Part shown: piece by piece, positions 1 through 64,000 of the stretch
Layout of the letters: the number at the start of each line of letters is the position of its first letter
How positions within the stretch are numbered: position 1 is the first letter of the stretch
DNA from: an uncultured bacterium
GTDB lineage: Bacteria; Acidobacteriota; HRBIN11; JAKEFK01
Direction of reading: 5' to 3'
Length of the DNA stretch: 64,000 nt
Assembly: GCA_963777505.1 (NCBI GenBank)
Contig: CAVZQN010000003.1
Coordinates: 512,001-576,000, forward strand
Made by a program: the position numbers and the translations under genes
Notes under the pieces: generated by a model
The model's database searches: none
Seen by the model: only the letters and a program-made list of their open reading frames with translations
Told to the model about the DNA's origin: nothing

Positions 1-2342
1 ACAGGATCGGCGAAAACAAAATTTGAACATTCAGATGCATCCAAAGTTTCACCTTCAAAAATAATTGTGACTGTTACTCCCGCGTAGTCACTCAAATTAA
101 TTCTGTTTTGCCGCCAGTAAGGTTTACTGCCGTCGCTCTTTTCTTCAAAAATTATCCTTTCACTTCCATCTTCTAATTGGAATATGATTCGTTGTTGCTG
201 TTTAGAAGAACAAATATTAGGCCCGGTATAAAAATCAAGAAAAGCAGTTGGCGGAATCTGGGAAGCGAACCCTAGACGTTCGTGGTTTTTCAATACAATC
301 GCGTATTTTCTATCACCGACAGGTCCTACTAATTGCACCATCTCAGAAGTGTTGCGTAGGGTGTGGGAAGAAGGTACCCAATATTCGGCCTTTTCGAGGT
401 GGCCTGCGAAATCAAAATAAATCTGAGGCTGCTGGATTTCATTTGTTGATAATTGATAAAGTACTGCTCCATTCTTGTCGAAGAGCTTAATGAGATGTTT
501 TCTGACAAATTCACGTTCAGGGTCAGTTATCAGAAAATAATGACGTTGAATCTTATCGCACAGAAAATGAGTGATTCCATATCTGTTAAGAATACTAAGA
601 AGGTTATCGGATCGGTCAGTGTCTAATTCATAAAAATATGATGACCAAACCGAAGCAGATGGAGCATTTGTATAAAAGGATGCTGCGACAGTATTGTGCC
701 AGAACAATAATTTCTTCTGTCCTTTGATTTGATTAAAAAGTTGCAGGGCTTCATAGTTACCTACATGACGAGAGATATAAACATCTTTTGTTTCTTGACC
801 TGTTAGAACGGGAGCCGGAAGGGTGTCTATGATTTTTGCGCCATGAAGTGCTCCAGAACCAATTGGTTCAAAGAACGGCGTGCTATACATAGCTATAATG
901 CCGACTATGGCAATGCTCGAATAAGCGATTATCCTATTAGTTCTTATTGATACTTGAAACCATTCAGCAACTGCACAGGCACAAAGGACGGCAAGTACAG
1001 GGACTGCCGGCAAAAAGTATCTTACTGATTGGGCTGTAGCCAACCATAGAACTGAGAAAACTGCAAAAAATAGTAATAACAGTTTGTTCTCGGTTCTAAT
1101 TTTTCGAACAATAAAAATAAGCGGCAAAATAAGAATATAAAGAGGACCGATATTGCCGTGAAACTTCTCACCGCCACGCATAGAGATTCTAAGCAAGAAG
1201 AGAAGATGCTCCATTGGATTTACCACTCCAACAGGTGTTCCAATGGCAGAAAGATAATCCAACTGTAGTTGCATGGCTCTCGGATTCCAATGTGGACTAT
1301 CAAAAAACCGATCAAGTAACGGAAAAAGAGGATCGCCCATTTCCTTGTAATTCAGAATAGCCCACGGAGCGAGACCTATGATCACAGCAACCAAAAGTAA
1401 GAACGTTTTCTTAAATGAAGAGAGCCAATTATGATCTGTCTGAAAAAAAGTTACGAAACTGGTGACAGCAAACGCCGCTATGGAATTAAAAACAAGATAC
1501 TTGATGCCGGATGCAAAACAGATTGAGATTCCGGACAACAATAGCCAGGAAATATGTTGTTGAGCAAAATAACGAATGATTCCATAAAGGGCAAGAAAGA
1601 CAAACAGTGATAAGGCAACGTCGATATGGGCAGTTCTCATTTCCCAGATAAAGAAAGGAGTTCCAACAAGAATTAAAACAGCCATATATCCTGCAAGCTT
1701 TGAGTGGATTCTTTTTGCGAGTGAATAGGATAAGAGCAGGCAAAGGATGCCTGTGAGAAAGTGAATCAACTTTGCAGTGACCTCGTTGTGAAGAATTAGG
1801 CCAAAGGCGAAGAGCATCTCAATATTTCTCGGCATGCAGGCGTAAGGATTGTCTGTAAGGGAGACCGTGCGATGAGCAAGGCTCATCATTCTTCCACTGT
1901 AAAGATGATAAAAGATGTCGTCATACTCGAAGGCAGGTCCAAGCGCTGAGATGAGCACGACAGCGAGTGTTATGCCTGAATACACAAACACAAGCACGTA
2001 ACCTAAGTTTCCTGAGAGTGTCTTAACGCCTGACTTTATTTCTTCCAGAAATAGTTTCAAATGTCGAATTCGGAGAAGAATGATTGAAAGAACTATCAGA
2101 AAGCAAATTGTTTGATAGAACGCTCCAATAATTCCTAGCAAAAATGTGAGGTAGGAGAAAAAGATCAAACCCAGGGATGATGCGATCGCAAGTCGTTCGG
2201 CGCCAGGCTCAACTACAGCTTTAATTCGAATGAGTACTTCGAGGCCAACAATATAGGAAGCAACCCAAATCAAAATTACTAATGAGACGTCCCAAAATCC
2301 AATTGTGACTAAAGTGTCAGCTACGATACGCAGAGATCCCAA
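1..2342 (-). CDS. Multi-pass membrane glycosyltransferase, GT-C fold (ArnT/PMT/GT39-like) with C-terminal soluble domain; 3' end runs off the window
   Basis: Not in the ORF track because it has no stop inside the window. Manual translation is open from about 2426 to 1, with many TM segments and motifs ALGPAFEYDDIFYHL, PRNIEMLFAFG, WEMRTAHID, SGIKY and QSVRYFLP. The start is uncertain; the first in-frame TTG is at 2342. Confidence 0.75.
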   Translation of the reverse strand, partial: MGSLRIVADTLVTIGFWDVSLVILIWVASYIVGLEVLIRIKAVVEPGAERLAIASSLGLIFFSYLTFLLGIIGAFYQTICFLIVLSIILLRIRHLKLFLEEIKSGVKTLSGNLGYVLVFVYSGITLAVVLISALGPAFEYDDIFYHLYSGRMMSLAHRTVSLTDNPYACMPRNIEMLFAFGLILHNEVTAKLIHFLTGILCLLLSYSLAKRIHSKLAGYMAVLILVGTPFFIWEMRTAHIDVALSLFVFLALYGIIRYFAQQHISWLLLSGISICFASGIKYLVFNSIAAFAVTSFVTFFQTDHNWLSSFKKTFLLLVAVIIGLAPWAILNYKEMGDPLFPLLDRFFDSPHWNPRAMQLQLDYLSAIGTPVGVVNPMEHLLFLLRISMRGGEKFHGNIGPLYILILPLIFIVRKIRTENKLLLLFFAVFSVLWLATAQSVRYFLPAVPVLAVLCACAVAEWFQVSIRTNRIIAYSSIAIVGIIAMYSTPFFEPIGSGALHGAKIIDTLPAPVLTGQETKDVYISRHVGNYEALQLFNQIKGQKKLLFWHNTVAASFYTNAPSASVWSSYFYELDTDRSDNLLSILNRYGITHFLCDKIQRHYFLITDPEREFVRKHLIKLFDKNGAVLYQLSTNEIQQPQIYFDFAGHLEKAEYWVPSSHTLRNTSEMVQLVGPVGDRKYAIVLKNHERLGFASQIPPTAFLDFYTGPNICSSKQQQRIIFQLEDGSERIIFEEKSDGSKPYWRQNRINLSDYAGVTVTIIFEGETLDASECSNFVFADP

Positions 2343-2605
2343 ATCGAATAATTTTAGGAACCAATAAAGAAGAACAATGCTCCACGTAATAAAAAGAGGA
2401 ATATTAAGTAAGAAGAGGTGCGAGACCTAATAGCAATGCCCCCAGACTATTACACATTCTTCAGCAATCGCTGTTCTACTAGATACTTTACTAGAATCTA
2501 AGCCTAAACATTGACCCCAATATACCACTATAGTAAAGGTCATAGAATATTTTAGTTAAAGTGAATAAAATTTTCAGACTGGTACAGATTGTGGATTCTG
2601 TATAG

Positions 2606-3859
2606 TTAATCTGATACTTCTTTGAGGCGCCTTGTCATGAATTGGCGCTCAGGTTTTGTGCGAACAAGCTCCAGTGTCTTTTGATAGTATTCTTTGGCTT
2701 TTTTACGATCCCCCGCGAGCCTGTAAAATTCCGCATAGGTTGCAGGAAGCAAATAATATTCTTTGAGTGAAGGAAGGTCTTTCAAACGATCCAGTTCGTT
2801 TAAGCCTGATTCAGTGCCTTCCACCATGCAAAGCGCTACGGCGCGATTCAATAAAAGTACAGGTGAACGATTGATTAAGATCAACATGTCATAGAATCCA
2901 AGGATTCCTTTCCAATTTGTAGCTTCATAACTTTTAGCACTTGCATGACATGCTGCGATGCTTGCTTGCAAATGATATTCGCTTATTTCACTTCCGGATG
3001 AAGCACGATCCAAATGAAAGTATCCACGTTGAATTAGATCCTGGTCCCATTTCGTTCGATCTTGTTCAGATAAAACAATTAAGTTGCCGTCGCTATCTGT
3101 ACGCGTTGGAAACCTGGAAGCCTGAAACAGCATGAGTGAGAGAAGTGCATGAGTCTCAGGGCTTTCACCTGTTGGGTGAGCCGCAAGCAGCGTTCCCAGT
3201 CGTACTGCCTCTTCACACAAATCCTGACGAACAAGATCCTCACCTTCAGTTGCGGAATAGCCTTCGTTAAACAACAAATACAAAACATGAAGAACAGTGG
3301 TAAGGCGCAATCTTAATTCTTTGTCATGCGGGATTTCAAAGCGGATCATCTCATCTTTGATTTTCCTTTTTGCTCTGACAAGTCGTTGAGCAATTGTCGT
3401 TGGAGAAGACAGAAAGCCCCGCGCAATTTCATCGACACTGAAACCGCATAAAGTTTTCAGAATTAATGCGGTTTGATTTTCCAAAGTTAATTGTGGATGA
3501 CAACATGTAAACATGAGTGTAAGCTGTTCATCTTCAAAAAGATTTTTCTCGGAATGAGGGTTCATCGTTTGATTGACCTGCCGGAGTAAATCCGGTTGTT
3601 TTGTTCTGAAGGATGTTTCGCGGCGAAGGACATCCAGTGCTCGATTTTTTGCCGCTTGCAGCAGCCATCCGCCTGGATTTTCAGGCACTCCAGAAAATGG
3701 CCACCGTTGAATTGCTTTGATCAAAGCATCTTGAACGACATCTTCTGCAAGATCTATGTGTTCTATCCCGAAAATTTTTACAAGTATGGCGGTGATCTGT
3801 CCGGCTTTTTGCCGGAAGAGGTGATCAACAAGATTGTGGATGGTATTGGCGTCTTGCAT
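2606..3859 (-). CDS. ECF RNA polymerase sigma factor with C-terminal TPR-like extension (ECF42-type)
   Basis: AEDVVQDA...W...PENPGGWL...NRALD region 2, LMFTCCHPQL, TIAQRLVRAK region 4, LFNEGY extension; lies downstream of a YciI/DGPF gene. Confidence 0.9.
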   Translation of the reverse strand: MQDANTIHNLVDHLFRQKAGQITAILVKIFGIEHIDLAEDVVQDALIKAIQRWPFSGVPENPGGWLLQAAKNRALDVLRRETSFRTKQPDLLRQVNQTMNPHSEKNLFEDEQLTLMFTCCHPQLTLENQTALILKTLCGFSVDEIARGFLSSPTTIAQRLVRAKRKIKDEMIRFEIPHDKELRLRLTTVLHVLYLLFNEGYSATEGEDLVRQDLCEEAVRLGTLLAAHPTGESPETHALLSLMLFQASRFPTRTDSDGNLIVLSEQDRTKWDQDLIQRGYFHLDRASSGSEISEYHLQASIAACHASAKSYEATNWKGILGFYDMLILINRSPVLLLNRAVALCMVEGTESGLNELDRLKDLPSLKEYYLLPATYAEFYRLAGDRKKAKEYYQKTLELVRTKPERQFMTRRLKEVSD

Positions 3860-3872
3860 GGTTTATACATTT

Positions 3873-3923
3873 GCAGGCAAGATGCCTGCGGACCGGAAGG
3901 CGGGCAGAGACGCCCGCCCTCCA
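3873..3923. repeat. Two tandem REP-like GC-rich hairpins (family D)
   Basis: GCAGGCAAGATGCCTGCGGACC (3873-3894) and GGCGGGCAGAGACGCCCGCCCTCCA (3899-3923) in the yciI-sigma gap; similar to the pair at 12358-12408. Confidence 0.7.
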
Positions 3924-3933
3924 TATCCACAAA

Positions 3934-4269
3934 TTAATGCGGGATGACTTCGCGAACTTCGACGTCTCCATTGAAATCCAGATGTGGACAACTTCGACTG
4001 ATCTGCACAGCTTGATCCAAATTTTCGGCTTCAATCATCCAGAAACCGCCAACAGTTTCTTTTGTCTCAGCAAAAGGACCATCAACAACTTTTCCATTGT
4101 TTATTGAGACTACTCTGCCATTGCCCGAAAGCTCTTCGCCAGCAAGATGATGATTCTTATCTTTCAGCTGCTGGCTCCAATTCATATATTTCTCAAGTAC
4201 CTTTTGCATATCTTCAGGAGAATATTTGGTAAAATCTCCACCTTTTAATAACAATACAAACTTTGCCAT
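3934..4269 (-). CDS. YciI/DGPF family protein
   Basis: VVDGPFAETKETVGGFW motif. Start moved to ATG 4269 (MAKFVLLL), which is preceded by AAGGAGG. Confidence 0.9.
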   Translation of the reverse strand: MAKFVLLLKGGDFTKYSPEDMQKVLEKYMNWSQQLKDKNHHLAGEELSGNGRVVSINNGKVVDGPFAETKETVGGFWMIEAENLDQAVQISRSCPHLDFNGDVEVREVIPH

Positions 4270-4285
4270 TTGTTCCTCCTTACGA

Positions 4286-4313
4286 GTCGGGCGGGTCTTA
4301 GACCCTCCCCTAC
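4286..4313 (-). repeat. Solo GTAG-type REP hairpin (family C)
   Basis: Minus strand reads GTAGGGGAGGGTCTAAGACCCGCCCGAC: a GTAG foot followed by an imperfect palindrome. Confidence 0.65.
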
Positions 4314-4339
4314 ATGTATTTATAAGACGAGTGGAAGTT

Positions 4340-5155
4340 CTATAAATCGACACCGGAATTTTCATGACGCTGCCGGTTTGCTTCGTAGAGAAAAACAGCA
4401 GCTGCCGTTGCAACATTTAATGAGTCAGTATCATTCAACATTGGAATTGCAATTTTTTCATCCGCTTGTTCTAAAACTTCTTCCGATAAACCTGCGGCTT
4501 CACTGCCAAATAATACGATTACATTTCCAGTTAATGTTGACGATTTCAAAGTTCCACTCCCTGAAGGATGCGCTGCTTTTACTTGAAAGCCATACTTTGC
4601 TTTTAATTGGATTAATTCCTGCGCCATTTCCGGGACTTGAAATACAGGAACGTTGAAAATCCCTCCCATAGAACTGCGAACGGCACGTCTGAGCCATGGG
4701 CTACTTGTATTGCGATCAACAAGGATCGCATTCACACCGAAGGCAGCAGAACTCCGCACAATGACACCTACGTTTTCAGAGCTTGTAATTCTATCTAAAC
4801 CTACAAGCAGCAAATTTTCTTGTGTATCAAGGAAATTTTGTAACGATCCTTCAGGCGGCATTTTGGCTACGGCCATAATTCCCTGATGAAGAGGGAAGCC
4901 AACGATTGATTCCAATAATTCTTTGGAGGCTACATACACAGGTGCAATTTCTTTTGTGCTATCAGGAAAAATTTGCTCTTGCCACTCGGGCGTCATCAAA
5001 AATGAAACAATTTCTAATCTAGATTCCAGCAGACGACGAACGACTTTTTCGCCTTCTGCAACAAAGATTTGTTTGCGCCAGTGTTCTATTGAACGCCGAA
5101 GAGTGCGATATGGTTCTAATTCAGGAAGTTCGAGATGTTCTACTTGAATCGGCAA
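4340..5155 (-). CDS. TrmH/SpoU family RNA 2'-O-methyltransferase
   Basis: FVAEGEKVVRRLL, HQGIMA, NVGVIVRS, FGSEAAGL and IPM..TDSLNVATAAAV SPOUT motifs. Confidence 0.92.
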   Translation of the reverse strand: MPIQVEHLELPELEPYRTLRRSIEHWRKQIFVAEGEKVVRRLLESRLEIVSFLMTPEWQEQIFPDSTKEIAPVYVASKELLESIVGFPLHQGIMAVAKMPPEGSLQNFLDTQENLLLVGLDRITSSENVGVIVRSSAAFGVNAILVDRNTSSPWLRRAVRSSMGGIFNVPVFQVPEMAQELIQLKAKYGFQVKAAHPSGSGTLKSSTLTGNVIVLFGSEAAGLSEEVLEQADEKIAIPMLNDTDSLNVATAAAVFLYEANRQRHENSGVDL

Positions 5156-5157
5156 AA

Positions 5158-5176
5158 CTTTGTGTCTTAGCGGTAA
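5158..5176 (-). repeat. Family A dispersed repeat copy
   Basis: Reverse complement TTACCGCTAAGACACAAAG, in the 27-bp gap between the radical SAM stop and the TrmH start. Confidence 0.7.
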
Positions 5177-5182
5177 GAAAAG

Positions 5183-6175
5183 TTAATCGGCCGCGGTGGG
5201 TCTGTTCGAAAAACTGGTAACAGGTTCTGGTTCTTTGGCCGGTGCATGTTTTTTTGGAACAAACGCGCGCTCAGTCTGCGGAGCACGCCAGTTATCAAAT
5301 GTTGCGACAACATGAACGCAGGCAACTGTGCAATAGGGTGCGCAATACTTCTTTGTATTGTATTCGCGCCTGACGTCTTCCATTGTGTATTCAGACAATG
5401 GAATGCCGGGATAACCACGCTGCTGCGAACAATAATGAACGAGACCATCTTCGCAAATATACAAGTAACGGCTGCCTGCACGACAGCTCCATTCGTTTGC
5501 GCGGCCAAGAGCAATGTTGTCTTGAAACTTATAAAAACGTGTCCAGCTTCGCTTCCCTTTGTCTTTCAGCATCCTGTAAATCGTTTGCTCGTTATCTGTG
5601 AGAGGTTTCAGCTGGCCTTTGCCATCATGAATAATTCCAAGCGTTGTGGTTAATCCTAATTCCATTGCTCGATTGCTAACTGTAACTGCATCTTGCGGAT
5701 TCTTAATACCGCCACCAATCACAGAATTTACATTAACCCCAAAATGCGCATGCTCGGCCAGCATTTGAAGTTTTTTGTCCAGAACCTTCAGGCTCTTTTT
5801 TGAGACTTCGTCCGGATTGATGTTATCGATGCTGATTTGTACGTGATCCAGCCCCGCTTTATTCAGCTTCTTGATCCGGTCAACAGTCAGCAAATAGCCA
5901 TTGGTAATCAGGCCGGTGAGCATACCTCTTTTGCGGGCTCTCGAGATAATGGCATCGAGAGAAGGATGTAGCAAAGGCTCCCCGCCGCTGATAACCATGA
6001 CACTCAGGCCTAAATCGCCAAGGCGATCGACACGTTTCAGCATCACAGGCTCAGGAATCGGAGCCGAATAATCGTCAAACTCGTTACAATACGTACACGA
6101 AAGATTACACTTCCGTATCGGCACAATATGCGCCAGCACCGGATGACTTTTTCTCGCCAGGCCCTTTCCGATCAT
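5183..6175 (-). CDS. Radical SAM protein with C-terminal Cys-rich (twitch/SPASM-like) region
   Basis: CNLSCTYC, SGGEPLLH, TNG, then CRAG...CSQQ...CAPYCTVAC. The frame stays open upstream, so the true start may be earlier. Confidence 0.88.
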   Translation of the reverse strand: MIGKGLARKSHPVLAHIVPIRKCNLSCTYCNEFDDYSAPIPEPVMLKRVDRLGDLGLSVMVISGGEPLLHPSLDAIISRARKRGMLTGLITNGYLLTVDRIKKLNKAGLDHVQISIDNINPDEVSKKSLKVLDKKLQMLAEHAHFGVNVNSVIGGGIKNPQDAVTVSNRAMELGLTTTLGIIHDGKGQLKPLTDNEQTIYRMLKDKGKRSWTRFYKFQDNIALGRANEWSCRAGSRYLYICEDGLVHYCSQQRGYPGIPLSEYTMEDVRREYNTKKYCAPYCTVACVHVVATFDNWRAPQTERAFVPKKHAPAKEPEPVTSFSNRPTAAD

Positions 6176-6413
6176 TAAGAACTCGCGAAGCCGGCGAGCA
6201 ATTCGAATATGTTTTGGAATAATAACGCACCTACCGTAAGCTAATTATTGCTAAATATAAGATTCTAAACTGTTTCCGCCAGCTTCTGGACCTGGTAAAC
6301 CGGCGAGGAAAGGTGCCAGAAAAAGATACCATGAATCCTCGTAAATTGCTATGGCTGTTGAGTGTCCATTCAGATCATGTTGTTCATCGGCGCGCGCATC
6401 TTTCTTCTTATTG

Positions 6414-6504
6414 AAAGGGGGAAAGGGAGCAGGGGAGCAGGGGAATCGGAGTAAATAAACTAATGCCATTTTTTTCACCCTTTCTCTCTTTCACCCTTTC
6501 TCCC
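6414..6504. repeat. Family B 9-bp-unit repeats as an empty inverted pair
   Basis: AAAGGGGGAAAGGGAGCAGGGGAGCAGGGGA (6414-6444) faces TTTCACCCTTTCTCTCTTTCACCCTTTCTCCC (6473-6504) across a 28-bp spacer; same units as the flanks of the four-helix-bundle gene. Confidence 0.75.
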
Positions 6505-6569
6505 GTTCTTTAGGATGCCAGGAAAAACTTGAGCCAAGCACTGAAGAGGGAGACTTTGTAGAAATGGGA

Positions 6570-7649
6570 TCAGTAATGTGCCTGCTGTTGCTGTTTAATC
6601 AAGAGTTCGAACGGTTTTTTGTCGAAAGCTTTTAGATGAGCTTCATCTGCAGAAATGATCCCTTTATGGACCAGGTCAATCAACGCATTGTCGATCGTTT
6701 GCATTCCTTCATTCTTCCCGGCTTGAATAATGGATGTAATTTGCTGAATTTTCCCTTCACGAATGATCGTCGAAAGAGCAGGCGAGCCAAACAAGATTTC
6801 ATTGACTGCAACTCTGCCTTTTCCATCCTTTGTTCTGAGCAATTGCTGCGCAACGATTCCTTTCAACGAATCTGAAAGCATGATCCGCACCTGATTTTGT
6901 TGATCGGGTGGGAAGACATCTACGATACGATCAATTGTCTTTGCTGCGCTATTTGTGTGTACAGTTCCAAAAACAAGCTGACCGGTTTCGGCCAGTGTAA
7001 GCGCCAGCGAAATTGTTTCAAGGTCTCGCATTTCACCAACAAGAACCACATCTGCATCTTCGCGTCCAGCAGCACGCAACGCATTACCGAAGCCGCGAGT
7101 ATCCGCGCCGACTTCACGTTGAGTGATCAAGCAAGATTTGTTCGCATGAACAAATTCAATCGGATCTTCAATTGTGAGGATATGTTTATTGTAAGAAGCA
7201 TTGATGACATCGATGATTGCTGCAAGAGTGGTCGATTTCCCGCTGCCAGTGGGGCCTGTAACAAGGACCAGTCCGGCATGAAGATGCGCCAACTTTTCAA
7301 TCGCTTTAGGAAGTCCGAGTTGTTCGACGTTCCTTATTTTTTCCGGAATCAAACGGAATACTGCTCCCATTCCTGTGCGTTGCAAAAGATAATTGCAGCG
7401 GAAACGCGCAACACCTTCCAAACCGTACGCAAAATCCAGATCGTGCTTTTCTAAGAATTTGGCTTTTTGTGCAGGGCCAATAATTTCAAATAGAATTTCG
7501 ACAAGTTCATTGTGAGGGATAGGAGGCTCACCTTGAATGGGCTCCAGCTGTCCGTGAACTCTGATTTTGGGCGGTGTTCCGGCCAGGAAATGAATATCAG
7601 ATGCGTCTTCAGTTTTGACCAATTCAAAAAAACGATCGATCTTGGCCAT
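6570..7649 (-). CDS. pilT: Type IV pilus retraction ATPase PilT/PilU family
   Basis: ASDIH, GPTGSGKSTT, TIEDPIE, GEMRD, TVHT and ALSTIIREGK (AIRNLIRE-like). Confidence 0.93.
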   Translation of the reverse strand: MAKIDRFFELVKTEDASDIHFLAGTPPKIRVHGQLEPIQGEPPIPHNELVEILFEIIGPAQKAKFLEKHDLDFAYGLEGVARFRCNYLLQRTGMGAVFRLIPEKIRNVEQLGLPKAIEKLAHLHAGLVLVTGPTGSGKSTTLAAIIDVINASYNKHILTIEDPIEFVHANKSCLITQREVGADTRGFGNALRAAGREDADVVLVGEMRDLETISLALTLAETGQLVFGTVHTNSAAKTIDRIVDVFPPDQQNQVRIMLSDSLKGIVAQQLLRTKDGKGRVAVNEILFGSPALSTIIREGKIQQITSIIQAGKNEGMQTIDNALIDLVHKGIISADEAHLKAFDKKPFELLIKQQQQAHY

Positions 7650-7673
7650 TTTTATCCCCCCATAGGATTGCGT

Positions 7674-8729
7674 TTATATCGGCTTTGTAATTAATTTCTT
7701 GTTTTCAGCTCGTGCGAAACCCTGTTCATATGTAATGATTTTATCTTTTACAAGTTTCGACAGGGATTGATCCATGAGAACCATCCCTTCTTTTATGCCG
7801 ATCTGCATCATTGATGGAATTTGAAATGATTTTCCATCACGGATGACGTTTCCAATCGCAAGATTTGCTACAAGAACTTCGAACGCCATCACACGCCCTT
7901 TTCCGTGGGCGCGTGGGATCAATTGTTGGCTGATGACTCCACGCAATGAATCTGAGACCATTGCGCGAATTTGATTCTGTTGTGCAGGCGGATATGCATC
8001 AATAATGCGGTCCACAGTCTTTCCGGCATTTCGTGTATGGAGTGTGCCAAGCACCAGGTGTCCTGTTTCTGCCGCGGTAATAGCCATCGATATTGTTTCA
8101 AGATCGCGCATTTCACCTACAAGGATTACATCAGGATCTTCGCGAAGTGCTGCACGGAGCGCGCTGGCAAAACTTTCAGTGTGTCTGTGAACTTCACGCT
8201 GAGTTACATTGGCTAGTTTATTTGTATGAATGTATTCAATTGGATCTTCAAGAGTCACAATATGCACTTTTTTATTGCTGTTAATGTAATCGATCATCGC
8301 TGCAAGGGTCGTTGTTTTTCCACATCCTGATGGCCCTGTAACCAGTACAAGTCCCTGATGATGCTCGGTCATATTTTTAACAACAGGTGGCAAACCAAGA
8401 CTATCAAGAGTCGGAATCTCAGGAGAGATGACACGGAAGACTGCATCTACGCCTTTTCTTTGTTTTAGAACGTTGACACGGAAACGGCCTAAGCCGGTAG
8501 ATTGATAACAGAAATCGAGATCCATGTTTTTCGAAAAGTTTTCCTTCTGTTCAGGACTCAAGATCTCGTTGATCATTTCAAATGCATCTTTCGCACCAAC
8601 GGGATCCATTTTTATTGGCTTGAGTTCGCCATGAATTCGAATTAAAGGAGTGGTTTCCGAGCAGAAGTGAACGTCTGAAGCCCCTACACTCGCCGCGTAT
8701 TTCAGAATGTTATCGAGTCTTACTGCCAT
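7674..8729 (-). CDS. pilT: Type IV pilus retraction ATPase PilT family (second paralog)
   Basis: GASDVH, GPSGCGKTTT, ALREDPDVILVGEMRD, TLHT and AIGNVIRDGK. Confidence 0.93.
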   Translation of the reverse strand: MAVRLDNILKYAASVGASDVHFCSETTPLIRIHGELKPIKMDPVGAKDAFEMINEILSPEQKENFSKNMDLDFCYQSTGLGRFRVNVLKQRKGVDAVFRVISPEIPTLDSLGLPPVVKNMTEHHQGLVLVTGPSGCGKTTTLAAMIDYINSNKKVHIVTLEDPIEYIHTNKLANVTQREVHRHTESFASALRAALREDPDVILVGEMRDLETISMAITAAETGHLVLGTLHTRNAGKTVDRIIDAYPPAQQNQIRAMVSDSLRGVISQQLIPRAHGKGRVMAFEVLVANLAIGNVIRDGKSFQIPSMMQIGIKEGMVLMDQSLSKLVKDKIITYEQGFARAENKKLITKPI

Positions 8730-8760
8730 AAATCAGTAGCCTGCAAGTATAGCACACCCA

Positions 8761-8778
8761 TTTTGGCCTTTGCGGTTA
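8761..8778 (-). repeat. Family A repeat copy (degenerate), overlapping a stop codon
   Basis: Reverse complement TAACCGCAAAGGCCAAAA; the TAA is the stop of the 1151-aa gene. Confidence 0.5.
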
Positions 8779-11700
8779 AAACACCGTTATCTCTTTGAAG
8801 CTGGCTGTCGCATCTTTGATGCGGAATCCTACGGCTCCGAATGGATTTCCTTGTGCTGATCCAGAGACAACGACCACGCCATCAACCGACACTGTAAATG
8901 TTCCGGAATTCAAATTGATGCGGATCCGATAGGTAACTCCAGTATTGAACGCCACATTTGCTTTGAGTTTCACTACCTTTGCGCCGTTCACTTTTCGGAT
9001 TACCTGGAGTTTGTCTTTGTCTTCACGTAAAACAACTTCAGTGTAATTTCTTTTATCTTCGAACCATCCCAACAATGAAATTTTTCCACCTGGAGCGTCG
9101 AACTGAATATCCGCTTCAATCGTGCATCCTGAACATCCTGAGTAGGGAGCAAGAGCATCTCCTTTTTTACTTGTGAATCCGGTGAGCGCTCCGCTCACAA
9201 CATTCCATGTCCCTTTTACAAAAGTCCAATCGGCTGCCTCACCATCTTCGAAATCATCTTTAAACAAAAACTGCGGTGCCCCGACTGAGAATTCTTGATT
9301 GACGCGCGAAATATTTCCTTGTTGATCTGCTGATTCAACGCGGATGTGCGCGTTTTGTGCCTGAGCTATTGGCGGCGAAATCTGAATTGAATACACTCCT
9401 GGCGCAACATTTTGAGCAAGATCAAAAAGTTCAGCTCCGGGAGGTCTTCCATTGATTGAGATGTCTGCAGTGACTGATAGTGATGAAGAATCTATTCCCG
9501 TATACGCATCGGCTGTTCCAAAACGGATTTCACCGATTGAGGTGCTATTTTGTCCCATGCGAGGTTTGCTTACTGAAAGCGATGGACGCATATCATCTAG
9601 AAACCATCCTAGATTTCCGTGACCCGATTCAACGCCAAAATTAATCGGGCAACCCAGATCGATCCATCGAGCAAAAGTCATTTTTTCATCGATCGTTAAT
9701 CCCTGGACGCCACTTCCAGAAGGCGGCATGATCGTGCCAGTGAAATCAAGATCAGCATCATTTCGATTAGAACCAGGTGGAACAATCGTAGAAAAATCAC
9801 CTGGTGTGGTTTCTGTTGGATGATCAGTATTGGTCCAACCATCGAGACGTTGTCCGAAAATTTTCCACATTAACAAACTTCTGCGGCTTTGGAATCTTCG
9901 GATGTAACGGCTGGCATTCGTTTGTCGCCATGTCCCATTGGTAATAATTGGCGGATAGCCCCAGCGTGCATTTTCATCGCGCGCAAGTTTTACATAATCG
10001 CGCGCAAGTCCAGTTTGACCATCAATCGAAGTATCATCCAGATCCAGGTTTCCATGAGGTGTTGGATTACTTGATGAATGACACGGTACACAACTTCGTT
10101 GCAAGAGCGGCCGTATGTGCTGATAAAACTCAACATTCACAACAGAAGTCGGTTCAGTTCGAAGTGTTGGATTTCCTTGCGTATCGTGACTCACAAGTGG
10201 CGTCATCGTTGTTAAATCCCACGGTTGATATCCACCGCTGCCGGCGACTGTCGTGCTAATGTCGAGCGGTTGCTGACTGTGAGCATGGCAACCTCCACAG
10301 TTCGATCGAATTTCACCTGGACGCACCTGATGCCATGTCTGTGCCATCGTTAGTACCATTCCATTTCTATCTAGCATTTGAAATGTGAACGGAGTGTCGG
10401 CAGGAATTTTTGCTAAAAAACTTGTATCAGGATTTCCTTCTTGATCAAGTATTGGTGTGCCATTTCCATTAAACTTTCGAACCGGGATTTCACCTAAGAT
10501 ACGCAGCCGTTCCATCGCATGACTGAAAAACCATTGAAAACCGCCGGGACCGCAACACGTACTATTCGGACCATAACTTCGATGTGTATTCGGCTCCATT
10601 GCAAGAAGACGGATCGCCCAAATATCGGAATTGTTATATTTTCCCGAATCGCTTCCTTGCCATAACCAGTTGCTGCTTTGCTCATTTTGCGAAGTATTAA
10701 ATACATCAAGACCATTGTAAATACTTGAACCTGTCGAAAATCCTGGAAAACTTTCACGTTTATATAAACTGCTTGTTCCGACCAATCCAAACGGCGTTCC
10801 AGCCGGCAGGTTTAAATGCAGTGAGCCATCATTTGGAAGCCATGGAATCAATGTTGGTTCAGAAACACCATGGACCGCTTGATAGGAAACAACAGCACGC
10901 GGCCATGCTTCGTTGTACTGCGGATTATTTTTGATCAACGTAAGTTGTGATGGACTGTTTACAATGTTGCCGCCAGCAATTACATAAATGCCGCTATCGT
11001 AGTAAGGAGTTGGTGTTGGACGATCCAGATCATTTGCCGGACCAGGAGTCCATGCAACCAGCAAATCATTATTCGGAGCGGCTGATGGATGCGTAAATTT
11101 TCCAACACGTACTCCACCGGATCCTTCCGGCGCAGCTTCATCATTCCCATGTGTGAAAGGTGAGATTGAAAACATGCCTCGGGGTGTAAACGGCATCTTA
11201 AATGGGTATAAAAATCCTTCTTCCACAGTTTGCTGGATTGACGGATTGTCTGCGGGAAATGCGCTGTGGAATGGTGGAGTTGCCGCTGGTGGATCCACAG
11301 GAAATCGGTAGAGAGCGCCGAAGCCATTGTTGTTCAAATTGTAATAATCGCAAACAACGATGTCTTCATTCGAAAGCTGCGTCATGAAATGAAAAGCTTG
11401 AGCTTGACGAAATGCGCTAACAACAGGTTGCCAGTTTCTACCATCAGGATAAATTGACCAGATTCCCCACACCCGGCTATCACGATTACCCTGACTTTCC
11501 AATGAACTAAACATGATTCTGCCATTGCGCAGCGGTGTCGGATGAAGCGCGCTGCCAATCGTCATCGGAGCAATGGGTGTAACGTTCGATCCGTCTTCAT
11601 CCATGACAAATAACTGCAGTGTCGGATTCGTTAATCCTTGCGGCGGAATGAATGCATTTCGATTGCTAACGAATGCAATCTTGCCTCCTGGTACTGGCGC

Positions 11701-12231
11701 AGGACCTAAATTTAGAATTCCGTATCCCAGATAGTTGAAACCTGCTGGAGGACTTTCAGGATCAGATTCATCCCAATTTCCAGATCCCATATTGGGTGTA
11801 AATTCGCCAAATGTGAGTTGTACTATCTGCCTGGTGCCAAGATGGATCTTGAAAATATCAGCACCACCATATGGCAAACCGCGTTGTGTATTAATATTTC
11901 CCGGTTCGTAAAAATAACTGTAATAAACCCACTGTCCATCGAAAGAAACAAATGGATCAGTAACAGATCCAGTCCCTGCATTCACAAGTACTTCTTCATT
12001 TCCATTGGGATGAAGAAGCATGAGATCGGCGCCTGGATCGATCCGCCCGGGATGAGACACCTCCGGCCAGGTCGTATTCGTGTTGTTGCCAAAACGAGGT
12101 TGTCTTACATAAACAATGTCGTAGGTGACTGCAAATGTATTCCCAAATGCGCATGCTGTGAGAATTAGTGCAATCAGGGTTAAACGGGATTTGCGGAAGG
12201 CGATGCCAAATCCTTCGATTGGAAGGCTCAT
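8776..12231 (-). CDS. Secreted beta-propeller protein related to hydrazine synthase alpha middle domain, two CxxCH haem motifs, C-terminal beta-sandwich domain
   Basis: Signal peptide, TolB-like repeats (DPFVSFDGQWVYYS, GKIAFVSNR), SFLAKIPADTPFTFQMLDRNGM...VRPGEIRSNCGGCH and CVPCH, C-terminal FKDDFEDG..W domain. Confidence 0.72.
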   Translation of the reverse strand: MSLPIEGFGIAFRKSRLTLIALILTACAFGNTFAVTYDIVYVRQPRFGNNTNTTWPEVSHPGRIDPGADLMLLHPNGNEEVLVNAGTGSVTDPFVSFDGQWVYYSYFYEPGNINTQRGLPYGGADIFKIHLGTRQIVQLTFGEFTPNMGSGNWDESDPESPPAGFNYLGYGILNLGPAPVPGGKIAFVSNRNAFIPPQGLTNPTLQLFVMDEDGSNVTPIAPMTIGSALHPTPLRNGRIMFSSLESQGNRDSRVWGIWSIYPDGRNWQPVVSAFRQAQAFHFMTQLSNEDIVVCDYYNLNNNGFGALYRFPVDPPAATPPFHSAFPADNPSIQQTVEEGFLYPFKMPFTPRGMFSISPFTHGNDEAAPEGSGGVRVGKFTHPSAAPNNDLLVAWTPGPANDLDRPTPTPYYDSGIYVIAGGNIVNSPSQLTLIKNNPQYNEAWPRAVVSYQAVHGVSEPTLIPWLPNDGSLHLNLPAGTPFGLVGTSSLYKRESFPGFSTGSSIYNGLDVFNTSQNEQSSNWLWQGSDSGKYNNSDIWAIRLLAMEPNTHRSYGPNSTCCGPGGFQWFFSHAMERLRILGEIPVRKFNGNGTPILDQEGNPDTSFLAKIPADTPFTFQMLDRNGMVLTMAQTWHQVRPGEIRSNCGGCHAHSQQPLDISTTVAGSGGYQPWDLTTMTPLVSHDTQGNPTLRTEPTSVVNVEFYQHIRPLLQRSCVPCHSSSNPTPHGNLDLDDTSIDGQTGLARDYVKLARDENARWGYPPIITNGTWRQTNASRYIRRFQSRRSLLMWKIFGQRLDGWTNTDHPTETTPGDFSTIVPPGSNRNDADLDFTGTIMPPSGSGVQGLTIDEKMTFARWIDLGCPINFGVESGHGNLGWFLDDMRPSLSVSKPRMGQNSTSIGEIRFGTADAYTGIDSSSLSVTADISINGRPPGAELFDLAQNVAPGVYSIQISPPIAQAQNAHIRVESADQQGNISRVNQEFSVGAPQFLFKDDFEDGEAADWTFVKGTWNVVSGALTGFTSKKGDALAPYSGCSGCTIEADIQFDAPGGKISLLGWFEDKRNYTEVVLREDKDKLQVIRKVNGAKVVKLKANVAFNTGVTYRIRINLNSGTFTVSVDGVVVVSGSAQGNPFGAVGFRIKDATASFKEITVF

Positions 12232-12357
12232 ACCTGGTCTCCTCTTTGTTCGTTGGCCTAACGAAAACGCAAAAGGAAAACAAAAATATTTTTCTTTTTT
12301 TAGAGTCTTTTTTTACGCTATTGCGTTGAATTCATTGTAGCATATACGGAGCAAACG

Positions 12358-12408
12358 GGGACCGCGGACGTCCTCGTCCGCATAAGGGATCGCAGGCGTC
12401 TCGCCGGC
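12358..12408. repeat. Two tandem REP-like hairpins (family D)
   Basis: GGGACCGCGGACGTCCTCGTCCGC (12358-12381) and GGGATCGCAGGCGTCTCGCCGGC (12386-12408) just upstream of the next ATG. Confidence 0.68.
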
Positions 12409-12416
12409 TAAATAAA

Positions 12417-13481
12417 ATGAACTATCGCAACATCTTAGCGACTTTAATCTTGAGCCTTATCGTTCCCACCGCCTTCCCTTGTGCCCCAGCGCCACCTCAG
12501 GGCAGAATCGTGCAGGTGCTGCAGGAATCAGCGGTAATCATTTGGGATGCTCAAGCGAAGACACAGCATTTCATTCGCAGCGCTGCATTCGATTCAGATT
12601 CTCCAGAGTTTGGTTTTTTGGTTCCAACTCCAACAGTGCCGCAGTTGAGTGAAGCGCCGCAAACGATTTTTACCACGATCGAGCAATGGACTGCTCCCAA
12701 AGTTGTGGATAAGAAGATACATGGCGTCCAGCCATTTTTCTTTTTCACGATGTTTTTCATGTTGAAAAGCTCAGATGATGCGCGAGTGATGTCATCGGCG
12801 CCACCTTCAGTTCGCGTTTTAGCATCTCAACAAGTTTCAGGATTTGATGCTGTCGTATTGGAGGCAGACAATGCTGAAGTTCTAAAAACGTGGTTGGAAG
12901 AACATCAATATGCAGTTCGTTCCGAATTAATGGAATGGGCAAATCCATATATAGAAAAGAAGTGGAAAATTTGTGCGTTTAAGATTGCGCATAGTGAAGA
13001 CGGTCAGCGTTTTGCAACTTCACCAGTTCGAATGAGTTTTACAACCGATCGTCCTTTCTTTCCCTATCGCGAACCTTCTGATCAACGCAAGGAGACAACG
13101 GATCTTCCGGGACGTGTCTTGCGAATGTTTGTGCTCAGCGATCAAAGACTGGATGCTGAATTAGGGAATACAGGAATATGGCCAGGGAAGACAATCTGGA
13201 GCGATCATCTGGAAACAGAACAAAGAAATACGATCATGAAGGAATTGTCTCTTGATTCAATTCCCACCAATCTATGGATGACTGCAATGGAAGATATTTC
13301 CTCTCCACGACCTGGAACCGATGATCTGTTTTTTGTTCCGGGCAAAGATCAGAGCAAGCTTCTTCCTCCTCCAATCGTGAATGAAATTGACCGGCGTATT
13401 CCTCTTCCAGTTGATTTGATTATTTTGCTGGCAATTGGAACGATCTTGATTGTGCGAAGAAAAAAGCGCAAGCGTTTATAA
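12417..13481 (+). CDS. DUF2330-like exported protein with C-terminal TM anchor and basic tail
   Basis: Signal peptide, E.AVIIWD...QHFIRSAAF, FGFLVPTPT.P, L..WL..H.Y, PFFPYREP, then C-terminal TM plus RRKKRKRL. Confidence 0.7.
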   Translation: MNYRNILATLILSLIVPTAFPCAPAPPQGRIVQVLQESAVIIWDAQAKTQHFIRSAAFDSDSPEFGFLVPTPTVPQLSEAPQTIFTTIEQWTAPKVVDKKIHGVQPFFFFTMFFMLKSSDDARVMSSAPPSVRVLASQQVSGFDAVVLEADNAEVLKTWLEEHQYAVRSELMEWANPYIEKKWKICAFKIAHSEDGQRFATSPVRMSFTTDRPFFPYREPSDQRKETTDLPGRVLRMFVLSDQRLDAELGNTGIWPGKTIWSDHLETEQRNTIMKELSLDSIPTNLWMTAMEDISSPRPGTDDLFFVPGKDQSKLLPPPIVNEIDRRIPLPVDLIILLAIGTILIVRRKKRKRL

Positions 13482-14201
13482 AGCTTCTTTCGTTATCGCA
13501 AGTGGTCTGGCGTGAACTGACTTTCGCGCATATAAAATAAGTGCAATCCACAGCAGTACTGCAATAACGCTTGCAACAATCGTTAAATTCTCTGCAAGCA
13601 ATACGAAATCGTAAAGACCATGAATGAGCATCGCAATAATCAATGAAGCTGCCTGAAGTAAGAAGCGCGTACTTCGATTGCGTGTTTGAAAGAATGCATA
13701 AGCGGTAGCAAATCCCCAAATCGATGCAAAGAGCGAATGAGTGATCGGTGCAGTAACAGCTCTGGCAAGATGATGAGGCCATGTCACAAGGTTTGTGTAT
13801 AGCAGGCTTTCAAAACTGGCAAATCCGATTGCGATTGCGCTGGAGTAGATTAATCCATCAATCGGTTCATCAAAATGAATACTTTTGAATATGAAAAATC
13901 TCGCTGCTATGAACTTAACACCTTCTTCAATCGGACCAACAAACAGCAGACAATAAAACAAAATTTGCCAGTTCGTTCCGCCAGGATCTTCAGGACCACC
14001 AAGAAAAGGAATCAAGTAATAGAGAGCGAGTCCAACAAGCGCTGAGCCTGCACCAAGTAAATAAGAGAGTGCCAGCATCCGCCTTGGCTCAGGCCGTAAA
14101 AAGTCTTTCAGATCAAAGTACTGCAGCCAGAACAAACTTGCCGCAGTAATAAAACCGAGCCCCCGAACCCAGGTGACGATACTTTCCCACACCACTAGCA
14201 C
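13476..14201 (-). CDS. PrsW family intramembrane metalloprotease
   Basis: IEEGVKF, FDEPIDGLIY, GFASFES, HSLFA and HGLYD motifs; multiple TM segments. Confidence 0.9.
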   Translation of the reverse strand: MLVVWESIVTWVRGLGFITAASLFWLQYFDLKDFLRPEPRRMLALSYLLGAGSALVGLALYYLIPFLGGPEDPGGTNWQILFYCLLFVGPIEEGVKFIAARFFIFKSIHFDEPIDGLIYSSAIAIGFASFESLLYTNLVTWPHHLARAVTAPITHSLFASIWGFATAYAFFQTRNRSTRFLLQAASLIIAMLIHGLYDFVLLAENLTIVASVIAVLLWIALILYARKSVHARPLAITKEAL

Positions 14202-14225
14202 ACTATATAACAGAAGGTTGTGGGG

Positions 14226-14247
14226 CTCTCCGTGACTCTGCGGTGAA
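14226..14247 (-). repeat. Family A repeat copy, closest match to the GxxExxY flank
   Basis: Reverse complement TTCACCGCAGAGTCACGGAGAG versus TTCACCACGGAGTCACGGAGAG at 62174-62195 (20/22 identical). Confidence 0.85.
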
Positions 14248-14252
14248 TGCGC

Positions 14253-15521
14253 TTAAGGTTGTTTGAAGACTTGACCGGCTTTCATCACAAACACAACATT
14301 GCGAAGCGCCTTAATGTCTTGTGCCGGATTGCCTTTTACTGCAATGATGTCGGCAAATTTCCCGGCTTCGATCGTGCCGATCTGTTTTTCCATCCGCAAC
14401 AGTTCTGCTCCGGTTGTTGTTGCCGATCGGATCGCGTCTAACGGTGTCATTCCATATTCAACCATCCGCTCGAATTCACGAATGGAAGTTCCATGTTCGT
14501 AAGCGCCGACATCGGTTCCAAAGGCAATTTTAACGCCCATCTTCATCGCTTTTTGAAATACTAGTTTGTGATTTGCCACAACTTTGCGCGTCAATTCAGT
14601 ATCATCTTCCGGTATTTGAGGAATATAAACAGAAAGCGTGGGGCACCAATATGTGCCGTGTTTTACCAGAAGCTGCAACAGTTCATCTGACAAAAGCATT
14701 CCATGTTCGATCGAACGCACACCGCCAAGGATTGAATTTTTTGCACCATCGCCGCCATAAGCATGTGCCGATACATCGCGCCGCCAACGTTTTGCTTCTG
14801 CAACGACTGCTTCTACATCTTCCAATGAAACTTGACTGACCGGTTCGAGAGTTATTGGATCGATATGACGCATCGTCCCGGTCGCGTATAGTTTGATCCA
14901 ATCAGCTCCATATTTCACTTGACGCCGCACTTCGGCAATCATTGCATCGCGCGAATCAACAAGTGCAGATGGTTCAGGAATCTGAATGTCCGGATTCAAC
15001 CCTTTGTTGTTCATGTGTCCTGCTGTGATGCTCAGAGCAAGCGTTGATACAAGCATTCTGGGACCAGGAATAATTCCTTGATTGATTGCATCGCGAATAG
15101 CGACGTCCGCAAATCCTGCGCCTTCACTATCAAGATCGCGCATCGTAGTAAATCCTGCTTCAATATTTTTCTTCGCCGCTGCAACTCCTTGAACAGTTCT
15201 GAAAGATTGCGATTTTGTGATAATCGGCGGCACACCACGTTCATCTTCCGGCTGCAGCAAAATATGAGTGTGACAATCGATTAATCCGGGCAAAACAGTG
15301 TATTCGGAAAGGTCTATTACTTTTGCGCCCTCAGGAATTGTTTCCGCTGCTATTCTTTCAATACGATCACCACGGATTAGAATCACAACATTTTGTGAGA
15401 TTTTTCCATCTGGATTCAGCAAACTACCGGCGCGGATCGCGATGAGTGATTCTGTGGCTGCAAAGAGATTAAGCGGTATTAGGCATGCAAGTACAAGAAG
15501 GGCTCGAAATAGTTTCCACAT
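14253..15521 (-). CDS. Exported amidohydrolase (Xaa-Pro dipeptidase-like, metal-dependent)
   Basis: PGLIDCHTH, GFTTMRD, GADWIK, AHAYG, SIEHG and FGTDVG motifs; N-terminal signal peptide. Confidence 0.9.
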   Translation of the reverse strand: MWKLFRALLVLACLIPLNLFAATESLIAIRAGSLLNPDGKISQNVVILIRGDRIERIAAETIPEGAKVIDLSEYTVLPGLIDCHTHILLQPEDERGVPPIITKSQSFRTVQGVAAAKKNIEAGFTTMRDLDSEGAGFADVAIRDAINQGIIPGPRMLVSTLALSITAGHMNNKGLNPDIQIPEPSALVDSRDAMIAEVRRQVKYGADWIKLYATGTMRHIDPITLEPVSQVSLEDVEAVVAEAKRWRRDVSAHAYGGDGAKNSILGGVRSIEHGMLLSDELLQLLVKHGTYWCPTLSVYIPQIPEDDTELTRKVVANHKLVFQKAMKMGVKIAFGTDVGAYEHGTSIREFERMVEYGMTPLDAIRSATTTGAELLRMEKQIGTIEAGKFADIIAVKGNPAQDIKALRNVVFVMKAGQVFKQP

Positions 15522-15542
15522 GGCGTCTCATTATAGCTGAAA

Positions 15543-16706
15543 CTAAACCATGAAACTTTTTGCAGGATTGATTTCCTTTAAGATTGGACGATCGAGTTTG
15601 AATAACCCTAGATCGGCTTCAGTGGAGCCATTGATGGCGAGTTCGCTCAAAGTTTTTCCGATCACTGATGCAAACTTGAATGCATGACCTGCTCCAATTG
15701 CAACAAAGCAATTCTGTCGTGGGCCAACTGAATCAATGACAAAATCGCGATCCGGAGTCAATGTATACAAGCAGGATTTTGTGTAAAGAACATTCTTAAT
15801 GTCGGGCAGCATCTTTTTCATAAATGCACTCAACCTTGCGAATGCATCAGGATCCGTTTCAAATGTGCGTGTGTCAGCTGTGACTTCTTTTCCGCCAACG
15901 TCCTGTCCTGCTTTGATTGCTTGTTCACCAAAGGCGGGAAAGCCGTAATAGCATGGTTCATCCATCCAAATCCAGACAGGGAATTTTTCAGGCGCATATT
16001 TCGAAAGATCACGAGGCACAAAATATACGACCTGTTCCTGAGTGATGGTTAAAGGCAATTTGATATCAAATGTGCTCAACAAATCATTTGACCACGGACC
16101 TCCCGTAAGAATTAGTTTCTTGCAGCGGATTGCGGTATCTTTCAATTCAACTTCGTATTCTCCGCCGATTTCACGAATGGATCTTACAGACGAATGTTCT
16201 TTTAAAAGTGCTCCATTCATTCTCGCCATTTTTTGGTGAGCGAAATTCGCACGGGCTGCAGCAGCGATGCCACCTTCCGATTGAAATAAACCTGTCGTTC
16301 CATCCGGAAGTTGAAATTGGGGAAATCGTTTTTGAATTTCCGGAAGGTCTAGAATCTCATAGGGTACATTGCAAGCAGATAAACTTTCGGTGTAATCAGA
16401 CATCGGAATAATTGCATTTGTAGGCCAAAGATCCAGCCCACCAGTCCGGATTACAATTTCTTGCCCTGAGTCTGTTTCTATACTCTTCCAGGCTTCATAT
16501 GCTTGCTTCGCAAGACGAACATATTCAGGTTTGTGATAGGACAAACGAATAATGCGAGAGTGATCCTGCGATTCTCCACGCACGTGACCTAATTCAAATT
16601 GTTCAAGTCCTAGAACTTCAGCTCCTGCGGTGCGTGATAACCAATACGCGGCAGCGCTTCCTATACCACCAAGGCCGATAACGATGTATTCAAACTCGCG
16701 TTTCAT
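15543..16706 (-). CDS. solA: Monomeric sarcosine oxidase / N-methyltryptophan oxidase family flavoprotein
   Basis: GLGGIG FAD motif, SRIIRLSY, CLYTLTPDRDFVID (covalent-FAD Cys) and GHAFKFASVIG. Confidence 0.87.
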   Translation of the reverse strand: MKREFEYIVIGLGGIGSAAAYWLSRTAGAEVLGLEQFELGHVRGESQDHSRIIRLSYHKPEYVRLAKQAYEAWKSIETDSGQEIVIRTGGLDLWPTNAIIPMSDYTESLSACNVPYEILDLPEIQKRFPQFQLPDGTTGLFQSEGGIAAAARANFAHQKMARMNGALLKEHSSVRSIREIGGEYEVELKDTAIRCKKLILTGGPWSNDLLSTFDIKLPLTITQEQVVYFVPRDLSKYAPEKFPVWIWMDEPCYYGFPAFGEQAIKAGQDVGGKEVTADTRTFETDPDAFARLSAFMKKMLPDIKNVLYTKSCLYTLTPDRDFVIDSVGPRQNCFVAIGAGHAFKFASVIGKTLSELAINGSTEADLGLFKLDRPILKEINPAKSFMV

Positions 16707-17683
16707 TCAGAGTGACCGTAATATTCATACGCCGACATCGGCTTCCCGCTCTTGGATTTCCAATCTCTTTCGGGTTCGGTGTATTTGTTTAAAGCACGCG
16801 CCATTTCGCGAACATGAGTCGCGATTGATCCGCAGCACGAGCCAATGAAATTCACACCAAGATCTCGCGCTTCGGTTGCATAAGAGCCCATTTCTTTACG
16901 TGTTAGTTGCAATGGATCCATACCGAGCGGAAATTCAGGAAGCGAAGTGAAATCAGGCTTTCCCGGTGGAGTGCGATACGCAGCAGGTTGGCAGGCTACA
17001 TAACATTGAACCGCATCGCGCATTTCTTTAATCAACGGTAATGTGTTTTCAGGATTACGTAAACAATTAATGCCAACGATGTCAGCTCCTGCATCTTCCA
17101 AACGCTTTGCACATTCTGCTGTGCTGTATCCTTCATAACTGACTGGCTTTTCTTCGTAACACATCGTTACCATTGCAGGCAGTCCTGCTTTCTTGATCCG
17201 TTCTACCGCGAGCAATGCTTCACCGAGCCATGAATACGTTTCTCCAATTACGAAATCAATTCCAATATTCATTTGAACTTCAAGTTGCCGGTCAAATAAT
17301 TTTCGAACATGATCTGAGGAAGATGCATCTTTAGGATCGTACATCCAGGTCAAACTCAAATTGCCTGCAACGAGTACATCTTTTTCTTCGGCTACATAAC
17401 GCGCAATTTGAACTGCTGCACGATTGATGTCGTCGGTTTTGCCTTTCAGGCCGACGGTTCCAAGCTTGTCTTCACTTGCGTAAAAGGTAAGTGCTTGCAA
17501 GACTTCAGCACCCGCCCGCAGAAATTCACGATGCATCTGAATGACTGCTTCAGGATTTGTGAGGCTTACTTCAGGAGTAAACGGACCTGCTTGTACGTAA
17601 CCCCGTTTCTCTAATTCAAGTAAGTAACCACCATCGCCCAATACAGGACCTTGTGCAAGTCGATCTAAGATTCCTTTAGCCAC
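16703..17683 (-). CDS. Homocysteine S-methyltransferase family, betaine-homocysteine methyltransferase-like
   Basis: DGGYLLELEKRGYVQAGPFTPE and HREFLRAGA (BHMT-like), GINC and IGSCCG Zn ligands. Confidence 0.87.
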   Translation of the reverse strand: MAKGILDRLAQGPVLGDGGYLLELEKRGYVQAGPFTPEVSLTNPEAVIQMHREFLRAGAEVLQALTFYASEDKLGTVGLKGKTDDINRAAVQIARYVAEEKDVLVAGNLSLTWMYDPKDASSSDHVRKLFDRQLEVQMNIGIDFVIGETYSWLGEALLAVERIKKAGLPAMVTMCYEEKPVSYEGYSTAECAKRLEDAGADIVGINCLRNPENTLPLIKEMRDAVQCYVACQPAAYRTPPGKPDFTSLPEFPLGMDPLQLTRKEMGSYATEARDLGVNFIGSCCGSIATHVREMARALNKYTEPERDWKSKSGKPMSAYEYYGHSE

Positions 17684-17704
17684 ACTTCCTCCTAAAAGAT
17701 TTTT

Positions 17705-17722
17705 TACCGCAGAGACGCAAAG
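17705..17722 (+). repeat. Family A repeat copy
   Basis: TACCGCAGAGACGCAAAG in the gap between the Rieske and methyltransferase genes. Confidence 0.8.
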
Positions 17723-17723
17723 C

Positions 17724-18839
17724 TTAAACTGCTACTTCGCGATGCATCAGTTTCAAATATTCGCGATCAAATGCTGCAAGCATGCTTTCCAGATCGCAAT
17801 AAGGTCCTGGAACGTATGCGCGCGAACTAACTCCATCCTGTGAACGTTCGCACAAATCCCAATCCTGTCTGTTCGTAAGATCCCAGAATTCTACGGCACG
17901 TAACGGTTCATAATCAGGTCGATTGATCGCTTCTGGATGAAATAACCACTCACATATGATCCGTGTGCGATCCGGCGAAACAGGATCGAGACGGTGCACC
18001 AAAACATATTCAGGATGCGGACTCAGAAAAACATTCGGAAATAATGTAAAGTAAAAAACTTTCCTCTGCTTTTCATCTGACAGATTTGGGATCGGCATTG
18101 CACACAAGCGACCATCAATCGTCATGCTTTCACCGCCTGAAACATTCATCGGGCCTCCAAGGAAAGGGCCTTCTTCAAGATGGATCGCAGTATCGCGATA
18201 CGAAGTAAGACGAGCCAACAATGGATGAACGGTTGGGCAGTGATAACATTCAGAATAATTTTGGAAAAGAATTTTCCAATTCGCTTTTACTTCATAAATT
18301 TCAGTATGCGCAACAGCTAGATCAGCAATATTCCATTCCGAAAAACGGTCGAGTACAGGCGCAAATTCTGATTCAAATGGTTCCGGGTCTTCCGAAAAAT
18401 TCAAAAATACGTAACCTTCCCAAACATGACAATGAACTTTGTGAAGTGGATATTTGGAGCGATCAAATGAAACGGCGGTGCTCATGTTGGGAGCGCCAAT
18501 CAATTTACCATCCAGCGCATATGTCCAGGCGTGATAAGGACACTGAATTTTTCCATCGAATTCACCAGCCGGATCGGTACAGATACGCGTGCCGCGATGC
18601 CTGCAAATATTATAAAAAGCTCGAACGATATGGTCTTCAGCCAGGGTGACGATTACATTTTCCTTGCCAATCGTGAAGATAAAATAACTACCAGGCTTCG
18701 TTAGCTTTGCCGCGTTTCCTGCACAAATCCAACGATTCATGAAAATCCGTTCTAATTCTTCATGGAAAATGGTTTCGGAAGTGTAATATTCGCCGGGCAG
18801 AGTTGTAGCGCCGCCAGCAGATCGTTTTGAATTTTTCAT
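17724..18839 (-). CDS. Rieske non-haem iron oxygenase alpha subunit (choline monooxygenase / quaternary amine N-demethylase-like)
   Basis: CRHRG...CPYHAW Rieske motif, NWK..NYSECYHC..VHP and QDW.LCE mononuclear iron site. Confidence 0.9.
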   Translation of the reverse strand: MKNSKRSAGGATTLPGEYYTSETIFHEELERIFMNRWICAGNAAKLTKPGSYFIFTIGKENVIVTLAEDHIVRAFYNICRHRGTRICTDPAGEFDGKIQCPYHAWTYALDGKLIGAPNMSTAVSFDRSKYPLHKVHCHVWEGYVFLNFSEDPEPFESEFAPVLDRFSEWNIADLAVAHTEIYEVKANWKILFQNYSECYHCPTVHPLLARLTSYRDTAIHLEEGPFLGGPMNVSGGESMTIDGRLCAMPIPNLSDEKQRKVFYFTLFPNVFLSPHPEYVLVHRLDPVSPDRTRIICEWLFHPEAINRPDYEPLRAVEFWDLTNRQDWDLCERSQDGVSSRAYVPGPYCDLESMLAAFDREYLKLMHREVAV

Positions 18840-18860
18840 TCTAGCCCCGAGTCAAAACAT

Positions 18861-18915
18861 ATCAATTACTTGGTGTGCTGTCAATATTTTGAAACAAGGT
18901 TTCACAATGTGAAAC
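18861..18915. promoter_or_regulatory. Operator-containing ~55-bp direct repeat, copy 1 (putative IclR site)
   Basis: Contains perfect palindrome GTTTCACA-A-TGTGAAAC (18899-18915) and adjacent TGAAAC-N3-GTTTCA; aligns to 19953-20008. Confidence 0.75.
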
Positions 18916-18920
18916 GTGTT

Positions 18921-18939
18921 TCTCTGCGCATTTGTGGTA
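18921..18939 (-). repeat. Family A repeat copy (degenerate)
   Basis: Reverse complement TACCACAAATGCGCAGAGA. Confidence 0.5.
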
Positions 18940-19016
18940 GAAAAACGTAGTTGCCAATTGAAAACACCGGCACTATTTTGACGAAGGGTCTGAAAAACAA
19001 AAACAGGAGAAGGAAC

Positions 19017-19919
19017 ATGCAAAAAATTAAACCGCATTTATGGTATGACAAAGAAGCTAAAGAAGCGGCTGAGTTTTATACGTCATTTTTTCCGAATTCA
19101 AAAATAACGAATGTAACAACTTTGCACAACACGCCATCTGGCGATTGCGATGTTGTTTCATTTGAATTATGTGGACAAGAATTTATGTCTATCAGTGCAG
19201 GTCCGTTATTCAAGTTCAATCCATCTGTTTCATTTCATGTGAAATGCAGTACCAAAGATCAAGTCGATGCGTTGTGGAAAAAACTGTCCGTTGATGGAGC
19301 CGTTCTTATGGAGCTTGATCAATATCCATTCAGCGAAAGATATGGATGGCTTCAAGATAAGTATGGAGTTTCATGGCAACTGATGTATGTCGGCGATTCC
19401 GAAATAACGCAACAAATAGCTCCTTTCCTTATGTTTGTTGGTGATAACTGTGGGAAAGCTGGAGAGGCAATAAATTTCTATACATCAGTTTTCTCTTCAA
19501 GAGGAAGTGAAGGCTCATCAAAAGTTCACTCTGTTCAACAATACGAAAAAAACGAAAGTCCTGACAAAGAAGGCACAGTTAAATATGCTCAGTTCACGCT
19601 GCTTGGGCAGGACTTTGGAGCAATGGACAGCGCTCACGCACATAACTTTAAATTCAATGAAGCGATTTCGCTCATGGTGCATTGCGACACACAAGAAGAA
19701 ATCGATTACTACTGGAACAAACTTTCAGCAGATCCAAAATCAGAGCAATGCGGCTGGCTAAAAGATAAGTTCGGATTCTCCTGGCAGATTGTACCTAGAA
19801 TCATGGAGGAAATGTTGAAAGAAGGTACACAGGAACAGATCGATCGATTGACCAAAGCATTTCTCAAGATGAAAAAATTCGATATAGCTGAACTTAAACA
19901 GGCATATGTAGGCAATTGA
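19017..19919 (+). CDS. VOC/PhnB-like (3-demethylubiquinone-9 methyltransferase-like) tandem-domain protein
   Basis: Duplicated AKEAAEFY...FKFN..SF...GWL.DK.G.SWQ domain. Start moved to ATG 19017 after AGGAGAAGG. Confidence 0.9.
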
Positions 19920-19952
19920 TCTGATTTGAGCAGTCCGGCCGCTTGAAAACGC

Positions 19953-20008
19953 ATCAATTCCTTGGTATGCTTTCAAATATTTTGAAACGAAGTTTCATAA
20001 TATGAAAC
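19953..20008. promoter_or_regulatory. Operator-containing direct repeat, copy 2, overlapping the IclR start codon
   Basis: Perfect palindrome GTTTCATA-A-TATGAAAC (19992-20008) includes the ATG at 20002; compensatory change relative to copy 1. Confidence 0.75.
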
Positions 20009-20817
20009 AAACAAGGTCCCGCATTCGCCGAGGAAAAGCGTATCCCGGAACGCAAGCTGTAATTCGCGCGCTTACATTATTAAAGCTTTTTACAGATGCG
20101 CAACCGGAATGGGCATTGAAAGATCTTGTTAAACGAACGAAGCTGAATAAATCCACATTATTCAGATTACTTACTGCGCTTGAGAGTGAAGGCTTAATCT
20201 CGCGCGATCCGATTTCTGAAACGTACAGGCTGGGACCAGAAGTCATCGCTCTTGGCGGCCGCGCTCTTCGCTCCAATCCGCTTCAAATTATCAGCCGTGA
20301 TGAACTGAAATTGCTTGCTGAAAAAACACGCGAAACTGCATCATTGGAAGTCTTATCCGGACGCGATGTAGTCATTCTCGAAGAAGTCGTAGGAGATCGC
20401 GTACTCAGCGGCATTGCATCAATTGGAACACGATGGCCTGCCTTTGCAACTTCAACAGGACTTGCAATCCTGTCAAGACTTCCGGATGCGGAAGTCACTG
20501 AAATTCTGAAACCACCACTAACACAAATCACTTCAAAGACAATTATTTCGATTGAACAACTTCGTAGAGAATTACTCAACATTAAACAGCGCGGTTTTTC
20601 CATCGCAGATGAAGTGCTTGAGTTGGGATATGTGGCAATTGGTGCTTCCATTGTGAACCATGATGGCGATGTTGCAGGTGCCATCAGCATCGGTGGACCT
20701 AAAGTTCGACTGACACCCGACAGAATTAATGAATTCGGCAATATCGTTCGCAATACTGCTGCACGCATTTCTGCAAAGCTTGGCCACCGCTTGAACAAGG
20801 AGACAACCCCCGCATGA
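20002..20817 (+). CDS. IclR family transcriptional regulator
   Basis: AVIRAL.LL, KSTLFRLL.AL HTH, YRLG, ETASL, ATSTGLAILS and GAISIGGP. Confidence 0.93.
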   Translation: MKQTRSRIRRGKAYPGTQAVIRALTLLKLFTDAQPEWALKDLVKRTKLNKSTLFRLLTALESEGLISRDPISETYRLGPEVIALGGRALRSNPLQIISRDELKLLAEKTRETASLEVLSGRDVVILEEVVGDRVLSGIASIGTRWPAFATSTGLAILSRLPDAEVTEILKPPLTQITSKTIISIEQLRRELLNIKQRGFSIADEVLELGYVAIGASIVNHDGDVAGAISIGGPKVRLTPDRINEFGNIVRNTAARISAKLGHRLNKETTPA

Positions 20818-21680
20818 AACTTCAATCAATCGTATTTTTGATTGATTGTCCCGACCAAAAAGGACTCGTCGCGCGCATCAGCAATTTCTTTTATCAACGC
20901 GGCTTTAACATTCTTCACTGCCAGCAGCATTCAAATGTAAAGGAAAATCACTACTTCATGCGGATCAAACTGGATATGGCTGGTTTAACGACATCGCGAA
21001 AAGCATTGGAAGAAGAATTTGCGCAATTAGCTGAACCATTGAACATGCGATGGACCGTACATTATGCCGATTTAATGTACCGGGTCGCAATCCTTGTGAC
21101 ACGCACATCTCATTGTCTTTATGACTTGCTGCTTCGTAAAGAGGAAGGCGAAATTCAATGTGAGATTCCGGTCATCATTAGCAATCATCCCGATCTTGAG
21201 CATGTCGCCAATCAGTTTCGAATTCCGTACCACTGTGTGCCCGTTACTAAAGAAACAAAGGCCCAGCAGGAAACCGAAATTTTGCGGCTACTTAAGCATT
21301 ACCATATTGATCTTGTTGTGCTTGCGCGTTATATGCAGATCCTATCAAACAATTTTGTAAATGATTGGCGTGGACGCATCATTAATATTCATCATGCATT
21401 TTTACCTTCCTTTCTTGGTGCGAATCCATATCAGCAAGCTTTTGATCGCGGTGTCAAAATGATTGGAGCAACAGCTCACTATGCAACACCTGAGTTGGAT
21501 GAAGGCCCGATTATCGAACAGGATGTTGTTCGCGTGACTCACGATGAATCCGTGGAAGACTTAACTCGCATCGGCCGGGATGTCGAACGCATCGTGCTCG
21601 CCCGCGCTGTAAAAGCTCACCTCGAACACCGCACAATCCTGGCCGGCCGGCGCGTGATTGTGTTCGGCCCAGGTGTTTAA
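20814..21680 (+). CDS. purU: Formyltetrahydrofolate deformylase
   Basis: CPDQKGLVA ACT domain, SHCLYDLL, VLARYMQILS, INIHH and GATAHY..LDEGPIIEQ. Confidence 0.96.
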   Translation: MKLQSIVFLIDCPDQKGLVARISNFFYQRGFNILHCQQHSNVKENHYFMRIKLDMAGLTTSRKALEEEFAQLAEPLNMRWTVHYADLMYRVAILVTRTSHCLYDLLLRKEEGEIQCEIPVIISNHPDLEHVANQFRIPYHCVPVTKETKAQQETEILRLLKHYHIDLVVLARYMQILSNNFVNDWRGRIINIHHAFLPSFLGANPYQQAFDRGVKMIGATAHYATPELDEGPIIEQDVVRVTHDESVEDLTRIGRDVERIVLARAVKAHLEHRTILAGRRVIVFGPGV

Positions 21681-21696
21681 CCGCAAAGCCGCAAAG
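21678..21696 (+). repeat. Family A repeat copy starting at the purU stop codon
   Basis: TAACCGCAAAGCCGCAAAG. Confidence 0.78.
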
Positions 21697-21716
21697 AAGT
21701 CGTATACTTATCGGGT

Positions 21717-22367
21717 ATGAAATGGTTCGCTATATATATGATGCTGTTACTCTCACCGGCCATGGTATTTGCCGATGCCAGGTTAGATCAGCTGATGCAG
21801 AAATTGCAAAAGAAGTACGATACACTGGAAGGGTTTAAAGCAAATTTTACTCAAAGTTATCAATCGCAGAGGTTTTCAGAAGGCCTTTCGGAGTCCGGGA
21901 TCGTCTATCTTAAGAAAGGCGGTTTGATGAAATGGCAGTATATGAAGCCTGAACAGAAAATGTTTGTCAGTGACAGGATGTTTTATTATTACTATGTTCC
22001 TGAAGATAAACAGGTTATTAAGACTCCTGTTTCGCCAGACGGAAACGAACGGTCTCCAACTTTATTTCTCGCAGGACGGGGCAATTTTCTTCAGGATTTT
22101 AAGGCAGAATGGTCTGATTCTCGACCAGGCTCTCATTTAGTTAAGTTGACACCCTTGAAGGCTCAATCCGACTTTAAATCCTTAATTGTGGATGTCGACC
22201 CCATCTCAGGTTTGATTTTACGGCTTCTTGTCGTCGATGAATTCGACAATCGGACTGAGTATAAATTTACAGAAATTCAAGAAAATCCAAGCTTACCATC
22301 CAACTTTTTCACCTTTCAACCCCCGCCAGGAACCGATGTGATTTACCAGAGGAGTGAGGCTGAATAG
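21717..22367 (+). CDS. lolA: Outer membrane lipoprotein carrier LolA family
   Basis: Signal peptide, FKANFTQ, G.V...K.G.MKWQY.KPEQK.FVSD and FTFQPP.G.DV. Confidence 0.85.
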   Translation: MKWFAIYMMLLLSPAMVFADARLDQLMQKLQKKYDTLEGFKANFTQSYQSQRFSEGLSESGIVYLKKGGLMKWQYMKPEQKMFVSDRMFYYYYVPEDKQVIKTPVSPDGNERSPTLFLAGRGNFLQDFKAEWSDSRPGSHLVKLTPLKAQSDFKSLIVDVDPISGLILRLLVVDEFDNRTEYKFTEIQENPSLPSNFFTFQPPPGTDVIYQRSEAE

Positions 22368-22379
22368 CCAATAATTACA

Positions 22380-22964
22380 TTGATGCCTAGACAAAACCTC
22401 CTTTTCTTACGTAGTAAAGAAGAGGCAATCCTTCTGGATGAGCAAAAGCTAATCCAGAGATGTCTGGAGGGAGAACGTCAGGCTTTTGAAAAGATTGTTG
22501 AGAAATACCGTGATCCTTTGTACTGGACGGCTTTCAATTTGGTACTAGATTCTGAGGATGCACGAGACGTGACGCAGCAAGCGTTTTTGAAAATTTGGAG
22601 ATCGTTACCGGAATATGATCCAAACCGTACTTTTTCCGGCTGGGCACACCGAATAACGGCTAATTGTGCAATCGATCTTTTGCGATCCCGTCGTGAATCG
22701 GAACCGCTCTTGGAAGATGTACCCGCGGAACGCTCAACACTTGATCAAAGGATCGATGTACGAAAGATTTTTTCGCGTGTAGCACCGTTACTGCCGCAGC
22801 GACAAAGAATAGTTTTGGTTCTCAGAGAGATTCACGGCATGGAAATCGCGGAAATTTCGGAGCTATTGCAGTGCACGGAATCGACGGTTCGTAATCTCCT
22901 GTCTCAGGCAAAGGATTCCTTTAGAAAACGAACGAAGGAACTTTTTCCTGGTTATGGACTGTAA
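22380..22964 (+). CDS. ECF sigma-70 factor
   Basis: AFE.IV..Y, DARDVTQQAFLK.W, W..RI..N..ID and EISELL....STVRN.L. Confidence 0.92.
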   Translation: MMPRQNLLFLRSKEEAILLDEQKLIQRCLEGERQAFEKIVEKYRDPLYWTAFNLVLDSEDARDVTQQAFLKIWRSLPEYDPNRTFSGWAHRITANCAIDLLRSRRESEPLLEDVPAERSTLDQRIDVRKIFSRVAPLLPQRQRIVLVLREIHGMEIAEISELLQCTESTVRNLLSQAKDSFRKRTKELFPGYGL

Positions 22965-23454
22965 ACAAATTCCAAAGGCTGAACGGTGGGATGATGCTTC
23001 CGTTCAACAACTGGAACAATATCGGAATCATATTAAGTTTTGCCTGGCGTGCCGCCGGCGAGTTACTAATGAATCGCCCGCCAATTTGTTACATGAATTA
23101 AAAGGCGGCGCGATGCCGGAAGAGTTTTGGATCGGTTTTTGGGATTCGCTGGAGAATAAATTAACTCCAGCACAAGAGAAAAGGTATCATCTGCCCCTCT
23201 TGCCGGTGGTGCGTTGGGCTGCAGCATTGATTGTAGCGCTTTTATTAGCGCTGTATGAAAACAAGTTACCTGAGTCCCCCTCCTATGAAATCACAAGGGG
23301 TGGACCCCAAGTCCGCCCCTTTGATTCTCTCGCAGAAATTTCTGCTTACCCTCTTATCGAAGAAGTGCAAGAGCCAGGATCTACATACGCAATTTTTGAA
23401 GCTGCCGGAAATCAGAAGATTGTGATGATCTTCAATCCGGACATTGAGCTATGA
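22954..23454 (+). CDS. Putative membrane-anchored anti-sigma factor
   Basis: Overlaps the ECF gene; HxxxCxxC (HIKFCLAC) zinc-finger-like motif and one TM segment. Confidence 0.7.
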   Translation: MDCKQIPKAERWDDASVQQLEQYRNHIKFCLACRRRVTNESPANLLHELKGGAMPEEFWIGFWDSLENKLTPAQEKRYHLPLLPVVRWAAALIVALLLALYENKLPESPSYEITRGGPQVRPFDSLAEISAYPLIEEVQEPGSTYAIFEAAGNQKIVMIFNPDIEL

Positions 23455-24257
23455 ACCTTTCGGTTTCTTATGAGGTCCGCGAAGGTGCAGATGCGCTGAG
23501 GAGCGGATGTGAAAAGCAGGGGAGCAGGGGAGAAAGGGAGCAGGGGAGAAAAGTTGGTACACAAAAATCTTTTCAACATCACAGTCTTGTTTTCTTTTCT
23601 GCAATTTTTCTTTCCACATTCACATTCTGTCTTTACGCGCAGGACACACTTCTCACAAAAGCTTTTTCCATCAAATTCAAGAAGGTGGATGAAGTGGCTT
23701 CAGTAATTAATGGTCTCCTTAGCGAAAAAGGCGCTCTTACCTTACAGCCACGACTTCAAACGATTGTCGTTCAAGACTATGAAAAAAATCTAAGACAAGT
23801 CGAGATGGCAATTGCTGCTTTCGACGTTCCGCCGCCTGCAGCTGAAGTCTCCGTAAAACTAGTACGTGCTTCCAAAAATGCAGAACCGTCTCCAATTTCA
23901 GATGAGATCAAAAATATGGCCAGAGTAGGAGACGTTTTGAAATTCAATCAATATTCACTTTTAGATAGTGGAATTGTTGAATGCGAAGAAGGTCAGAATT
24001 CAGTTTTATCACTGGCGCAAGAATATCAAATTAGCTTTGTTCCCGATATTATTCAAGAAGGAAATAACATCATACGACTCAAAAATTTTCAATTGAAGAA
24101 AAAGAAAAAAGATGGCAACGGAAAGGATAGCTTTCTTCCATTACTTACTGTAACTGTGAACTTAAAAAACGCGGAAACACTTGTACTTGGCGCAAGCCGG
24201 TTTGAGGAAAGTGATCAGGCTTTGCTCATTATGCTTTTAGGAAAAGTAAAAAAATGA
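23451..24257 (+). CDS. Exported protein with secretin N-domain (NolW-like), no secretin barrel
   Basis: TKAFSIKFKKVDEVASVINGLLSEKG.L...TIVVQD..NL......AAFDVPP; N-terminus contains a family B repeat. Confidence 0.65.
   Translation: MNLSVSYEVREGADALRSGCEKQGSRGEREQGRKVGTQKSFQHHSLVFFSAIFLSTFTFCLYAQDTLLTKAFSIKFKKVDEVASVINGLLSEKGALTLQPRLQTIVVQDYEKNLRQVEMAIAAFDVPPPAAEVSVKLVRASKNAEPSPISDEIKNMARVGDVLKFNQYSLLDSGIVECEEGQNSVLSLAQEYQISFVPDIIQEGNNIIRLKNFQLKKKKKDGNGKDSFLPLLTVTVNLKNAETLVLGASRFEESDQALLIMLLGKVKK
23516..23551 (+). repeat. Family B repeat copy, in frame within an N-terminal coding region
   Basis: GCAGGGGAGCAGGGGAGAAAGGGAGCAGGGGAGAAA; the first 31 nt are identical to 48176-48206. Confidence 0.88.
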
Positions 24258-24275
24258 CTTTGAGTCTTTGTGGTA
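24258..24275 (-). repeat. Family A repeat copy
   Basis: Reverse complement TACCACAAAGACTCAAAG, immediately after the stop at 24257. Confidence 0.7.
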
Positions 24276-24281
24276 AATCTC

Positions 24282-25505
24282 ATGGCTGAATTTGTTTGTA
24301 AATACGGAACCGCAGGCGGCGAGATTCTCGAGAAAGTATATGTAGCTGAATCTGAGAAGAATCTTCGCCATCAGATGGAGCAGCAAGGATTCTACGTTTT
24401 TGCTATTCAACGCAAACTCGAAGCAGCCACGCTTTTGAAGTCCGCATTCAATTTTAAACGGCGAAAAGTCTCTGCAAAACAATTCGTTGTATTCAATCAG
24501 GAACTTGCAGCATTGATCCATTCCGGATTACCACTGCTCCGTTCTCTTGAATTGCTAATGGAACGCGTTGGCAATCCAGAATTCGGAGTCATCCTCGAAG
24601 ATGTTTACAAACAGGTAAAATCAGGAACTTCACTCTCTGAATCTTTCTCAAAATATCCTGATATTTTCCCGCGTGTTTATACTGCAAGCATTCTGGCAGG
24701 CGAAAAAAGCGGAACCCTGGAACAAGTAATTCGCAGGTTTCTTGGCTACATGAAAATCAGCATAGCCATCCGTACCAAAGTTGTTTCAAGCATGATCTAT
24801 CCTGCATTACTTCTTCTTCTTTCCTTTGCGGTGGTTGGCGTTTTGATCGGATATGTGATTCCAAAATTTACGGAATTTTATTCAGGATTTGCTGGAGACT
24901 TACCTCTTGTTACCAAGATTCTAATCGCTGTCTCATCATTTTTTCGCACCCATTTCCTGTGGATTCTCATCGGCATCATTCTTTTCATCGTGTTCTTTAA
25001 GCTTTATGTAAAAACATCAAATACTGCACGCGTCGCCGTCGACCGTATAAAACTAAAGATTCCTTATATAGGAACGCTCTGGACGAAATTTTCAGTTTCG
25101 CAGCTGATGCGAACACTGCATACTTTACTCGCTGGCGGAATTCCACTCGTAAGTGCGATTGATGTAGCTGCCAGTGCTGTTGGTAACAGACTCATATCAA
25201 ACCGGCTAAGCAACGTAAGCCAGGGAGTTAAAGAAGGTGACCCATTGTGGTCCTCTCTTCAACAAACAGGTTTGATGACGCATATGGCAATCGAAATGGT
25301 TAAAGTGGGTGAGGAGACAGGATCACTGGAAGAAATGTTAAAAAATATTTCTGATTTTTACGATGAAGAAATTGAAACGAACTTGAACAATGTTCTAGCA
25401 ATTATCGAACCCGTGATGTTAATCGTGATGGGATTGGTAATCGCTGTAATTTTGCTGTCTATGTACTATCCATTGTTCAGCGCGATTACAACGATACGGG
25501 ATTAG
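24282..25505 (+). CDS. pilC: Type II secretion F / PilC inner-membrane platform protein
   Basis: QELAALIHSGLPL, AGEKSGTL, MIYP and VGEETGSL; ATG 24282 preferred over GTG 24270. Confidence 0.92.
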   Translation: MAEFVCKYGTAGGEILEKVYVAESEKNLRHQMEQQGFYVFAIQRKLEAATLLKSAFNFKRRKVSAKQFVVFNQELAALIHSGLPLLRSLELLMERVGNPEFGVILEDVYKQVKSGTSLSESFSKYPDIFPRVYTASILAGEKSGTLEQVIRRFLGYMKISIAIRTKVVSSMIYPALLLLLSFAVVGVLIGYVIPKFTEFYSGFAGDLPLVTKILIAVSSFFRTHFLWILIGIILFIVFFKLYVKTSNTARVAVDRIKLKIPYIGTLWTKFSVSQLMRTLHTLLAGGIPLVSAIDVAASAVGNRLISNRLSNVSQGVKEGDPLWSSLQQTGLMTHMAIEMVKVGEETGSLEEMLKNISDFYDEEIETNLNNVLAIIEPVMLIVMGLVIAVILLSMYYPLFSAITTIRD

Positions 25506-25516
25506 GGATGGAGCTT

Positions 25517-25534
25517 TACCGCAGAGACACAGAG
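25517..25534 (+). repeat. Family A repeat copy upstream of pilB/gspE
   Basis: TACCGCAGAGACACAGAG; its end runs into GAGGT, 6 nt before ATG 25543. Confidence 0.8.
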
Positions 25535-25542
25535 GTATAGAT

Positions 25543-27216
25543 ATGGCTGAGACAATAGCAAACGGCAAGAACGGTGCAGATCGCACCACAATTCTTGCGG
25601 AAGACGAACGTGAACAAAAAGAACGGAAGATTCAGCTTAGAAACGAAGAGCAAAATGCAAAACAGCTTTCCGAACGCTACAGGCTTGAATTTATTGAACT
25701 GAAAGATTTCCAGATCGATCATTCCCTTTTCAGATCTGTTCCTGTAGATCTAATGTTCAGATATAACTTCGTTCCATTCAAAAAAGATCATGACATTTTA
25801 TATGTTGTCGTTGCTGATCCCAGCAACATTTTGATGGTGGATGATCTTGAACTACAGCTTGGAATCCGGATTCGAATGCTTGTCGGCACCCAAAGCGCGA
25901 TTCAAGATGTGCTTAAGAAATCAGAAAGCAGCCAACGCGTGCTTGAGGAAGCTACAGAAACATTCCGTATGCAGGTTGTTCGTGAGGATGAAGAAGGTGA
26001 CGAAACAATCACAATCGATCGTTTAACAACCGATGCAAGCCCGATCATCAAGCTTGTTGATAGCATCATCTTTAATGCAATCCAGCGAAGAGCCAGCGAC
26101 ATTCACATTGAAACAAAGGATGTTGAAGTTGTTGTGAAGTACCGTATTGACGGCGTGCTTCAGTATGCAATGGAACCGATCGATAAAAAATTTCATAGCT
26201 CAATCATCTCGCGTATTAAAGTTATGTCTGAACTTGATATTGCTGAAAAGAGAGTTCCGCAGGATGGCAGGTTCAAACTTCGGATCAAGAATAAAGCGAT
26301 CGATTTCCGCGTTTCGATTATGCCCAGTGTTCATGGTGAAGATGCAGTTATCCGTATTCTGGATAAAGAATCCATCAACGAAAACTTTGTAGATCTGAAT
26401 TTAGGAGTACTTGGGTTTGTGGACAATATTTTGCGAAAGGTTCGTAAGTACATCTCCGAACCTTACGGGATGGTTCTTGTGACGGGTCCGACTGGAAGTG
26501 GTAAAACAACCACGTTATATGCGGCTGTTTCAGAGATCCGCAGCGTCGAACACAAAATCATTACGATTGAAGATCCTGTAGAGTATCAGTTGCCTGGAAT
26601 TACACAGATTCCTGTAAATGAGAAAAAGGGATTAACATTTGCGCGTGGTCTGCGATCCATTTTGCGTCATGATCCAGACAAAATAATGGTGGGTGAAATT
26701 CGCGATCCGGAAACGGCACAAATAGCAATTCAGTCAGCGTTAACCGGGCATCTTGTTTTTACAACAGTTCACGCCAACAATGTCGTCGATGTTTTAGGGC
26801 GGTTTCTAAATATGGGGATTGAGCCTTACAATTTCGTATCTGCTTTAAACTGTGTACTTGCACAGCGTCTCGTAAGGTTGATCTGCGAGAACTGCAAGGT
26901 ACCTGTTCGCGCAACACCCGAGTTGTTGGAGGAGTCTGCTTTGGATCCGGTGAAGTATGCGGAGAACACTTTCTTTGAAGGAAGCGGTTGTATTGAATGC
27001 GCCGGAACTGGTTACAAAGGACGTACTGCGATCTCGGAGTTATTGGAGCTCAATGATCGTATGCGTGAAGTTTTGCTGACAATCCGGTCTACGGCTGAAA
27101 TCAAACGGGCTGCGCGAGAAGAAGGAATGACATTCCTGCGTGAGTCGGCATTATCAAAAGTATTTTCAGGCGAAACAACGTTGCGGGAAATCAACAAAGT
27201 AACTTTCGTGGAATAA
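25543..27216 (+). CDS. pilB: GspE/PilB assembly ATPase
   Basis: ASDIHIE, PQDGRF, GPTGSGKTTT, TIEDPVE, LRHDPD.IMVGEIRD and CxxC...CxxC. Confidence 0.94.
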   Translation: MAETIANGKNGADRTTILAEDEREQKERKIQLRNEEQNAKQLSERYRLEFIELKDFQIDHSLFRSVPVDLMFRYNFVPFKKDHDILYVVVADPSNILMVDDLELQLGIRIRMLVGTQSAIQDVLKKSESSQRVLEEATETFRMQVVREDEEGDETITIDRLTTDASPIIKLVDSIIFNAIQRRASDIHIETKDVEVVVKYRIDGVLQYAMEPIDKKFHSSIISRIKVMSELDIAEKRVPQDGRFKLRIKNKAIDFRVSIMPSVHGEDAVIRILDKESINENFVDLNLGVLGFVDNILRKVRKYISEPYGMVLVTGPTGSGKTTTLYAAVSEIRSVEHKIITIEDPVEYQLPGITQIPVNEKKGLTFARGLRSILRHDPDKIMVGEIRDPETAQIAIQSALTGHLVFTTVHANNVVDVLGRFLNMGIEPYNFVSALNCVLAQRLVRLICENCKVPVRATPELLEESALDPVKYAENTFFEGSGCIECAGTGYKGRTAISELLELNDRMREVLLTIRSTAEIKRAAREEGMTFLRESALSKVFSGETTLREINKVTFVE

Positions 27217-27219
27217 AGA

Positions 27220-28209
27220 ATGGCACAAATATCTTTTGCTGAACGTTTTCGACATCTACTTGTCAGTCCGCATTATCCCGATGTCGGAATTGAATTCAGC
27301 TCTGATTGTATCCGGCTGGCTGCAAGTGGTACACAACGAGGGAAGCCTGTGCTTGTTCATCTGGATCGTGAACCTTTGCCGCCTGGTGCTATCGAAATCG
27401 GACCATTCAAACCGAATATCCAATCGATTGAGCCCGTTGCGATTGCGTTAAGGAATTTGTGGTCACGAAGTCGAATTAAACCTTCGCGAGTCAGCTTATT
27501 GTTACAGGATCGCGTGGCGTTAACGTTCAACGTGCAGCTTGAGCATCCTGCAAAAAACTCATCAGATTGTCTGGAGCTAATCCGTTTTAAGCTAAAGAAA
27601 AGTGTCCCTTTCCGGATTGAGGATTCACAGCTTACATACTTTAATTCGTCCGGAGTGCCGGATCATACATCTTCATCTCTCTGGTCAGTGGTGTTGAATC
27701 ATGAAGTGCTGAATCAGTATGAGCAATTTGTACAATCTACAATCGATGCGGCATGTGGGCTTGTCGATCTTGTTACTTTTAATTTCATGAACCTCGCACA
27801 TGCTGAAATTCGAAATAGCGGTCTGAAAGACGAAGATGTGTTTTATGTAAATCTTGGCAGAGATTCAATTTCTGTTGCAATCAGTCAGAAGCAGAATTTA
27901 ATGTTCTTCAGAAGCCGGGCCCTTGAGACATCAAAGGAAGATTGGAAGCTTGCTTTTGAAGAGATCCATCCAGCGATGCTTTATTACATTGATAAGTTAG
28001 GAGGACAATCTTTATCGCGCGCTTTTGTTCATGCGGAAACAAATTTTGATGAACTTTCCGCGGAAATGGAAAAGCAATTTGGAATTAGTTCAACAACGCT
28101 TGCTTTGCAGCAATATACAGGATCGCGATATGACTCAAGCAAGTCTGATGCCCTGCAACCTTTTGTTCCACTGATTGGTCTTCTTGTCACGCGGAAGGCG
28201 GAGTTCTAA
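27220..28209 (+). CDS. PilM-like (GspL cytoplasmic, actin-fold) protein
   Basis: Position between pilB and pilN-like genes; IRFKLKKSVPF and FFRSR motifs. Confidence 0.65.
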   Translation: MAQISFAERFRHLLVSPHYPDVGIEFSSDCIRLAASGTQRGKPVLVHLDREPLPPGAIEIGPFKPNIQSIEPVAIALRNLWSRSRIKPSRVSLLLQDRVALTFNVQLEHPAKNSSDCLELIRFKLKKSVPFRIEDSQLTYFNSSGVPDHTSSSLWSVVLNHEVLNQYEQFVQSTIDAACGLVDLVTFNFMNLAHAEIRNSGLKDEDVFYVNLGRDSISVAISQKQNLMFFRSRALETSKEDWKLAFEEIHPAMLYYIDKLGGQSLSRAFVHAETNFDELSAEMEKQFGISSTTLALQQYTGSRYDSSKSDALQPFVPLIGLLVTRKAEF

Positions 28210-28211
28210 TC

Positions 28212-28847
28212 ATGATCATTCGTAATAATCTTGCAACAGAGCCAGTCAAGAACTATTCGCTATATTTTCTCGGCTGTGTAGTCTTGTTTATTGCAGCTTT
28301 ATTGTTCACAACAATGAACATACGAAGCATGATGTCATGGCAGTCAGAGAGCGGCAGACTGCAAACGAATATATCCGCGCAACAGAACAAGAGAACTGAG
28401 TTTCAAAATGAAGCCGCGAAATTGCGCGCAAAGATCACGCTAATAAAGACTCCTCAATTCGTAAGTGAGGCTCAGTTCATGAGTAACGCAATTAAGCGGC
28501 GCACATTTTCATGGACGATGCTATTTGACGAATTCGAAAGAATTTTTCCGGATAACGTAAAGATGGTTTCTGTCTTTCCTCAAATACGAGACGAAAAGAT
28601 CAATATCAATATGGAAGTTGCCGGCAAGGCATTAAACGATATCGTAACCCTTTTTACAGCGCTTCAGAGTTCGCCTGCATTCACTGATGTGACGCTTCGC
28701 GGTGAAAGACAAGATAATGATGGCGTATTACATGCCAACATTTCACTGGTCTATTTACCCGAACATATTTCGACTTCTCCTCCTCAAACAGCTCCAGCAG
28801 TGATCGAACCAGAGGTTGGAGATAAAGATGAGTCAGCTGCACCATGA
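28212..28847 (+). CDS. pilN: PilN domain protein
   Basis: NLATEP, single TM, coiled coil, SWT.LFDEFE..FP..V and LQSSPAF.DV. Confidence 0.8.
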   Translation: MIIRNNLATEPVKNYSLYFLGCVVLFIAALLFTTMNIRSMMSWQSESGRLQTNISAQQNKRTEFQNEAAKLRAKITLIKTPQFVSEAQFMSNAIKRRTFSWTMLFDEFERIFPDNVKMVSVFPQIRDEKININMEVAGKALNDIVTLFTALQSSPAFTDVTLRGERQDNDGVLHANISLVYLPEHISTSPPQTAPAVIEPEVGDKDESAAP

Positions 28848-29410
28848 ATACTGAAAAACTGAGCATCCTGTTAAAGAAAGTTCATTTTGTCCGTATTCTA
28901 CTTGCGGTACTGGGTCTTAATCTTGCTGTCTGGGCGTTTTTGGTTCTTCCTAAACAGGATCGAATTGCCAGACTTCAGGATTCATACGCACAACTCCGAA
29001 CTCAGGTTGCTGCGGATCAAAAAGACGTAAAGGAACTCCAGTCACGTCTAAAGCATCTTCAACAGGCTCAACAGGATTTAAAAACCATCTATTCAACATT
29101 GCTTATTCCAAGAACAAGAGGCGTGACTGCAATTCGTTTGGAATTGGAAAGTCTGGCAAACGATTTACAAGTTCAACGACGCGATTTTACCTATGATTAT
29201 CAAGAACTTCAGGATCTTAACCTTCAACAGTTTACGTTGAGTGTTCCTGTTGCAGGTAACTATCGCAATATTCGGCGGTTTATTAACAGCATTGAGAGAT
29301 CTGAGCATTTTTTAATTCTGGATCGCGTTGACCTTTCATCTGAGAAAAAGGCAGAAGTATTGAACCTGGATTTCGTGCTGTCGACTTATCTGGTGAAAGA
29401 TGAAAAATAA
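28844..29410 (+). CDS. pilO: PilO/GspM-like protein
   Basis: TM plus coiled coil, V.GNY.NIRRFINSIERSEHFLILD. Confidence 0.8.
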   Translation: MNTEKLSILLKKVHFVRILLAVLGLNLAVWAFLVLPKQDRIARLQDSYAQLRTQVAADQKDVKELQSRLKHLQQAQQDLKTIYSTLLIPRTRGVTAIRLELESLANDLQVQRRDFTYDYQELQDLNLQQFTLSVPVAGNYRNIRRFINSIERSEHFLILDRVDLSSEKKAEVLNLDFVLSTYLVKDEK

Positions 29411-30104
29411 GGACACTCAGCCTGTTGTGGTAAAGCGTGTAGATCGCAAGCTCTATCTCTTGATCGGGCTTGCCATTTTGATTGCGTTTGTAATTTTGTA
29501 CCAGGCAACAAGCGGTCCTGCAGAACGTGTTACTGTAACAAACAAGTCGCAACCTTCGAAATCCGGAAGTAAACCGAAACAAGTCAAGAGTACAAATCCT
29601 TTGCATACAGAAGACCCTAGCATTTTGCCTCAGCTTGAAAAGGATGCGAAAGAATTTGAAAATGAAAAGCGGAACTTATTTGCATATTATGTTCCGGCAC
29701 CGCCGCCACCACCACCGCCACCAAAACCCGTTTGCGGTGATGGAACATGTAATGGATCAGAGACTTTTGAGAGTTGTGCTTCGGATTGTCCGCCGCCACC
29801 GCCGCCCCCTGTTTGCGGCGACAAGAAATGTGAAGGAAATGAAAATTACACAACTTGTGAAAGCGATTGTGATCCACCGCCGCCGCCGGAAATTTCACTG
29901 AAGTACATCGGCTTCTTAACAGATCATGAGGGTCCAGTTGCGTTCTTAACTGATGGCAAGGAAGTGTTTATGGGGCGGGTCGATGATATTATCGCAAACC
30001 GGTACCTTGTGGTAAAAATCACTGAAGAAGGCGTTGAACTTGGCTATGTTAATTTAAAGACCAAACAGAGCAAAACCATTCCGTTTTCGGGTAGTAAAAG
30101 CTAG
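29400..30104 (+). CDS. PilP/GspC-like protein with poly-Pro linkers and two Cys-rich repeats
   Basis: TM, RNLF, PPPP runs, CGDGTC...C..DC twice, C-terminal LKYIG...AFL...G..F..RY.VVKI; located between pilO and the secretin. Confidence 0.65.
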   Translation: MKNKDTQPVVVKRVDRKLYLLIGLAILIAFVILYQATSGPAERVTVTNKSQPSKSGSKPKQVKSTNPLHTEDPSILPQLEKDAKEFENEKRNLFAYYVPAPPPPPPPPKPVCGDGTCNGSETFESCASDCPPPPPPPVCGDKKCEGNENYTTCESDCDPPPPPEISLKYIGFLTDHEGPVAFLTDGKEVFMGRVDDIIANRYLVVKITEEGVELGYVNLKTKQSKTIPFSGSKS

Positions 30105-30113
30105 GAAGATAAT

Positions 30114-32624
30114 ATGAACCTATTGAACTCACGGAAGCATCGCCAGTTACTGTTGTCTCTGATTATTCTTGCACTTTTGCATTCGCTTGGATGTGCCGCT
30201 CAAAAAGCCTACCGAAGAGCCCAGGAAGCTACACGAAAAGGTGAATGGGATCGCGCTGTTGGGCAATATATGATTGCTCTAAATAATAAGCCGGATAACC
30301 CACAGTATCGAACAGGATTTGAAAGAGCTCGTCTTGCTGCATCGCAATTTCATTTTCAAAAAGCCAAACAGCTTGTTGAAACCCGGAATTATGAACAGTC
30401 AATTATTGAATTTCAAATTGCGTTGAACTTCGACCCCACCAACCAATTCATAACAAATGAATTGCTCAACGCGAGAAAAATGTACGAAAAGGACCTGAAT
30501 CGAAAGCAATTAACCGAAATTGAAAAAGCAAAAGAAGAAGCAAAACGAAAGATGCAGCTCTATAAGGTGCTGGGTCCTGAAGCGGAAACAGTTATTCCGT
30601 CTTTGCGGTTTCGGGATGATAGCTTAAAGCACATTCTTGATGCGTTGGGACAGCTTGCAGGAATTAACATTGTATATGACAGTGACTTTCGTGATCAGGA
30701 ATTTTCTGTTTCACTGGACAACATAAAATTTCGCGATGCGTTACAGCAGATTCTAGTTGCGAATCGTTTGTACTATAAGCCGCTGGATCAAAGTACACTC
30801 CTTATCGTTCCTGACAATCCTCAAAAACGCAGACAGTATGATGAGCAGGTCATTCAAACGTTTTATCTTAGCAATGCCGAGCTCAATGATGTACTCAACA
30901 TGGTTCGAAGCGTCATGCAAATTCAAAGGATTGCTACAAATCCTCAACTCAATGCGATCACGATTCGTGATACACCAGATAAAGTCGCTATTGTTCAGAA
31001 AATTATCGAAGCAAACGACAAGTCGCGTTCAGAAGTTCTGCTGGATGTCGAAATTTTAGAGATCGATCGGGATACAAGCAAAACTTATGGAATCAATCTC
31101 AGCACTTACCAGGTGTCCCAAAGTCTTGTAGTGAATGAAGAGCCCGGAGTAATTTTTGGAAACCAGATTCCTGCGATTGATGCTGCTTCGTGGCAATTTG
31201 CGATTCCATCAATCATCTATGGCGCTCTGGCAACAGATCAACGAACTAAAATCTTAGCGAAACCTCAGATCCGTGCTTCTGAAGGACAGCAGGTAACTGT
31301 AAGATTAGGTGATCGAGTCCCTATTCCTGTTACAAATATCCAGGTTCCTGGACAAACTCCTTCGCCTATACCAAATGTTATTACCACGACTTCATTTCAG
31401 CTGACAGATGTTGGTATCAACATCGATGTAACGCCTCGCGTTCATCATAATCGTGAAATTACGCTCACAATGAGATTTGAGCTGACTTCGATTACGGCGC
31501 CAGGATCTGGAAGTTTGCCGCCAACTCTAGGTAACCGGACTGTAAATACTGTTATCCGATTGAAAGATGGTGAAACAAATCTTCTTGCAGGTTTATTGCG
31601 AAGGGATGAGCGGAAAGCACTTCGTGGTGTTCCAGGAATCGTTAATATTCCATTAGTCCGTGAATTGTTTGCGGCGAATGATCGCCAATTGCAGGAAAAA
31701 GATGTGATTTTTACGATCACTCCGCACATTTTGCGGACTCCAAATGTTACTGAAGCTGATCTCAGTCCTATTTGGATTGGAACGGAAGATGATATACGTC
31801 TGAAGTCAGCGCCTCCGATTTCTGTGTTTGAGCGGCAGGATGTCGGACCCCGAGATCAACCCTGGGAACAAGGTGAGGTTGGAGGTGAGCAAATTCCGGA
31901 TGATACTTCAACACAAGAACCTCCGGTTGGCGAAACTGCACCTCGAGATCCGATGGCCAAACCTAGAATTGTTCCGCCTTCGCAACCTCAACCAGCTGAT
32001 CCTGAATCAGAAGAAGAACCAGAACCTCCAACCAGTGTACCGGCTGAAGAAGTAGAGCCTGAAGAAGAACCACCGGCTCCGCAGGTTGAGGAAGATATTC
32101 CAGTTGAAGAACCGCCTCAGGAACAGGTTGAAGAACCACCTCAGCAGCAGGTTGAAGAACCACAAAGTCAGCGAGCTGTAGTTCCATCTGTCAGACCGCC
32201 GGAAAATGAAAGAGGTGAAGAGGTTCCGCCCGATGCAGTAATTTCGTTCTCATCGCCAAATGTGAATCCGCAGGTGGGAACTGATGTCGTTCTCAATGTC
32301 CAGGTCGAAGGTGCCGCAAAAGCGGGAAGTATTTCACTTTTCCTGAGCTTTGATCCTGCATCGGTTCAAATTAAAAACGTGATGCAAGGTCCATTTGTAA
32401 CTCCGGGTGCATTTACCAAGAGTTTCGACAATGCGCGTGGAATTATTCAAATTAATGCAAGCCGAAGTCCAGGTACGCAGCCTACCGGAGTCGCTGCAAC
32501 AATAGTTTTAAGTGGATTAAAGCCGGGCCAAACAACATTGAACCTAAATTCAGCAGTAGTTCGGGATTCAACTGCAAATGTGATTCCCGTGACATTTTTG
32601 CCATATACGATTGAATTTCAATGA
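30114..32624 (+). CDS. gspD: Secretin (GspD/PilQ) with lipobox, N-terminal TPRs, Pro/Glu-rich linker and C-terminal cohesin-like domain
   Basis: SLGC lipobox, GINIVYD, QTFYLSNA, EVLLDVEILE, ILAKPQIRA, DVGINIDVTP, LKDGETNLLAGL, ITPHI and C-terminal L.FDP..V. Confidence 0.88.
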   Translation: MNLLNSRKHRQLLLSLIILALLHSLGCAAQKAYRRAQEATRKGEWDRAVGQYMIALNNKPDNPQYRTGFERARLAASQFHFQKAKQLVETRNYEQSIIEFQIALNFDPTNQFITNELLNARKMYEKDLNRKQLTEIEKAKEEAKRKMQLYKVLGPEAETVIPSLRFRDDSLKHILDALGQLAGINIVYDSDFRDQEFSVSLDNIKFRDALQQILVANRLYYKPLDQSTLLIVPDNPQKRRQYDEQVIQTFYLSNAELNDVLNMVRSVMQIQRIATNPQLNAITIRDTPDKVAIVQKIIEANDKSRSEVLLDVEILEIDRDTSKTYGINLSTYQVSQSLVVNEEPGVIFGNQIPAIDAASWQFAIPSIIYGALATDQRTKILAKPQIRASEGQQVTVRLGDRVPIPVTNIQVPGQTPSPIPNVITTTSFQLTDVGINIDVTPRVHHNREITLTMRFELTSITAPGSGSLPPTLGNRTVNTVIRLKDGETNLLAGLLRRDERKALRGVPGIVNIPLVRELFAANDRQLQEKDVIFTITPHILRTPNVTEADLSPIWIGTEDDIRLKSAPPISVFERQDVGPRDQPWEQGEVGGEQIPDDTSTQEPPVGETAPRDPMAKPRIVPPSQPQPADPESEEEPEPPTSVPAEEVEPEEEPPAPQVEEDIPVEEPPQEQVEEPPQQQVEEPQSQRAVVPSVRPPENERGEEVPPDAVISFSSPNVNPQVGTDVVLNVQVEGAAKAGSISLFLSFDPASVQIKNVMQGPFVTPGAFTKSFDNARGIIQINASRSPGTQPTGVAATIVLSGLKPGQTTLNLNSAVVRDSTANVIPVTFLPYTIEFQ
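32103..32171 (+). repeat. In-frame 24-bp tandem repeat (about 3 copies, VEEPPQEQ) in the secretin linker
   Basis: GTTGAAGAACCGCCTCAGGAACAG / GTTGAAGAACCACCTCAGCAGCAG / GTTGAAGAACCACAAAGTCAG. Confidence 0.85.
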
Positions 32625-33193
32625 GAAAACATCTGCAAACGATGGTAGGGGCGGCCCTTGTGGCCGCCCGGGAAAAATTGCTTACGAGAATGCGGGCGAC
32701 CACAAGGGTCGCCCCTACCAATCAGAAAGGGGTCACGTTTGTTGAACTTCTTGTAGTGTTGTCGGTTCTTGTCATTCTTTCTGCGCTTGCACTTCCTGTC
32801 GCGAAATTTTCTGTTCGTAGACATAAGGAAATCGAGCTGAAGCAGAATCTCCGCATGATACGGAATGCGATTGATGCATATCACGAAGCTGGTGTTCCAT
32901 CGACGCCTGGCGCAACTCCGAAAATTCAGGTGAAATTTGGAACAGATGGTTGGCCTCAGACTCTTGAGGCTCTTGTAGAAGGTGAAACACTCATCGGTGA
33001 TGCTACAGGAAAAAAGATCCGATTTTTGCGTCGTATCCCGCTTGATCCAATTACGAACAGTTATGAATGGGGATTACGCGCGAGCCAGGATGATAAAGAT
33101 TCAAAAAATTGGGGCGGTGAAAACGTTTGGGATGTATATTGCAACTCAGACGCAGTTAGTTTAGATGGAGTGTCAAAGTACAGCGAATGGTAG
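32621..33193 (+). CDS. Pseudopilin (GspG-like) with prepilin N-methylation motif
   Basis: KG|VTFVELLVVL, KE.EL..NL..IR.AIDAY and FLRRIP.DP; ATG overlaps the secretin stop (ATGA). Confidence 0.88.
   Translation: MRKHLQTMVGAALVAAREKLLTRMRATTRVAPTNQKGVTFVELLVVLSVLVILSALALPVAKFSVRRHKEIELKQNLRMIRNAIDAYHEAGVPSTPGATPKIQVKFGTDGWPQTLEALVEGETLIGDATGKKIRFLRRIPLDPITNSYEWGLRASQDDKDSKNWGGENVWDVYCNSDAVSLDGVSKYSEW
32645..32718. repeat. REPIN: inverted pair of GTAG-type REPs inside the pseudopilin leader
   Basis: GTAGGGGCGGCCCTTGTGGCCGCCCG (32645-32670) and CGGGCGACCACAAGGGTCGCCCCTAC (32693-32718), with a compensatory GC/AT change in the hairpin. Confidence 0.9.
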
Positions 33194-33200
33194 CAAAATT

Positions 33201-33611
33201 ATGAATCAAAAACTAAAACGAAATTCGGAGAGTGGTTATACACTCATCGAACTCTTAGTCGTTCTTGCAATTGTATCTTTGCTCGTCTCCATAGTACTGC
33301 CTCAGTATCGCTATGCACAGGATAAAGCGCGTGAAGCAGTTTTGCGAGAAAACTTGCAGCGCATGCGTGAAGTACTCGATCAATATTATCAAGACAAAGG
33401 AAAGTATCCCGAGTCTTTAGAGATTCTTGTCACTGAAGGATACTTCAGAAAAATGCCGATTGATCCGATTACACGAAGCGATGCAACGTGGCAGGTTATC
33501 TATGAAGATCCTGGAAACAATCCTGATCCCAACCAGACTCTAGGGGTTCAGGATGTTAAAAGCGGAGCTCAAGGTATTACCCTTGATGGTACGCCTTATA
33601 ACGAGTTATGA
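33201..33611 (+). CDS. gspG: Pseudopilin GspG-like
   Basis: SG|YTLIELLVVL, KAREAVLRENL...LDQYY.DKGKYP.SL..LV..GY; ATG 33201 preferred. Confidence 0.87.
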   Translation: MNQKLKRNSESGYTLIELLVVLAIVSLLVSIVLPQYRYAQDKAREAVLRENLQRMREVLDQYYQDKGKYPESLEILVTEGYFRKMPIDPITRSDATWQVIYEDPGNNPDPNQTLGVQDVKSGAQGITLDGTPYNEL

Positions 33612-34375
33612 CAATTTGTAAGATGACATTTCGGCGGTTTAATGAGCGCGGATTTACGTTGGCGGGAGCGCTTGCGATTATCGCGATTTTAGCCATATTT
33701 TGGGCATTGACTCTGCCGCTTTGGTCGCGGGTTAAACAACGAGATAACGAAGAAGAACTCATCTTCCGCGGCAGTGAGTATGTAGAAGCAATTGCAAGAT
33801 ACCATCAGAAGTTCGGAACATATCCGCCCGATCTTGAAACACTGGAAAAATTGAAATATATCAGGAAACTCTATCCGGATCCGATGACCGAAAGCGGTAA
33901 ATGGAAAGTCTTACATCCAGATGCACTGGCTCAAACCGGCGCAGCAGGTCAAATTAATTTGCCTGGCGGAAATACTAATAACAATAGCGGGAAACCCAAT
34001 CAGCAAAACGCCGATGATGATGAAGATGATGAAGATGAAGAAGATGATGATAATAACGGGAACCAACTTCCCGGTTTAGACAATGAAGAAGATGAGGATG
34101 AGGAAGAAGAAAAAGAAGTTGAAAGTGTTGGTCCGGTTGTTGGTGTAGTAAGCCGTAGCAAGAAAGAGAGTGTTAAAATCTATAACGGCCAGGCCAAATA
34201 TAATCAGTGGAAATTTGTCTACGCATTACAACAGCAACAACCACAACAACCGCCAGGTCAACAACCTCCAGCTCCACCGGGTGGCAAACCCCAAACAGGG
34301 GGACCTCGTGATAATCAGCCCCCGCCGAATCCTAATCCTCCTCCCGTTGACGATGATGACGATGATGAACGTTGA
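33608..34375 (+). CDS. Minor pseudopilin (GspK-like, lacks E5) with acidic and Gln/Pro low-complexity segments
   Basis: RG|FTLAGALAI, EEELIFRG.EY..AI, YP..LE.L, IRKLY.DPMT and V.GV.S.S. Confidence 0.75.
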   Translation: MTICKMTFRRFNERGFTLAGALAIIAILAIFWALTLPLWSRVKQRDNEEELIFRGSEYVEAIARYHQKFGTYPPDLETLEKLKYIRKLYPDPMTESGKWKVLHPDALAQTGAAGQINLPGGNTNNNSGKPNQQNADDDEDDEDEEDDDNNGNQLPGLDNEEDEDEEEEKEVESVGPVVGVVSRSKKESVKIYNGQAKYNQWKFVYALQQQQPQQPPGQQPPAPPGGKPQTGGPRDNQPPPNPNPPPVDDDDDDER

Positions 34376-34407
34376 GTTTAAAGGCTTCGTGACAAAATTC
34401 CGCTGCA

Positions 34408-35628
34408 ATGCTTAACCACTTGAAAGTAATCCTATCAATTGCGTTTTTCATATTTATCCAAATCGCTGATGCTGCGGATATTTACTATCCAGGAGCTGGA
34501 AATAATTGGCAGCGATACGCGCCAGAAAAAGCTGGATTTGATCCAGTGTTGCTAAAACAAGCCATCGATTTTGCAATTGCAAATGAATCTAAAGCTTCGC
34601 GCGACCTTGCAATCGCACACTACAGTCAAAGGCATGAGCCTCTAGGAGAGCCCGTTGGTCCTTTTAAAGAACGGGGTGACCTTACAGGAATTATTTTGCG
34701 GCATGGATACATTGTGGCTGAATGGGGTGACCCACATCGCGTTGATATGACATTCAGCGTAACGAAGAGTTTCGTTTCAACAACAGTTGGACTTGCCTTC
34801 GATCGTGGATTGATTCCGGATCTAAATCAACCTGTACGAGAACTGTTGGGGCCTATTTACCAACTGAACTCAGCGGCTTCAACTCAACCTGGCGACAAAA
34901 TTGGGAAATCAGAATTCATAAATCTTTTTGACACAGAACACAATAAAAAAATTACATGGGATCATTTGCTGCGGCAAACCAGCGATTGGGAAGGTACGTT
35001 GTGGGGAAAACCAGATTGGGCGGATCGCCCTTCAGAACAACCTGAGGAATGGTTAACAAGAAAGAGAAATGAGCCAGGCACCACATACAAATACAATGAT
35101 GTTCGCGTAAATGTTCTTGCTCTTGCGGCGTTAAACATTTGGAAGCGTCCACTGCCCGAAGTCTTGAAAGAGTATGTGATGGACCCTATTGAAGCTTCAC
35201 CCACCTGGCAATGGCATGGATATGAAAACTCCTGGGTGTTAATCTCCGGAAAAGCTGTTCAATCTGTAAGTGGCGGAGGACATTGGGGCGGAGGAATGCT
35301 GATTAATGCACGCGATATGGCTCGCTTTGGTTATTTAACACTTCGGCGAGGCAAATGGAAAAACCAACAGCTTCTTTCGGAAGCATGGGTCAAAATGGCA
35401 TTAACACCTACAACGCCAGAGCCAACTTATGGATTTATGAATTGGTTTCTTAATACTAATCAAAAGTTATATCCTTCAGCTCCTGCAACTTCGTTTGCTC
35501 ATCTTGGAAATGGAACCAATATGATCTATGTCGATCCGCAAAATGATCTTGTTGTCGTATGTAGATGGATCGCAAGAGATGCTGAGGATCCCTTCATAAA
35601 AAGAGTGCTGGCTGCAATTCGGAAGTGA
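34408..35628 (+). CDS. Serine hydrolase, beta-lactamase class C-like
   Basis: Signal peptide, FSVTKS (SxxK), HLL.QTS, YKYND, ARDMARFG and HLG. Confidence 0.88.
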   Translation: MLNHLKVILSIAFFIFIQIADAADIYYPGAGNNWQRYAPEKAGFDPVLLKQAIDFAIANESKASRDLAIAHYSQRHEPLGEPVGPFKERGDLTGIILRHGYIVAEWGDPHRVDMTFSVTKSFVSTTVGLAFDRGLIPDLNQPVRELLGPIYQLNSAASTQPGDKIGKSEFINLFDTEHNKKITWDHLLRQTSDWEGTLWGKPDWADRPSEQPEEWLTRKRNEPGTTYKYNDVRVNVLALAALNIWKRPLPEVLKEYVMDPIEASPTWQWHGYENSWVLISGKAVQSVSGGGHWGGGMLINARDMARFGYLTLRRGKWKNQQLLSEAWVKMALTPTTPEPTYGFMNWFLNTNQKLYPSAPATSFAHLGNGTNMIYVDPQNDLVVVCRWIARDAEDPFIKRVLAAIRK

Positions 35629-35723
35629 TGCCGGATAAGTTTAAGAGGAATAAGGGCTTAAAGATACAATGTCTGCACTCGATTGTGTGTTCCTCTTTTG
35701 TTGAATTGCCCTATATTTAGTTC

Positions 35724-38700
35724 ATGAGGATGATCAAACGAATTGGGATGGTTTTGGGCATCCTCCTGGTTTTGGGCATCCTCCTCGTCTCGATTATTCA
35801 CATACCGGCTGTTCAGATGGTAGTGTGGTCAAAAATTCAAGACCATCTGCGGTCCGAATACAACGTTATCGTTGAGGCAGACAGTCTGAAGTTCAGTTTA
35901 TTTTCTGGACTTCAAGCAGAAATAAGAAAGCTAAAGATCTTAGGTGGTCCTCAAAATCAACAACAATTTGCAATTGCTGATATTGTGCGGGTTTACTCGC
36001 CTCTTTCTATCCTTTGGTCATCAGACAAAATTATAGAAAAAATCCAAATTGAGAATCCCGATGTAAATGCGGACTATCCTCCAAATCTAAGAGAGCAAGG
36101 AAAACAAGAAGATTCCGGAACGTTTGAAATCAAAGCAATTGAAATCTTAGGCGGGAAGGCCCGTTTTGCACAGTATCAAATTGATGAACTGCAATTGAAT
36201 TCTTCCCTGGAAGGGAATGCGCTTGTAATAAAAAATCTCATCGCAAAAGCATATGGCGCAACACTTCAAGCCAATGGGAGAATCAATGACATTGCAAATC
36301 TTCGTTATGATCTAAGTTTTAATCTAAATGGTGATGCTTCTGTTGTTAAGGCATTGGCGCCTGAAGCACCATCAGTAACAGGACCTATTGCAGCTTCCGG
36401 AAAAATCGGCGGTTCAAAAAGTGACATTGTCATTGAAGGGACTGCGCAATCATCCAACCTTCGTATGGAACAAAGTTCACCTTTTCAAGCGCAAGGACAA
36501 TATCGAATTAATATGGCTGAAAAGCTCCGGCCTTTTGATATTGAACTTCGCTGGTCTGATTTGCCGATCTCAGCATTTCAGAAATTTGTTCCTCAATTGC
36601 CATCAGTTGCCAGTTTTTCCAATGGCACGCTTCATTACAAGGGAGGCTCTGATCCTTTAGCTGCGGAAGGGACTATCACAACACAATTGAAGCCTGGTGG
36701 AACAGGTGTTTTACCCGTTGCAGGAAATATTCAGGGAAATCTAACAAATGGGTCATTGGTCTTGCGCGATAGCAATCTAGCATTCCATTCTTCCTCTGCG
36801 ACATTTTCAGGAACGGTTTATCAAAATTCTTTGAACATGGACGTTCAAGCGAAGATAGGGCGCATGTCTGATCTGGCAGTTTTTTCACCAGATCTGAGAA
36901 AGATTCCCGGATCGTATCGAGTAAACGCTGCAGTGAAAGGACCATTTAAAGATTTGTTCCTACAAGGTGTTGTGAATGGAGCCGGGTCAGGAATGAATCT
37001 CACGGCAAATGGATCGTTCCAAACCGGATCTGAATTAATCGATGCGACGGTTCGTGGAAACTTCGATGGGTCAGCGTTGCGAATAGTTTGATGTAGGCAA
37101 TGTGGCTGGCAATTTTGAATTGGATACTACGATTCGCGGTTCCGTTTCGAGCCCAAAGTTAGACGGAACATTGAATGGCAACAATGTGAACCTGAATGAT
37201 ATTGCTGTCGGCAGTGTCAATGCGGAATTTAATAGTGATGGCCGAACGCTCTATGCGAAAGCAGATATTCCTGAGTTCGCTTCAGTCGTGAATGGCTCAT
37301 ACGTTTGGAAGACCTCTGAGTTTCAACTAGATGCAACAGCTTCCGATCTGAACACAGAACAGATTAGGCCGTTGTTACCTGCGACGGCCAGCGAAGTTAC
37401 AGGAACAGTGAATGCCACACTTCATGCAGTTGGAAACGCGAAACGTTGGAGAAATGCGGATGCCGAACTAAAGATTGAATCTGCAAAACTGACTTGGAAT
37501 GATTTTCCAATCGAATTGGAATCCGGTTCCAGTGCACGAATGGAGCAAGGTGTTGTCACAGCAAATCTAAGTTCAAAAATTGGCAGCGGTAACGCAACGT
37601 TAAACGGAACGTATCGACTCTCTGACAATCAATACAAAGTCTCCGGCAATCTCGACAATATCAGGATCGATGAAATTCGCCCACTGGCGCCGCAAATTCC
37701 CCCAGATCTGAATGGGAATATTACAGCTTCCATAAACGCAACGGGAAATGCAAAAAATTGGAAAGATTCAGAAGCCGAAGTTCAATTTCAAGAAGCTTTC
37801 TTTACAAAAGAAAATCTGGAAATTCGTGTTCGCGAAAACAGCACGATGATATTGCGTGATCGTATGTTAAACGCCGATCTGAATGTAATTCTTCCAGAAG
37901 GGCAGTTCGTGGTGCAAGGGAAGCTTCCAATTGAAGGAACGAGCGGTGCTGATTTGAGGATCACAGGTCAGGCCGATCTAAAGATTGCGTCCATGTTTAC
38001 TCAGGAATTTGTTCTTTCTGGAAAATCAGATATTGATTTGCGGGTTCAGGGCAATCTGACAAAACCGCAAATTTCCGGTGACATTAAAGCAGAAAATTTT
38101 GTTGCACAGATGCCTTCACGTCAACTTGTGCTGCGTGGTGATTCATTGAACGCTCGTTTTTCGGGTGAAGAGATCCAACTCTCCCTCAACGGTGCATTGA
38201 ATGATTCGGGTTTGAAGGTTGAAGGCGTTGTTCCGTTAACTGAAGCCCGAGAAGGAAACATCAATATCAATCTGGATTCTTTTAACTTGCGAACACTGGC
38301 TCCTCAGTCTGATTTGAGCGGAACTATTTCAATTGCTGTACAAGCTCACGGGACTGGAATCAAACCCGAATTGTGGACAGCTGATGCAGAAATCAAACTT
38401 CAGGAAGTTCAACTTGATGAAACGCCGGTACAATCCAACGATAGTCTCAAAATACACCTCACTCAACAGCGCATTACGATTGAACCGTTTCAGTTGAAAG
38501 CAGGAGAATCTTTGAATCTCTCGATCGATGGAACTGCAGACTTTAAGAGTGAGTCTCTCCAGGCGAATATCAAGAGCGAAGTGGATCTACTTTTTCTCCG
38601 AAATCTCATTCAAGATTTCAATGGAAGCGGAAAACTTGTCGCAGAAGTTAAAGCAAGCGGTTCTATCAAGGATCCTCAAATGTCTGGCCTCATCACGCTC

Positions 38701-41700
38701 GATAACGGGATCATTCGAGTTCCGGGATATCCGTTCATACTCGAAACAATTCAACTCCGTGCTCCATTTGATTTGAATCGCGTCCGTATTGAAAAGCTTA
38801 CCGCACACATGGGAGGCGGTACGATTGAAGGTTCAGGTGGTTTTGATCTAAAGAATTTTCAGCCAGTTAATGCAAATATCACACTTACTGGAAGAAATGT
38901 TGGGATGAGATATCCAGACGACCTCCGTTCTCAATTGAATGCAGATATAAAGATCACTTCACAAGAACAGAATTTTTTGATATCCGGAAATGTTGATATT
39001 GTTCGTTCGACGTATCGCGAGGATATTGATTATCGAGACCGTCTTGTTAATTCACTCCTTTCGCAACGGAAACAACTTGCAACCGTAGCGAGCGCTCCTT
39101 CGCGCTTTAACCTTGATCTAGATGTGAAGACAGTATCGGACTTTAGTATGAATAATAATTTGGCCCGCGTCCGGGCGCTGGCTAATCTTGAAGTGCAAGG
39201 AAATGCTTCTCAGCCCCGAATACTTGGAAGACTTCAAATTAGAGATGGCAGTATTCTATTTTTCCGGGGAAATGAATTTATCGTTGAACGAGGAAATATC
39301 GATTTTTATGGCACGCGAAAGTTAAATCCTGTTTTTGACATTGTTCTTGTCGCTGTTATAGATAACCGGACTCCAGCCGAAACTTTCACAACTGTCGATC
39401 AATATGAAGTAGAAATCAGGGTTAATGGACCTCTGGATAATTTAGAAGATACTACGGTAAATTCATATCCCAGACTTGAAGAGCAGCAGATCTATTCATT
39501 GATCCTGACCGGTGGAACGAATTCGACACTTTCTCAAGCCGGCTCTAAACTATTTCAGCAAGAACTTGCATCGTATTTTGCGGGACAAATCTTCTTTGGC
39601 GCGCCTGAAAAACTAGCAGATGCTTTGGGTCTAACACGAGTAGAAATTCAGCCTGATTTTGTCTCTCCTGAAGAAGATCCATCTGCACGACTCGTTATTG
39701 GAAAAGATGTCACCAGTCAAATAGGGCTGGTTTATTCGATTTCACTATCAGACACTGAAGATCAAACATGGCTCATCAATTACAGGCTCGCGCGTAACTT
39801 CTCACTGCGATTCGTGGATCAAAGTAATGACCCGAATACTCTCGGGTTGCGTCATTCTCTCCGTTTTGGGCCTGGCGTTTCAGCGATAAGAACGCGCCGC
39901 CAAGGCGCTCGCCGGGAACCCAAAGAAATTGAAAAAGTGATCCTTGAAAATAATGTGCCTCTCCCTGATGCAGATGTCTTTAAAAAAATCGATGAGCTTG
40001 AAGGTATGAATTACTACTACTGGAGAGTGTTCGATGAAACGTTGGATCTAAAAGCATTTTTACAAGACAACGGTTATCTCTTTCCGGAAGTTATCGTTCA
40101 AGAAATTAGCTCCGGTGAGGAAAAAATTAATCTTAAGATACAAGTAAACGGCCGTGGAAAACGCACGATGGTCTTTAATGGTTACACACCATCAGGCGGA
40201 CGCCTTAAGAAATATCACGAATGGTGGAGAGAAGGTTTCTCCGAACAGGCTGTTCTAGAACAAATCCTTGACGATTTATATTTGGAGCTTTGGAAAGAAA
40301 ATTATCTACGTGCACAGATCGAACTTAAAACAGAAGGTTCCGCGGAAGACGCTATTCGACATGTCTTCTCAATCACTACTGGAACTCTGTATCAGAATGC
40401 GACCGTGCGATTTAACGGAGCAAATCTGTATGGTGCTGAGTTACTTCAGAAGGACCTCGAAGCACTGTATGGTTCGAAGTCACAAATGGTTATCGATGCT
40501 TTTCATAAATTTCGAATTTTCAAAGATAGCGTTGAGGCTTTATATGTTCAAAAAGGATTTATGGATATTAAAGCGGAAGAAGGTGGAGTTCTATTTCGGG
40601 AAGATGGTACAGCAGAACGCGAAGTCATCATACGTGAGAATCAACTTGCAAGAATCGAGGATCTGGAAGTTTCCAATGGACATGGTTTTCCTCCGGAATT
40701 ACTTGCCAGACTAAAATCCGTACCTGGAAATCCGTATTCGCCTCAAGCTATTAGCGAAGATTTATTAACTGTAACCGAGTTTTATGAGGCAAACGGTTAC
40801 CCTAATGTGGATGTAACCTCGGAATTAGTTCGTAAAGCCGGAGATCCCCGCCTGCTATTACGTTATGATCTTAAAACAGGGCGTCAGGTTCGTATCGGCG
40901 AAATTCGGATAACTGGAAACCACACAACACGACGCGGAGTAATTGAAAGACGTTTAACTTTTAGTGAAGGCGACCTTCTTGTTAAATCCAAGTTATTCGA
41001 ATCTCAACGTCTACTTTATAGAACGCATATTTTTCAACAAGTGCGAGTTGAAGGTGAGGAAAGCGATCAACCGGACGTATACAACGTCACTGTCGATGTG
41101 ACTGAGTCCAGGAAATACAGATTTACCTATGGTGTCAGATATGACTCAGAAAGTGATGTCGGCGGCGATTTTATTCTTGAAGATACACGGCTTTTTGGGA
41201 CCGCTCAAAGTGTCTCCTATTTCACTCGCGCAGATTCATTGTTTCAAGTAGCTGGTCTTACGTATTCAATTCCTTCAATTTGGTTTCCAAGACAGGGCGC
41301 ATATCCAGCAGGCTGGGATGTTCTTCTGTCTTTGCGTTATGAAAGAGAAGACGATGCCGAGGACATCTTCCGAACTCAACGCGCCATTTTCAGCCTTCAA
41401 AAACAGTTTGATTTAGTGGGTCCATTCATAGTTTTGGGCGAATATGGATATAAACGCATTTCAACGAAAGAGTTAAATCCGGATCCGGATAACCCATTTC
41501 CATTTGATCAAACTGATAAAATTTCCGAATTAACCGCCACAATTCTTGCGGATACGCGCGATGATCCGCTCAACGCGAAACGAGGATATTTCGTCTCACT
41601 CGAAAATGCTTTTGCTCCATCATTCTTGAAAGGAAACGTTATCTTTAGCCGCTTCTTCTACCAATTTTTCTATTTCAAATCGTTTGGAAATTTCGTTTGG

Positions 41701-42105
41701 GCAAATGGAATCAGGGTAGGTGTAGGGTTTCCGGAACTTGAACGGCTTATACGTGATGAACGATTTAGGGCAGGAGGAGCGACTACAGTACGAGGTTTCA
41801 AATTAGAGCAGCTAGGCCCAAGTCTTTTTGGGGAGCAATTGTTTGGAGATGCTGTACTGATTCTAAATCAGGAAATCCGCTTCCCTATTTACAAGTGGTT
41901 TGGTGGAGCGGCGTTTTATGATGGCGGGAACGTCTATGCAAAGGCAGAGGATTTAAGCTTCAGCGATATCCGGCATTCAGTTGGACTTGGATTGCGAATC
42001 AACACTCCTTTTGGTGTTGGACGTTTTGATCTGGGTTTCAACCTGGATCCACAATTTGATGAACCACGACAAGTGTTTCACTTTGGCATCGGCCAGGCGT
42101 TTTAA
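35724..42105 (+). CDS. AsmA/TamB-POTRA-Omp85 (TamA/BamA-like) fusion, split by one apparent +1 frameshift near 37084
   Basis: ORF 35724-37091 has an N-terminal TM and beta-taco repeats. ORF 37102-42105 has the TamB C-domain (RLVIGKDVTSQIGLVYS), POTRA (IRITGN..TR..VI.R.L), VRGF, EIRFP, FYDGGNV, G.G.R..TPFG..RFDLG and a C-terminal GIGQAF. Removing T37084 joins the frames (RKFDVGNVAG). Confidence 0.8.
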
Positions 42106-42131
42106 CTCACCATAAGTATAAAGAAAAAAAT

Positions 42132-43184
42132 ATGGATTGGACGACTCTCGTACTGTGGATATTAATCGGAATTCTCGGTTTTCAAATTGTATATGCTCTC
42201 GTCAAAGTATTCTGGCGGATGCGATCTGAGTATCAACGGAGAAGTAAGAATGAACGGCCTAAAGTTCGAGTGGACCGGAATGGAATTTGGCGTGATCCTG
42301 GGGATGTTTCAAAACTAAATTTTTCCGATGGTCCCGGTGGGAGCAATGGTGCCCCAGCCGCGCCTTTCCGAATTTTAGAAGAACATGGAACAGGATCAAG
42401 CCCTAATGTTTCTGTTCAAGATGCGAAAGGCAGTCGATGGCGGGTGAAGTGGGGAGAAGAAGTTCGATCAGAAACCTTCGCTACCAGGGTTGTATGGGCG
42501 GCAGGATATTTCGTTGAAACAGCCTATTTTGTTCATGAAGGCAAAATTGAAGGCGCCTCTAATCTACAACGCGCCCAACAATATATTGATGAGAATGGCA
42601 ATTTTACGGATGCACGATTCGAATTAGACGAACAAGGCATTGTCAAACATTTTGATGAACATAGCTGGGCATGGAATGACAATCCGTTTCTTGGTACAAA
42701 AGAGCTCAATGGATTAAAAATTCTGATCATGTTTTTATCCAATTGGGACAACAAAGATGTTAGAGATGTTGCAAGGGGATCGAATACTGGAACCTTTCAT
42801 TACAAACTACCAGATGGAGCAGTCGAAGCACGATACTTGATTATTGATTGGGGAGCATCGATGGGAAAATGGGGTGACATTATGTTAAGAGGTAAATGGG
42901 ACCCGCAGGGTTACCTGAATGAAACTCCAAACTTCATCAAGGGAGTAGAAAATGAAATCGTGATCTGGGGTTATACCGGACAACGTACGAATGATGCTGT
43001 GCTAAACATCACCGTTGAGAATGTGAGATGGCTATATAGCTATCTGCGTCAAATAAAGGATTCCCAGTTTGAAGACGGATTACGGGCAAGTGGTGCTAAG
43101 GAAGAGGAGATTCCCATATTTGTGAAAGCGCTGCGGGCGCGGATCAATCAAATGGACAAAATAGTAAGGCAAGAGCCTAAGTAA
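42132..43184 (+). CDS. Membrane-anchored hypothetical protein, putative atypical (HipA/PI3K-like) kinase fold
   Basis: N-terminal TM, GTGSSP, WRVKWG, RSE, NWDNK...N and IIDWG in kinase-like order. Confidence 0.5.
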   Translation: MDWTTLVLWILIGILGFQIVYALVKVFWRMRSEYQRRSKNERPKVRVDRNGIWRDPGDVSKLNFSDGPGGSNGAPAAPFRILEEHGTGSSPNVSVQDAKGSRWRVKWGEEVRSETFATRVVWAAGYFVETAYFVHEGKIEGASNLQRAQQYIDENGNFTDARFELDEQGIVKHFDEHSWAWNDNPFLGTKELNGLKILIMFLSNWDNKDVRDVARGSNTGTFHYKLPDGAVEARYLIIDWGASMGKWGDIMLRGKWDPQGYLNETPNFIKGVENEIVIWGYTGQRTNDAVLNITVENVRWLYSYLRQIKDSQFEDGLRASGAKEEEIPIFVKALRARINQMDKIVRQEPK

Positions 43185-43189
43185 TTAAC

Positions 43190-44572
43190 ATGAATGTACA
43201 ACTGATCAATGCAGGCCCTTGGACAGGCGGTGTTACTGATCAAACTGCGATTGTAAAAGCTTCAGTATTGCCAGCCGTAAAGAGTGCCAGCCTTATCCTC
43301 TCAACCGATCTGGCTTTTTCGCGCGTTCGTTCGTTCAATTTAAATTCCATGTGGGAAGATCCCGGTCATAAATACCGTCATAAAATTTTGAATTTTCTTC
43401 TTTCCGGCTTACAACCCTTCCAGCAATATTATTATTACCTCCTTTTAAATGATGTAAGCCAACGCGAATGTGTTGCAGCTTTTAAAACCCTTCCTGCGGC
43501 TGGAAGTCGTCAGGATTTTAAAATTGCCTTTGGGTCCTGTTCGGGGAACAAAAAGTTTACAAACATTCGATATCCAATGCCCGAAAGTTTCATGGCCATT
43601 GAAAATGAACCCGAGTTACTTCTCTTTTTGCATCTTGGCGATCTTCATTATGGGAACATCAGGAAGCCTGAAATTGCAATCCGTCTTGAAAAATATGACT
43701 GGATGTTACGACGCAAAGAACCTGGAGATCTGTTTCGAGCGCATGCGATGGCCTACGTCTGGGACGATCATGATTTTCTTGGAGATGACACCGATGGCGG
43801 TGATATAAAAAACAAAGCCGCTGCAGTTGTTGCGCGTGAGGCATATGACTTGTACGTACCACACTATCCTCTTGCTGAAGATGGGACAGATGGAATTTAT
43901 CAATCCTTTGTTGTGGGAAAAGTGTTGTTCATTTTGACTGACAATCGTTTCCATAAATTGCATCACGGTTCGGATACCAGTCCGAGATCAATGTTGGGTG
44001 TGAAACAAAGAGACTGGTTCAAGGCGCAGCTGTTAATGGGAAAAAATTATGACCTCATCGTTTGGTGCAATTCACTGCCTTGGGTTGGAAAATCGCATCC
44101 GCGTGAAGTTTTTTGGGCAGGATATAGTGATGAGCGAACAAGCATTTCCAATTTCATCATCGAAAATCAAGTTCGAAATCTTTGTATGCTTTCCGGAGAC
44201 GCACATATGCTTGCGATTGATGATGGTAGTAATAGTGGTTTTAGCGCAGATGGTGCGGGTGGATTCCCCTTGTTCCATGCAGCAGCTCTCGAAAGTCGTC
44301 CGACGCGAAAAGGCGGAATTTACAGCAAAGGGACAAAAGATGGAGGACCTGGCCGGGGTATTGCCGGAACAGGGCAATATGGCGTAATGGAAGTGAAGTA
44401 TAAACGAGATGAAAAAGGGGAATCGTTACCCGGTCCGCGTGTTCATTGGATCGGCAAACGAGTTTGTAGAATGAAAGCAAATGAAGATGATTTGGATTGT
44501 CAAATTCTGTTAACTCATGACTTCGACGCAGATAAGGCAACAATTCTAAAAAAAGTTCCACGTTCTAAATAA
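43190..44572 (+). CDS. phoD: PhoD-like alkaline phosphatase / phosphodiesterase
   Basis: AFGSC, LHLGDLHY, WDDHD, TDNR, MLG..Q..W and LSGDAH; no obvious Tat or Sec signal. Confidence 0.8.
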   Translation: MNVQLINAGPWTGGVTDQTAIVKASVLPAVKSASLILSTDLAFSRVRSFNLNSMWEDPGHKYRHKILNFLLSGLQPFQQYYYYLLLNDVSQRECVAAFKTLPAAGSRQDFKIAFGSCSGNKKFTNIRYPMPESFMAIENEPELLLFLHLGDLHYGNIRKPEIAIRLEKYDWMLRRKEPGDLFRAHAMAYVWDDHDFLGDDTDGGDIKNKAAAVVAREAYDLYVPHYPLAEDGTDGIYQSFVVGKVLFILTDNRFHKLHHGSDTSPRSMLGVKQRDWFKAQLLMGKNYDLIVWCNSLPWVGKSHPREVFWAGYSDERTSISNFIIENQVRNLCMLSGDAHMLAIDDGSNSGFSADGAGGFPLFHAAALESRPTRKGGIYSKGTKDGGPGRGIAGTGQYGVMEVKYKRDEKGESLPGPRVHWIGKRVCRMKANEDDLDCQILLTHDFDADKATILKKVPRSK

Positions 44573-44675
44573 CTGTGTCCACTAAATAATACACTTCAAG
44601 GAAGTATCTCGTCGAAAAAGAGCCTTGCACGTTTCTTGCTTTCGCATAATCATTGAAGTAACGGGAGACTGAACT

Positions 44676-45347
44676 ATGAAAACAAAGATTGCCTATGTAA
44701 TGTTATTTTTGCTTCCATTTGCGCTAATCGCTCAACCCGCGCCTGCGCCGAATTTTTATCAGAAAGGTATGCAACATTTTAATGCTGGTGAATATGACGC
44801 CGCTATTCAATCGTTCATGAAAGTCGTGAATCACAAGCCTGGTCCGAATCAAAAGAATGCGCCTGCAAATCACCCTAAAAAGGCTGATGCCTTTTACTAC
44901 ATCGCAATGAGCCATATTAAGAAAGCTCCCGATGGCGCGAATACTCCTGATGTAGCTCTGGAGAATTTGAACAAAGCGCTTGAAATTAAACCTGCTTTTC
45001 CTCCGGCAAGATTGGCACGCGGAAAAGCATTCATTCAACGGAAGCAATACGAACAAGCGCTTTCAGATCTGACTGTTGCGGTTGAAGCAATGCCGGACAA
45101 TGAAGAAGCGCAGTTTCAAGTGTCTTTAGCCTACAGCTGGTTAACGAATTATCCGAAAGCAATTGAGCACTTTAAGCGCGTTGTAGCCATTAATCCCAAC
45201 AATCCGTATGGCCAGTATTATCTTGGACAAGCATATGCAAAGAGTGGGGAGAGAAGCCTTGCTGAAGATCATTGGAGAATATTTCTAAAGCTTTGTCCGA
45301 CTTGTCCTGAAGCTCCGGTAGTGAACAACTTTTTATCCGGTCGATAA
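44676..45347 (+). CDS. Exported tetratricopeptide repeat protein
   Basis: Signal peptide and several TPR motifs (AL.I.P...A...G.A, AI..F...AINP.N....YYLG). Confidence 0.88.
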   Translation: MKTKIAYVMLFLLPFALIAQPAPAPNFYQKGMQHFNAGEYDAAIQSFMKVVNHKPGPNQKNAPANHPKKADAFYYIAMSHIKKAPDGANTPDVALENLNKALEIKPAFPPARLARGKAFIQRKQYEQALSDLTVAVEAMPDNEEAQFQVSLAYSWLTNYPKAIEHFKRVVAINPNNPYGQYYLGQAYAKSGERSLAEDHWRIFLKLCPTCPEAPVVNNFLSGR

Positions 45348-45385
45348 CAGAGTGAAGGGAGATGCTTGTGCTACACTGATTCAGC

Positions 45386-46219
45386 ATGAAGCAATCTCGT
45401 AGAAAAGTTGAAATTGAGGGCATCTCCGTATTCCTAGCGCATCCAGATGAATTGCCGATGCGTTGGATCGGACAACCAGATCTGGTCTTGCAACTTCATG
45501 CTTGTTGGAGCGTGATTGATGAAAGAGATGTACCTCTTTCACCGCGATTGATCGGTAAACCAGGAGTCGGAAAGACCACCCTTGCATACGGCGCTGCAAA
45601 ACAACTCGGTCGTGATGTCTATATTTTTCAAGCTACGATGGACACTCGTCCCGAAGATTTATTGATCACTCCAGTAATTGCAGATGATCGTAAGATTCAA
45701 TATGTTGCAAGCCCTGTAGTCACTGCAATGATTACAGGAGGCGTCGCCGTCCTGGATGAAGGGAACCGCATGTCCGAAAAATCATGGGCATCTCTTGCTC
45801 CATTATTGGATACACGCCGATACATTGAATCAATCGTGGCGGGAGTCAAGGTGAAAGCGCATCCTGATTTTCGCATCGTAGCTACCATGAATGATGACGC
45901 GAGTACTTTCGAAATTCCTGAATATATTCACACACGACTTCAACCGCAAATCTATTTGGATTTTCCTGAACGCGAGGAAGAATTAGCAATTCTCCAGGAA
46001 AATTTGCCGTTTGTTGATGAAAAAATCCTTACATACGTTGTTAATTTTCTCGAACGATGCCATCAAGCCGATGAGCCATATACAGTTCGCGATGGGATTA
46101 ATGTTGCGCGATATGTTGCAAAACGTTTGAGTCTTGGAAAGGTGGATTTGAAAGAACTTTTGCACGACGCGATCTTAAAAGTCATTGGCGAAAGCGGATT
46201 GCGGTATACAGGTGATTAA
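45386..46219 (+). CDS. MoxR-like AAA+ ATPase
   Basis: GKPGVGKTT, VLDEGNR, HPDFRIVATMN and arginine finger in HTRL. Confidence 0.88.
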   Translation: MKQSRRKVEIEGISVFLAHPDELPMRWIGQPDLVLQLHACWSVIDERDVPLSPRLIGKPGVGKTTLAYGAAKQLGRDVYIFQATMDTRPEDLLITPVIADDRKIQYVASPVVTAMITGGVAVLDEGNRMSEKSWASLAPLLDTRRYIESIVAGVKVKAHPDFRIVATMNDDASTFEIPEYIHTRLQPQIYLDFPEREEELAILQENLPFVDEKILTYVVNFLERCHQADEPYTVRDGINVARYVAKRLSLGKVDLKELLHDAILKVIGESGLRYTGD

Positions 46220-46222
46220 ACC

Positions 46223-48154
46223 TTGTCTGCTTTGTATCAGGAACGGATCGGACGATTCGTTCTGTTTCCAGTAATTCATCACTCTTTCGAATTTGCAAAG
46301 GCTGCCCGCAGTGCATTCAACACAATCCAACCCATCGCAGTTGCTGTAGAGTACCCTTCAATACTTGAAGATTTGATTCTCCAGGGAATCCAGAGACTTC
46401 CTAAAATTTCAATTCTTCTTTACGGACAGCAGATCAGACATTACATCCGTATTGAACCAGTTGATGCATTTGTAGAGTTATCGCGCTTAGCAATCGAAGC
46501 AAATATTCCAGTTAAATGTATTGATCTTTATTTACCGGACTATCCGGATTTTACCGATCCTGTTCCAGATACGTTCGCAATTCATTCACTCGGACATGAA
46601 AAATATTGCAAAGAATTTTTGAATAGAATCCAACCTCAAAAGACCGAGCAGGACAAACAGCGTGAACAAGCGATGGCTTTTCACCTTCAGGAGCTGGATC
46701 GAATCCTTCCTAAAACGGGCGATATCCTTGTAGCTTGTGGGCTTTTTCACATAAACGGATTGATTGATGCACTTAAAACTCCAATGCCTCGTCCTTTTGA
46801 GCAAAAGCCTTCCGCAAAAATCTATCACCTAAGCTCTTCTTCGCTGGGTGAAATTATGGGGACTTTTCCGTTTCTGACCTCAGTTTATGAGCTTCAGCGA
46901 AGCGGAACGATCGAAGTGACTGAAGACATAGAAAGCCCCAAGCCTGTGGTTACCAAAGATAAACCGCTACTACTGTACAAAGGCGATAAACCTGCATCAC
47001 TTGATGAATTCGCAAAAAAGGCACATTACAGGGTTGCAGCAAAATCCGCTGATCGTGATCGAAATGAAATTCTTGCGCGTTTTATTCAGGAATGTCGAGC
47101 GTACTACGAACAGGAAATTGGAGATCAGTTAAGCCCGCAACAAATGATGTTGATCAATCAATTTCTGCGGAAATATGCCGCAATCAAGGAAATGCTCTTG
47201 CCCGATTTTTATGAACTTCTCATTGGAGGACGTGGTTGTGTCAACTCACATTTCTGTTATCGCATGTGGGAAATTGGAACGTGTTATCCGGTACAGCAAG
47301 GTGCAAGCGAAATCGAAATTATTGAGTTGCGCGCAGAGGATCTATTCAGCCTGGTCAGCAAAGTAAGGATGAATCCCCATCCACCGTTGAAGCCCAGAGC
47401 TGCACTCCCTCGATTTTTGCGTCGACAAGAAAAGCAAAAACGGAATACTCGCGAAGGATTGGAATTCGATCCTTTTACAATTTGCTCCCATCAGCCAGAA
47501 GATCTCGTGATTGAAAATTATGGGAATTACCTTCGAACAAAAGGTAAAAGCATGTTGAGTGATGAAAAAAAGCGAGTAAGGCCTTTCGAGACTTCCTTGC
47601 TGGATGGAATTGATCTTCGTGAAACGATCCGCAATTGGCATACAGGTCAAATTTATGTGCAGGAATGTATGACTATTAAAGGCGAAATTAGCTCGCTTGT
47701 GGTGATTTTTGATGAAGATCAGGAAAAATATCCTCACACTATGACGTGGCTTGGCGAGCATTATCAAGAATCGGATATGGCATTTTATGCAACAGATCCA
47801 GAAGAACGTCAGGTGGGACCAGGAATTCGCAAATCGATTTATGGCGGTTATTTAATGACAATGCCTCCAGGTCGTCTCTTTGATATTTTTGGTGACCCTG
47901 CATACTCCGGAACTCTCAATCATGCTGAACGATTGTTGATGGCTGGAATCGATTATAGTCTCGAAAAGTTTGTCGTATATGCTGCGCCTAAACCTCCACG
48001 TCCGGTATTTCAGGTGCTCGCAGGCCGTTATGGCAAGCGTATCCTTTATGTTCCGCTATCTCAGCTCTCTCCTGTCATGGTTCAGCGTATCCGTACCTTC
48101 CACATTTTGTCCAATAAGTCGGTGAGGGATTATGCATCGGACTACATTTGGTGA
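46223..48154 (+). CDS. Conserved hypothetical MoxR partner (N-terminal TraB/GumN-like domain; C-terminal DGIDLRETIR region)
   Basis: VAVEYP, REQAMAFHL...VACGLFH and DGIDLRETIRN; starts 3 nt after the AAA stop. Confidence 0.6.
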   Translation: MSALYQERIGRFVLFPVIHHSFEFAKAARSAFNTIQPIAVAVEYPSILEDLILQGIQRLPKISILLYGQQIRHYIRIEPVDAFVELSRLAIEANIPVKCIDLYLPDYPDFTDPVPDTFAIHSLGHEKYCKEFLNRIQPQKTEQDKQREQAMAFHLQELDRILPKTGDILVACGLFHINGLIDALKTPMPRPFEQKPSAKIYHLSSSSLGEIMGTFPFLTSVYELQRSGTIEVTEDIESPKPVVTKDKPLLLYKGDKPASLDEFAKKAHYRVAAKSADRDRNEILARFIQECRAYYEQEIGDQLSPQQMMLINQFLRKYAAIKEMLLPDFYELLIGGRGCVNSHFCYRMWEIGTCYPVQQGASEIEIIELRAEDLFSLVSKVRMNPHPPLKPRAALPRFLRRQEKQKRNTREGLEFDPFTICSHQPEDLVIENYGNYLRTKGKSMLSDEKKRVRPFETSLLDGIDLRETIRNWHTGQIYVQECMTIKGEISSLVVIFDEDQEKYPHTMTWLGEHYQESDMAFYATDPEERQVGPGIRKSIYGGYLMTMPPGRLFDIFGDPAYSGTLNHAERLLMAGIDYSLEKFVVYAAPKPPRPVFQVLAGRYGKRILYVPLSQLSPVMVQRIRTFHILSNKSVRDYASDYIW

Positions 48155-48175
48155 AGTTGGTGGAGTAAGATAGAC

Positions 48176-48672
48176 GCAGGGGAGCAGGGGAGAAAGGGAG
48201 CAGGGGTGAAGAGCGCGTGGGAGCGGTGGAGAAGGAGATCAAATGAAAAGAGGAATTCAGAGCCACCGCGAACTAGACGTTTATAAAATGGCCTTTGAGG
48301 CCGCTATGAAATTATTTGAAGTGACCAAAACTTTTCCTCCTGACGAAAAGTATTCTTTAACTGGTCAAATCCGTCGTGCTTCTAGATCAGTTTGTGCAAA
48401 TCTGGCAGAAGCTTGGAGAAAGCGGCGCTATAGAGCCGCTTTTGTAAGTAAACTTTGTGATTGTGAAGGCGAGGCTGCAGAGGTCCAAACTTGGATTGAG
48501 TTCGCAGTAAAGTGTAATTACGTAGAGAAAGCATCGGCTAAAACTTTGTATTTTGAGTATGACCAAATTATCGGAAAACTAGTAAGAATGATTAATTATC
48601 CAGAACCATGGGTTCTTCACGGCACCAAACCTTCCTAATCACCCCAGCTCCCCTGCTCCTCTGCTCCCCTGC
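48176..48672 (+). mobile_element. Putative cassette: four-helix-bundle gene enclosed by 34-bp family B inverted repeats
   Basis: 48176-48209 GCAGGGGAGCAGGGGAGAAAGGGAGCAGGGGTGA versus the reverse complement of 48639-48672, GCAGGGGAGCAGAGGAGCAGGGGAGCTGGGGTGA (30/34). Mobility is inferred. Confidence 0.6.
48243..48638 (+). CDS. Four helix bundle protein (23S rRNA IVS protein / Avd-like family)
   Basis: L.VY..A, FP.DEKYSLT.QIRRASRSV.ANLAE, F..KL....GEAAE..TW; AAGGAG RBS. Confidence 0.93.
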   Translation: MKRGIQSHRELDVYKMAFEAAMKLFEVTKTFPPDEKYSLTGQIRRASRSVCANLAEAWRKRRYRAAFVSKLCDCEGEAAEVQTWIEFAVKCNYVEKASAKTLYFEYDQIIGKLVRMINYPEPWVLHGTKPS

Positions 48673-48712
48673 AGGTCTATACTACAAAAATAGTACTACA
48701 CGCACAATTGGT

Positions 48713-48741
48713 TTGACACTCTACGACCTTTTTATTACACT
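48713..48741 (+). promoter_or_regulatory. Sigma70-type promoter for the kds/pyrG operon
   Basis: TTGACA (48713-48718), 17-nt spacer, TACACT (48736-48741), 29 nt before the kdsB ATG. Confidence 0.7.
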
Positions 48742-48770
48742 TAGGTGCGGTTTGAAGACGATGCTTTAGA

Positions 48771-49568
48771 ATGCTTCTTTCTGCAGTGGGCGTTATTCCG
48801 GCCCGATACGGATCAAGCCGCCTGCCAGGAAAACCTTTGGCAGATCTGCAGGGTAGGCCTCTCCTTTACCATGTCTATCACAGGGCTTGTAAAGCCAATT
48901 CATTGCGTGAAGTGTGGATAGCCACAGACGATGATCGTGTATTCGAAGTGGCTCAAGGTTTTGGAGCCCGGGTGGTAATGACTTCCGCGGGACACCGTTC
49001 GGGGACGGATAGAATTGCAGAGGCAATTGGAGAGATAGAGGCTGATATCGTCGTAAATATTCAGGGTGACGAACCATTAATTGACTTTGCAGCCATAGAT
49101 CATGCTGTAAATCTCTTGATTCGAGATAAAGACGCTGAAATGGCAACATTGAAAGCGCCAATCGATGATCCGGCAGATCTATGGAATCCAAATGTTGTTA
49201 AGGTCGTTGCTGATCAGCGCGGTTATGCTGTGTATTTTTCTCGAATGCCTGTTCCCTATCTTCGCAGAAAAGATCAACCTGGAGCGAGTCTACAGGAGAT
49301 TATTAAGAATGAGCCTTCTTTGCTCAAGTATTTTCACAGACATATCGGGTTATATGCATATAGACGCGAACTGTTGTTAAAATTTACAAAGTGGGCACCA
49401 TCTCCACTGGAACTGTTGGAGGATCTTGAGCAGTTGCGCGCGATTGAGCATGGAACGAAAATCAAAGTGGATGTATCATCGGCTGCAATATTTGGGGTTG
49501 ATACTCCTGAAGATCTGGAACGAATTCGACGACTGGTGCAGAAAAATCCAAAGCTTTTAGAAGCATAA
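48771..49568 (+). CDS. kdsB: 3-deoxy-manno-octulosonate cytidylyltransferase
   Basis: IPARYGSSRLPGKPL, SGTDRI, NIQGDEP, YFSR, HIGLYAY and LEQLR. Confidence 0.97.
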   Translation: MLLSAVGVIPARYGSSRLPGKPLADLQGRPLLYHVYHRACKANSLREVWIATDDDRVFEVAQGFGARVVMTSAGHRSGTDRIAEAIGEIEADIVVNIQGDEPLIDFAAIDHAVNLLIRDKDAEMATLKAPIDDPADLWNPNVVKVVADQRGYAVYFSRMPVPYLRRKDQPGASLQEIIKNEPSLLKYFHRHIGLYAYRRELLLKFTKWAPSPLELLEDLEQLRAIEHGTKIKVDVSSAAIFGVDTPEDLERIRRLVQKNPKLLEA

Positions 49569-49598
49569 AAAATGACTAATAAAAAAGGCGTGAGGTAA

Positions 49599-52056
<2,458 letters not shown>

Positions 52057-52060
<4 letters not shown>

Positions 52061-53013
52061 TGGATCGAATTGCCCGCGAAGTTTTGCAAAGTGAAGCGAA
52101 TGCGATTCTTGCATTGATCGACAGGATCGGTGCGAATTTCGAAAAGGCTATTGAATTACTTTCCGAGTGCAAGGGAAGAGTCGTCTTAACTGGAATGGGT
52201 AAGTCTGGAATCATTTGCAAAAAAATCGCAGCAACTTTTTCCAGCACAGGCCAACCTTCATTATTCCTGCATCCTGCCGAGGCGATCCATGGCGACCTGG
52301 GAATGGTTGCCACCGGAGATGTGGTGATTTCAGTTTCAAATAGCGGTGAGACCCCCGAAATTTTGAGATTACTCGAAATATTAAAAAGACTCGGGATTCC
52401 TTTGATTGCTCTTACAGGCGGAAACAAATCAACGCTTGCAAAGCATAGCGATGTCGTGCTCGATGTCAGTGTGACTCAAGAAGCTTGTCCGCTAAACCTT
52501 GTTCCAACGGCGTCTACAACTGCTGCACTTGCAATGGGCGATGCTCTTGCAATGTGCTTAATGGTAAAACATGGATTCAAGGAAGAAGATTTTGCGCGAC
52601 TTCATCCCGGTGGAAAATTAGGAAAGAAGTTAATGAAAGTGTCTGCTCTTATGAGAACTGGAGACGATATTCCGATTGTATCCGCAGATACTGTCATGAA
52701 AGATGTCATTTATGAGATGTCGCGAAAAAGAATTGGCATTACTGCAGTAATCGATAAAGAGAATAAAGTGGTTGGAGTGATTTCCGATGGCGATTTACGG
52801 CGACATCTTGAAAGCGATAATCAATTATTGTCACGCAAAGCTGAAGATGTGATGACTCGCACTCCCAAAACAATTCCAGGAGACGAATTGGCAACCACTG
52901 CGCTGAATTTAATGGAAGAAAAAAGAATTACTGCGTTGCTGATTTTGGATAACGACCACAGAATTCAAGGAATTATTCACGTTCATGATCTGTGGCGAAC
53001 CGAATTGTTTTAG
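52057..53013 (+). CDS. kdsD: Arabinose-5-phosphate isomerase (KpsF/GutQ, SIS plus CBS domains)
   Basis: GMGKSG, HPAEAIHGDLG, EACPLNLVPTAST, HPGG.LG and CBS pair. Confidence 0.96.
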
Positions 53014-53020
53014 ATTTTTT

Positions 53021-53038
53021 TACCGCAAAGACGCAAAG
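53021..53038 (+). repeat. Family A repeat copy
   Basis: TACCGCAAAGACGCAAAG in the 29-bp kdsD-kdsC gap. Confidence 0.82.
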
Positions 53039-53042
53039 TTAA

Positions 53043-53573
53043 ATGAATGAGACACTGCTTTCCAAACTCCGAAACATTCGAATGGTATTGCTCGATGTTG
53101 ATGGAGTCATGACTAACGGACAGGTGATGCTGCTTCCGGATGGTGAAGAAGTAAAATTCTTTTCCATTCATGATGGATTCGGCATCGTGTGTGCGATGAA
53201 ATCCGGCATTCGTATCGGAATCATCAGCGGCCGTTCTTCACAAGCGCTCAAGCTCCGCTGTCAAGAACTAAAGATCGAAGATGTCTATATGGATACGATG
53301 GAAAAGCTTCCAGTCCTTGAACGGATTGTTTCTGAAAGGAACATTCCGTACGATCAAATCGCATTCGTTGGCGATGATATTCCTGACCTGCCTGTGTTGG
53401 AGCGCGTGGGGTTGTCTGTTGCGCCACAAAATGCTCATAAAGCCGTAAAAGCACGAGTGGATCTTATTCTGAATAAGTGTGGAGGCGATGGAGCCGTACG
53501 CGAATTTTTGGATCAACTTTTAGAAGCACAGGGGAAATTAGATTCGATTTTGAAGAAATACAGTTCGCATTAA
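53043..53573 (+). CDS. kdsC: KDO8P phosphatase (HAD)
   Basis: DVDGVMT, DGFGI, ISGR, GDDIPD and GG.GAVRE. Confidence 0.95.
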   Translation: MNETLLSKLRNIRMVLLDVDGVMTNGQVMLLPDGEEVKFFSIHDGFGIVCAMKSGIRIGIISGRSSQALKLRCQELKIEDVYMDTMEKLPVLERIVSERNIPYDQIAFVGDDIPDLPVLERVGLSVAPQNAHKAVKARVDLILNKCGGDGAVREFLDQLLEAQGKLDSILKKYSSH

Positions 53574-53589
53574 CCGCAGAGACGCTGAG
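53571..53589 (+). repeat. Family A repeat copy starting at the kdsC stop codon
   Basis: TAACCGCAGAGACGCTGAG. Confidence 0.82.
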
Positions 53590-53592
53590 ATC

Positions 53593-54423
53593 TTATTCTT
53601 GAATGCCGCCGGAGGAGTGCTCAAGCCATTGTTCGAGAGGGGCATGAGTATCCTCAGGAAGACGTAATTTCAAACCCATTCGGGAAGCGGAGCTTCTTTC
53701 ATCACGGATCCATCGTACTTCTGCCTGACATTCCAGCGGTCCTTTCTTTACTGGAACAAAGAGCCGGACAAACAATTCTTTGTCGTCGATTTTTCTGATG
53801 CCTTTCACAAGACAGAGCCCACTTCTACTCATGTTTGTTGTGCTGGTTGAAATCCATTGACCATCGTTCGTACGAAAAACGATCGGTACAGACATCCTGT
53901 AACGAGGCTCCCGCCGAGTCGAAGCTGCTTCCAGGTCCAATTGAAGCGGATAGTCCGTAACATTTACTTCAACGTGCAACGGAAGTGTGCGAACTTTTAG
54001 ATCTGGCGAAATAATTCGTACTAAATAGTTTCCCGGGGCAAGGCGATATGCAATTCCTCGATCTCCGCGTACAACGCGAAAATTGTTATCGACTCTTTCT
54101 ACTTTGATTTCACAACGTGGGACTGTGCGATTTAAAGAATTGACAGGGCGAAGATAAATTTCATCTATGATCGAATTCAAATTCAATTCATGCAAATTGT
54201 GTTGATTCGCTTCGATATTTAAGGTTAGTGAACGTTGAACTTCTGCGCCATTTACGCGAAATAAGGTTAACGTCCCCGGGTATCGGCCTGCAGGCAGGCG
54301 ATCCATTCGAAGGAATTTTCCCATCCGTTCATCAATTCCTAGTAGTGGAATAGTCAGACGGGCTGAATGAACATAGTGCGGGCTGAATTCGACTTTAAGG
54401 ACAAGTGCCCCTGCGTTTCGCAT
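53593..54423 (-). CDS. C-terminal PilZ domain protein
   Basis: RREPR (RxxxR) and NMSRSG (D/NxSxxG), A.VRW...MGL.L. Confidence 0.8.
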   Translation of the reverse strand: MRNAGALVLKVEFSPHYVHSARLTIPLLGIDERMGKFLRMDRLPAGRYPGTLTLFRVNGAEVQRSLTLNIEANQHNLHELNLNSIIDEIYLRPVNSLNRTVPRCEIKVERVDNNFRVVRGDRGIAYRLAPGNYLVRIISPDLKVRTLPLHVEVNVTDYPLQLDLEAASTRREPRYRMSVPIVFRTNDGQWISTSTTNMSRSGLCLVKGIRKIDDKELFVRLFVPVKKGPLECQAEVRWIRDERSSASRMGLKLRLPEDTHAPLEQWLEHSSGGIQE

Positions 54424-54471
54424 TCGGTTTTCTAGATTCTATGCTGGATATTAATGAGGGTCAAATGGTGT

Positions 54472-54489
54472 CTTTGCGTCTTTGTGGTT
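54472..54489 (-). repeat. Family A repeat copy
   Basis: Reverse complement AACCACAAAGACGCAAAG, just after the SDR stop. Confidence 0.8.
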
Positions 54490-54492
54490 TGA

Positions 54493-55248
54493 TTATCTTG
54501 CGCAGGTTAAAGCCCGGCCACCGTCGATACTTGCGGTCAATCCCGTAATCCAGGAGGCTTTTGAGGAAGCCAGGAAAAGGATTAAATCGGCGATTTCTTC
54601 GGGGCTGCCGACACGTCCCATCGGATGCGTTGTTGTCGACCGTTCGAGAAATGCTTTGTATTGATCTTCGCCCATCCCACCCGATCGATGTAACTGGGTT
54701 ACTACAACACCCGGATTCACTGCATTCACACGAACGCCCTTCGAAGCAAGTTCAAGTGCAGTACAACGTGTAAACTGATCCAATGCAGCCTTACTAACAC
54801 TGTAAGATAAAATTCCTGGAAAGGAACGAAGCCCTGCAACGCTTGAAACACAAACAATGTTTCCTTTTCTCTGGATCAGTTCAGAAAGACAAAGCTGTGT
54901 AAGATGAAAAATAGAACGTAGATTAATGTTCATCATTTCATCCCAATCTTTCAGCGTGACTGTTTCAATGGAACCTGATCCTATGATCCCGGCTGCATGG
55001 ACAACAACATCGATTCCATGCAGTTTTTTTACAATTGAATTGACACACTCAGCTGTTTCATCAGGATTTCTAAGATCCGCTGCAAATGGATAAATGTTTT
55101 GATTGTTTTGCTGTAGATCTTGCAGTTTTTCAATTCGTCTTGCTACGGCAGCAACAGTCGCACCTTCCTGTGAAAAACGGATTGCTGTTGCTTCACCAAT
55201 ACCGCTGCTTGCACCTGTTACTAAAACAATTTTGTTTTGAAATTCCAT
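54493..55248 (-). CDS. SDR family oxidoreductase
   Basis: TGASSGIG, SSVAG, YSVSK and VRVNAVNPG. Confidence 0.95.
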   Translation of the reverse strand: MEFQNKIVLVTGASSGIGEATAIRFSQEGATVAAVARRIEKLQDLQQNNQNIYPFAADLRNPDETAECVNSIVKKLHGIDVVVHAAGIIGSGSIETVTLKDWDEMMNINLRSIFHLTQLCLSELIQRKGNIVCVSSVAGLRSFPGILSYSVSKAALDQFTRCTALELASKGVRVNAVNPGVVVTQLHRSGGMGEDQYKAFLERSTTTHPMGRVGSPEEIADLILFLASSKASWITGLTASIDGGRALTCAR

Positions 55249-55288
55249 AACGATATTTTTTTACCGCAAATCCGACGTTACAAATTAT

Positions 55289-55913
55289 TTACAAATCGAC
55301 TCCGAATCCAATTAAACCATGAACTGCAAGATTTGGAACTGTGGCTTCACCATCAGCAATTGAAACTGTAGCTTTCGCTGCTGTAAATTTTCCTTCAATT
55401 GAAAAGAAAAAGCGACTGCTAACGTAAAGACGTTTTTCTATTCCAGCTTGAACACAAAATCCAGAAAGCTCATTATCAGAATTAAATGGAATCCCACGAA
55501 TTACAGATTCAGAATGGCTGATAACCGCTCCTGCACCGGCTCGAAGATGCACTCCTTTAAACGTCCAGGCATGATTTGCAAAGAGCATATTATACCCGTG
55601 GCTTACTTCGAAATGATTCACTTCCGGCGGATTATTTTTGAGATAGATCTTATGATGTAAAAATTCTATTTCCCATGAATGCTTTAGATTTCGACGCGAA
55701 ATGCGCCAACCATAGTAAGGTGCATCTTCAAACGGACGCGTTTCGTATTCCGCATCAAATGACAATTCGGGAAAAGGTGGTTGTTCAATCTTTAGATTCG
55801 TATCGAAATTCAGAGCACTTCCTGTTCGAATCTCCAGATGACCACCAGTTGTCATTTGCTGCAACAGGAAATGCGATACACATCAAAAGTGTGGAGAAAA
55901 ATACAGTCCTCAT
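55289..55913 (-). CDS. Small outer-membrane beta-barrel protein with an apparent +1 frameshift near 55840
   Basis: ATG 55913 gives a signal peptide (MRTVFFSTLLMCIAFPVAA) in a different frame from the barrel ORF 55289-55864 (PYYGWR, HHKIYL, FEVSHGYN, C-terminal GFGVDL). Confidence 0.6.
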
Positions 55914-55914
55914 A

Positions 55915-55942
55915 CTCTGTGTTCTTTGGGAGTCTTTGAGTA
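55915..55942 (-). repeat. Degenerate family A-like repeat
   Basis: Reverse complement TACTCAAAGACTCCCAAAGAACACAGAG, directly before ATG 55913. Confidence 0.4.
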
Positions 55943-55948
55943 CAAATA

Positions 55949-55979
55949 AAAAAGGGTGGTCAATTTGACCACCCTTTTT
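55949..55979. terminator. Intrinsic terminator (bidirectional form) downstream of the TonB receptor
   Basis: AAAAAGGGTGGTCAA-T-TTGACCACCCTTTTT hairpin, 14 nt past the receptor stop. Confidence 0.85.
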
Positions 55980-55993
55980 AGAAAACCAAAAAC

Positions 55994-58863
55994 TTAGAAT
56001 ACGATGCGGAAACCGAGCTGAGCAAGGCGCTGTTCACCTTGTCCTGGATCACCCGCAAAGGTGTTCGGGAGTACCGAAACCAGGATCATTCAGATCGCCG
56101 TTGATTTCATTTCCGCCCTGACGATTCGCTGCAGGATTGTCACTGTTGAAGACGTTGAACAATTCGAAGATTCCTTCGACTCGGAACGTATCTCCAAACT
56201 GGAAGAACTTGCTAACGCGAAGATCAAGTTGGTTAAATGAATCACCACGTTCAGCATTCACATTTGCTTCGGGCGTATCATAATTCAATCCATCGCCATT
56301 CAGATCTGTTGTAACAAAAGTATTAAATGGCTTGGCTGAATTTGCACGGAAGAATCCGGAAACCGTGAAACCCCATGGTAGATCATCCGCTATACCCGCG
56401 ATCACGAAACGATGACGAGCATCAGGCGTAAGAGGTCCAACCATTCTTGGATCATCTTGTGGCCCGATTCTGAAATCGAGTGAGCAATGTGTGCAAACTA
56501 CCAGGTGAACCCAGTCTGAATTCATCGGAACCGGGCAGGATGTTTCCTTCAACTTTTGAAAGAGTGTAGGAACCCTGGAATTGGAAGCCACGTGTTAAAC
56601 GCTGACGATAGCTTACGTTTAGGCCATCATAGTCACTAAAACCACCCGGCATATAGATGCGAGGACCTGACCCGAAATTCGGAAGCATTCTAGGACCACC
56701 GATATCTGGTGCTACCGTTGAATTTGAAACGGATATATTGATCGTTGACTGCAACGTGAACGTAATCTACGTCCAGTGCTGCATCGTTTCCAATTTGTCT
56801 GCTTACACCAGCTGAAAATTGATTCGTATACGGGATTTTCCAATTAGGTGATAACACATCGTTTGGTGCTGCAAGGGCGCCGCCTTGATTCGGAGGAAGC
56901 GGATCTCCAGGTTGGAAGAAACTGCCATCCGGATTTCGGATGCCTGCAGGATCGTTTACGTTAGTGTAGATAGAACCGAATCCACCTAGAGGCCGCTTGC
57001 GGGAAGAGAAGGTTCGCATTCGTATAGGGGAAATCGTAATAGAGACCCCATCCACCACGAATTACTGTTTCTCCATCGCCAGCTACATCATAAGCTGCAC
57101 CTAGACGAGGCTGAAAATTGTCGTTGTCCATTTCAATGCTGCCATCAGCACTATCTTGAAATGGTTGCAGCCATGAGAAGTCAAATTGAGAGTTATGAAG
57201 GTCCTGGAACAAAGTGCTGGGCGATTGATTGATTTCCAGGCCTGATACATAGTCATAACGCAGACCTAAATTAAATGTGAGTCTGTCATTTATGTTCCAA
57301 TCATCCTGGAAATACAATCCATACTGATCATTGGGAGTCGAATCTCCGAAAAATCCGCCATTGATGTTGATGTTGACGATCGGAGAATCGCGTTCCGGAC
57401 CCAGGTGATCAAAACGGGGAACTGTACCTGTTGTAAATGAACCTCCGAGAGTCGGTTCATGCACATAGTTGATGCCCACTTTGAAATGATGCCCACCCAT
57501 ACTTAATGAGAAGTCATCTTTAAATTGATACTTTTCCTGTGTTGTCGTTTGGGGAGTATTTGGGTTTTGACCTAAATACACGCCATTAGGAAAGACTTCT
57601 GTTGGATCTGAAGATGTTGGCAAAATCGCATTTTTAAAGTCGGCATATTGGAAAGTAAATTCATTCAACTTGTTATCGCTGATCAACGAAGTTGTGACTT
57701 GCCAGAATTGAATGAAAATCATTTCCTAGAATACCGCGCGCGTTTGCTGCGTATGTTGGAGCGGCACCATAGACGGTTTCGGTTTTTTGCTGACCATAGC
57801 GAACAGTCAGATACTGCTGCGGAGTCAGATTCGAAGTGCCTTTAACCGTATACAAAGTGTCCTTTGTTGGAAGAGGCACGGTCCCATCTAATTCGGGAGC
57901 AGTTCCTAAAGTATTAACAACCGATTCCTGGTCCGTTTGTGATCGTTCAATTGCGATGAAGAAGTGTGCTCTATCACGAACGATTGGTCCACCGAAAGAA
58001 CCACCAAATTGTTCGCGACTGTAAGCTGCTGGATCATCCAGACCTGTTTCTTCTTCAGTCGTTGTAAGCGAATTTAATGCGTCATCGCGGAACAACGAGA
58101 AAAAGGATCCATGAAGATCATTGGTTCCAGATTTGGTAACAACGTTCAATACACCGCCGCTTGAACGTCCATATTCAGCTTTGTAACGGTTTGTTAACAA
58201 ATTGAATTCAGCGATGGATTCCAACGAATAGAATTGATTAATTCCACCAACGGTATCGTCATTGTTATCGCCGCCATCAACTGTTACGTTCATGTTGCGG
58301 CCGCTGCCGCCGATCAAACTAACCGCTAAATTGCTCGGTCTTGTTGGATCGGGATGCACTGTAAGAGTTGTGCCGGGAGCCAATGCGCCTAAGTTTGCAA
58401 ATTGGCGTCCATTCAACGGTAGATTTTCCACCTGTTCCGGTGTTACTACAGTTGCGATGTGTGATTCTGTTGTTTCAATTAAAGGTGTTTCACCCGTAAT
58501 TTCCATTGTTTCGGCTGTGGCAGAAAGTTTCATTCCGAAATCAATGCTAACAGTACGTCCGACATCTAAGCGGATACCTTTTTGAATTGTAGTTGCGAAT
58601 CCTTGAAGTTGGGCCGTGATGTCATATGTTCCAAATGGAAGAGATGGCATCCGGTAAACTCCGGATTCATCCGTGACATCGTTTCGTTCAAGCCCTGTAT
58701 CAAGATTCTTTGCTGACACGGAGACGCCGGGTAATGGATTCCCCTGGTCATCATTGACCGCGCCGGTCAAATTTGAAGAAGCCACCTGTGCAAATGCGTT
58801 AAACGAAGTTAGTACGCATAAGATCAGAATGGCCGTGGATAATAATAGCCACGGTCTTTTCAT
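55994..58863 (-). pseudogene. Oar-type TonB-dependent receptor with carboxypeptidase-regulatory N-domain, broken by five frameshifts (pseudogene or sequencing error)
   Basis: MKRPWLL signal after GGAGG, LPLNGRQF..L..LAPG, AEYGRSSGG..NVVTKSGTN..HGS, QDDW.INDRLT.NLGLRYD, PRLG.AYD, DLRVSK, FNVFN and C-terminal AQLGFRIVF* spread over six frame segments. Confidence 0.85.
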
Positions 58864-58992
58864 AGAATTTCCTCCTGAAGGAATAAGAAAGAACAGTTGC
58901 ATGTTTCTAATTGGATTAACGTTATCATAGCACGGGACTTCCCAACCCTGCTTCAATTGATTCCGAGGGATAACGTCATACACCCTATGGAC

Positions 58993-59008
58993 AGCAAGTC
59001 TTGTACCA
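58993..59008 (-). promoter_or_regulatory. Sigma54 (-24/-12) promoter upstream of the TonB receptor
   Basis: Minus strand TGGTACAAGACTTGCT has GG-N10-GC spacing and matches TGGYAC-N5-TTGCW; about 130 nt before the ATG. Confidence 0.7.
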
Positions 59009-59126
59009 CGCATTACACGAGGGCCAACTGTCGAAAATCACCTCTGTACCACCGTTTTTGTGGTACGAAATGTTTGGATAATCCTAAAACCAATCCAATA
59101 AATTGGATGGACTCCATATCTTCGTA

Positions 59127-61208
59127 TCAGGATGGATTTCGAGAGGAGATTTGATTTAGTAGGAGTTGGGCATTTTCTCGGTCACGTTTCATCCAGGCAG
59201 GCGCAATTTTCAGGAAGGCGCTGTATAGAGTGCGAGCCTTATTGATTTCCCCCAGGGTGTGATACGCGATACCAAGATTTAGATAAACTTCGACGAAAGT
59301 TTTATCCAGATCAATGGCTTTTTCTAAATAAGGCAAAGCATCACGAGTTTTACCTTCCCGGATTAAAACAGTAGCCAGTCCGTTGAGTGGGTACGCATAT
59401 TTCGGAGATAAACGAATCGATTCCTTATAAGCTTTCTTAGCGTCTTCGAAACGTCCAATTTCACGCAACGCATTGCCATAGTTATTCCATGCAACTGCAT
59501 TATTGGGGTCTAACTGTAGAACTTTGATGAATTGCTTTTCTGCTTCTTCAAATTGACCCGTATCAACCAGCAGCATCCCTAATACACCTTGAGCATCCGA
59601 GCGATTCGGATTGATCGCGATGGATGCTTGCTGCGCTTTCATTGCTTCTTGATAATTTCCCAATTCTTTATAAGTCAGCGCGAGGTTTTGATATGCATTT
59701 TCATCTGCAGGATCAACCTGGATTGCTTTTTGTAAATGTTCAAGCGCAGGAATCAATTTCTTTTCTTGAAGATACTTGGAAGCAAGCGCAATCCGGAAAA
59801 AGTTATTTTCAGGTTCAGCAGCAGTCAGTTCTTCCAATATTTTGAAGCCTTCATCTTTTTTATCGTTCGGAAGAAAAGAAACACGCTCATATTTTTGCCA
59901 AACACCGATTTTGTCTTTTGGGTCAGCATTACTTCTTTTGGTGGATGCGTTCGTTGCTCCGATGTATCCAAGACTCTTTAGCTTTTCAAGTGTTTCTGCA
60001 TCAGGACCTTTAGCGTTTGATGGATTCGTATCGGTGTAAGACTTTGAAAGTTCATCTTTTAGTTTTGTGGTGATACTTTGCTCTTGTGAAAATTTGTTTT
60101 GATTTTCATTGGGATCAGATCGCCAATCGTATAGTTCAGAGCGTGTTGTTGAAATCAGTTTCCAATTATTTCTGATTAATCCCTGTAGGCCATTCCAACC
60201 CAGCAATTCCGGATATCTTGATTCAAAATAAATATCCTTGGTGCGTTCTGTGGAGTCCAGCAAAGTTAGGAGATTTTCGCCATGGCGTGCAGTTGAATCA
60301 GCGATTCCAGACAGAGCGAACAGCGTTGGAACAACATCAACGGTAGCTGTCGCAAGTTTAACTCGCTTATTTTTTGGCGCGCCGGGGAATGTTATGAGGA
60401 ATGGAATTTTCAATGTGCTGTTGTATGTGAAAAACCCGTGAGTGGCTTCTTTATGCTCGCCCAGACTCTCTCCGTGATCGCCAATGATTGTAGTAATCAG
60501 GTTCTGGTCTTTATTGTTGTTTCTTAGCCAATTTAGAATTTCACCGATTTGACTATCAACAAATTGAACCTCGCCTGCGTAATTTTTGTAAGGTTCAGGC
60601 GGAGCATACGGTGTATGCGGATCATAATAATGAAGCCAGAGGAACCATGGCTTTTCATTGAAATTCTGAAGGATTTGAATACCGCTGGCAGTCACCTCAT
60701 TCCCAGGACGTTCGACTTCGAAGTTTGAAGAGACTCCTGGTTGCCGTTCCATCTGATCATCATAAATATCAAAATCGGAATTCAATCCAAATTTTCGGTC
60801 CAGCACAAATGAAGAAACGACAGCTCCTGTTTGATATCCATGTTTTTTCAATTCATGGGTAATTAATGATTCAGGCTGCGCAAAAATTTCCAATCCGTTG
60901 TTATGAATGCCATGTTTTGATGGGAACATGCCGGAGAGGATCGATGTATGAGATGGGAAGGTCAATGGAACTTGACTGAAAGCATTCTCAAACAAGATCC
61001 CGTTTTTTGCGATTTCGTCAAGGTTGGGGGTTTTATTTTTTCCGCCATAACAGGAAAGATGATCCGGTCGGATCGTATCGATAGTGATAAGAAGAATATT
61101 GGGATTTTGCAGCGGACTAAATCGTCCGGCTTTGTCACGAAAAAATAAGAAATAGCCTGCAAGTGTCAAAACAGCCAGTACAAGAATCAACAGAATCTTT
61201 TTTGTCAT
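59127..61208 (-). CDS. Sulfatase/alkaline phosphatase superfamily hydrolase fused to C-terminal TPR array
   Basis: NILLITIDTIR.DHL, VPLTFPSHTSILSG, WLHYYDPH.PY, GDHGESLGEH, LKSLGYI, then multiple TPRs. Start moved to ATG 61208 (MTKKILL plus TM). Confidence 0.88.
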   Translation of the reverse strand: MTKKILLILVLAVLTLAGYFLFFRDKAGRFSPLQNPNILLITIDTIRPDHLSCYGGKNKTPNLDEIAKNGILFENAFSQVPLTFPSHTSILSGMFPSKHGIHNNGLEIFAQPESLITHELKKHGYQTGAVVSSFVLDRKFGLNSDFDIYDDQMERQPGVSSNFEVERPGNEVTASGIQILQNFNEKPWFLWLHYYDPHTPYAPPEPYKNYAGEVQFVDSQIGEILNWLRNNNKDQNLITTIIGDHGESLGEHKEATHGFFTYNSTLKIPFLITFPGAPKNKRVKLATATVDVVPTLFALSGIADSTARHGENLLTLLDSTERTKDIYFESRYPELLGWNGLQGLIRNNWKLISTTRSELYDWRSDPNENQNKFSQEQSITTKLKDELSKSYTDTNPSNAKGPDAETLEKLKSLGYIGATNASTKRSNADPKDKIGVWQKYERVSFLPNDKKDEGFKILEELTAAEPENNFFRIALASKYLQEKKLIPALEHLQKAIQVDPADENAYQNLALTYKELGNYQEAMKAQQASIAINPNRSDAQGVLGMLLVDTGQFEEAEKQFIKVLQLDPNNAVAWNNYGNALREIGRFEDAKKAYKESIRLSPKYAYPLNGLATVLIREGKTRDALPYLEKAIDLDKTFVEVYLNLGIAYHTLGEINKARTLYSAFLKIAPAWMKRDRENAQLLLNQISSRNPS

Positions 61209-61237
61209 GTTTCTTTGTAAGCGTAAACTATGAATAA

Positions 61238-61540
61238 ATGAACTTCCAACTTCGAGCCGAATTCTTAGGCAAAACTGAAGCTGAAATCCGCGAAGAGATG
61301 GCTTCAGCTCTCGGTAGAATCGGCAAAAGACTTGAAACACTCATATCTGAATTACATCATCATCAAAAACACCTGGCTTCTTGTCACGAAAAAGAAAAAG
61401 AACGTCAAATCAAAAAATACCAGAATACCCACCGTGAAGCTCGTCTTTATTACTGGTATTTGATGATCCAACGTGAATCGATCGGATTGAGAAATCATGA
61501 TCTATTGTCGGAGTTATATCCTATTCCACCAATACTGTAA
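61238..61540 (+). CDS. Small helical hypothetical protein (DUF6665-like)
   Basis: E.EI..E.ASALGR.G..LE and A....W...IQRE..GL. Confidence 0.6.
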   Translation: MNFQLRAEFLGKTEAEIREEMASALGRIGKRLETLISELHHHQKHLASCHEKEKERQIKKYQNTHREARLYYWYLMIQRESIGLRNHDLLSELYPIPPIL

Positions 61541-61585
61541 TAGGGGCTTCGCAATCATTTAGTAAAACGATTATTATAGACGTCT

Positions 61586-62164
61586 ATGGAAGCTGCGGAA
61601 TTTATCGAGAACGCTCAAGGTTGTTTAAAGCAGGTTGATGAGCTGCGTCAGGAAAAGCAGGCAATCGGCAGCCCCAAAGTGAAGGCATGGAAGACGGAAG
61701 TCGAACAGATTTTGCGTTCCGGCGGCAAGAATACTACAAAGTTGCTGCACAGTTTTATGAATCTGAAATTTGGTGCGAGTCCGATGGGTACCGAAGCTAT
61801 AGCGGGTGATCCAGTTAAGTTTCAAGCCTATCAAGCCGAATTAGATACAGCTGAAAAGCTTTTGAAGAGTGCTATTCAAACAATACAGATTTTTGGGATT
61901 ACTGAAGCACCAAAACTTCCTGACTGGGTAAAACAAGAACTCAAGGCTAGTGGTGTAATTCGTCTAGGTGCAAAAGAAGTTGATATCAAAAATGTTACAG
62001 TCCATGAATTCCTGACCGCCATGGTTGAATTATCGGAAGCAGATGGAAGTCTTGATGAAACGTTAAAAAAGGAAATGTCGCAGCGATTGGAATCGTTAAA
62101 GAAACACCCCCTCCTTTCCCCATTTCTTAATCAAACCATCGACAAAGTCTTCTCCAAACTCTAA
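61586..62164 (+). CDS. Hypothetical helical protein
   Basis: 192-aa ORF filling the gap, with no recognised motif. Confidence 0.6.
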   Translation: MEAAEFIENAQGCLKQVDELRQEKQAIGSPKVKAWKTEVEQILRSGGKNTTKLLHSFMNLKFGASPMGTEAIAGDPVKFQAYQAELDTAEKLLKSAIQTIQIFGITEAPKLPDWVKQELKASGVIRLGAKEVDIKNVTVHEFLTAMVELSEADGSLDETLKKEMSQRLESLKKHPLLSPFLNQTIDKVFSKL

Positions 62165-62175
62165 CCACTGTTTTT

Positions 62176-62615
62176 CACCACGGAGTCACGGAGAGCACGG
62201 AGATAAAAATTCATAGGACTAATCGTCGTAATCCTTGTTTTAGAAAACGACATTTGAAGTTCAAGATTAAGCCGATATGGATGCCTGACATCTTAAGATA
62301 AGTAAGTAATTGCGCTTCATGAATTGGCAAGATTGTGTCCACATTCTTTATCTCAAGAATGACCTTATTACTGACCACAATGTCTATCCGGTAGCCATAA
62401 CTAAATTCCAAGCCCTTGTATTTCACTGGAAGCCGTCTCTGACGTTCAACTGTAAGACCGCAATTTCTTAGTTCATAGCAAAGACATTCCTCATAAATCG
62501 ATTCTAAGAGCCCAGGTCCTAGTGATCGATGAACTTCGATTGCCGCAGCAATTATTTTCTTAGTTAATTCTTCTTCATAAATCATTTTCTCCGTGCTCTC
62601 CGTGACTCCGTGGTG
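62176..62615 (-). mobile_element. Putative cassette: GxxExxY gene enclosed by perfect 28-bp family A inverted repeats
   Basis: CACCACGGAGTCACGGAGAGCACGGAGA at 62176-62203 equals the reverse complement of 62588-62615 (28/28). Mobility is inferred. Confidence 0.65.
62211..62585 (-). CDS. GxxExxY protein (PD-(D/E)XK nuclease-like)
   Basis: IIAAAIEVH..LGPGLLESIYE, YRIDIVV..KVILEIK and AQLLTYLK..GLILNF. ATG 62585 preferred; an alternative TTG at 62621 would translate the repeat. Confidence 0.93.
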   Translation of the reverse strand: MIYEEELTKKIIAAAIEVHRSLGPGLLESIYEECLCYELRNCGLTVERQRRLPVKYKGLEFSYGYRIDIVVSNKVILEIKNVDTILPIHEAQLLTYLKMSGIHIGLILNFKCRFLKQGLRRLVL

Positions 62616-62617
62616 GT

Positions 62618-64000
62618 TCAATACTGGTCGATGGATCGATACTGGATAGCTTCGGATAAATACTGTGTTTTGATGTCGTTCGAACTATCTAAGTCGGCAA
62701 TCGTACGGGACACTTTCAGGATCCGATGATATGCCCGAGCACTGAGATGAAATTTTCGGATGGCTTTTTCCATGAGTTGCAAACAAGAATCATCCAGTTT
62801 GCAATATTGTTTGATTAATTTTGCCGGGATTTGTGAATTGCTGAACAATCGATGCTTGCGATACCTTTCGAGTTGAGTATTCCGAGCGTTACAAATGCGG
62901 GTGCGAATGAGTTGAGACGACTCAGACTCAAAATTTTCCGAAAGAAGTTCTTGCGACTTTACAGCCGGAATATCAAGATGAATGTCGAAACGATCCAATA
63001 ATGGTCCCGATATTCGCGCGAGATATCGCTGGAGTTGTTGGTTTGTGCACTTACAGCTACGATCCGGCACACCATAATATCCACACGGACAAGGATTCAT
63101 GGCACCCATCAGCATGAAACGGGATGGATATTCTACAGAACCTGAGGCGCGTGAAATTCGGATGGTTCCATTCTCAAGTGGTTGTCTTAGAATTTCCAAA
63201 ATGCTTTTGCCGAATTCTGGAAGTTCATCCAAAAACAACACACCATTATGCGCCAATGAAATCTCACCAGGCCGCGGATTACTTCCACCACCGGCTAATC
63301 CTGCATAACTGATTGTGTGATGTGGTGCGCGAAATGGTCTGCTGCGCATCAAGCCATCAGTGCCGAGTAATCCCGCAACGGAATACACTTTTGAAGTTTC
63401 AACAGCTTCTTCAAATGTGAGAGATGGCAGAATGCTTGGCACCCGTTGAGCAAGTAGAGTTTTACCGGCGCCGGGAGGTCCGATCATCAGGACATTGTGT
63501 CCGCCTGCCGCAGCGACTTCCAATGCACGTTTTGCATGATATTGTCCTTTCACTTCCGAAAAATCAACGGGATAATTCATGTTTGTGTTCTGATCAGTGA
63601 ATGGCTTTACCTGTAATTTTTCGATGCCTTCGCGTTTGCTTAAAAACTCAGCTGCTTCGATTAACGAATTGACTGGAAAAACACTGGCACCATCAATCAT
63701 GGCTGCCTCTGAAGCATTCTCACGCGGAATTAGAAGGTTAGGAATTCTCAGTTTTCTCGCGAGAATCACAAACGCAAGAATGCCACATACCGGCCGCACC
63801 CTTCCTTCAAGTGAAAGTTCGCCAAGAATTAAGAATTGATCGAAAGCAGGAGGTTTAATCTGATCTGAGGCAGCCAGTATTCCAAGTGCAATCGGTAAAT
63901 CGAAGTAAGGTCCTTCTTTTCGCAAATTCCCTGGCCCAAGATTGACCGTGATCGTACGGCTCGGGATGTAATATCCGCAGTTGCCGATTGCAACCCGGAC
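62618..64000 (-). CDS. comM: YifB/ComM Mg-chelatase-like AAA+ ATPase, 5' truncated by the window edge
   Basis: ITVNLGPG.LRKEG..FDLPIA, GPPGAGKT, PFRAPHH, PGEISLAHNGVLFLDE, MNPCPCG and SGPLLDRFD; frame is open to 64000. Confidence 0.95.
   Translation of the reverse strand, partial: VRVAIGNCGYYIPSRTITVNLGPGNLRKEGPYFDLPIALGILAASDQIKPPAFDQFLILGELSLEGRVRPVCGILAFVILARKLRIPNLLIPRENASEAAMIDGASVFPVNSLIEAAEFLSKREGIEKLQVKPFTDQNTNMNYPVDFSEVKGQYHAKRALEVAAAGGHNVLMIGPPGAGKTLLAQRVPSILPSLTFEEAVETSKVYSVAGLLGTDGLMRSRPFRAPHHTISYAGLAGGGSNPRPGEISLAHNGVLFLDELPEFGKSILEILRQPLENGTIRISRASGSVEYPSRFMLMGAMNPCPCGYYGVPDRSCKCTNQQLQRYLARISGPLLDRFDIHLDIPAVKSQELLSENFESESSQLIRTRICNARNTQLERYRKHRLFSNSQIPAKLIKQYCKLDDSCLQLMEKAIRKFHLSARAYHRILKVSRTIADLDSSNDIKTQYLSEAIQYRSIDQY

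What the first reader, a model, noticed from the sequence alone, without database searches (positions are those of the whole stretch)
62176..62615. GxxExxY nuclease-fold gene boxed by perfect 28-bp inverted repeats: candidate autonomous element of a repeat system with no recognisable transposase
Seen in sequence: the gene lies between two identical inverted 28-mers built from 9-bp units (CACGGAGT, CACGGAGAG). One arm begins 2 nt after the comM stop, and the other lies 11 nt after the stop of the convergent gene. The arm next to the start supplies GGAG just ahead of the ATG. Established: GxxExxY proteins are PD-(D/E)XK-fold proteins of unknown function, and RAYT genes are similarly flanked by their cognate REPs. 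Inference: this cassette may be the 'master' that cuts, or otherwise maintains and spreads, the family A repeats, making it a REP/RAYT analogue with a different enzyme.
Basis: partly seen in the sequence, partly recalled or inferred. Interest (0 to 1): 0.88.

Follow-up and report, generated by a model that had tools for sequence, protein, structure and literature searches.

The report
Small nuclease gene inside hairpin repeat
A 124-residue nuclease-fold gene sits exactly between two identical inverted 28-base arms of a repeat family scattered through this genome, and the same gene-plus-arms design recurs in many bacterial phyla, which points to an apparently undescribed partnership between a small nuclease and its own palindromic repeats.

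Summary
A perfect 28-bp inverted repeat (62176-62203 and 62588-62615) boxes a 124-aa GxxExxY/PF13366 gene, 2 nt from the comM stop and 11 nt from the stop of the convergent gene.

It is one case of a general design:
- All 3 PF13366 genes in this genome are boxed, each by its own arm variant built from 8-9-nt units (consensus CRCNRAG). Each variant has 37-68 further copies.
- In relatives 18 of 30 PF13366 genes are boxed, and in a cross-phylum sample 51 of 78. Shifted controls gave 0 of 113 and 0 of 147.
- 73 of those 78 loci have at least 4 CRCNRAG units in their flanks.
- Across 151 genomes of the phylum, array number tracks gene presence (Spearman 0.70).

So the gene-repeat coupling, which resembles REP/RAYT, is supported. 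Cutting or spreading of the repeats by the protein is not shown.

Evidence against a simple "master transposon":
- Paralogues are old.
- Both comM flanks are long-lived cassette sites. In relatives they hold a GxxExxY cassette, a four-helix-bundle (23S-rRNA-IVS-type) cassette, a geneless hairpin, or nothing.
- Some array-rich genomes lack the gene.

I found no description of this in print.

The parts
62176..62203 (+). Stop-proximal arm of the inverted repeat: three CACGGAG cores at 8- and 9-nt spacing, preceded by CAC. It lies 7 nt from the gene's stop codon and 11 nt after the stop of the convergent 192-aa ORF.
62211..62585 (-). GxxExxY gene, 124 aa with an ATG start, of PD-(D/E)XK fold. The motif residues are E28 (GxxExxY), D68, E78-x-K80, Q92 and Y96.
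   Evidence: family matches. (E28, D68, E78, K80, Y96 invariant in 13 sequences; Q92 in at least 90%). (AlphaFold2 mean pLDDT 93.5). (best fold matches Cas4 SSO0001 and lambda exonuclease, weak E-values).
62588..62615 (-). Start-proximal arm, the exact reverse complement of 62176-62203. It ends 2 nt before the ATG and begins 2 nt after the comM stop.
62589..62592 (-). GGAG of the innermost repeat unit, 3 nt upstream of the ATG: a likely ribosome-binding site supplied by the arm. In the predicted RNA fold it is paired with the other arm.
   Evidence: sequence. (minimum-free-energy fold closes the 28-bp stem and pairs the AUG region; z -6.56, 0 of 100 shuffles fold as well). (in many homologous cassettes the last unit ends 0-20 nt before the ATG).
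62618..64000 (-). Context: 3' part of a ComM/YifB-family gene on the same strand, directly upstream of the cassette. A second GxxExxY cassette lies just upstream of this gene, beyond the window end (genome C3:576168-576624).
61586..62164 (+). Context: convergent 192-aa ORF with no Pfam or NCBIfam family. It is conserved next to comM in relatives and marks the orthologous site.

Best explanation
The cassette is the gene-bearing member of a family of extragenic palindromic repeats. The arms of these repeats are tandem arrays of 8-9-nt units (here CACGGAG; general motif CRCNRAG).

SHOWN:
- GxxExxY genes and such arrays form a coupled unit. The unit is found across many phyla.
- Each gene copy in this genome has its own arm variant, and each variant also occurs tens of times without a gene.
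- Arrays and genes co-occur across genomes.
- Occupancy of a given intergenic site changes between relatives.

INFERRED:
- The small nuclease resembles Cas4, RecB and lambda exonuclease and keeps its catalytic residues. I infer that it is the cognate protein of the arrays. It would bind the repeated units, most likely when the arms are single-stranded or folded back as a hairpin, and nick or cut there.
- Over long times this would maintain and occasionally copy geneless hairpins and the 210-215-bp elements that share its termini.
- New copies would land preferentially in the loops of existing hairpins.

In population structure this is the REPIN/RAYT arrangement: one resident, mostly vertically inherited gene with many geneless repeats. 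The enzyme, however, is a PD-(D/E)XK nuclease and not a HUH tyrosine transposase.

The cassette at comM is a long-term resident, not a recently transposed copy. In the transcript read through from comM, the two arms would pair and hide the ribosome-binding site and start codon. Expression is therefore probably kept low or made conditional.
For: Anatomy:
- Perfect 28-bp arms tightly abut the start and stop codons.
- The nuclease motif residues are conserved. The model is confident. The nearest folds are Cas4 SSO0001 (E 3.2e-3, TM 0.50) and lambda exonuclease. There is a weak Cas4 profile hit at E 0.0029.

Same genome:
- 42 arms of this type, made up of 12 short hairpins (arm, 20-26-nt AT-rich loop, arm), this cassette and single arms.
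- Six elements of 210-215 bp are 73-85% identical to each other and carry the same termini. Each sits in the loop of another hairpin.
- All 3 PF13366 genes are boxed, each by a different arm variant.
- Those variants have 37, 68 and 54 arms genome-wide, against 0 in shuffles.
- Of 4 convergent CRCNRAG pairs with a 300-800-nt gap, 3 hold a PF13366 gene.
- There are 525 arrays of at least 2 units, against 46 in the reversed-genome control.
- Only 19% of arrays lie inside long ORFs, which cover 87% of the genome. Convergent pairs number 60 and divergent pairs 7.

Other genomes:
- Inverted-repeat boxing at score 13 or more: 18 of 30 loci and 5 of 11 further loci in the phylum sample, and 51 of 78 in the cross-phylum sample.
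- Shifted controls: 0 of 113 (my count of the rows) and 0 of 147.
- At least 4 CRCNRAG units within 200 nt: 73 of 78 cross-phylum loci and 19 of 30 phylum loci, against 2 of 30 four-helix-bundle loci.
- Two basal protein clades (7 rows) instead carry CACAGAT, CGCAGAT or GACAGGATT units. None of the 7 has 4 or more CRCNRAG units.
- Across 151 genomes, 51 of 67 with 5 or more triple-unit arrays have the gene, against 4 of 84 with fewer. Spearman is 0.70.

Site turnover:
- The comM 3' site is gene-bearing in G000 and G004. It holds a mini-palindrome in G001 and a loopless palindrome in G005. It is clean empty in G002.
- A gene-bearing cassette in G001 corresponds to a geneless hairpin in G000.
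Against: - No assay exists, so binding and cutting are inference only.
- I saw no target-site duplication at the cassette, the short hairpins or the 210-215-bp elements.
- Paralogues within a genome are old. Maximum identity is 39-60% in 7 of 8 genomes and 82% in one. Gene-bearing cassettes therefore do not copy themselves at any visible rate.
- Four-helix-bundle genes are not nucleases, yet they are boxed the same way by their own 7-nt-unit arrays (20 of 30, controls 1 of 108). They occupy the comM-upstream site in G003 and G005. A nuclease is thus not needed for the design.
- 9 of 44 genomes with 20 or more arrays have no PF13366 hit. One example is G082, with 113 arrays at 100% completeness.
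- In this genome the commonest unit types are CGCAAAG (117 arrays), CGCAGAG (111) and CACAAAG (75). None of them has a gene with matching arms.
- Arm-unit type follows the protein tree only weakly: 36 changes on 75 tips, against a shuffle mean of 42.4 and minimum of 38.
- The loops of the 12 short hairpins are no more alike than shuffled loops. Copying of whole hairpins is therefore not demonstrated for them.
- Part of the genome-level correlation is trivial, because each cassette brings its own arms. The genomes are also related to each other.
Confidence: 0.45

Rival explanations
1. IVS-like RNA cassette. The arms matter as RNA. In a read-through transcript they form a long stem, as in the intervening sequences of 23S rRNA that carry a four-helix-bundle ORF. 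That stem is cut by RNase III or blocks translation. The nuclease has some other cellular or defence role and does not act on the repeats. Geneless hairpins are RNA-structure elements or worn-down cassettes. Cassettes change place by host recombination at hairpin sites.
For: - The predicted fold of the sense RNA closes the 28-bp stem and pairs the ribosome-binding site and AUG (z -6.56).
- The cassette lies 2 nt after comM on the same strand, so read-through is likely.
- The four-helix-bundle family, known from RNase III-excised rRNA intervening sequences (abstract of PMC4990558), shows the same boxed design here. It shares the comM-upstream site with GxxExxY cassettes.
- In many homologous cassettes the arm abuts the start codon.
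Against: - Mismatches between arms show no excess of G-U-compatible changes on the sense strand. The counts are GxxExxY 14 against 8 and four-helix-bundle 15 against 23.
- In geneless hairpins the unit cores are conserved while the spacers between cores often do not pair. That fits a recognised motif better than a selected stem.
- This reading does not explain why this unit motif travels with this protein family across phyla, or why the two co-occur genome by genome.
- No Rfam family matches.
Confidence: 0.25
2. Passenger-gene model. The unit-array hairpins are made, kept or moved by an unidentified host or trans-acting factor. Hairpin loops are simply favoured landing or recombination sites. 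GxxExxY and four-helix-bundle genes are interchangeable small cargo genes that ride in them.
For: - In relatives the same comM-upstream site holds a GxxExxY cassette (G000, G004, G006), a four-helix-bundle cassette (G003, G005) or a one-unit hairpin (G001).
- Orthologous sites carry different arm types and non-sister proteins.
- The 210-215-bp elements sit in the loops of other hairpins.
- Some array-rich genomes lack PF13366.
- One AGATTTCAG-type pair boxes an unrelated 72-aa ORF.
Against: - Arm type is specific to the cargo family. At least 4 CRCNRAG units flank 73 of 78 and 19 of 30 GxxExxY loci, but only 2 of 30 four-helix-bundle loci.
- In this genome, 3 of the 4 gene-sized CRCNRAG pairs hold a GxxExxY gene and none holds a four-helix-bundle gene.
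- Deep protein clades have their own unit motifs.
- Arrays are nearly absent where the gene is absent: the gene is in only 4 of 84 array-poor genomes, and 51 of 55 gene-bearing genomes have 5 or more arrays.
Confidence: 0.2
3. Ordinary local signal. The arms are only a bidirectional terminator or operator palindrome between convergent genes, and the resemblance to other copies is incidental.
For: The position between convergent genes, immediately after two stop codons, is where terminators lie. Relatives have small hairpins at the same spot.
Against: - There is no T-run after either arm.
- The arm recurs 42 times in the genome, against 0 in a shuffle.
- The design recurs around homologues in 16 named phyla, with 0 of 147 controls.
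Confidence: 0.03

Closest known systems
REPIN/RAYT systems: REP-associated tyrosine transposases with their repetitive extragenic palindromes
   Same: - The gene is flanked by its cognate palindromic repeats in inverted orientation.
- There are many geneless extragenic copies, mostly as convergent pairs.
- In this genome there is one gene per arm variant.
- Persistence is long and largely vertical at fixed loci.
- Repeats and gene co-occur across genomes.
- This genome also has a canonical example: a Y1_Tnp gene between 47-bp arms of its own REP.

The REPIN/RAYT features are taken from the abstracts listed and from recall.
   Different: - The enzyme is a PD-(D/E)XK nuclease of 124 aa, not a HUH/Y1 transposase.
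- The arms are tandem arrays of 8-9-nt units, not a single 20-40-nt imperfect palindrome.
- No GTAG or CGTC head was seen.
- The gene sits inside the hairpin loop, or less often between two whole hairpins.
- There is much horizontal transfer between phyla.
Intervening sequences of 23S rRNA that carry an S23p/four-helix-bundle ORF (Leptospira, Coxiella)
   Same: A small ORF is enclosed by complementary ends that form a long stem in the transcript. The ORF family of those intervening sequences (PF05635/TIGR02436) shows the same boxed design in this genome and its relatives. It alternates with GxxExxY cassettes at the comM-upstream site.
   Different: - The location here is intergenic, after a protein gene. 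No rRNA was found in the window.
- The ORF is a nuclease-fold protein, not a four-helix bundle.
- RNase III processing is untested here. It was shown for Coxiella (abstract of PMC4990558).
MITE-like palindromic elements without a known transposase, such as Correia/NEMIS, and insertion of elements into REP loops (IS1397); both recalled, not from a call
   Same: Short extragenic elements with terminal inverted repeats and no transposase of their own. The 210-215-bp elements here share termini with the cassette and are nested in hairpin loops.
   Different: No target-site duplication was seen. The termini are unit arrays. A candidate cognate protein gene with the same termini exists.
G-rich heptamer repeats (GGGAATC) in convergent pairs in Xanthomonas (PMC4692102, passages read)
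   Same: Tandem 7-nt units occur as convergent inverted pairs in intergenic regions and are stable between species. This is the same design as the arms around four-helix-bundle genes here.
   Different: That paper treats them as possible G-quadruplex DNA. In the passages I read it names no associated gene family. The units differ from CRCNRAG.
Cas4 / RecB-family / lambda exonuclease nucleases
   Same: The PD-(D/E)XK core with D...ExK and a following Q...Y helix. These are the best fold matches, and there is a weak Cas4 profile match.
   Different: - The protein is about half their size.
- The cysteine cluster I recall for Cas4 was not looked for.
- There is no CRISPR context.
- E-values are weak (3e-3). 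No solved structure is found by sequence.

Membership tests
GxxExxY / PDDEXK_3 (PF13366, TIGR04256) | Profile match above the curated cut-off over the whole domain | tested here: met
   PF13366 at 144.7 bits (cut-off 22), profile positions 2-116 of 117. TIGR04256 at 148.8 bits (cut-off 35).
GxxExxY / PDDEXK_3 (PF13366, TIGR04256) | GxxExxY motif near the N-terminus | tested here: met
   G25-L-L-E28-S-I-Y31. G25, E28 and Y31 are invariant in 13 aligned sequences.
PD-(D/E)XK nuclease superfamily | Catalytic D...(D/E)xK on the central sheet of an alpha-beta-beta-beta-alpha-beta core | tested here: met
   D68, E78 and K80 are invariant. In the model (pLDDT 93.5) D68 lies in strand 59-71 and E78/K80 in strand 75-80. 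The best fold matches are PD-(D/E)XK nucleases. Activity itself was not tested.
REPIN/RAYT system | The associated protein is a HUH/Y1 transposase (PF01797) | tested here: not met
   The protein is PF13366. The two PF01797 hits of the genome lie elsewhere, and one sits between its own 47-bp arms.
REPIN/RAYT system | The gene is flanked by its cognate repeats in inverted orientation | tested here: met
   In general: 18 of 30, 5 of 11 and 51 of 78 loci.
REPIN/RAYT system | The same repeats are abundant, extragenic and mostly in convergent pairs | tested here: met
   42 arms and 12 short hairpins of this type. 525 arrays, of which 19% lie in long ORFs against 87% of the genome. 60 convergent against 7 divergent pairs.
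REPIN/RAYT system | The protein binds and cleaves its repeat as single-stranded DNA | not testable with these tools
   Needs biochemistry.
23S rRNA intervening sequence | Inserted in helix 25 or 45 of the 23S rRNA gene | tested here: not met
   The location is intergenic, between comM and a 192-aa ORF. There is no rRNA match in the window.
23S rRNA intervening sequence | Complementary ends form a stem that RNase III cuts | tested here: inconclusive
   The stem is predicted. Cleavage is not testable, and no RNA run was listed.
Insertion sequence / MITE | Terminal inverted repeats plus a target-site duplication, with multiple near-identical copies | tested here: not met
   Terminal inverted repeats are present. 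No duplication was seen at the flanks. Gene paralogues are at most 51% identical in this genome. The 210-215-bp elements are 73-85% alike.

The most novel reading that the evidence does not exclude
GxxExxY proteins are the enzymes of a second, widespread class of REPIN-like intragenomic replicators. This class is built on a minimal Cas4/RecB-type PD-(D/E)XK nuclease and arrays of 8-9-nt recognition units. It targets the loops of existing hairpins and is exchanged between phyla as a cassette of about 440 bp. The four-helix-bundle (Avd-like, rRNA-IVS) proteins, with their 7-nt-unit arrays, would be a sister system. The long-puzzling ORF-bearing intervening sequences of 23S rRNA would then be only the copies of such cassettes that happened to land in rRNA hairpins.
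Probability: 0.3. Interest if true: 0.9.

Novelty: new variant of a known kind. Interest (0 to 1): 0.8.

Why it matters
PF13366/TIGR04256 is a large family of unknown function found in most bacterial phyla. Here it acquires a concrete, testable partner: arrays of CRCNRAG units that reach hundreds of copies per genome (up to about 500 triple-unit arrays in the sample).

If the nuclease acts on these arrays, REPIN/RAYT would no longer be the only known long-lived repeat-plus-enzyme partnership in bacterial chromosomes. A new small sequence- or structure-specific nuclease would also become available.

The shared design with four-helix-bundle cassettes offers a route to the origin of ORF-bearing rRNA intervening sequences. 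It may also explain the heptamer repeat pairs described in Xanthomonas.

Practically, these arrays lie at many contig ends in draft genomes (G010 rows). They also create spurious N-terminal extensions of annotated proteins.

Tried and rejected
- Strand test for RNA-level selection: G-U-compatible against A-C mismatches between arms. No bias was seen, so it decides nothing.
- Loop relatedness of the 12 short hairpins: not above shuffled loops.
- Target-site duplications: none seen by eye at cassette, hairpin or 210-215-bp element flanks. This was not tested statistically.
- Rfam: no match around the cassette at E up to 1, nor in the window at gathering scores.
- Solved structures by sequence: only one chance-level hit at E = 1.
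- RNA evidence: no RNA holder was listed for the stretch. Read laying was not used, because all holders had small shares.
- Homodimer prediction: no verdict.
- Reverse transcriptase partner for the Avd-like four-helix-bundle genes: no PF00078 hit in this genome, which is 95.9% complete.
- PADLOC: only weak Cas4 hits for the nuclease.
- Orthology of the comM-downstream proteins of G000 and G004: the tree leaves it unresolved.
- I first misread the G006 cassette as comM-downstream. Collinearity and the sequence show that it is comM-upstream.
- Literature: searches for GxxExxY, for PDDEXK_3/PF13366/PF05635, for TIGR04256/TIGR02436/S23p and for RAYT/REPIN with PDDEXK found no paper that links this family to repeats. 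The library lacks most subscription journals, and supplements were not available.
- Recalled, not from any call: the NCBIfam/TIGRFAM free-text descriptions of the two families, IS1397 insertion into REP loops, Correia elements, and the role of ComM in transformation.
Full report
**1. The observation**

The window holds exactly two copies of CACCACGGAGTCACGGAGAGCACGGAGA. They lie at 62176-62203 (+) and 62588-62615 (-), both without a mismatch. No match occurred in 100 dinucleotide-preserving shuffles, even with up to 3 mismatches allowed. Each arm is three CACGGAG cores at 8- and 9-nt spacing.

Between the arms lies one ORF, 62211-62585 (-), with an ATG start and 124 aa. It matches PF13366 PDDEXK_3 (E 2e-42) and TIGR04256 GxxExxY (E 7.6e-44).

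The fit is tight:
- 7 nt separate the stop-proximal arm from the stop codon.
- 2 nt separate the other arm from the ATG.
- The last GGAG of that arm lies 3 nt before the ATG.
- That arm starts 2 nt after the stop of a ComM/YifB-family gene on the same strand.
- The stop-proximal arm starts 11 nt after the stop of a convergent 192-aa ORF.

**2. The repeat family in this genome**

The window is C3:512001-576000 of a 5.23-Mb, 14-contig genome.

The 26-nt arm core occurs 42 times with at most 5 mismatches, and 0 times in a shuffled 1.9-Mb contig. Twenty-six of these arms form 13 convergent pairs. Twelve pairs are short hairpins (arm, 20-26-nt AT-rich loop, arm), and one is this cassette.

Six further copies are the left ends of 210-215-bp long-palindrome elements. 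These are 73-85% identical to each other and end in the same ACCACGGAGTCACGGAG...GTGACTCCGTGGT termini. Each sits inside the loop of a different hairpin of another unit type. Their inner palindrome occurs nowhere else.

With the general unit motif CRCNRAG:
- The genome has 525 arrays of at least 2 units, against 46 in the reversed-genome control.
- Only 19% of arrays lie inside long ORFs, which cover 87% of the genome.
- Convergent pairs outnumber divergent pairs 60 to 7.

**3. All GxxExxY genes here are boxed, each by its own arm variant**

The genome has three PF13366 matches:
- this gene;
- a second one just beyond the window, directly upstream of comM (C3:576219-576569);
- a pseudogene on C8.

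Each is boxed by an inverted repeat of the same design but a different sequence. The three are 28 nt of CACGGAG units, 24 nt of ACGCCGAG units, and 20 nt of CGCCAAG units. Each variant has tens of further copies: 37, 68 and 54 arms, against 0 in shuffles. Of the 4 convergent CRCNRAG pairs with a 300-800-nt gap, 3 are these three genes.

The genome's RAYT-type Y1 transposase sits between 47-bp arms of a different repeat. No reverse transcriptase was found.

**4. The design is general**

I scored the best ungapped inverted repeat (+1 per match, -2 per mismatch) between the 130-nt flanks of each PF13366 match. The same geometry, shifted by 560-1000 nt, served as control.

| Sample | Loci boxed (score 13 or more) | Shifted controls |
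|---|---|---|
| 30 loci from 15 genomes of the phylum | 18 of 30 | 0 of 113 (my count of the rows; maximum 12) |
| 11 further loci | 5 of 11 | not run |
| 80 loci, the best of at least 584 confirmed hits in one genome per species; 2 dropped for short flanks | 51 of 78 | 0 of 147 |

The 75 loci of the third sample that have an arm-unit label come from 16 named phyla, and 3 of them have no named phylum.

Six of the 51 boxed loci have the opposite arm polarity. In at least three of them (L078, L107, L111) this is because the gene lies between two complete geneless hairpins, which is the arrangement known for RAYT genes between REPINs.

By motif instead of pairing:
- 73 of the 78 loci have at least 4 CRCNRAG units within 200 nt. 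The mean inside the genes is 0.58.
- In the phylum sample the figure is 19 of 30.
- For four-helix-bundle loci it is 2 of 30.

The phylum loci without CRCNRAG units include the 7 members of two basal clades of the protein tree, none of which has 4 or more such units. The arms found at five of these loci use CACAGAT(GAA), CACAGAA, CGCAGAT(TT) or GACAGGATT units instead. The unit motif therefore goes with the protein lineage at depth.

Within the main clade the variable unit positions change often. There are 36 changes on 75 tips, against a shuffle mean of 42.4, and 0 of 300 shuffles were as low. Host phylum also changes 36 times, against a shuffle mean of 51.6. That indicates frequent horizontal transfer of the cassette.

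**5. Genes and arrays co-occur**

The sample is 151 genomes of the phylum. Triple-unit arrays number 5563 in all, against 254 for the pattern read backwards.

| Triple-unit arrays in the genome | Genomes with a PF13366 match |
|---|---|
| 5 or more | 51 of 67 |
| fewer than 5 | 4 of 84 |

Spearman is 0.70.

These tallies include G035 and G058, which the tool flags as unpublished. Without them the figures are 50 of 66 and 4 of 83 (my arithmetic from the rows).

Caveats:
- The genomes are related to each other.
- Each cassette contributes its own arms.
- Repeats are often unassembled in draft genomes.

Exceptions matter. Nine of the 44 genomes with 20 or more arrays have no match, among them G082 with 113 arrays at 100% completeness.

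**6. The protein**

Thirteen aligned sequences keep G25, E28, Y31, D68, E78, K80, H89 and Y96 invariant, and Q92 in at least 90%. This is the PD-(D/E)XK set plus a Q...Y helix.

The AlphaFold2 model is confident (mean pLDDT 93.5). Its best matches among solved structures are Cas4 SSO0001 (E 3.2e-3, TM 0.50), lambda exonuclease and MGME1. All are weak. A Cas4 profile matches at E 0.0029. No solved structure is found by sequence.

A published survey lists PF13366 as "Unknown" with multiple transfers (one table row of PMC3424549). One paper notes that a cas4 gene was labelled as a GxxExxY domain (one passage of PMC8934634).

**7. History of this locus**

Both flanks of comM are cassette sites in the family.

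Downstream site (this finding):
| Genome | What lies there |
|---|---|
| G000, G004 (a different genus) | GxxExxY cassette with CACGGAG-type arms |
| G001 (same genus as G000) | Only a 27-nt mini-palindrome made of the outermost arm bases |
| G005 | A loopless 40-nt palindrome of CGCAAAG units |
| G002 (same genus as G004) | Clean empty site: 13 nt between the two stop codons |
| G006 | No units |

Upstream site:
| Genome | What lies there |
|---|---|
| G000, G004, G006 | GxxExxY cassettes with differing arm variants |
| G003, G005 | Four-helix-bundle cassettes with their own arms (39 nt of GATCGTN units; 22 nt) |
| G001 | A one-unit hairpin |

Elsewhere:
- The pseudogene cassette on C8 is syntenic with cassettes in four other genomes. 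Their arms and protein clades differ.
- A gene-bearing cassette of G001 corresponds to a geneless ACGCCGAG hairpin in G000.
- Geneless hairpin sites of G001 correspond in G000 to hairpins of other families.
- Paralogues within a genome are old. Maximum identity is 39-60% in seven genomes and 82% in one.

The picture is of long-lived intergenic hairpin sites whose content turns over. It is not one of a recently jumping gene.

**8. The four-helix-bundle parallel**

PF05635/TIGR02436 genes number 5-6 here and have a weak Avd profile match. They are boxed in 20 of 30 loci, against 1 of 108 controls, by arms of 7-nt, mostly G-rich units up to 64 nt long.

This family is the ORF of rRNA intervening sequences that RNase III excises (abstract of PMC4990558). 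Convergent pairs of G-rich heptamer arrays have been described in Xanthomonas. In the passages I read, no gene family was linked to them (PMC4692102).

**9. How it most likely works**

Shown:
- The gene and the arms are a unit.
- The arm motif is specific to the protein family.
- Geneless copies abound and are extragenic.
- Elements with the same termini have inserted into hairpin loops.
- Occupancy of sites changes between relatives.
- Genes and arrays co-occur across genomes.

Inferred (0.45):
- The nuclease recognises its own unit arrays, probably as single strands or fold-back hairpins, and nicks them.
- It thereby maintains and occasionally copies geneless elements, as in REPIN/RAYT but with a different enzyme.
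- The arms also pair in the read-through transcript and mask the ribosome-binding site and AUG (z -6.56).

Rivals:
- An RNA-level, IVS-like cassette (0.25).
- Interchangeable passenger genes in hairpins that something else maintains (0.20).
- An ordinary terminator (0.03).

The strand test for RNA selection was uninformative. The loops of the short hairpins are not demonstrably related. No RNA run was listed.

**10. Novelty**

Four full-text searches found no paper that links GxxExxY/PF13366 to repeats. The library omits most subscription journals, and supplements were closed. I therefore rate this as a new variant of a known kind, a REPIN/RAYT-like partnership with an IVS-like cassette form, and of high interest.

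Noticed in passing
window 48176-48672 (genome C3:560176-560672): A four-helix-bundle gene (PF05635/TIGR02436, window 48267-48581 +) is boxed by arms of about 26-34 nt built from GCAGGGGAG-type units. The same arm type has 35 copies in the genome.
   Followed up: partly
just beyond the window end, genome C3:576168-576624: A second intact GxxExxY cassette lies directly upstream of comM, with perfect 24-nt arms TTTTTTAACGCCGAGTACGCCGAG. comM is therefore flanked by cassettes on both sides.
   Followed up: yes
genome C4:1855935-1856626 (outside the window): A canonical REP/RAYT arrangement: a Y1_Tnp gene (PF01797, E 1.7e-13) sits between 47-nt inverted arms (TTAGAGGCCCGGCC...). Shorter copies of that repeat occur elsewhere in the genome.
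   Followed up: partly
window 32643-32720 and about 40 other places in the genome: A hairpin family with arms GTAGGGGCGGGTCTAAGACCCGCCCG, where each arm is itself a palindrome, and loops of about 20 nt. No associated gene was identified. At two sites it replaces CACGGAG-type hairpins of the same-genus relative.
   Followed up: no
window 61586-62164 (+): The convergent 192-aa ORF has no Pfam or NCBIfam family. It matches the PADLOC candidate defence model PDC-S35 at E 6e-6.
   Followed up: no
genome C4:1768751-1769209 and C10:39077-39734: Two more gene-sized pairs of AGATTTCAG-type arms, the arm type of a four-helix-bundle cassette. One encloses a 72-aa ORF with no family (best Pfam E 0.14). 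The other encloses only a 53-aa ORF. These may be a further cargo type or decayed genes.
   Followed up: partly
genome C1:361023-361812: A CGCCAAG array and a CGCCGAG array of opposite orientation flank about 750 nt. By eye this stretch seems to hold two small reading frames, which were neither translated nor searched. The two arrays are not arms of one hairpin.
   Followed up: no
G141 (same phylum, complete single contig): This genome has 27 PF13366 matches, many of them fragments of similar length, but only 17 triple-unit arrays. It may be an expansion of a different kind.
   Followed up: no
genome-wide, e.g. C1:32943-33098: A family of about 150-nt elements with arms TAGCCCCCGGCGTAAGCCGGGGGT and gaps of about 100 nt. 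One copy sits at the G000 site that corresponds to a GxxExxY pseudogene cassette in G001.
   Followed up: no
window 62211-62621 (-): The mechanical ORF call starts at a TTG inside or upstream of the arm and reads through it (136 aa, N-terminus MNHHGVTESTEK...). In several homologous loci the open frame likewise runs through the arm. This is a likely source of spurious N-terminal extensions in annotations.
   Followed up: partly
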